Virus record (IMG/VR): IMGVR_UViG_3300045988_071887
Strand: one strand, 5' to 3'
Length of the DNA: 35,462 nt
Source: a virus
The position numbers were made by a program, and so were the translations under genes. Below are positions 1 through 35,462 of this stretch, one piece after another. Numbering within the stretch: position 1 is the stretch's first letter; the number at the start of each line of letters is the position of its first letter. Under the pieces are notes generated by a model that was given only the letters and a program-made list of their open reading frames with translations, searched no databases and had not been told where the DNA came from.

Positions 1-67
1 CCAATATGCGACAGCCCTGTACGACGGGCAGACTGACGAACTAATCAAGATCATAGCGCAATGTTAA
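1..67 (+). CDS. 3' fragment of the head-tail connector gene (duplicate of 35344..35410)
   Basis: Encodes ...QYATALYDGQTDELIKIIAQC-stop, identical to the end of the 34958..35410 ORF. Confidence 0.85.
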   Translation, partial: QYATALYDGQTDELIKIIAQC

Positions 68-119
68 GACAACCGAGAAACGCGAGGACATACAGGCAGC
101 CGATAGAGCTGCTGTTTGC
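1..119. repeat. Terminal direct repeat, copy 1 (assembly overlap / circular closure)
   Basis: ccaatatgcgacagccc...gctgctgtttgc is identical to 35344..35462 (offset 35343). Confidence 0.95.
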
Positions 120-399
120 TGAACCGCACACGGACGAATACGGGCATGTCAGCCTTGGCGAGCCGCGCGTGGTGCTCCGCGTTTTCGCGTCGGTCGAACA
201 GATGAGCGCAACGAAGTCGATGATGACGTTCCAGCAGGCTGACGTCGTGGGCGTGGACATCGAGATGCGGTGGACGGCGGCCAAGTTCAACGGCATACGC
301 TGGCAAGGCCACGACATCGTGTTCTCACAGCCGGAAAACGTAGGCATGCGCAACCGGATAATGCGCATATCAGGATATTACCAAGTCGACAACCCCTGA
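61..399 (+). CDS. Head-tail adaptor / head closure protein (SPP1 gp16 / Phage_H_T_join-like)
   Basis: 112 aa. The ATG overlaps the upstream stop (ATGTTAA). Size, position after the gp6-like connector and the pattern RQPIELL..DEYG....VFASVEQMS resemble the head-tail joining family. Confidence 0.65.
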   Translation: MLRQPRNARTYRQPIELLFAEPHTDEYGHVSLGEPRVVLRVFASVEQMSATKSMMTFQQADVVGVDIEMRWTAAKFNGIRWQGHDIVFSQPENVGMRNRIMRISGYYQVDNP

Positions 400-410
400 C
401 GCGGAGAGCT

Positions 411-923
411 ATGGAGCAGGACGGATTCATTGTCGAGAATTTTCCGGAGCTGAAAAAGGCCTTCGGGAAGCACACGGCTGAAGTCAGGAGGGTGTGCGAC
501 GAGGCTCTGTCAAAGGGCGCGATGTCCATCATATCCGAGGCGCAGCATAACCTGCGGATGAACGGCACGAACACCACCGGACTGCTTTCCAACAGCGGAC
601 GCGCGGAGAAGCTGGGCAGTTGCGACTATCAGGCGGGCTTCTTCTCCGAGGAACAGGGCAGAGGCTATGCCGAGTACGTGGAGAACGGGCGCAAGGCTGG
701 CAAGATGCCGCCGCCGAAGATACTGACGGCATGGGTGAGGAAGAAGCTCCGGATCCGCAAGGAGAAGCAGGCGGCCTCCGTCGCTTTCTTGATAGCGCGG
801 AAAATCGCGAAGAAGGGCACAAAGGCGCAGCCGTTCTTCGGTCCGGCAGTAGCTTCGCAGCAGAAGGTCATATACAACGAAATAAAGACGGCATTAATGA
901 AGATAATCAACAGGGGCAAATGA
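411..923 (+). CDS. HK97 gp10-family neck/tail-completion protein
   Basis: 170 aa from the internal ATG at 411 of ORF 270..923. It has the C-terminal ...GTKAQPFFGPA... motif and the size typical of the HK97 gp10 family, and its position is syntenic. Confidence 0.6.
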   Translation: MEQDGFIVENFPELKKAFGKHTAEVRRVCDEALSKGAMSIISEAQHNLRMNGTNTTGLLSNSGRAEKLGSCDYQAGFFSEEQGRGYAEYVENGRKAGKMPPPKILTAWVRKKLRIRKEKQAASVAFLIARKIAKKGTKAQPFFGPAVASQQKVIYNEIKTALMKIINRGK

Positions 924-1315
924 TAGACATCAACAAGAGCATACAGGCATGTGACGAGCTTTTCCGTCACCTGACAAGAGCGATGCAGCGCAAGGGCGTA
1001 TTTGTCGGCAGCACCGCCGGCTATCCGCGCGCGGAGATTGCCTCAATCAACGAGCAGAGCGGCATCGGCAAGGGCGGTGACGTGCGTCAGATACTCGTGT
1101 CCATTGATTCGATGTCGAGCAGGAGCCTCGGCGAGGCGCTGGCAATCAGTCAGAGGAATCTGGACCTCATCAAGGAGGCAGAGGACACTACTGACAACTT
1201 CCGCATTCTGGGCGTGACCGAAAGCACCGCACAGACGATGGAAGACATGACGGAGACACAAGTCGTCCTCTATCGCGTAATTAATAGTTTAACTTTTTAT
1301 CTAGCAGCTAAATAA
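920..1315 (+). CDS. Putative tail terminator/completion protein (by position only)
   Basis: 131 aa from ATG 920 (ATGA start/stop overlap). It lies between the gp10-like gene and the major tail gene. No motif was recognised. Confidence 0.45.
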   Translation: MIDINKSIQACDELFRHLTRAMQRKGVFVGSTAGYPRAEIASINEQSGIGKGGDVRQILVSIDSMSSRSLGEALAISQRNLDLIKEAEDTTDNFRILGVTESTAQTMEDMTETQVVLYRVINSLTFYLAAK

Positions 1316-1316
1316 A

Positions 1317-1757
1317 ATGGTAAAATTGGGAAATGTGAGGAAATTCTACCTCACGACCGGAAAGACGGGCGGCACCTTCACATGGCTGAAGGGCGAGCAG
1401 AACAACAGCTTCAACCGCTCGGCAGAATCTATCGAGGTGAGTGACAAGTCTAACGACTGGGCACAATTCATTTCGGGCAAGAAGGGCGCGACCGCTTCGG
1501 TGACAGTCTTCACGGACGACACGGCGACCGAGCCGCAGCACAAGATGATCAGTTCTCTCCACAATGGGCAGCCGGTGTACGGCTTCATCGGCGAGCTGTC
1601 AGGAGACGGCGCGACTACACCGACGGAGGGAGACCTCTTCGAGGCTATCATCACCGGAATTTCGGACACCAACGACTACGGCGCGGTTGCGTCTCGTTCG
1701 ATGGACCTGACAATTACAGGAGCGCCGACACACTATCCGGCAATAACGGAGGAGTAG
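1317..1757 (+). CDS. Major tail (tube) protein, TP901-1/phi13-like
   Basis: 146 aa, lying immediately upstream of the chaperone frameshift pair and the TMP. The N-terminal motif VRKFYL..G....TFTWLKGEQNNSF..SAE.IEVSDKS is typical of siphovirus tube proteins. Confidence 0.7.
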   Translation: MVKLGNVRKFYLTTGKTGGTFTWLKGEQNNSFNRSAESIEVSDKSNDWAQFISGKKGATASVTVFTDDTATEPQHKMISSLHNGQPVYGFIGELSGDGATTPTEGDLFEAIITGISDTNDYGAVASRSMDLTITGAPTHYPAITEE

Positions 1758-1758
1758 C

Positions 1759-2289
1759 ATGGCGGCGGTTCTGGTCATTGAACTGAAGAAAGGCGTGGCG
1801 GTTAATGTTCTGATTACGCCGCGCCTTTTTGTTTACAAGGGACGCCAGGGCGTCACCTTGGAGGCTGACGGGGAAAACATCCCCGCCGTCATGTCGCTGT
1901 ATGCGGACGTGCTGTATTGCGGTGCGCTGAACTGGTGGGAGCTCTCCGGCAAGGATGCGGACGAGTTCGAATACAAACGCATGGACTTCCACGTCTGGGC
2001 AGCCGAGCATCCGGACGAGTTCGGGCGCATTGTCGCAAAGGCCGTGCGGCTGCTGTCAGGAAAGAGCCTTGCGGAGCTGACGGACGAGGCAAAGAAGAAG
2101 CAGGACGCAAAAAAAAAATCTCTGTGTGGCTGGATTACGCGGATATTGAGGCGTTTCTGGTGGGGAGGTGCGGCAAAAGTGAGGAAGAAGCGGGATGGGT
2201 CAGCATGCGGCAGTACATCCTCCTGCGTGAGGCGGCGGAACAGGACGAGCGGCGGAAATGGGAGCGCGCAAGGTGGCAGATGTTCCTAG
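1759..2289 (+). CDS. Tail assembly chaperone, unshifted (G-like) product
   Basis: 176-aa 0-frame ORF directly upstream of the TMP. After the A10 run the 0-frame continues with a low-complexity R/G/S-rich tail that looks non-coding. Confidence 0.6.
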   Translation: MAAVLVIELKKGVAVNVLITPRLFVYKGRQGVTLEADGENIPAVMSLYADVLYCGALNWWELSGKDADEFEYKRMDFHVWAAEHPDEFGRIVAKAVRLLSGKSLAELTDEAKKKQDAKKKSLCGWITRILRRFWWGGAAKVRKKRDGSACGSTSSCVRRRNRTSGGNGSAQGGRCS

Positions 2290-2483
2290 CCTTGCAAATG
2301 AACCCTTACGTGAAGCAGAAGCCGTCCACGCCGGCGCTGTGGGTGCCGTTCGCATGGGAGAAGGACGCGGAGGCTGCAAAGGCACAGGAAGGAGACTGGC
2401 AAGTATCACAGCATGAACAACTGGAATTGGACAGATTGCTGGAAGATTTCATAACATCAAAAGAACATGGGAAAGATAGGTGA
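1759..2483 (+). CDS. Tail assembly chaperone, -1 frameshift fusion (GT-like) product, join(1759..2118,2118..2483)
   Basis: The -1 frame after the A10 run reads KKKISVWLDYADIEAFLVGRCGKSEEEAGWVSMRQYILLREAAEQDERRKWE..., which is clearly protein-like. It ends 17 nt inside the TMP gene. This is the canonical G/GT arrangement. Confidence 0.7.
2109..2118 (+). promoter_or_regulatory. Slippery A10 run (A AAA AAA type) for -1 ribosomal frameshifting
   Basis: 0-frame codons read gca aaa aaa aaa tct. The -1 frame reads aaa aaa aaa atc tct gtg tgg (KKKISVW). Confidence 0.65.
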
Positions 2484-4110
2484 CCTCTGGGTCAAGTTGA
2501 AACTCAAATCGGACGAATACAAGAAAGGGCTGGACGAGGCACAAAGCAAGACGCGGTCTTTTGCGGACAAGATAAAGGGTCTTTCTGCCGCAGCAGTTGC
2601 TGTGTGGGGAGCTATTGGCGCAGCAGCGACCAAGATGGCGCTTGACTTTGTCAAGTCCTCACAGACGATCGGAGACCAATGGGACATTCTTATGACGCAA
2701 GTCTCCACACGCTTGCAGCAGATACGTGCGGAATTCAACAGAGAGATAGCAGCGAACGGGTGGTTCAAAGGCTTTTTCAAGGCCTTTTTTTCCGACACAA
2801 CGGAAGTCGAAGCTATGGCTGTCGGTAAGGCTCTGTCTCAAGCCAAGGACGCCATGACGGAGATAGAGTATGCGTTCAGACTGAACATGGAGCAAACCGG
2901 TCCGAAACTTCACGAACTATATCTCAAAATGATGAATTCCGCGCTCTCTGCTTCTGATAGAGAGGCAGCGGCAAAGGACTACCGCAAGGAGGTAGAGGAC
3001 ATCTACGCGCCGCGAGTGAAAGGAATTAAGGACATCCTAGACAAGACTGTCCAGCAATATCTTGTGTTAGGCGGGATATCTCCGAATAAGTATAGCACCG
3101 AGAAGGTTGTAGACCTCATCAAGATGATGGGTTCAGATCCGGCCAAAGTTGAGCGCGAGTATAGTGATTTCTTCGCTGGTTATCAGAACCTCAGCGACGA
3201 CATCTCCGGCAATCTCGTGTCCACTATGGAGGCGTACTATAACACTATCAATGAGATGAACGACATGCTGAAGCGTGCCGACCGAACAGCGCAATCAATG
3301 GAGAATACAGGACTTGACGACCTCATCAAGAAACTTGGCAGCGTCAAGGACGGCATGTCGGACTTCCGTGCACAGGTCGCGGAAGAAGCGGAAGTGATGG
3401 CCGCCGACGAGGAGTTCCAGAAGATGTCCGACCCTCTGGAAGAGTTCGAGCGGACACACGACGAGGTGTTGAGCAACATGACGGAGAAGCAGCGGACATT
3501 CGCGGAGTTCGCACAGGAATCATTTGAGAAGGCAGCACGCGCCACGTATAATTACGCGCAACAGGAGCAAGAATCAATGAATATCGCTCAAGATGCAGCC
3601 GACACGGCAATAGAAGGACTGGAACAGCTCGAAAAGGCGTCTATTGCTGTTGGCGAATACCTCGGCGATGCTTTTGCAGCGAGCGTCTCGGATAGTTTCC
3701 AAACGCTTACAGACGCTCTCTCAGGCGTTAGCGACCTCGATGCTGGTTCGCTTACCTCGGCGCTCCTCAAACCGTTTGCGGATATGGCGAAGCAGATGGG
3801 TGAATTTCTTGTATCAATGGGAACCGCCATTCTGATTACCAAGAGGCTAGCCATCAAGAAGCCTGAATTAATGATAGCGGCAGGTGTTGCACTGACAGCT
3901 CTAGGCGCAGCCCTGTCAAGCGGCATACAGGCAATTTCCAATTCACTCGGCAGTGGCGGCGGTGCGTCATCATCCGCATCGGCAGGATCATCTACTCCAA
4001 CAACCGACAGCAACATTTCCACGGAAATGACAGTCTACGTGAAGGGCAAGATTTCCGGCAAGGACATACTCATATCGGGCGACAATGCACGAAGTTATTA
4101 CGGGAGGTAA
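2467..4110 (+). CDS. Tape measure protein
   Basis: 547 aa, helical and charged, with a C-terminal hydrophobic G/A/S-rich segment (LMIAAGVALTALGAALSSGIQAISNSLGSGGGASSS). It follows the chaperone frameshift pair. Confidence 0.8.
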   Translation: MGKIGDLWVKLKLKSDEYKKGLDEAQSKTRSFADKIKGLSAAAVAVWGAIGAAATKMALDFVKSSQTIGDQWDILMTQVSTRLQQIRAEFNREIAANGWFKGFFKAFFSDTTEVEAMAVGKALSQAKDAMTEIEYAFRLNMEQTGPKLHELYLKMMNSALSASDREAAAKDYRKEVEDIYAPRVKGIKDILDKTVQQYLVLGGISPNKYSTEKVVDLIKMMGSDPAKVEREYSDFFAGYQNLSDDISGNLVSTMEAYYNTINEMNDMLKRADRTAQSMENTGLDDLIKKLGSVKDGMSDFRAQVAEEAEVMAADEEFQKMSDPLEEFERTHDEVLSNMTEKQRTFAEFAQESFEKAARATYNYAQQEQESMNIAQDAADTAIEGLEQLEKASIAVGEYLGDAFAASVSDSFQTLTDALSGVSDLDAGSLTSALLKPFADMAKQMGEFLVSMGTAILITKRLAIKKPELMIAAGVALTALGAALSSGIQAISNSLGSGGGASSSASAGSSTPTTDSNISTEMTVYVKGKISGKDILISGDNARSYYGR

Positions 4111-4111
4111 C

Positions 4112-6400
4112 ATGGCGGAATATGGACTTAAATATGTGGCGAATTTCGACAGCCGAAAGGAAGCCGGCGCAAAGGCATTCACCTTGGAGATATGGCAGAA
4201 GGATCTGCCGCAATCATTCGAGGCAAAGACTATCCGCGCATGGCGAGGGCTGACGCTTGAGGTCGACGGAGACGACGACCCTGTCTCTCCTATCCAGAAG
4301 ACCATCGTGAATTTTACGCTCGTGGACGCGCCGGAAATTGCGGATGCGGCGACGGAGAAGTCTGGAGACTGGCAGGAGTTCTTCACGCCTGACAGCACAA
4401 TGTATAAGGTTATCATCAAGCAAGGGCAGCAATACTTGTGGAGCGGATTCATAACGCCCGACAACTGGCAGGAATCGCTGGACTATCGCGGAGCGGTGAC
4501 CATTACCGCACGCGACAACATCGGCCATCTCCAGGACTTCGATTTCGACCTTCAGGGAGACAATGCCGGCACGGCGACGATTGCCAACCTGCTGAAGGCG
4601 GCAATCGACAAGATAGACTTCCAGATGGCTATATATTACCTTCTCGGCGAGTGGGAGTATCAGTCTGCACACAAATGGATATTATACGACAATTCGGAAT
4701 TGGCGGACTTCCGCGTGAATGTGTCGCAGTTCGAAGGCAAGAACTGGTACGATGTCGTGGAATCAGTATTGTCCTCGTTGGGCCTGTTTATCCGTTACAC
4801 AGGGAACAACCAATACGTTGTGGGCCATCTGCGTTACTTGCCGTGGTTGGGGAATCCGACGCAGCAGAGCACTGATGTGCAGGATGTCGTTTTCCTCGGC
4901 GGCGGCACTCGCACCTACAAGCCGGCGTATAAGCGGATAGTCGAGAATATGAAATATGACTTCAGTGAAGAGGCGCAATATGAAGCATCGGACGGCTTGT
5001 CATTGAAAGCAGCTACCGACACATACACGACCAACATCTCCGTAATGATTCAGGAGCGTCCGGCGACATACGCGCAGATAACGGGTGCCGTTACTCGGAA
5101 CACCAATGCTGCCGCTAAAGGCTGGCAGACAGGAAACGGCTTCGGTCCATTGGCTGGCAGGACATCATCCGAGCTGGACCTTGACCACATAGCGCTATTG
5201 GCCGCCAACGAAAAAACCGCGTCAAAAGTGTTCGTCTACGACATCGACACATTGCTGGCCGGCATGAACGGCACGCTGGAGCTGCAATTCGCAGAAAGTC
5301 CTGCGATATATGCACAGCGAAGGGGGCGACAACCTGAATATGTGCTGCTGACACATTCTACGACTGGAGAAAGCGGTGGAATGACGGAAAGAAAAGAATT
5401 CACTCCGCACCTGTCGTCGCTCAAGTATGCGCTGATATTCACGACTTTGGACGGCACAAAATATTATAAGACAGAAACGAGCTGGCAGCAGGGGAGCAAG
5501 ATTCTTGAATATAACGAAAATCAGAATGCCGGCTCCATATCTTTCAATCTCGAGGATTCGTCCACCCTCATCGGGCAGACTCTGATGCGCACGGCCGGCC
5601 GCCTGCGTCTTGTCCTGTCGGAGATATACTTCGATGTCGGAGATGCTAACGTGTTATTGACGCCTCAAGGCTGCGGTGTATATATGGCTGTCACCGGCAT
5701 TTCCCTGAAGGCCGAAGCTGTCGGCAAACTGGAGTCAGACACGACCACGACAATCAACAATGACCATTACAACGTGACGGAAACGCGCTCTCCGGACATA
5801 GGGTTCCTGAGCCGTGACGTGGTTTGGCAAACGTCGCAGAACTACGGCAACGCCGTGTATTATGCGAACAGCGAGGGGCTCGTCGCGCCTGTCCTGTATC
5901 GCGTCACCTGGGATGGCGTGACTTCTCCGTTTCCGGTGTTCATTCACAAGCAGATCCTCCAATACCACCGCGAGCCGATGCAGATGCTGGAGGGTGACTG
6001 CATGCCTTCGCCGGCAGGAGTATGGAACTACAATGCCGTCGTCAGATACAAGGGGCATAAATTCCTGTTGCAGGGCGGCACGTATGACTTCGTTTCGGGC
6101 ATCATGTCCGGAGTGCGGCTCCACGAGTTCGAGCAGTACGACGACATCTGGAGCGAGGATGCACCGGAAGTGGGCGGCGTGTGGTCCGTGACGCTGGAGG
6201 CGGTTGGCCCGAACAAGATGCAAGTCATACATGCCCTGGTCGACAGCGCCGGCATTGCCTTAAAGGACGCAAAGACCATTGCGGACAATGCGCCTTCACT
6301 GGTAGGCAATAATTACACCCATGCTGAAGCACAGAGCATCCAGAAAGCGATAGCGGCGGCCGGAGGTACGGCCACCATTGCAGAAGTGACTACTAACTAA
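4112..6400 (+). CDS. Tail-tip/baseplate protein (Dit/Tal-like) with C-terminal bL12-CTD-like domain
   Basis: 762 aa from ATG 4112, with GGGAGG 5 nt upstream. It is the first large ORF after the TMP. The N-terminus MAEYGLKYVANFDS...FTLEIWQKD resembles distal-tail proteins of Bacteroidota phages. Confidence 0.6.
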   Translation: MAEYGLKYVANFDSRKEAGAKAFTLEIWQKDLPQSFEAKTIRAWRGLTLEVDGDDDPVSPIQKTIVNFTLVDAPEIADAATEKSGDWQEFFTPDSTMYKVIIKQGQQYLWSGFITPDNWQESLDYRGAVTITARDNIGHLQDFDFDLQGDNAGTATIANLLKAAIDKIDFQMAIYYLLGEWEYQSAHKWILYDNSELADFRVNVSQFEGKNWYDVVESVLSSLGLFIRYTGNNQYVVGHLRYLPWLGNPTQQSTDVQDVVFLGGGTRTYKPAYKRIVENMKYDFSEEAQYEASDGLSLKAATDTYTTNISVMIQERPATYAQITGAVTRNTNAAAKGWQTGNGFGPLAGRTSSELDLDHIALLAANEKTASKVFVYDIDTLLAGMNGTLELQFAESPAIYAQRRGRQPEYVLLTHSTTGESGGMTERKEFTPHLSSLKYALIFTTLDGTKYYKTETSWQQGSKILEYNENQNAGSISFNLEDSSTLIGQTLMRTAGRLRLVLSEIYFDVGDANVLLTPQGCGVYMAVTGISLKAEAVGKLESDTTTTINNDHYNVTETRSPDIGFLSRDVVWQTSQNYGNAVYYANSEGLVAPVLYRVTWDGVTSPFPVFIHKQILQYHREPMQMLEGDCMPSPAGVWNYNAVVRYKGHKFLLQGGTYDFVSGIMSGVRLHEFEQYDDIWSEDAPEVGGVWSVTLEAVGPNKMQVIHALVDSAGIALKDAKTIADNAPSLVGNNYTHAEAQSIQKAIAAAGGTATIAEVTTN
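6181..6397 (+). other. Ribosomal protein bL12 (L7/L12) C-terminal-domain-like module at the end of the tail-tip protein
   Basis: VWSVTLEAVGPNKMQVIHALVDSAGIALKDAKTIADNAPSLVGNNYTHAEAQSIQKAIAAAGGTATI aligns without gaps to E. coli bL12 [66 protein letters not shown]. About 21 of 66 residues are identical, including the GxNK..VI, G(L/I)xLK(E/D)AK, AP and AG motifs. Confidence 0.7.
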
Positions 6401-6415
6401 TTAATTATCATAATC

Positions 6416-7480
6416 ATGACAGCATTAAAGAAAATACGAATCGGCACGGACGCCATCATTGCCCTGTCGGTCAACATATCCGGCAAGCCGGTGACATGGA
6501 GCGAGGGCGACATCCGTCACGTGTACGCCTTCTCGGACGTCCAGGGCCAGCCAGTGGCGGAAATGTCCCACAAGGCTGAAGGGCAGACGCTGCGCTGCAC
6601 ATACGCGGCAAAAGACCAGAATTATACAGGACCTTTCCGTGTTATCGTCGAGTTCGCGGACGGCAAGGCGTTCTCTTCGTCGCTTGACGTTCCGGCATTC
6701 GAGATCGTCAGAACTACGGAAGAAGCGGATGCCGACACTGGAGAGGTCGTCCTGGACATTGACGGCACTATGCGCTTCTATTCATTATCCGAGGCAATCG
6801 CCAAGATAGAGGCTGCGACAAAAGCGGCCACCGATGCGGCAGCGGCAGCTGACAGGTCTGCCGGCAATGCGGACGCGAAAGCCACGGCGGCCAACGAGGC
6901 GGCGGTGAAGGCCAATGCGGCAGCAAAGGCGGCAGGAGCGACGAACACTAGCATCGCAGAGGCAGAGGAGCAGCGCGTCAATGCTGAAAACGCACGAAAA
7001 GAGGCTGAACTGGCACGTGCGGACGCGGAGAAGGCAAGAGCTTCGGCAGAGGACGAACGCGCCGAGGCAGAAGCCAAAAGGGCGGAAGCAGAGGAACAGA
7101 GAGCTACCGGCGAGCAGGCTCGTGTGAACGCCGAAACTGGCCGTGTCAATGCGGAATCTGCAAGGGTGAAGGCGGAAAGCGCAAGAGCCAATGCTGAAGC
7201 GACAAGAGCGGCAAACGAGGAGCAGCGGCAGAATAACGAGAAGGCAAGATCATCGGAAGAGGCTGTCCGCGTGGAAGCGGAAAAAGGAAGGGTAGCCGCC
7301 GAATCAGCACGTGTGACAGAGTTCGCTCGCCTGAAGAATGAATCAGAGACGGCAACGGACAATGCGACAAAGGCCGCGACAAGGGCGAACACTGCGGCGG
7401 CAGCGGCGGAGAAAGCAGCCACGATTGAGATTGTCGTGGATGCGGAGACAGGCATCATCAGCGTAATTAAGGACAAATAA
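6416..7480 (+). CDS. Tail fiber/whisker protein: N-terminal beta domain plus long E-x-x-R heptad coiled coil
   Basis: 354 aa. The N-terminal ~100 aa are beta-rich and are followed by an Ala/Glu/Arg-rich helical repeat region. It is located in the tail fiber block. Confidence 0.6.
   Translation: MTALKKIRIGTDAIIALSVNISGKPVTWSEGDIRHVYAFSDVQGQPVAEMSHKAEGQTLRCTYAAKDQNYTGPFRVIVEFADGKAFSSSLDVPAFEIVRTTEEADADTGEVVLDIDGTMRFYSLSEAIAKIEAATKAATDAAAAADRSAGNADAKATAANEAAVKANAAAKAAGATNTSIAEAEEQRVNAENARKEAELARADAEKARASAEDERAEAEAKRAEAEEQRATGEQARVNAETGRVNAESARVKAESARANAEATRAANEEQRQNNEKARSSEEAVRVEAEKGRVAAESARVTEFARLKNESETATDNATKAATRANTAAAAAEKAATIEIVVDAETGIISVIKDK
6962..7339 (+). repeat. 18 in-phase heptad repeats (A/N)-E-x-x-R-x-x
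   Basis: AEEQRVN AENARKE AELARAD AEKARAS AEDERAE AEAKRAE AEEQRAT GEQARVN AETGRVN AESARVK AESARAN AEATRAA NEEQRQN NEKARSS EEAVRVE AEKGRVA AESARVT EFARLKN. Confidence 0.9.
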
Positions 7481-7491
7481 AATCAAACGAT

Positions 7492-8073
7492 ATGGCAAAG
7501 GAAAACAAGACGATTGGCCGAGTGCCGGTGTCGAGGCACGAATACACCGACGGGGCGACTTATTACAAAGACAACATAGTGACAAGGTACGGCTCAGCCT
7601 TCCAGTGCGTGGTAGATTCTACCACTACGCCTCCGGCGACGATTGACGCTTCAGGCAAGGTGACGCTCGGCGAAGGGTGGATTTTCTTCGCGGACGCTTC
7701 CGGCGTGGCGGAGGTGAAGAATGCAGTCGAGGCCCTCAAGTCCGGCAAGGTGACAGACAACAGGGTGCTGGCTGAGGCTCTCGTAAGTCTTGAAGCCCGC
7801 ATCACCGCTCTTGAAGGCGGAAAGCCGTACCTCGGCGACGCAACTGCAGGCGTCATTGACGTTAATGAAATCACGCGGGCACGTTATCCGCTCGTGATGG
7901 TCGCGCACGGAGTTCCTGCTGAGGCAAACGTGCCGGACAACCTCCCTGCGGGGCTTCCGTGGGACGGAGTTCCCGCCTTCGTAGGGCAGCAGTACGTCAA
8001 CCTTGACGCTCCTTCCGGCGGTCTCTACTATGCGACAGGTAACGAGAATGTGAGTGATTGGAAACAGGCTTAA
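7492..8073 (+). CDS. Tail fiber / receptor-binding-type protein
   Basis: 193 aa. The N-terminal motif GRVPVSRHEYTDGATYYKDNIVTRYGSAFQCV is common in phage fiber proteins. A short coiled coil (LAEALVSLEARITALEG) follows. It lies in the fiber block. Confidence 0.5.
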   Translation: MAKENKTIGRVPVSRHEYTDGATYYKDNIVTRYGSAFQCVVDSTTTPPATIDASGKVTLGEGWIFFADASGVAEVKNAVEALKSGKVTDNRVLAEALVSLEARITALEGGKPYLGDATAGVIDVNEITRARYPLVMVAHGVPAEANVPDNLPAGLPWDGVPAFVGQQYVNLDAPSGGLYYATGNENVSDWKQA

Positions 8074-8086
8074 AAAGGATTGAATT

Positions 8087-9472
8087 ATGATAAGATATTT
8101 TGATACGGAGGCGGCTTACCTTGCCGCCGTGCAAGACGCTGAGAGTCGGGTCTCCCTCGTCGGAGAGAGCAACGCGTGCAAGTTCGACGGGCGCAACGTC
8201 ATTGTCGGAATTGACTCTGCCACGACTGGCAGCATAGCATACCTCGACGACAATAAGGCTCTCCGCTTTGTCGCCACCAGCACGTTCAACAAAGACAAGT
8301 TTCCGGCAAGTTATGAAATCGTAGGTGTGACGGCCATAGGCGTGGACCATCCGGACTTCAGAGGCGAAGTGGGTGTGATGCATTACAATTTTATTCACAA
8401 AGCGTTGCTAACTCGATATACCTACAAGCTATCGGGTTATACGCTTGACGGAGCAGAACATAGCGGAGTGTTAAGCATCAGAAGCGCTTCTGATAATTGG
8501 GCGGCAAACAAAGACTACACGATAGTATATAAAGCAGACAATATTGTCGCTCTAATATCGCAGCTCAACGATTATTTCAAGTCAAACGAGCCGTTCATCG
8601 CGCAAGACTGGGTAGCGATAGCGGACACAAATGATGACGTTCTTCTGCACTTTAACTACACAACTTGGCAACAGACTTCGAACAATACGGCGAAGTCGGG
8701 GTTTACAATTGCGGCAAAGACTGCTCCTCAATGGGTTCCTGTGGCAGGAATACTTAAAATGAATGGAGAAAGAAGTAATAATGCGATCATGAATATGCCG
8801 CGAGCATTGGCATACTTCAGAAAAGACACATCTGTTTCGTCTTATAATCCGACCATAGACGTTTCTGCGACAAATTTGAAATTTCCGATATGCCTGCCTG
8901 GTTATCTCGGAACGTCAAAATACCAAAGCGACCACTGCGCATACTTGAGAGGAATCTACGGAGAGGGCGAGGAAGGATGGCTCAAGTTTATGCAGAGCTT
9001 TCTTCCTGTTTTTCCGCAGGAGTATGGGGTGTTTAACGACAGGACAGCAGGAACAGCAAAACAGAACACCTACTATCTTGCAAACCTCAAGTTTACAGGA
9101 CAAGACGGCGTGGAAAAGTATGCCAGTCCAGCTGCGAGATTTGTGGTGGAACTTGGTTTTGAACACGAGCGGCTCAAGCATGGCGAATGGGTAATTCCGA
9201 AAATGTCGCAAGTATTCAGCGTTATCTGTCAGTTGCAGTACCCTGCGACGTCGGACAACAATTACGCGGACAAAATCAATGCAGCCCTCGCGGCAATAGG
9301 CGCACCTGCACTAAGCAATGGTGTCAATATTTGGTCTAGTGACAGGTCAGACGATAAAGATGCTTTGTTTTTTAATGGCACAGGAGGTTTTGCTAACGAC
9401 AACAACGTTTATAACACGTACCTGTCTTTTGCCATAGCGTTTTTGCCGCGTCAGCGCAATGATAATGTTTAA
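8087..9472 (+). CDS. Putative receptor-binding protein with DUF1566/Lcl-C-like C-terminal region (tentative)
   Basis: 461 aa, and the last large ORF before the lysis genes. The C-terminal pattern GEWVIPKMSQVFSVICQL...INAALAAIG...IWSSDRSDD...FFNGTGGF resembles the DUF1566 pattern W.LP...EL....in....yWSS. A sharp GC drop occurs inside the gene near 8390. Confidence 0.45.
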   Translation: MIRYFDTEAAYLAAVQDAESRVSLVGESNACKFDGRNVIVGIDSATTGSIAYLDDNKALRFVATSTFNKDKFPASYEIVGVTAIGVDHPDFRGEVGVMHYNFIHKALLTRYTYKLSGYTLDGAEHSGVLSIRSASDNWAANKDYTIVYKADNIVALISQLNDYFKSNEPFIAQDWVAIADTNDDVLLHFNYTTWQQTSNNTAKSGFTIAAKTAPQWVPVAGILKMNGERSNNAIMNMPRALAYFRKDTSVSSYNPTIDVSATNLKFPICLPGYLGTSKYQSDHCAYLRGIYGEGEEGWLKFMQSFLPVFPQEYGVFNDRTAGTAKQNTYYLANLKFTGQDGVEKYASPAARFVVELGFEHERLKHGEWVIPKMSQVFSVICQLQYPATSDNNYADKINAALAAIGAPALSNGVNIWSSDRSDDKDALFFNGTGGFANDNNVYNTYLSFAIAFLPRQRNDNV

Positions 9473-9490
9473 TTCTGAAAACCACACGAT

Positions 9491-9742
9491 ATGACAAGAC
9501 AAGAAATCGAGGGCAAAAAGAATGTCCTGTTCTCCCTTATTTTGGACAGGGAAGCGAAGCTTAGGGAAACCGACTATGTTGCCGCCAAGATTGCAGAGGG
9601 AGCAGCTACTCCGGAGGAGTATGCCGAGATCCTCGTAAAGAGACAGCAGGAACGGGAGGATATCAATGCCGCACAGGCAGAACTGGAGAAACTTGACAAG
9701 GAAGAACCGGAAGACAAGGAGGAGAGAGTATGGATGAGATAA
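9491..9742 (+). CDS. Small acidic protein, possibly tail-fiber-assembly-like (weak)
   Basis: 83 aa. The motif DYVAAKIAEGAATPEEYAEILVKRQQEREDIN loosely resembles the C-terminal motif of tail fiber assembly chaperones. It overlaps the holin start by 13 nt. Confidence 0.3.
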   Translation: MTRQEIEGKKNVLFSLILDREAKLRETDYVAAKIAEGAATPEEYAEILVKRQQEREDINAAQAELEKLDKEEPEDKEERVWMR

Positions 9743-10197
9743 TCACAACACTGAATCTCCCTGACGGAATGTGCAGGGGGATTATGATAGCCTTCATGCT
9801 CTGCGTGCTCGTTTGCGCGGCGGCGTTGATTGACATGTGGACAGGCATAGACGCGGCGAAGGCGAATAAGGAAAAGATTATGAGCCACGGATTGCGTAAG
9901 ACTGTGAGGAAGATTATAGACTATCTGAGGATAGTGTACTTTTTCCTGTTGATTGACATCTTGGGCGCTGTGTTCGTATGGTACAACCTGCCGTACTGCG
10001 CGATTCTTGCGACGCTGGGCGTACTTCTCATTGAAGGGCGCTCCGTCATTGAGAACTCGCGGAAGAAGCAGAGCGCGGCTGGCAGAGTGGTGGATGCTGT
10101 TCAGGAGATTATCTCGTGCGTGGACAGCGAAAAGGCTCAAAGGATTATCGAGATGATCAAGGAAGAGCCGAAGCACGGCATCGGAAAAAAGGAGTAA
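9730..10197 (+). CDS. Holin (Phage_holin_4_1-like)
   Basis: 155 aa with 3 hydrophobic segments. It has the DMWTGIDAAKANKEKIMSHGLRKT motif (D..TG...A.....S.G..K) and lies immediately upstream of the endolysin. Confidence 0.75.
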   Translation: MDEIITTLNLPDGMCRGIMIAFMLCVLVCAAALIDMWTGIDAAKANKEKIMSHGLRKTVRKIIDYLRIVYFFLLIDILGAVFVWYNLPYCAILATLGVLLIEGRSVIENSRKKQSAAGRVVDAVQEIISCVDSEKAQRIIEMIKEEPKHGIGKKE

Positions 10198-10202
10198 GTG
10201 AG

Positions 10203-10835
10203 ATGGAGATTACATGTGACACATTGCGGAAGATATATCCGCAGTCGAAGAGCATTGCAAGATATTGCGAAGCTCTGCACCAAGCCATGCAGGAATGCGG
10301 CATCGACACGGCTGCAAGGGCGCGTGCATTCCTTGCGCAAATAGGGCACGAATCGGCGCAACTCAATCGCGTCGAGGAGAACCTGAACTACTCCGCGCAG
10401 GCATTGCGGAAGGTCTTTCCCAAGTATTTCCGCACTCCGCAGGAGGCCAGCTCATACGCGCATCATCCGGAAAGGATTGCCAACCGCGTCTATGCCGGAC
10501 GCATGGGCAATGGTGGAGAAGAGAGCGGTGACGGGTGGAAGTTCAGAGGACGCGGGCTGATTCAGATTACAGGGCGCGACAACTACGTGTCCATGTCGGC
10601 GCTGATGGGAAAGGACTTGACGATTTGGCCTGATGCTCTGCTGATGCCTCTGGATGCGTGTCGCTCTGCTGCTTTATGGTGGAAGGCAAACGGCCTGAAC
10701 GCATTGGCGGACAAGCTGGCGACGGACGAGCGCAAGACGTTCGAAGCGATTACAAGGCGCGTTAACGGAGGGTTGAGCGGACTAGAGGACAGGTGGGCGA
10801 TTTACCAAAGGGCGAAAAATAGTATTGTAGTCTAA
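10203..10835 (+). CDS. Endolysin, glycoside hydrolase family 19 (chitinase-like)
   Basis: 210 aa from ATG 10203. The motifs FLAQIGHESAQLNRVEENLNYS, YAGRMGNG, WKFRGRGLIQITGRDNY and RRVNGG are GH19 hallmarks. Confidence 0.85.
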   Translation: MEITCDTLRKIYPQSKSIARYCEALHQAMQECGIDTAARARAFLAQIGHESAQLNRVEENLNYSAQALRKVFPKYFRTPQEASSYAHHPERIANRVYAGRMGNGGEESGDGWKFRGRGLIQITGRDNYVSMSALMGKDLTIWPDALLMPLDACRSAALWWKANGLNALADKLATDERKTFEAITRRVNGGLSGLEDRWAIYQRAKNSIVV

Positions 10836-10848
10836 TTGTAGTATAGGA

Positions 10849-11256
10849 ATGAAACGAATAATATTATTAGGCCTTGCTGTTTTGTTGCTCTGCTCGTGCG
10901 GAGCAACAAGAGTGCAGACGCAAACTATCTACGTGCGCGATACTACCTACGTCAGCAAGGTGCAGGTAGATTCGGTTTTTAGGCGAGATTCAGTCTTTGT
11001 CAAAGAAAAGAACGACACCATCTACATCTATAAGGAGAAGGTGCGCGACAGGTATCGCCTGCTGCGTGACACTATTTACCAGCACAAGGTAGATTCAGTC
11101 TATATCGACAAGGAACGCGTGGTCAAGGTTGAGAGACAACTGACGGCTTGGCAGCGGTTTAAGATGCGCGGATTCTGGGCATTATTAGCAGCTATGGCGT
11201 GTTGGATAGTTTGGAAGAATAAGGCGCGGATTTTAGCCTTAATATTGCGGAGATAG
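10849..11256 (+). CDS. Unimolecular spanin-like lipoprotein (u-spanin candidate)
   Basis: 135 aa. It has an N-terminal signal with a lipobox-like LLLCS|CG, a beta-rich repetitive middle (DSVF/DTIY motifs) and a C-terminal TM segment GFWALLAAMACWIVW followed by a basic tail. It directly follows the endolysin. Confidence 0.6.
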   Translation: MKRIILLGLAVLLLCSCGATRVQTQTIYVRDTTYVSKVQVDSVFRRDSVFVKEKNDTIYIYKEKVRDRYRLLRDTIYQHKVDSVYIDKERVVKVERQLTAWQRFKMRGFWALLAAMACWIVWKNKARILALILRR

Positions 11257-11330
11257 ACACTATAAGGGCAAAAAAATGCCCCTGACTTGCAACTGCAAGA
11301 TTCTAATAAGTAACCAGCTCAATAAGAAAA

Positions 11331-11385
11331 CCCACAGGCACATTTACAGGGGCAAAGTTAAATGCCTCATGTTTGTGCTTGTGGG
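11331..11385 (+). terminator. Long hairpin downstream of the lysis cassette (putative terminator or small structured RNA)
   Basis: cccacaggcaca (11331-42) pairs with tgtgcttgtggg (11374-85): 12 bp with one G-U pair. An inner stem forms as ggca-aagttaaa-tgcc. The hairpin is followed by ttatgtgg. Confidence 0.35.
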
Positions 11386-11446
11386 TTATGTGGTATCTTA
11401 TCAAGTCTGGCTGGGGCGAAAGTTAAACAAAAAAAATTAAAAACGT

Positions 11447-11737
11447 ATGAAAAAATCGGAAATTTTCGCCGCAATTCTTTCAGACGTCTCCTCGGAGGCG
11501 GAAATAGAGAGTGACCGGATATTGTCTTCGGAGCGCAAAGAAGAAGTCGTGGACGCGCGCTATCTTGTCATTTTCCTGCTTGTAGGAAATGGCTTTTACC
11601 CTGCTATGATAGCAGAGAGGATGCACATGTCACAACGCGCCGTCAGAAGCGCAATATCGGGATTCGAGACACGCCTTGCAAACTCTGCGGGGTTGCGTCT
11701 TGTCTGCGAGCGGCTGTCTCAGAAGTGGCTTGCATAA
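11447..11737 (+). CDS. DnaA domain-IV-like HTH protein
   Basis: 96 aa. RKEEVVDARYLVIFLLVGNGFYPAMIAERMHMSQRAVRSAISGFETRL matches the DnaA C-terminal pattern R...v.aR.iamyL......s...Ia......s.V..a. Confidence 0.55.
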   Translation: MKKSEIFAAILSDVSSEAEIESDRILSSERKEEVVDARYLVIFLLVGNGFYPAMIAERMHMSQRAVRSAISGFETRLANSAGLRLVCERLSQKWLA

Positions 11738-11884
11738 ACAGGGAAACAACGCGGAAGCAATAGGCGCGAAACACGGAGCTAACTGCCTGAATATTAGCGA
11801 TGATATTGATATGTTTGTAGCACGATGTACACGTGCCAAGACCGCCGAAGGCAGAAGAGGCGGATAACACTAAACCAACATATT

Positions 11885-12706
11885 ATGTCAGAAATGGTTG
11901 ACAAAATCTATTGTTGCGATAGAGGTAACAATGATATTCTTGCTGCCGCGATGCTCGGAAAGCGCGACACGGATCCGATGGCAATGATGGCCGCAATGAA
12001 CGGCGGAGCGAACAACTGGATGAACAATCCGTGGATGTACCTTATTTTCCTCGCGCTGTTCGGCGGGAACGGCTTCGGTTTCGGAAATAGAGGCCTCCAG
12101 GGCACGGAAATTCAAAGTCAGATCGATTCGCTGCGCAATCAGATGGCCGACAATCACAACAGCGACCTGCTGATGTCGGCAATCAAGGGCAATGACAATG
12201 CCATCTCCACACTTGCGGCAAGTCTCAACTGCGACTTCAACCAGTTGCAGGGAGGAATCTGCGCGGTTCGCTCTGCTATCGAGCAGGTCGGCGGACAGGT
12301 AGGATTCTCGGCGGAGCGCGTTATCAATGCCGTGAATATGGGTGACTGCAACGTCATTCAGGCAATCAAGGACTGCTGCTGCAACACACAGCAGAGCATC
12401 CTCAAAATGGGCTACGAGAACCAGCTTGGGCAGAAAGACATCGAGAACAGGATGCAATCAAGCTTCGACTTCGTGAACAGGAGTGTAGAGCGCGGATTTT
12501 CCGGCATTGGCTTCCAGATGCAACAGGACAAGTGCGATATTGTACGTTCTGGTCAGGACAACACGCAAAGGATTATTGATACCCTCAATAGTCACTGGCA
12601 GGCAGACCTCCAGCAGAGGTACAATGACGCACGTCTCGAACTCTCACAGCAGAGGCAGAATGCGGAACTCATTGCGGCTCTCAAACCAGCGGCAACAACG
12701 GCCTAA
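11885..12706 (+). CDS. Membrane-anchored Cys-rich coiled-coil protein, function unknown
   Basis: 273 aa from ATG 11885. It has one TM segment (NPWMYLIFLALFGGNGFGFG) followed by ~200 aa of helical, Q/N-rich sequence with 8 Cys, including DCCCN. Confidence 0.6.
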   Translation: MSEMVDKIYCCDRGNNDILAAAMLGKRDTDPMAMMAAMNGGANNWMNNPWMYLIFLALFGGNGFGFGNRGLQGTEIQSQIDSLRNQMADNHNSDLLMSAIKGNDNAISTLAASLNCDFNQLQGGICAVRSAIEQVGGQVGFSAERVINAVNMGDCNVIQAIKDCCCNTQQSILKMGYENQLGQKDIENRMQSSFDFVNRSVERGFSGIGFQMQQDKCDIVRSGQDNTQRIIDTLNSHWQADLQQRYNDARLELSQQRQNAELIAALKPAATTA

Positions 12707-12766
12707 AAGTCTATGTTTCACAGAGTGGAGGGTGGCAAACGCCCTCCGCTCATAATTTAATCGCGT

Positions 12767-13240
12767 ATGTATTTCAAGGACTTGAAACAAAACTATCCAG
12801 TGTTCATCCTCGACAAGCAGGACTTGACGCTGATACAAGGCAAGGTCGTATCCGCAGGCTTCCCGCGGATGGAGATGAACCCGGCTGCAGGGAAGTCGGG
12901 AATGGTCGTGGATGTCTCCATCGAGGCAGACGGCAAGACTGCCAATTATGTCATACCTGAGAGCCTTTCGGTCACGTATGCCGGCAATCTCGTCCTCTCG
13001 GTTGACAGGCAAGGACTCGCCGGAGAAGTCGAGTCAATGAAAGCGGCGGCAGAACAGGCGATCGCCTCGGTCGAGCAGCAGAAGCGGATTCTGGAAAAAT
13101 CCACATCGCTGCTCGCGGAACTGAATCCGGCCTTCAGGGAAAAGCAGGAGACGGAGCAGCGCTTCGGCAAGATTGAAGCGACGATGGGCGAACTCAAGGA
13201 CATGCTTTCAAGGCTGGTGAACCAGCCGAGCAAAATGTAA
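12767..13240 (+). CDS. Hypothetical protein (N-terminal beta domain + C-terminal coiled coil)
   Basis: 157-aa clean ORF with coding-like composition. No motif was recognised. Confidence 0.6.
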   Translation: MYFKDLKQNYPVFILDKQDLTLIQGKVVSAGFPRMEMNPAAGKSGMVVDVSIEADGKTANYVIPESLSVTYAGNLVLSVDRQGLAGEVESMKAAAEQAIASVEQQKRILEKSTSLLAELNPAFREKQETEQRFGKIEATMGELKDMLSRLVNQPSKM

Positions 13241-13261
13241 CAATTCTAAATTAGCAAGATT

Positions 13262-13738
13262 ATGGACACGAATATAATTGCGGGCAGGTTCATGGATCTC
13301 CTCCGCGAAAGGATAGACACTGAAACAGGGCAGGCAATCATCCTGAAGCTCATCGAGACGATGGATGCGGAATCGGCAAGCGCCATCGCTGACGAATGCG
13401 AGGACTTCGTCAGATATCGCGAATACCTGTCAGAGGACGAAGCGAGTCGCGTTGTCCGAAACTTTGTAAACTTCGACGGCTCCAGGGGCGGTCATTGGGA
13501 CGAAGCGGATGAACTATTCAAGGCCCTGGACGCCCTCGGAATCAGGTACGAGAAGGATGACGAGTATAATCGGTGGGCGTTTTTCACGGTCATGAACATG
13601 GTGTGGTCCGATGAATGGGGTGTACTGCGAAATTATGCGAACCCGGAACAAGAAGCCCGCGTATGTGCGGAATTGGCAGTCGCCAGGCTCGAAGACGCGG
13701 ACGAAGGGTTCTCAGTCAGACGATACTTCCGAGTATAG
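13262..13738 (+). CDS. Acidic hypothetical protein
   Basis: 158 aa. The motifs LSEDEASRVVRNFVNFDGSRGGHWDEADELF and FFTVMNMVWSDEWG recur in a phage protein family of unknown function, as recalled from memory. Confidence 0.55.
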   Translation: MDTNIIAGRFMDLLRERIDTETGQAIILKLIETMDAESASAIADECEDFVRYREYLSEDEASRVVRNFVNFDGSRGGHWDEADELFKALDALGIRYEKDDEYNRWAFFTVMNMVWSDEWGVLRNYANPEQEARVCAELAVARLEDADEGFSVRRYFRV

Positions 13739-13754
13739 ACAAATGACGGCTATC

Positions 13755-14984
13755 TTATTGGATGCTTGACCAGTCAAAGAGGTCGAGCACCTTTTCATTT
13801 GCCTTCCACATGACTTGCCAATCTTTAGCAATGTAGATATCCGTCACTCTCATGCTGCTGTCAACGTGACACAGACAATCATTGATGACGGCCTTTTCGA
13901 CGCCCGCCGAATAGGCGAGAGTCGCCCAGGTATGCCGGGCGCTGTAAAAAGTCATCGGCTCGTCAATTTCCAGGACTTTTGCAGCAGCCCGCAGCCCCCT
14001 GGATATGACCGCGCCTGCTGTCCCGTATGTATAACGTAGGTAAATGGCGAATGCCCTCCTTCCTGTCTTGTCCTTCAGGCGCTCATATAGCGCTTCTATT
14101 CGCTCATCTATCCGCACCTTCATCTCTGCGTCATCGCTTCGCCTGTCGCGCGTTTTCTGGCGATTGTAAGTGATTATCTTTTCCTTGTCCGGAGCAGCAC
14201 ATGTGTACATGTCTGCCGCATTCATTCCCATCAGCGCGAATGACATCAGGAAGTGCGACACTGCGAATATAGCGCTTGGATCCGTCAGTACCGGAAGCGC
14301 ATCGATAAGCTTCTGGACAGCCTCGCGGCTGATATTCCTATGAGCTGCCTGTTGTTCCCGAGGTGCACGATAGTAGGCGAATGGGTTGCGAATCTTGATG
14401 TCTCCTGTTTCCTCATTATTATACATAGCCCTAGCCTGCCCGTGTATATACGCGATGGCCGAGGGGTAGGCGCTTATAGCTCTTGCTTTGTCCCCGCCAC
14501 TAATCCCGCGCAGATGCTGCTCGAATGCCCGCATGAGTGACGAGCTTAATTCCGCGATGTCGAGACGGTCTTTGCCCACGAACTTCCGGAAAGCATTAAC
14601 CGCAGTGCGATAATACCACTGGGTGTTCACGATCCTCTTGCCATTAATAACTGATTCCGCAAACTCAAAAAAATCGAGCCGAAATCCATTATGGTCGTCT
14701 CGCATGTGCGCAAGAATGTCGTCCGGCGACATTTTAGAGATTGTAAACGGGTCGAGCGCCGCCACCGACCTGCGCATGTCGGCCATGAGCCGGTCCAGCT
14801 GGTCAAGAACTGATCTGTCTTTGATTTTCATCCCTTTTGTCAACTGCGAAGCTGTCACGGCGATTGTCGTGGAAATGAAGCGAGACTTCCTGTTAGCAGT
14901 CATTCTGATTCTGACGGGATATGTTCCGTCAAGCCGTCGGTATTGCTCATAAACAACCGGCTTGAATGTAATCGAGGCTCCCAT
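13755..14984 (-). CDS. int: Tyrosine site-specific integrase (Bacteroidota phage/CTn type)
   Basis: 409 aa from ATG 14984. The C-terminal catalytic region is ...FYSARHTWATLAYSAG...CLCHVDSSMRVTDIYI (R, HxxR, H, Y). The N-terminal arm-binding-like domain is ITFKPVVYEQYRRLDGTYPVRIRMTANRKSRFISTTI. Confidence 0.9.
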   Translation of the reverse strand: MGASITFKPVVYEQYRRLDGTYPVRIRMTANRKSRFISTTIAVTASQLTKGMKIKDRSVLDQLDRLMADMRRSVAALDPFTISKMSPDDILAHMRDDHNGFRLDFFEFAESVINGKRIVNTQWYYRTAVNAFRKFVGKDRLDIAELSSSLMRAFEQHLRGISGGDKARAISAYPSAIAYIHGQARAMYNNEETGDIKIRNPFAYYRAPREQQAAHRNISREAVQKLIDALPVLTDPSAIFAVSHFLMSFALMGMNAADMYTCAAPDKEKIITYNRQKTRDRRSDDAEMKVRIDERIEALYERLKDKTGRRAFAIYLRYTYGTAGAVISRGLRAAAKVLEIDEPMTFYSARHTWATLAYSAGVEKAVINDCLCHVDSSMRVTDIYIAKDWQVMWKANEKVLDLFDWSSIQ

Positions 14985-15009
14985 AGCTTTTTTTTGTTTT
15001 CTGCGAAAG

Positions 15010-15027
15010 TACAACAATATTACAACA
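15010..15027. repeat. 18-bp direct repeat copy 1 (candidate integrase arm-type site)
   Basis: tacaacaatattacaaca is identical to 15215..15232 and lies just upstream of the int start codon. Confidence 0.6.
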
Positions 15028-15214
15028 TTGTCAATACGTTTGTAAGAGAAAAACGCCAGCAAATGGGAACACCATCGCCCATAATATTATGCGTGTGCTA
15101 TATTGTAGCTATCTATATGGCATTTTTAAGGTTTATGAAGTATGTTCATAACGTGACAATAGAATTAAATCATTGTAAGTCTGCATTTTACGTTAATCTC
15201 TATTTCCGAAAAAT

Positions 15215-15232
15215 TACAACAATATTACAACA
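15215..15232. repeat. 18-bp direct repeat copy 2 (candidate integrase arm-type site)
   Basis: tacaacaatattacaaca is identical to 15010..15027. Confidence 0.6.
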
Positions 15233-15250
15233 ACGGCGATTTTCAATGAA

Positions 15251-15281
15251 AAAGAGGCAGCAGATGAGCCGCCGCCTCTTT
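15251..15281. terminator. Bidirectional intrinsic terminator-like hairpin
   Basis: aaagaggc-(15 nt)-gcctcttt forms an 8-bp stem. T-runs lie on both sides: tgcgttttta on the plus strand and ttttcattgaaaa on the minus strand. It sits between the DUF4468-like gene and int. Confidence 0.55.
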
Positions 15282-15296
15282 GCGTTTTTACGACTT

Positions 15297-15353
15297 GATT
15301 AGATCTAGATATAGACGTCCAAAAGTCAGGAGTCTAAAGATCTGAATCTAACG
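15297..15353. repeat. 57-bp imperfect direct repeat, copy A (relic of the 3' end of the 15469..16047 gene)
   Basis: About 84% identical to 15432..15488. The minus strand reads ...ITLDSDL-stop, compared with ...AALDSDF-stop in copy B. Confidence 0.75.
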
Positions 15354-15431
15354 TAATCGTTTCTCTTGAGAATGTCATCTAATAGATTTCCATCCACTCC
15401 TCGGCAATGTACATGTCGCGTTTTGCAACTT

Positions 15432-15488
15432 AATTAGATTAGACATAGACGGCCAAAAATCAGGTATTCTAAAAATCTGAATCTAGCG
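15432..15488. repeat. 57-bp imperfect direct repeat, copy B (overlaps the stop codon of the 15469..16047 gene)
   Basis: Aligns with 15297..15353. The longest identical block is atctgaatcta. Confidence 0.75.
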
Positions 15489-16047
15489 CAGCAGACTTCT
15501 TCTGCCTCATCAGAAAAATCGAGGTGAAGGTGTAGTCAAGAATTGCGGCGGCATTTGATGCGAAAAAGGCTGCCTTTATCTTGCCGTTCTTGCGAAGGAA
15601 GGTGTCAATGCTGGTCTTTTCGCCAGGCGTGATGCCTGACGCAAATACTCCACCCATCGAAACACCCATCAAGCTCGTGCCTATGAATCCAATATCTATC
15701 AGCGTCACTCTGTATCTGCCCTCCTTCCATTGCAAAACAAAATTAGCCGCAAGATTTGAATTCGACACGAGCATGTTAGCTGACATGTAGCCGTAACCAG
15801 CTCCCTTTATATCAGCAGCAACAGGGATTAGCGAGCCTTCAATATCGCTTTCTTTTATGACCACTTTTTCAAATGCAGTTGATAATTTTGCGACGTCACA
15901 TATTTCTGCAAAATCCCTAGAGTCTTGAAATACCCGTTGCCAAATAATTTTGCCGTCCGCGACTGAAAAATTATAGTCATTGTCATTCTGCGCAAAACAA
16001 AAGAACGGGGCGAATGAGCATAATAGTGTTAGAACCAGTTTATACAT
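15469..16047 (-). CDS. Secreted protein, DUF4468-like (tentative), AT-rich cargo gene
   Basis: 192 aa with the signal peptide MYKLVLTLLCSFAPFFCFAQ. The pattern ADGKIIWQRVFQ...NFVLQWKEGRYRVTLIDIGF resembles DUF4468. It is visibly AT-rich compared with the phage backbone. Confidence 0.55.
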   Translation of the reverse strand: MYKLVLTLLCSFAPFFCFAQNDNDYNFSVADGKIIWQRVFQDSRDFAEICDVAKLSTAFEKVVIKESDIEGSLIPVAADIKGAGYGYMSANMLVSNSNLAANFVLQWKEGRYRVTLIDIGFIGTSLMGVSMGGVFASGITPGEKTSIDTFLRKNGKIKAAFFASNAAAILDYTFTSIFLMRQKKSAALDSDF

Positions 16048-16054
16048 AATAATA

Positions 16055-23198: not shown

Positions 23199-23369
23199 AT
23201 GGACCGCGAAATGCTGCTTCGCGCCGTGGATTATGTCCAGCGCGGAAAGAAAAGCTGCGAGGATGCAGCAGAGAACCTCTTGAACCAAGAGCCTGTGAAA
23301 TCTTATTACATGGGAAAGGCCAAAGCCTTCAGCGAGGTGCTAAAGTTTTTAGAATTGATTGACAAATGA
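23199..23369 (+). CDS. Hypothetical small protein
   Basis: 56 aa from ATG 23199 (MDREMLLRAVDYVQRGKKS...). Its stop overlaps the dut start. Confidence 0.4.
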   Translation: MDREMLLRAVDYVQRGKKSCEDAAENLLNQEPVKSYYMGKAKAFSEVLKFLELIDK

Positions 23370-23800
23370 AAGTAAGAATAAAGAAACTAAATGACAAAGC
23401 GGTGATGCCAACAAAGGCACACGCGACAGATGCAGGCTTCGACCTGTACTGCACAAGCAAGGAAATCGACTGGACCAAGCGGCAGATAGTCTGCCACACA
23501 GGACTGGCGTTCGAGATTCCTGAAGGCCATGTGGGGCTTATATTCCCACGCAGTTCAGTGAGCAACAAGCCCCTCATGATGGCCAACTCGGTCGGTGTCG
23601 TGGACAGCTGCTACAGAGGTGAAGTAACCGCGAAATTCAACATTACGGACACACGGCAGAACGCCTTTTCCCATTATCAGGAGGGCGACAGGGTTGCGCA
23701 GATGATAATCATTCCTTATCCGGCGATTGAGTTCGAGGAGACTGACAGCCTTTCCGAGAGCGACAGGGGAACAGGCGGCTATGGTTCAACAGGGAGGTAG
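23366..23800 (+). CDS. dut: dUTP diphosphatase
   Basis: 144 aa carrying the five dUTPase motifs: DAGFDL, FPRSS, GVVDSCYRGE, DRVAQM and RGTGGYGSTG. Confidence 0.9.
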   Translation: MKVRIKKLNDKAVMPTKAHATDAGFDLYCTSKEIDWTKRQIVCHTGLAFEIPEGHVGLIFPRSSVSNKPLMMANSVGVVDSCYRGEVTAKFNITDTRQNAFSHYQEGDRVAQMIIIPYPAIEFEETDSLSESDRGTGGYGSTGR

Positions 23801-23802
23801 TG

Positions 23803-23958
23803 ATGAAGTTTGAAGCTACATTCTCGGAACACGGCAGGGTCATGACCAGGACCTACGACAAGCCGGACGCAACCAAAGAGGACGTAATAGAATGGTTCGG
23901 GTTGCGCGAACACGACATTGACTGGTTTACAATTAAGGAAATCAACGAAAAAGATTAG
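23803..23958 (+). CDS. Hypothetical small protein (51 aa)
   Basis: ATG 23803 to TAG 23956-58 encodes MKFEATFSEHGRVMTRTYDKPDATKEDVIEWFGLREHDIDWFTIKEINEKD. Confidence 0.4.
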   Translation: MKFEATFSEHGRVMTRTYDKPDATKEDVIEWFGLREHDIDWFTIKEINEKD

Positions 23959-23963
23959 AAATC

Positions 23964-24617
23964 ATGAAATACGATTTTTCAAGATGCAACAACTTGAATT
24001 TCAGGTTGGACGATGGGACTACGGGATTTATTAAAGTCTGCCCTAATAATAACGTGTTTTTGTATTCAGGCAAAGAACTCAAATGGGACATAATTAGAGC
24101 AATGCCAACATTTAATATGATAGCATGTCTAGCCACCGAAGAGTTTGCTAAAGCCTATATAGAGAAACATGACCTTGAAATCATTCCGCGCGATCCGGAG
24201 ACTTACACCGACTGGAAGGTGGGCGACCGCGTCATGGACAAAGATACTGGAGGTATTTCCACAATCGCTGCAAAACTGGGCGATATAGTGTTTCTATTGA
24301 ACGATAATAACGCAGTTACGTCAACATGTACTGCCAGGCTGACGAAGTATTACACTCTCGTCCTCACAGACTACGAGAAAGAACTTATACATGCACAGGA
24401 ACTGGAGAAGAAGAAAGAGTGCCCGTTTAAGGAAGGAGACAAGGTGTTGGTGAGAGATTTGGACACCTCTTGGAGGTTTGACGTATTTCAACATTATGAA
24501 GAAAATGCCTGTTATTCGTATGAATGTCTTGGCAGCGAATACGAGCAGTGCATTCCTCTCAACGAGCACACGTGGAAGCTTTTGGGTACGACGGACGAAT
24601 ACAAGGAGGAGGAATAG
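23964..24617 (+). CDS. Hypothetical protein (AT-rich island)
   Basis: 217-aa clean ORF with no recognised motif. Confidence 0.55.
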   Translation: MKYDFSRCNNLNFRLDDGTTGFIKVCPNNNVFLYSGKELKWDIIRAMPTFNMIACLATEEFAKAYIEKHDLEIIPRDPETYTDWKVGDRVMDKDTGGISTIAAKLGDIVFLLNDNNAVTSTCTARLTKYYTLVLTDYEKELIHAQELEKKKECPFKEGDKVLVRDLDTSWRFDVFQHYEENACYSYECLGSEYEQCIPLNEHTWKLLGTTDEYKEEE

Positions 24618-24619
24618 TT

Positions 24620-25000
24620 ATGAAACAATTTGACTTGCAAGAATACCTCAAGAATCCAACCAGACCGATTGTCACGAGGGACGGCAGGAGTGTAAGGATC
24701 GTTTGCACGGATAGAAATCACAAAGTGCTCCCGATAATAGCTCTTGTGCTAATAGACGGTGAGGAAAGCGTGTGCAGTTATACGGAAGATGGTAAGTATT
24801 TGAGTTACACACATTCAAGGGATTTATTCTTCGCGACTGAACCGAAAACAAAAAAGGTCGGCTGGATGAACGTCCGCAAGTATGGAGACGACAAACACTT
24901 CTATCGCGAGGGTGGTGTTATCCACCCGACACGTGAGCAGGCGTTGACAGAGCGTCCGGATTATGTCGTGGACACAATTCAGATCAAATGGGAGGAATAA
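24620..25000 (+). CDS. Hypothetical protein (AT-rich island)
   Basis: 126 aa from ATG 24620, with GGAGGAGG upstream. Confidence 0.5.
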   Translation: MKQFDLQEYLKNPTRPIVTRDGRSVRIVCTDRNHKVLPIIALVLIDGEESVCSYTEDGKYLSYTHSRDLFFATEPKTKKVGWMNVRKYGDDKHFYREGGVIHPTREQALTERPDYVVDTIQIKWEE

Positions 25001-25002
25001 TC

Positions 25003-25509
25003 ATGTCCGATATACAGCTCTCTTGCAAGTGCCTCGGTAGGAATTTCACTCCCGATGAATGGCGCGAATACTTATATCAGCATCCAGACTCGCATTCTGA
25101 GCCGGTGTTTCAATTCAAAGGCTACGAATACAACGTTTACGACATCTGTCTTAATCCTCATATTCCTGTGAAGATTGAACTTGGAGGATGCAAGGTGTCG
25201 ATAATGACGGCGGAGATGCCTTCGGGTCTTTGGGGGCATGGAATGATCTGCGACCTGTATACATCGTCCAAGACTTACGGCGTACTTTTCTGCTATGCAC
25301 GAGATAGTGCATACACGGAGAGAGAAGCAGTATATACGGCGCTTCGGGAATGCGAACGTATGGCCCTAGACGACTTGGACCGCCTGAAAGATTCAGATGT
25401 GGATGGGGCGGAAACGAAGCGCCCTGGCGTGCGCTCTTTCCTTAAAAAGGTTCAGCATTATATCGACATGTATGACCCTGATCAATTAACATTATTCGAA
25501 GATAAATAA
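25003..25509 (+). CDS. Hypothetical protein (AT-rich island)
   Basis: 168 aa from ATG 25003, with GGGAGG upstream. Confidence 0.5.
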   Translation: MSDIQLSCKCLGRNFTPDEWREYLYQHPDSHSEPVFQFKGYEYNVYDICLNPHIPVKIELGGCKVSIMTAEMPSGLWGHGMICDLYTSSKTYGVLFCYARDSAYTEREAVYTALRECERMALDDLDRLKDSDVDGAETKRPGVRSFLKKVQHYIDMYDPDQLTLFEDK

Positions 25510-25528
25510 ACCTTAAAGTAATAAAATT

Positions 25529-26041
25529 ATGGCAAGAATTATTTACAAAGAAGGCCTTGAAGGCCAGAACCGCCTCGAATGTATAGAGGGAATCGAGATT
25601 GAACTGCTTAACGGCCAGAAGGCTCTCATCTATCCGAAGTACGCGCAACTGCCGCTGCTGGATTATGAGCAAGTCGAAGACTGGAAAGCAACTTCCATGA
25701 CGGAGATTGAGGCTCTGAAGGTGGAAGATAGCGCGGAGGAAACAGACGAGCTGCTCACGCTCGGTTCGCCTGCAGCGGAGTTTGTTCGCAAGTTTTGTTG
25801 GCGTTTCAATCTGCCGACGTTGCTTGCGGCGATGGAGATTATATGCCAGCGGGAAGACATTAACGCCCTCGCTGAAATTATCGAAGGTGCGGAATTGCTG
25901 AGAGAAGACGTGGGCGTGTCGAGTTGTTCCCGCTACAACCGGAGCAGCAGGTGGCTTGCGGATGACTACTACGGTGGTTTTGCTGGCAGAGACGGCGTGA
26001 ACTACTCTTACGCGTGCGTTCCCATCGTGCTTTACAGATAA
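25529..26041 (+). CDS. Early protein, paralog B of 17464..18027
   Basis: 170 aa. It shares ARIIYKEGLEGQNRLECIEGIEIELLNGQKALIYPKY, LGSPAAEFVRKF and FNLPTLLAAME with paralog A. Confidence 0.6.
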   Translation: MARIIYKEGLEGQNRLECIEGIEIELLNGQKALIYPKYAQLPLLDYEQVEDWKATSMTEIEALKVEDSAEETDELLTLGSPAAEFVRKFCWRFNLPTLLAAMEIICQREDINALAEIIEGAELLREDVGVSSCSRYNRSSRWLADDYYGGFAGRDGVNYSYACVPIVLYR

Positions 26042-26166
26042 TCTTATCTGAGTCATTTTAATCAAAAGCAAATATGAAAGAAATCAAAATTAAAATCTAC
26101 GGATGGTCCGACCTGAAAAAGTGGTTCTGGGACCGATTCTGCTTTCCAAGAAGGAAGAAGTGATTT

Positions 26167-26619
26167 TTGAAATATAAAAAATGGAGAAGTATGGGCTATG
26201 ACGAAGCATTGAAAGCTCTTGCAGCGTGGCAGCAAGGTGTCACAGGCAAAACGCGCAAACGGCAGGGGCACGCGGAGGACGACTTGCAGATGCAGTGTGT
26301 CAGTTGGTTCCGTCTGCAATTCCCGCAGCTCGCGCGGCTACTGCACCACTCTCCCAACGGAGGACGGCGTGACGCACGCGAGGGCGCAAGGTTCAAGCAG
26401 ATGGGTACGCAGGCAGGCTTCCCCGACCTGATACTGCTGGTCGCGGCGAAAGGCTACCATGCGCTGCTGCTGGAGCTGAAGACACGCACAGGGCGGCAGC
26501 AGGACAGTCAGAAGGACTACCAGAAGCGCGTCGAGGAGCAAGGGTACAGGTACGTGGTCATTCGTTCTTTTGACCAGTTCCGCGAGACAATAAAGGACTA
26601 TCTCATCGTAAGCGGTTAA
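26167..26619 (+). CDS. VRR-NUC domain nuclease
   Basis: 150 aa (the start may be ATG 26191). The motifs EDDLQMQCVSWF...HSPNGG...GFPDLILL...LLELK...Q..Y match the VRR-NUC PD-(D/E)xK pattern. Confidence 0.75.
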   Translation: MKYKKWRSMGYDEALKALAAWQQGVTGKTRKRQGHAEDDLQMQCVSWFRLQFPQLARLLHHSPNGGRRDAREGARFKQMGTQAGFPDLILLVAAKGYHALLLELKTRTGRQQDSQKDYQKRVEEQGYRYVVIRSFDQFRETIKDYLIVSG

Positions 26620-26651
26620 GTTTCAATTAACTTACTTTACTTACTTTTTGT

Positions 26652-26659
26652 TAACTTTG
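26652..26659 (+). promoter_or_regulatory. Candidate -7 promoter box TAACTTTG
   Basis: Matches TAnnTTTG, 30 nt upstream of ATG 26689, within an AT-rich gap. The -33 element is weak. Confidence 0.3.
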
Positions 26660-26688
26660 TAATTATTAACCAAGAAATCGACCAGAAA

Positions 26689-28035
26689 ATGAAAAAAGGA
26701 CACCAAAGAATAGACATTGATTTGATAGAGATGAACACCGGCCAGATTGCAGGACTTCCTTCGAACCCTAGGCAGTGGACCAAGGCGCAGTTAGATAAGC
26801 TGAAGGCATCAATCGAGGAGACTCCGGAGCTTCTGGAGGCGCGCGGCTGCATCGTCGACTATCACGAGGGCAAGTATGTCTGCCTCGGCGGAAACATGCG
26901 CTATGCGGCGTGCAAGGCTCTGGGCATGTCCGAGGTGCCGTGCTATGTCGTGCCGGAGGGAACCTCGGTGCTGAAGAAGAAGGAGATCGTGGCGAAGGAC
27001 AACGTCTCCATGGGCGACTGGGATTTTGACGCGCTGGCGAACGAGTGGAGCGACATGGACTTGGAAGGCTGGGGTGTTGCCATACCTCCTGAATGGGGAG
27101 AAGTATGCGGCGAAAATAAAAAAGAGCTGACAGAAAGAGAGGAAATAGAGAGGAAGAAAAAGGAATTTGAGGATAGAATTGCGGCAGGTGAGATGAGAGA
27201 AGAAGACGAAGAATATCAGGCCTTTTTAGCGAAATTCCAAGATGCTAAAACTACAGATGATTGCTACACGCCGCCGAATATATACGAGGCTGTCGTGTCA
27301 TTTGTCGTCAAGACATACGGCGTAAAGGAAAAGGACTTTGTCCGCCCATTTTACCCAAATGGCGATTATCAGAATGAGAACTATCCGCACGATTGCGTTG
27401 TTGTCGATAATCCGCCATTTAGTATTCTTGCAGAAATAATTTCGTTCTTTGAGAAGAACAAAATTAAATACTTCCTATTCGCACCAACACTGACACTCTT
27501 TTCTTCTTCTTCTTCTTCTACTGCATTGCCAATAGCGGCATCGGTAAGGTATGAAAATGGCGCAAACGTTAATACTAGCTTTTTGACAAATCTTGAGCCG
27601 CGAAACATTCGGGCGCGTTCTTGTCCTGAATTATACGCATTAATGAAAAAAGCGAACGAGGACAACTTGCGGAAACAGCAAAAAGAGTTGCCGAGATATG
27701 AGTATGACAAGCACGTGGTAACCTCTACAATGGTAGCTCAATTTTCACGCTATGGAATTGACTTCGTTGTGCCTCGTGATGAAAGCGAAAGAATAGGGGG
27801 GCTTGATTCGCAAAAGAAATTCGGCAAGGGCATTTTCGGAAGTGGGTTTTTAATTTCAGACAGAGTGAAGGCAGACAGAGTGAAGGCAGACAGAGTGAAG
27901 GCAGAACGTGAGAAGGCAGAACGTGAGAAGGCAGAACGTGAGAAGGTAGAACGTGAGAAGGTAGAACGTTGGGAATTGTCACAAAAAGAGCTGGAGATAA
28001 TTGCAAGACTTAATGGCGTTAAAAAAAATGACTAA
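26689..28035 (+). CDS. ParB-like N-terminal domain fused to a putative amino-DNA methyltransferase
   Basis: 448 aa. The ParB-like region is LPSNPRQWTKAQLDKLKASIEE...CLGGNMRYAACKALG. The MTase-like motifs are CYTPPNIYE, VVDNPPFS (motif IV) and IFGSGFL (FxGxG-like). The C-terminus consists of pentapeptide repeats. Confidence 0.6.
   Translation: MKKGHQRIDIDLIEMNTGQIAGLPSNPRQWTKAQLDKLKASIEETPELLEARGCIVDYHEGKYVCLGGNMRYAACKALGMSEVPCYVVPEGTSVLKKKEIVAKDNVSMGDWDFDALANEWSDMDLEGWGVAIPPEWGEVCGENKKELTEREEIERKKKEFEDRIAAGEMREEDEEYQAFLAKFQDAKTTDDCYTPPNIYEAVVSFVVKTYGVKEKDFVRPFYPNGDYQNENYPHDCVVVDNPPFSILAEIISFFEKNKIKYFLFAPTLTLFSSSSSSTALPIAASVRYENGANVNTSFLTNLEPRNIRARSCPELYALMKKANEDNLRKQQKELPRYEYDKHVVTSTMVAQFSRYGIDFVVPRDESERIGGLDSQKKFGKGIFGSGFLISDRVKADRVKADRVKAEREKAEREKAEREKVEREKVERWELSQKELEIIARLNGVKKND
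27859..27963 (+). repeat. 15-bp in-frame tandem repeat, 7 full units plus a partial eighth
   Basis: gacagagtgaaggca x3, gaacgtgagaaggca x2 and gaacgtgagaaggta x2 encode DRVKA x3, EREKA x2 and EREKV x2. Confidence 0.95.
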
Positions 28036-28046
28036 AATAAAAAGAT

Positions 28047-28286
28047 ATGGATAATCAAAGGACAATAACTGAAGAGCAGTTTATGGAGCACTGCGACGAG
28101 AGCTTGCGACAGCTGGCGCGTGAGGTGCGTGGCTGCGGCTTGTCTGTGTATCAGATAGCGAAGCAGTCAGGGCTGACATGGCGGACGGTCAAGAAGGTGA
28201 CCGATGGCATCCCCGTGAGGTTCGACACGGCGGAGCGCATCCGCTTCGTCATGCAGCAGAACGCATCAACCGCTATCGGCAATTAA
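28047..28286 (+). CDS. Small HTH DNA-binding protein
   Basis: 79 aa. The HTH is GLSVYQIAKQSGLTWRTVKKV. It lies immediately upstream of terS. Confidence 0.5.
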   Translation: MDNQRTITEEQFMEHCDESLRQLAREVRGCGLSVYQIAKQSGLTWRTVKKVTDGIPVRFDTAERIRFVMQQNASTAIGN

Positions 28287-28302
28287 TCGGGGAGGATTTG
28301 AC

Positions 28303-28719
28303 ATGGGGAGACCAGGGAACAAGAACATCGCCAACATCGGCAGGGAGACGCGCTTCAGCAGCACGAACCAGCCGAAGAAGAAGGGCCGCCGTCCGAACAT
28401 CCTGACGAAGCTGAAGGCCATCGGCTTGAGCCACGACGACATCCGCACGATACTGGAGAACATCCTGATGGCGGACAAGAACAAGGCGTCCGAGATGCTC
28501 CAGGATCCGGAGCTTCCGCTGTTGCTGGTCGGCTATCTATCCGCCCTCATCAAGGATATAAAGAAAGGCCGCAGCATAACCTTGGACAGCATCGTCGACA
28601 GGCTGGACGGCAAGGCCACGCAGAAGGTCGAGGCTGACGCGACACTTCGAGACGCGCAACCGCCAGCCATCTATTTCGGAGAGGAAGAAGAACAAGAAGA
28701 AAACAACAAAGAGGATTAA
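28303..28719 (+). CDS. terS: Terminase small subunit
   Basis: 138 aa with the N-terminus GRPGNKNIANIGRETRFSSTNQPKKKGRRPN and an acidic C-tail. Its stop overlaps the terL start. Confidence 0.65.
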   Translation: MGRPGNKNIANIGRETRFSSTNQPKKKGRRPNILTKLKAIGLSHDDIRTILENILMADKNKASEMLQDPELPLLLVGYLSALIKDIKKGRSITLDSIVDRLDGKATQKVEADATLRDAQPPAIYFGEEEEQEENNKED

Positions 28720-29960
28720 TGCTATTTTCGCCGAAATACAAGCCGCTTTTCAAAGTCATGCCGGAAGTGCGTTACTTCCTTGTCAAGGGAGGGCGCGCAT
28801 CCGGCAAGTCCTATGCCGTGAACACATCCCAATGCGTGAGCACGTATCGCGACCCCTATAATATCCTATTCGCACGATATACTATGACATCTGCGGAGGT
28901 GTCTGTAATTCCGGAGTTCCGCGACAAGGTCGTGGCGCTTGAGCTTGAAAACCACTTCCGCGTGAAGACTGCTGACATCGTCAATCTATCGACCGGAGCT
29001 AAGATTCTGTTCAGGGGTCTGCTCGCAAGCTCCGGCAATCAGGTCGCGAAATTGAAATCATTGCAGGGCATCAAGACATTCGTGCTAGACGAGGCTCAAG
29101 AGTTGACAGACCCTGACCTCTTCGACACGATTGACTTTTCCGTCAGACTTCCAGACGCGCCGAATACCGTGGCGCTGTCGTTCAACCCTACGGACGTGCA
29201 CTCCTGGATTTACGAGCGATTCTACCGAAATGTGCCGGAAGGCTTCAATGGCATCATCGGAGACGTCTGCTACATCTCCACGACATACCTAGACAATATC
29301 CACAATCTTAATCCTTCAATAATCAAGCAGGCGCGCAAGATGGAAGCGGAAGCGCCGGAAAAGTACCGAAACATCTGGCTCGGAGAATGGGCCACGCTTT
29401 CAGAAGGCATCATATACAAGCGCTGGAAGGAAATTAGCCTGGACGACTGGCCTAAAAATCTGCCTTGCTTCTACGGCATCGACTGGGGCTACGCCAACGA
29501 CCCGACGGCGGTCGTCTGCTGTGCCTATGACATCGACACGAAGACCATCTACCTGCGCGAGGTCTGCTACCAGCCGAAGTTGCTCGCTGGGCATATCGCC
29601 CGGATCATCTACGAGGATATGGAGGAGTTTGGCGTGGACCGTGAGGCCGACATCTACTGCGACCCTGCACGACCGGAGCATATCGGCGAGCTCCGCATGA
29701 ACAACCTCTGCGCAATGCCGGCGGACAACCGGAACAAGGAAGGGCGAATATCATACTTGCAATATTTCTCCGTCAAGTATGTCGGCGAGCACATTAAATG
29801 GGAGAGCGAGCGCTACTCCTGGAAGCCTGACCCGAAGGACCGGAGCCGTTATCTGAGCGAGCCGCAGGACGGCAATGACCACCTCATGGACGCAATCAAT
29901 TATGCGTGCGTCACGAAGCTCCGATACCTAGGGCAGACCAACCTTATCGGCGAGGGATAA
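28719..29960 (+). CDS. terL: Terminase large subunit (PBSX/Terminase_3-like)
   Basis: 413 aa. Walker A is VKGGRASGKS and Walker B is TFVLDEAQE. The C-terminal nuclease region is YGIDWGYANDPTA...DGNDHLMDAINY. Confidence 0.9.
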   Translation: MLFSPKYKPLFKVMPEVRYFLVKGGRASGKSYAVNTSQCVSTYRDPYNILFARYTMTSAEVSVIPEFRDKVVALELENHFRVKTADIVNLSTGAKILFRGLLASSGNQVAKLKSLQGIKTFVLDEAQELTDPDLFDTIDFSVRLPDAPNTVALSFNPTDVHSWIYERFYRNVPEGFNGIIGDVCYISTTYLDNIHNLNPSIIKQARKMEAEAPEKYRNIWLGEWATLSEGIIYKRWKEISLDDWPKNLPCFYGIDWGYANDPTAVVCCAYDIDTKTIYLREVCYQPKLLAGHIARIIYEDMEEFGVDREADIYCDPARPEHIGELRMNNLCAMPADNRNKEGRISYLQYFSVKYVGEHIKWESERYSWKPDPKDRSRYLSEPQDGNDHLMDAINYACVTKLRYLGQTNLIGEG

Positions 29961-30024
29961 AAAACCCCGCTCCGAGGAGCAGGGCGAAAGGCTTATATCA
30001 TTAAAGGGATGCGACCGCCCAGCC

Positions 30025-30414
30025 TTACAGGCGGACGCTTGCCAGTGAACTCGCGATGTCTTTCAGCGCGTGCTCGAGGGTGGCCTTCTCTGCGTCCGTG
30101 AACTCGGCACGCTTCCCGTTGACGGCAAGCCCGTTGATTCTCTGACACAGCCATGCACGTGACTTCCCGAAGTACCTCTTCGCGACATAGGCCATCGAAA
30201 TTGCAGGCAGAACATGGGAAAGCCTCTCCCTCATGCTCATGTCCTTCGCCTCCGCGATCGACTCGTCAAGCTGACGAGCCATGGCCTCCGCAACCGCTTG
30301 CGGGTCCTCGGCGCATGCCGCGCTCATTTCCGCCCTGACGGAGTTTCTCTCCGCGTCTGTCTTTGCGTTGACGAACCTGGCCTTCAGTTCATCCATATAA
30401 GTCTTGTCTATCAT
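30025..30414 (-). CDS. DUF5053-like protein (reverse-strand insert between terL and portal)
   Basis: 129 aa. ISMAYVAKRYFGKSRAWLCQRINGLAVNGKRAEFTDAEKATLEHALKDIA matches the DUF5053 pattern as I recall it. Confidence 0.55.
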   Translation of the reverse strand: MIDKTYMDELKARFVNAKTDAERNSVRAEMSAACAEDPQAVAEAMARQLDESIAEAKDMSMRERLSHVLPAISMAYVAKRYFGKSRAWLCQRINGLAVNGKRAEFTDAEKATLEHALKDIASSLASVRL

Positions 30415-30433
30415 ATCGTATATTTTTTAAGAT

Positions 30434-30451
30434 CCCCACCTTGCGGTGGGG
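30434..30451. other. GC hairpin between the two reverse-strand genes
   Basis: ccccacc-ttgc-ggtgggg forms a 7-bp stem and is flanked by tattttttaa. Confidence 0.5.
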
Positions 30452-30458
30452 GGGTGTC

Positions 30459-30614
30459 CTAGTTCTTCAGAATCTCTACCAGCTCGTCAATCCTCTCTTC
30501 TATCACCTTCAGCATCTTCCAGGTCTCGTTGCGGCCTCGAAGCTCGCCGTAGAGCTGCAGGTAGAAGAGAAGTTCCTGCTCAAGCTTGATTCTTGCTCTT
30601 GTTTTTCTTTTCAT
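30459..30614 (-). CDS. Small helical protein (51 aa)
   Basis: From ATG 30614: MKRKTRARIKLEQELLFYLQLYGELRGRNETWKMLKVIEERIDELVEILKN. Confidence 0.4.
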   Translation of the reverse strand: MKRKTRARIKLEQELLFYLQLYGELRGRNETWKMLKVIEERIDELVEILKN

Positions 30615-30637
30615 GTTCCTTTCCTTTAATGACGATG

Positions 30638-30645
30638 CAAAGATA
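30638..30645 (-). promoter_or_regulatory. Candidate -7 promoter box TATCTTTG for the reverse-strand gene pair
   Basis: The minus strand matches TAnnTTTG, 24 nt upstream of ATG 30614. Confidence 0.3.
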
Positions 30646-30711
30646 ATAAACATTTGTTTATTAAACAAGGAAAATGATGATTATTTTACGTCCGAAGAAA
30701 AAGAAAATGCA

Positions 30712-30758
30712 CAAACGTGACTATATGCACAAGCGTGGCAATAGCCCCAACGGGGCTA
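30712..30758 (+). promoter_or_regulatory. Bipartite repeated element, copy 1 (upstream of portal)
   Basis: caaacgtgactatatgcaca-N18-acggggcta. Both parts and the spacing are identical at 32895..32941. Confidence 0.6.
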
Positions 30759-30782
30759 TTTTGGGGTAAATTATGAAATTAT

Positions 30783-35462: not shown

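What the first reader, a model, noticed from the sequence alone, without database searches (positions are those of the whole stretch)
6181..6397. Ribosomal stalk protein bL12 C-terminal-domain-like module fused to the C-terminus of a virion tail-tip protein
The last ~72 residues of the 762-aa tail-tip protein (VWSVTLEAVGPNKMQVIHALVDSAGIALKDAKTIADNAPSLVGNNYTHAEAQSIQKAIAAAGGTATI) align by eye, without gaps, to the E. coli bL12 C-terminal domain. About 21 of 66 residues are identical. The match includes the signature blocks GxNK..VI, G(L/I)xLK(E/D)AK, AP, and the K-A-(L/I)-x-x-AG tail.

In ribosomes this domain recruits the translational GTPases EF-Tu, EF-G, IF2 and RF3. Here the N-terminal dimerisation/L10-binding domain is absent. 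The module hangs off a structural protein through an acidic linker (EFEQYDDIWSEDAPEVGG).

Virus-encoded ribosomal protein homologs are known in general. I cannot assign a role to an L12 CTD on a tail tip. It could be an ejected effector that engages host translation factors, or a domain reused for binding something else.
Basis: partly seen in the sequence, partly recalled or inferred. Interest (0 to 1): 0.8.

Follow-up and report, generated by a model that had tools for sequence, protein, structure and literature searches.

The report
Ribosomal-stalk-like domain on phage tail tip
A temperate phage of gut Bacteroidales carries a real copy of the ribosomal bL12 C-terminal domain on a flexible linker at the end of its tail-tip hub protein; it sits in a slot where related phages carry sugar-binding or fibre modules, so it is more likely a reused binding module than a translation component.

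Summary
Residues 699-768 of the 762/771-aa protein (nt 6179-6388) match Pfam PF00542 (E 3e-12, 46.9 bits against a cut-off of 25.9). An AlphaFold model superposes on E. coli bL12 CTD (1ctf; TM 0.84-0.89, rmsd 1.4 A). The carrier is a baseplate-hub/Tal-like protein (Mu gp44/VgrG fold) encoded directly after the tape-measure gene of a complete 35.3-kb circular siphophage. A 96%-identical copy lies in a Bacteroides sp. CAG:709 scaffold.

The fusion is not an artefact. Ten protein clusters (28-89% identical) and 13 of 80 IMG/VR loci carry it in frame.

The domain is an optional add-on. Close relatives end at the same ...Y-D-D-L-W junction with nothing, with BACON arrays, or with fibre/S74 modules. 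One phage lacking the domain keeps the same downstream genes.

PF00542-like domains are also common outside ribosomes, in signal-peptide, adhesin, LRR and TIR proteins. These keep the same "factor-binding" residues, so those residues say little about function.

I read it as a flexibly tethered accessory binding module. The ejected translation-effector idea is untested and less likely. It is a new variant of the phage-embedded bL12 domains of Mizuno et al. 2019.

The parts
4112..6400 (+). Gene for the tail-tip hub (Tal/baseplate-hub-like) protein with the C-terminal bL12-CTD-like module. It is 762 aa from M10; the longest ORF starts at 4085 (771 aa).
   Evidence: ORF list. M10 is nearly invariant as the start in 117 homologs. 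The ATG at 4112 is 2 nt after the tape-measure stop. The AF2 model has pLDDT 90.2 and pTM 0.82.
4112..6151 (+). Conserved core (aa 10-689) ending in the ...LHEFEQYDDIW helix. The N-terminal part has the gp27/gp44/VgrG-like hub fold.
   Evidence: Foldseek against PDB: Mu gp44 1wru (E 5e-7), PVC spike, VgrG1, Listeria gp18 3gs9, NF5 tail-associated lysin. There are 116 homologs, and the core ends at the same W in nearly all.
4985..5764 (+). Variable, mosaic middle region of the hub (aa ~301-560).
   Evidence: This region is replaced in P0002 and P0006 while the flanks stay similar. It has the lowest identity and highest dN/dS of the regions. Foldseek gives weak matches to laminin/netrin LN jelly-roll domains.
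6152..6178 (+). Flexible acidic/Gly linker SEDAPEVGG (aa 690-698).
   Evidence: pLDDT <50 at 692-697. Length and sequence vary from 0 to about 20 aa among relatives with the domain.
6179..6388 (+). bL12 C-terminal-domain-like module (aa 699-768). The Pfam envelope is aa 701-765, nt 6185-6379.
   Evidence: PF00542 E 3.4e-12. Fold match to 1ctf, TM 0.84/0.89, rmsd 1.4 A. 35% identical to the Bacteroides fragilis bL12 CTD.
2467..4110 (+). Tape-measure-like protein (547 aa) immediately upstream.
   Evidence: Position after the tail tube and chaperones. 50-64% identical to proteins in the same position in related phages, one of which matches PF10145 PhageMin_Tail.
1317..1757 (+). Major tail (tube) protein.
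   Evidence: phrog_1407 major tail protein, E 1.3e-11. PF06199 matches weakly.
6416..9472 (+). Three downstream tail-fibre/baseplate-associated genes (354-aa Ala/Glu-rich coiled-coil protein, 193 aa, 461 aa).
   Evidence: PHROG hits to virion structural and tail fibre families. Conserved at 57-86% identity in the related phage L011, whose hub lacks the L12 module.

Best explanation
SHOWN. The last ~70 residues of the tail-tip hub protein are a true member of the ribosomal bL12 C-terminal-domain family (PF00542). They lack the bL12 N-terminal dimerisation/uL10-binding domain. They hang off the conserved hub core by a short disordered acidic/Gly linker. The hub has a gp27/gp44/VgrG-like fold and is encoded directly after the tape-measure gene of a complete temperate siphophage of Bacteroidales. 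The module occupies a variable C-terminal 'accessory slot'. Homologous hubs stop at the same Trp with no extension, or continue there with BACON repeat arrays, Gly-rich fibre segments with an S74 chaperone, or this L12-like domain.

INFERRED. The hub is presumably a trimer, so three copies per virion would sit at the tail tip as flexibly tethered capture domains. This would repeat the 'globular head on a hinge' design of the ribosomal stalk, but with a different cargo. The most likely task is an accessory, dispensable binding or adhesion step at the host envelope during adsorption, analogous to the BACON and fibre modules of relatives. Recruitment of translational GTPases is less likely. The ligand is unknown.
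For: - **Identity of the domain.** Pfam E 3.4e-12. Fold TM 0.84-0.90 and rmsd 1.2-1.4 A to 1ctf/8yeq.
- **Identity of the carrier.** Foldseek hits to Mu gp44, VgrG, PVC spike, Listeria gp18 and NF5 Tal. The gene order tube-chaperones-TMP-hub-fibres holds in the window and in L001, L009, L010 and L011.
- **Real, recurrent fusion.** Ten clusters at 28-89% identity. A 96% copy lies in a Bacteroides sp. CAG:709 scaffold. 13 of 80 IMG/VR loci carry it in frame.
- **Accessory slot.** The tails after the conserved W are none, L12, BACON (PF13004/PF19190) or fibre/Peptidase_S74.
- **Dispensable.** In the core tree, hubs lacking the domain (P0009; P0011-17) are nested among or sister to hubs that have it. 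A distant hub with it (P0097) sits among BACON-tailed hubs. Phage L011, which lacks it, keeps the same downstream genes at 57-86% identity.
- **Maintained, not decaying.** The CTD diverges in step with the core (51/41/36% against 56/51/36% identity), with dN/dS 0.2-0.4.
- **The fold is used outside the cytoplasm.** Top-scoring PF00542 proteins include a lipoprotein with six repeats, and signal-peptide proteins that combine it with LRR, Cleaved_Adhesin, fn3, dockerin, Ig, SprB or SPOR domains.
- **The 'factor-binding' residues are not diagnostic.** K65/K70/L80/E82/K84 are kept at 66-90% even in signal-peptide proteins. The Tal family relaxes R73, G79, L80 and E82.
- **No sign of recent capture from host rplL.** 35% identity to the B. 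fragilis bL12 CTD, against 45% to the best non-ribosomal repeat.
Against: - No ligand or binding assay exists. The adhesion role rests on positional analogy with the BACON and fibre tails of homologs and on the extracellular use of the fold elsewhere.
- I could not obtain coordinates or PAE, nor model the trimer. Whether the CTD points outward is not shown.
- Most helix-4/helix-5 residues that contact EF-G in bL12 (V66-V68, K70, L80, E82; PMC5887453) are conservatively retained in most family members. Factor binding is therefore not excluded.
- PF00542 domains also occur in clearly cytoplasmic proteins (TIR, kinase, PNP fusions). The fold itself does not indicate a compartment.
- The signal-peptide classification is a crude heuristic.
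- dS is saturated in the dN/dS estimates.
Confidence: 0.45

Rival explanations
1. Translation-factor or ribosome engagement. The tethered L12-like head binds translational GTPases (EF-Tu, EF-G, IF2) or the stalk base. It would do so either after delivery with the tail tip at infection, or in the cytoplasm of the producing cell before assembly, to bias or inhibit host translation.
For: It is a true PF00542 member with the bL12 CTD fold. Most helix-4/5 contact residues are conservatively kept (K65 K/R 90%, K70 K/R 81%, A83 and K84 100%). Mizuno et al. detected a peptide of a phage bL12-domain protein in purified E. coli 70S ribosomes (PMC6375957).
Against: - The N-terminal domain that anchors bL12 to uL10 is absent, so it cannot be a stalk subunit.
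- The same residues are just as conserved in exported, signal-peptide PF00542 proteins, so they are not diagnostic.
- R73, G79, L80 and E82 vary within the phage family.
- The module is lost in close relatives without other changes in the tail module.
- It shares its slot with BACON and fibre modules.
- From general knowledge, siphophage Tal/hub proteins stay at the envelope and the tape measure is what is ejected. In Mizuno et al. the affinity-tagged phage bL12 protein could not be used to purify ribosomes.
Confidence: 0.15
2. Structural or assembly helper. The small, highly soluble alpha/beta domain has no external ligand. It caps or stabilises the hub C-terminus, or docks onto another baseplate component.
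For: It is dispensable in relatives. The domain is small, acidic and independently folding. Purifying selection is moderate.
Against: The disordered linker, variable in length from 0 to about 20 aa, argues against a fixed structural contact. The downstream partners are the same whether or not the domain is present. Persistence over divergence down to 28% core identity suggests a selected function.
Confidence: 0.2
3. Anti-defence decoy. The L12 mimic, made in quantity late in infection or carried on the virion, binds host factors that recognise the stalk protein, and so blunts a defence. Candidates are conflict-system proteins that themselves carry or target L12-like domains.
For: PF00542 domains are fused to TIR, PNP-nucleosidase/pentapeptide and kinase modules in many bacteria. 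L12/ClpS-domain insertions in Bacteroidetes vWA-MoxR conflict proteins are noted in PMC7159879. In N4-like phages the domain sits in rIIB-like proteins. By general knowledge (not tested here), rII proteins are linked to countering phage exclusion.
Against: This is purely associative. A tail hub is a low-copy late structural protein, an odd vehicle for a decoy. No defence gene is linked to the domain's presence or absence in the loci examined.
Confidence: 0.1
4. Assembly or frameshift artefact that falsely joins a stray L12-like ORF to the tail gene.
For: None found.
Against: The reading frame is continuous in the window. The same in-frame fusion appears in independent assemblies: Logan, ENA, an NCBI scaffold and 13 IMG/VR contigs. 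The CTD co-diverges with the core.
Confidence: 0.01

Closest known systems
Bacterial ribosomal stalk protein bL12 (L7/L12), C-terminal domain (PF00542; PDB 1ctf)
   Same: Same sequence family and the same beta-alpha-alpha-beta-alpha-beta fold (rmsd 1.4 A). 31-35% identity to the E. coli and Bacteroides fragilis CTDs. It also shares the design of a globular head on a flexible hinge in several copies.
   Different: It has no N-terminal dimerisation/uL10-binding domain. It is anchored to a phage tail hub instead of the ribosome and is encoded in a tail module rather than the rplJL operon. R73 and G79 are not conserved, and K70, L80 and E82 vary within the family. A family-specific conserved Gly-x-x-Tyr lies in strand 2.
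Phage-encoded bL12-domain proteins (Mizuno et al. 2019, PMC6375957)
   Same: A PF00542 domain embedded in a larger phage polypeptide. Homologs specifically lack the domain, and acquisition appears repeated and independent. All of this is also seen here.
   Different: In cultivated phages the domain is in small early-region proteins (Ralstonia RSB3/RSJ5) or in rIIB-like proteins of N4-like podophages. None is in a tail protein. Here the carrier is a virion tail-tip hub of a Bacteroidales siphophage, and the domain sits in a slot shared with BACON and fibre modules.
Siphophage Tal / baseplate hub proteins (gp27-like: Mu gp44, Listeria gp18, NF5 Tal, T6SS VgrG) with variable C-terminal extensions
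   Same: Hub fold in the N-terminal part and a gene immediately after the tape measure. The C-terminal extensions are modular and exchangeable: BACON, fibre or S74 chaperone in relatives.
   Different: No known Tal or hub is reported with a ribosomal-protein domain as its extension. No separate Dit gene is evident in this phage group.
Non-ribosomal PF00542 repeat proteins of bacteria (secreted/lipoprotein, LRR, Cleaved_Adhesin and TIR fusions; L12/ClpS insertions in Bacteroidetes vWA proteins, PMC7159879)
   Same: The same domain used as a detachable module away from the ribosome. The best non-family match (P0131) is 45% identical and shares the W-x-V-T-L start and the AAGGTA-x-I end.
   Different: Those proteins usually carry 2-9 tandem copies and are cellular or of unknown origin. 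Here a single copy sits on a virion protein.
ClpS adaptor (same fold superfamily)
   Same: Related alpha/beta fold (TM about 0.72).
   Different: Only 12-18% identity. No ClpS Pfam hit, and the sequence clearly belongs to PF00542.

Membership tests
bL12 C-terminal domain family (Pfam PF00542) | Sequence match to the family profile above the curated gathering score | tested here: met
   46.9 bits against a cut-off of 25.9, E 3.4e-12, profile positions 2-66 of 67.
bL12 C-terminal domain family (Pfam PF00542) | Three-strand/three-helix beta-alpha-alpha-beta-alpha-beta fold | tested here: met
   AF2 pLDDT 92.5. Foldseek top hit 1ctf, TM 0.84/0.89, rmsd 1.4 A.
Ribosomal protein bL12 (functional stalk subunit) | N-terminal dimerisation/uL10-binding domain (PF16320) and hinge | tested here: not met
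   Only PF00542 is found, even at E<=10. The preceding 690 residues are a tail-hub core. Genuine Bacteroides bL12 has PF16320+PF00542.
Ribosomal protein bL12 (functional stalk subunit) | Conservation of the GTPase-contact residues V66-V68, K70, L80, E82 (PMC5887453) | tested here: inconclusive
   The window has M-Q-V, H, L, D. The family has K70 as K/R in 81%, L80 in 63% and E82 in 27% (D in 54%). The same residues are equally or better conserved in exported PF00542 proteins, so they do not discriminate.
Ribosomal protein bL12 (functional stalk subunit) | Binds EF-G/EF-Tu/IF2/RF3 and stimulates GTPase activity on the ribosome | not testable with these tools
   Needs NMR, ITC or a translation assay.
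Tal / baseplate hub (gp27-gp44-VgrG-like) | gp27/gp44-like hub fold | tested here: met
   Foldseek: 1wru Mu gp44 (E 5e-7, TMt 0.44), 3d37, 3gs9, 9m7n NF5 Tal, VgrG and CIS spikes, probability 1.0.
Tal / baseplate hub (gp27-gp44-VgrG-like) | Gene directly downstream of the tape-measure gene in a tail module | tested here: met
   Window: TMP 2467-4110, hub from 4112. The order is the same in L001, L009, L010 and L011.
Tal / baseplate hub (gp27-gp44-VgrG-like) | Trimer closing the distal end of the tail tube; present in virions | not testable with these tools
   Needs cryo-EM or virion proteomics.
Virus-encoded bL12-domain proteins (Mizuno et al. 2019) | PF00542 domain encoded in a bona fide viral genome | tested here: met
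   The window carries integrase, ERF, TerL, portal, capsid and a tail module, and is circular with a 119-bp terminal overlap. Relatives lie on IMG/VR viral contigs.
Virus-encoded bL12-domain proteins (Mizuno et al. 2019) | Association of the protein with 70S ribosomes | not testable with these tools
   Reported for one Salmonella phage protein only, with one peptide detected and affinity purification failing.

The most novel reading that the evidence does not exclude
The virion-borne L12 head really does bind a translational GTPase. It might use surface- or vesicle-exposed EF-Tu as a (co-)receptor, or engage EF-G/EF-Tu/IF2 once the tail tip has breached the envelope. If so, a phage would have turned the ribosome's factor-recruiting domain into part of its infection apparatus. 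As a corollary, the many exported bacterial PF00542 repeat proteins would form an unrecognised family of extracellular binding modules sharing that ligand class.
Probability: 0.07. Interest if true: 0.85.

Novelty: new variant of a known kind. Interest (0 to 1): 0.45.

Why it matters
**It places a ribosomal-protein domain on a virion structural protein.** As far as the collections and papers searched here show, this context is not among the published phage bL12 cases. Those are small early proteins and rIIB-like proteins.

**It cautions against a common shortcut.** PF00542 hits in viral genomes are counted as 'virus-encoded ribosomal proteins'. Here the domain behaves like a swappable accessory module, interchangeable with BACON and fibre modules. 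The same domain is also widespread in secreted, adhesin-type and TIR proteins.

**It gives a tractable system.** The phage is a 35-kb temperate Bacteroidales phage with natural variants that have and lack the domain. That makes it possible to ask what a non-ribosomal L12 domain binds.

Tried and rejected
- **tblastn against INPHARED phages.** The whole 771-aa protein and its CTD gave no match. No cultivated relative could be used.
- **Word-indexed search with the 73-aa CTD alone.** It returned only two fragments of the same family.
- **PHROGs.** It gave only weak hits to unknown-function families that are themselves L12-domain families, such as phrog_26927. This added no functional information.
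- **Literature searches.** Searches for L12 domains on tails, PF00542 and TIR-L12 fusions found nothing specific. The useful papers were Mizuno 2019 and one remark in Kaur 2020.
- **Recent capture from host rplL.** Rejected. Identity to the B. fragilis bL12 CTD is only 35%. The Tal CTDs are about equally distant from true bL12 (36-43%) and from non-ribosomal copies (35-47%). The origin is unresolved. The rplL of Bacteroides sp. CAG:709 itself could not be fetched.
- **Docking-site idea.** I asked whether the domain docks a particular downstream protein. Rejected, because phage L011 lacks the domain and has the same downstream genes.
- **dN/dS.** Only indicative, because dS is saturated (>1) for all but the 96% relative, whose CTD is identical.
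- **Orientation of the CTD.** It could not be assessed.
- **Frameshift artefact.** Rejected.
Full report
**1. The observation.** The window holds an ORF at 4085..6400 (+) of 771 aa. In an alignment of 117 homologs the start corresponds to M10. Its ATG at 4112 lies 2 nt after the stop of the upstream gene.

hmmscan against Pfam-A, even at E<=10, finds a single family. This is PF00542 (Ribosomal protein L7/L12 C-terminal domain) at residues 701-765, covering profile positions 2-66 of 67. The score is E 3.4e-12 and 46.9 bits against a gathering score of 25.9. The isolated 92-residue tail gives E 1.4e-13.

The alignment to the E. coli bL12 CTD is gapless with 21/68 identities. phmmer against all PDB sequences returns only bL12 proteins, the best at E 8.5e-8.

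The AlphaFold2 model of the whole protein has 117 sequences, mean pLDDT 90.2 and pTM 0.82. It gives residues 699-768 as beta-alpha-alpha-beta-alpha-beta at pLDDT about 96, preceded by a segment with pLDDT <50 at 692-697. A separate model of the 73-residue module (pLDDT 92.5) has E. coli L7/L12 CTD 1ctf as its best PDB match (TM 0.84/0.89, rmsd 1.4 A). Other bL12 CTDs follow, and ClpS comes only at TM about 0.72.

There are two small corrections. The first codon of the module starts at 6179. The EFEQYDDIW part of the 'linker' is in fact the conserved last helix of the core, so the real linker is SEDAPEVGG.

**2. What carries the domain.** The neighbours are a tail terminator (620-1315), a tail tube protein (1317-1757), putative chaperones and a 547-aa tape-measure-like protein (2467-4110). 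After the hub come three fibre-like or unknown proteins (6416-9472) and an endolysin (10116-10835). Elsewhere the window encodes an integrase, ERF recombinase, large terminase, portal and HK97-type capsid.

The first and last 119 bases of the window are identical. It is therefore a complete circular assembly of about 35.3 kb.

Foldseek of the full model against the PDB gives baseplate hub and spike proteins. These include Mu gp44, the Photorhabdus PVC spike, VgrG proteins, the Listeria prophage gp18 tail protein and the phage NF5 tail-associated lysin. Independently, it matches bL12 CTDs for the last 70 residues. 'Tail-tip protein' is therefore right: it is a Tal/baseplate-hub homolog.

A 96%-identical copy lies inside a 106-kb scaffold of Bacteroides sp. 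CAG:709. All other genomic relatives are in Bacteroidales assemblies. The host is a gut Bacteroidales bacterium.

**3. The fusion is real, old and optional.** The large protein collection holds 116 homologs. Ten clusters, 28-89% identical to the window protein, carry PF00542 at the C-terminus. Two of them stand for 296 and 140 member sequences.

The contigs behind three of them (L001, L009, L010) show the same tail-module order. IMG/VR holds 110 relatives. Of the best 80 loci, 13 have the L12-like domain in frame at the end of the hub ORF. A frameshift or chimeric assembly is excluded.

Nearly all homologs share a core that ends at the same Trp (...Y-D/E-D-L-W). What follows differs:
- nothing, or up to 17 residues (the majority);
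- the L12-like domain, directly or after up to about 20 linker residues;
- 190-550 residues of BACON repeats (PF13004/PF19190);
- Gly-rich linkers followed by fibre-like segments, some with the Peptidase_S74 intramolecular chaperone (PF13884).

A neighbour-joining tree of the core puts the window and P0001-P0008 in one clade. P0009, which lacks the domain, is nested inside it. P0010, which has the domain, is sister to P0011-17, which lack it. P0097, which has it, lies far away among BACON-tailed hubs. The domain has therefore been gained, lost or exchanged several times.

Phage L011 (P0009) lacks the domain. Its tape measure is 64% identical to the window's, and its three downstream proteins are 59%, 86% and 57% identical. 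Presence of the domain is thus not tied to a particular partner gene.

Where the domain is present it diverges in step with the core. CTD identity is 51, 41 and 36%, against 56, 51 and 36% for the N-terminal hub. dN/dS is 0.2-0.4, though dS is saturated. The domain is maintained by selection rather than decaying.

**4. PF00542 is not only a ribosomal domain.** I searched a profile of the eleven Tal CTDs against 1.84 billion representative proteins. It found 10,387 proteins at E<=1e-3. The 150 best are almost all proteins with two to nine tandem copies of the domain.

All 118 that were scanned match PF00542 strongly. Their other domains include TIR (15 proteins), SPOR, BspA-type and other LRRs, Cleaved_Adhesin, SprB, dockerin, Ig, protein kinase and PNP_UDP.

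Many begin with a signal peptide or lipobox, directly followed by the domain. One example is P0117, a lipoprotein with six copies separated by Ser-rich linkers. Others are P0174 and P0181 (signal peptide, two copies, LRRs) and P0161 (Cleaved_Adhesin plus fn3). The fold is therefore used outside the cytoplasm, where there are no translation factors.

The residues that contact EF-G in bL12 are V66-V68, K70, L80 and E82, as summarised in PMC5887453. They are retained at 66-90% in these putatively exported proteins. In the Tal family R73 and G79 are not conserved, L80 is kept in 63%, and E82 is mostly Asp.

The window CTD is 35% identical (52 bits) to the Bacteroides fragilis bL12 CTD. It is 45% identical (60 bits) to the best non-ribosomal copy. 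Across the family the two comparisons overlap, at 36-43% against 35-47%. There is no sign of a recent capture from the host rplL, and the origin is unresolved.

**5. What is already known.** Mizuno et al. 2019 reported bL12 domains in seven cultivated phages and in viral metagenomes. They noted that the domain is often embedded in much larger polypeptides of up to 724 aa. They also noted that homologs exist without it, and that it was acquired repeatedly (PMC6375957).

In the phage collection searched here, a consensus L12 probe finds the domain in two settings. In N4-like phages it lies under genes annotated rIIB-like. In Ralstonia phages it lies in small hypothetical proteins. It is never found in a tail gene.

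BFVD lists bL12-CTD proteins in crAss-like phages. Kaur et al. 2020 remark on L12/ClpS-domain insertions in Bacteroidetes vWA conflict proteins (PMC7159879).

The kind, a phage protein with an embedded bL12 CTD, is therefore known. The tail-tip hub as carrier, and the slot shared with BACON and fibre modules, are new as far as I could find.

**6. Mechanism.**

*Shown:* a PF00542 head, a disordered linker, a hub/Tal carrier, an exchangeable C-terminal slot, dispensability and purifying selection.

*Inferred:* the hub forms a trimer at the distal end of the tail, as gp27-like hubs do (established knowledge, not tested here). Three heads per virion would then dangle on short tethers. This copies the stalk's fly-casting design.

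Homologs place glycan-binding-type BACON arrays or fibre segments at the same junction, and the fold is used in secreted adhesin-type proteins. I therefore consider an accessory binding step at the host envelope the most likely role (confidence about 0.45).

The rivals are:
- engagement of translational GTPases or ribosomes (0.15);
- a purely structural or assembly role (0.2);
- a decoy against defence proteins that use or target L12-like domains (0.1);
- an artefact (<=0.01).

None of the functional readings has direct experimental support. The orientation of the head could not be assessed with the tools at hand.

**7. Verdict.** The finding is real and correctly described. It is a new variant of a known kind. 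It is interesting mainly for two reasons. It shows a 'ribosomal' domain serving as a swappable virion accessory module. It also exposes a large, little-discussed set of non-ribosomal PF00542 proteins. Interest is 0.45. The most novel reading not excluded is a virion-borne head that really binds EF-Tu or EF-G. I give it a probability of about 0.07.

Noticed in passing
window 1-119 and 35344-35462: The first and last 119 bases are identical. The window is therefore a circular assembly of a complete temperate siphophage genome of about 35.3 kb, with integrase, ERF, TerL, portal, capsid, tail and endolysin genes.
   Followed up: partly
proteins P0117-P0265, not in the window: There is a very large set of non-ribosomal proteins with 2-9 tandem PF00542 (bL12 CTD) repeats. 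Many have signal peptides or lipoboxes, with LRR, Cleaved_Adhesin, fn3, dockerin, Ig, SprB or SPOR domains. At least 15 have N-terminal TIR domains. Others have zinc ribbons, kinases or a PNP nucleosidase. I found almost no literature on them.
   Followed up: partly
window 4985-5764 (hub aa ~301-560): The middle of the hub is mosaic. P0002 is near-identical to the window at both ends but has a different middle, like that of P0006. This region has the lowest identity and highest dN/dS, and gives weak Foldseek matches to laminin/netrin LN jelly-roll domains. It may be the real specificity determinant.
   Followed up: partly
window 2467-6400; L001, L009, L010, L011: No separate distal-tail (Dit) gene lies between the tape-measure gene and the hub gene in this phage group. 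The hub starts 2-5 nt after the tape-measure stop.
   Followed up: no
window 6416-7480: The 354-aa protein has a long Ala/Glu/Arg-rich repetitive coiled-coil segment (AEEQR..., AEKAR..., AESAR... repeats). It is probably a fibre shaft. Its N-terminal ~138 aa is conserved in relatives while the rest varies.
   Followed up: no
window 10116-10835: This protein matches the endolysin family phrog_181 strongly (E 7e-79) but has no Pfam-A hit at E<=0.01.
   Followed up: no
phage records H20-H26, e.g. Pectobacterium phage Nepra 50807-50932: In N4-like phages the bL12-like domain lies inside the gene annotated as rIIB-like protein. One record annotates the same gene as DNA polymerase I and another as lytic transglycosylase, which looks like annotation error.
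   Followed up: no
L001 17984-18478: The related phage contig carries a SocA_Panacea (PF13274) antitoxin-type gene downstream of the lysis region.
   Followed up: no
hits H1-H17: Several records in the phage collection that hit the L12 probe at 60-83% identity are bacterial rplL genes on contigs labelled as phage, or on Salmonella draft contigs. This is contamination in the collection rather than phage-encoded bL12.
   Followed up: no
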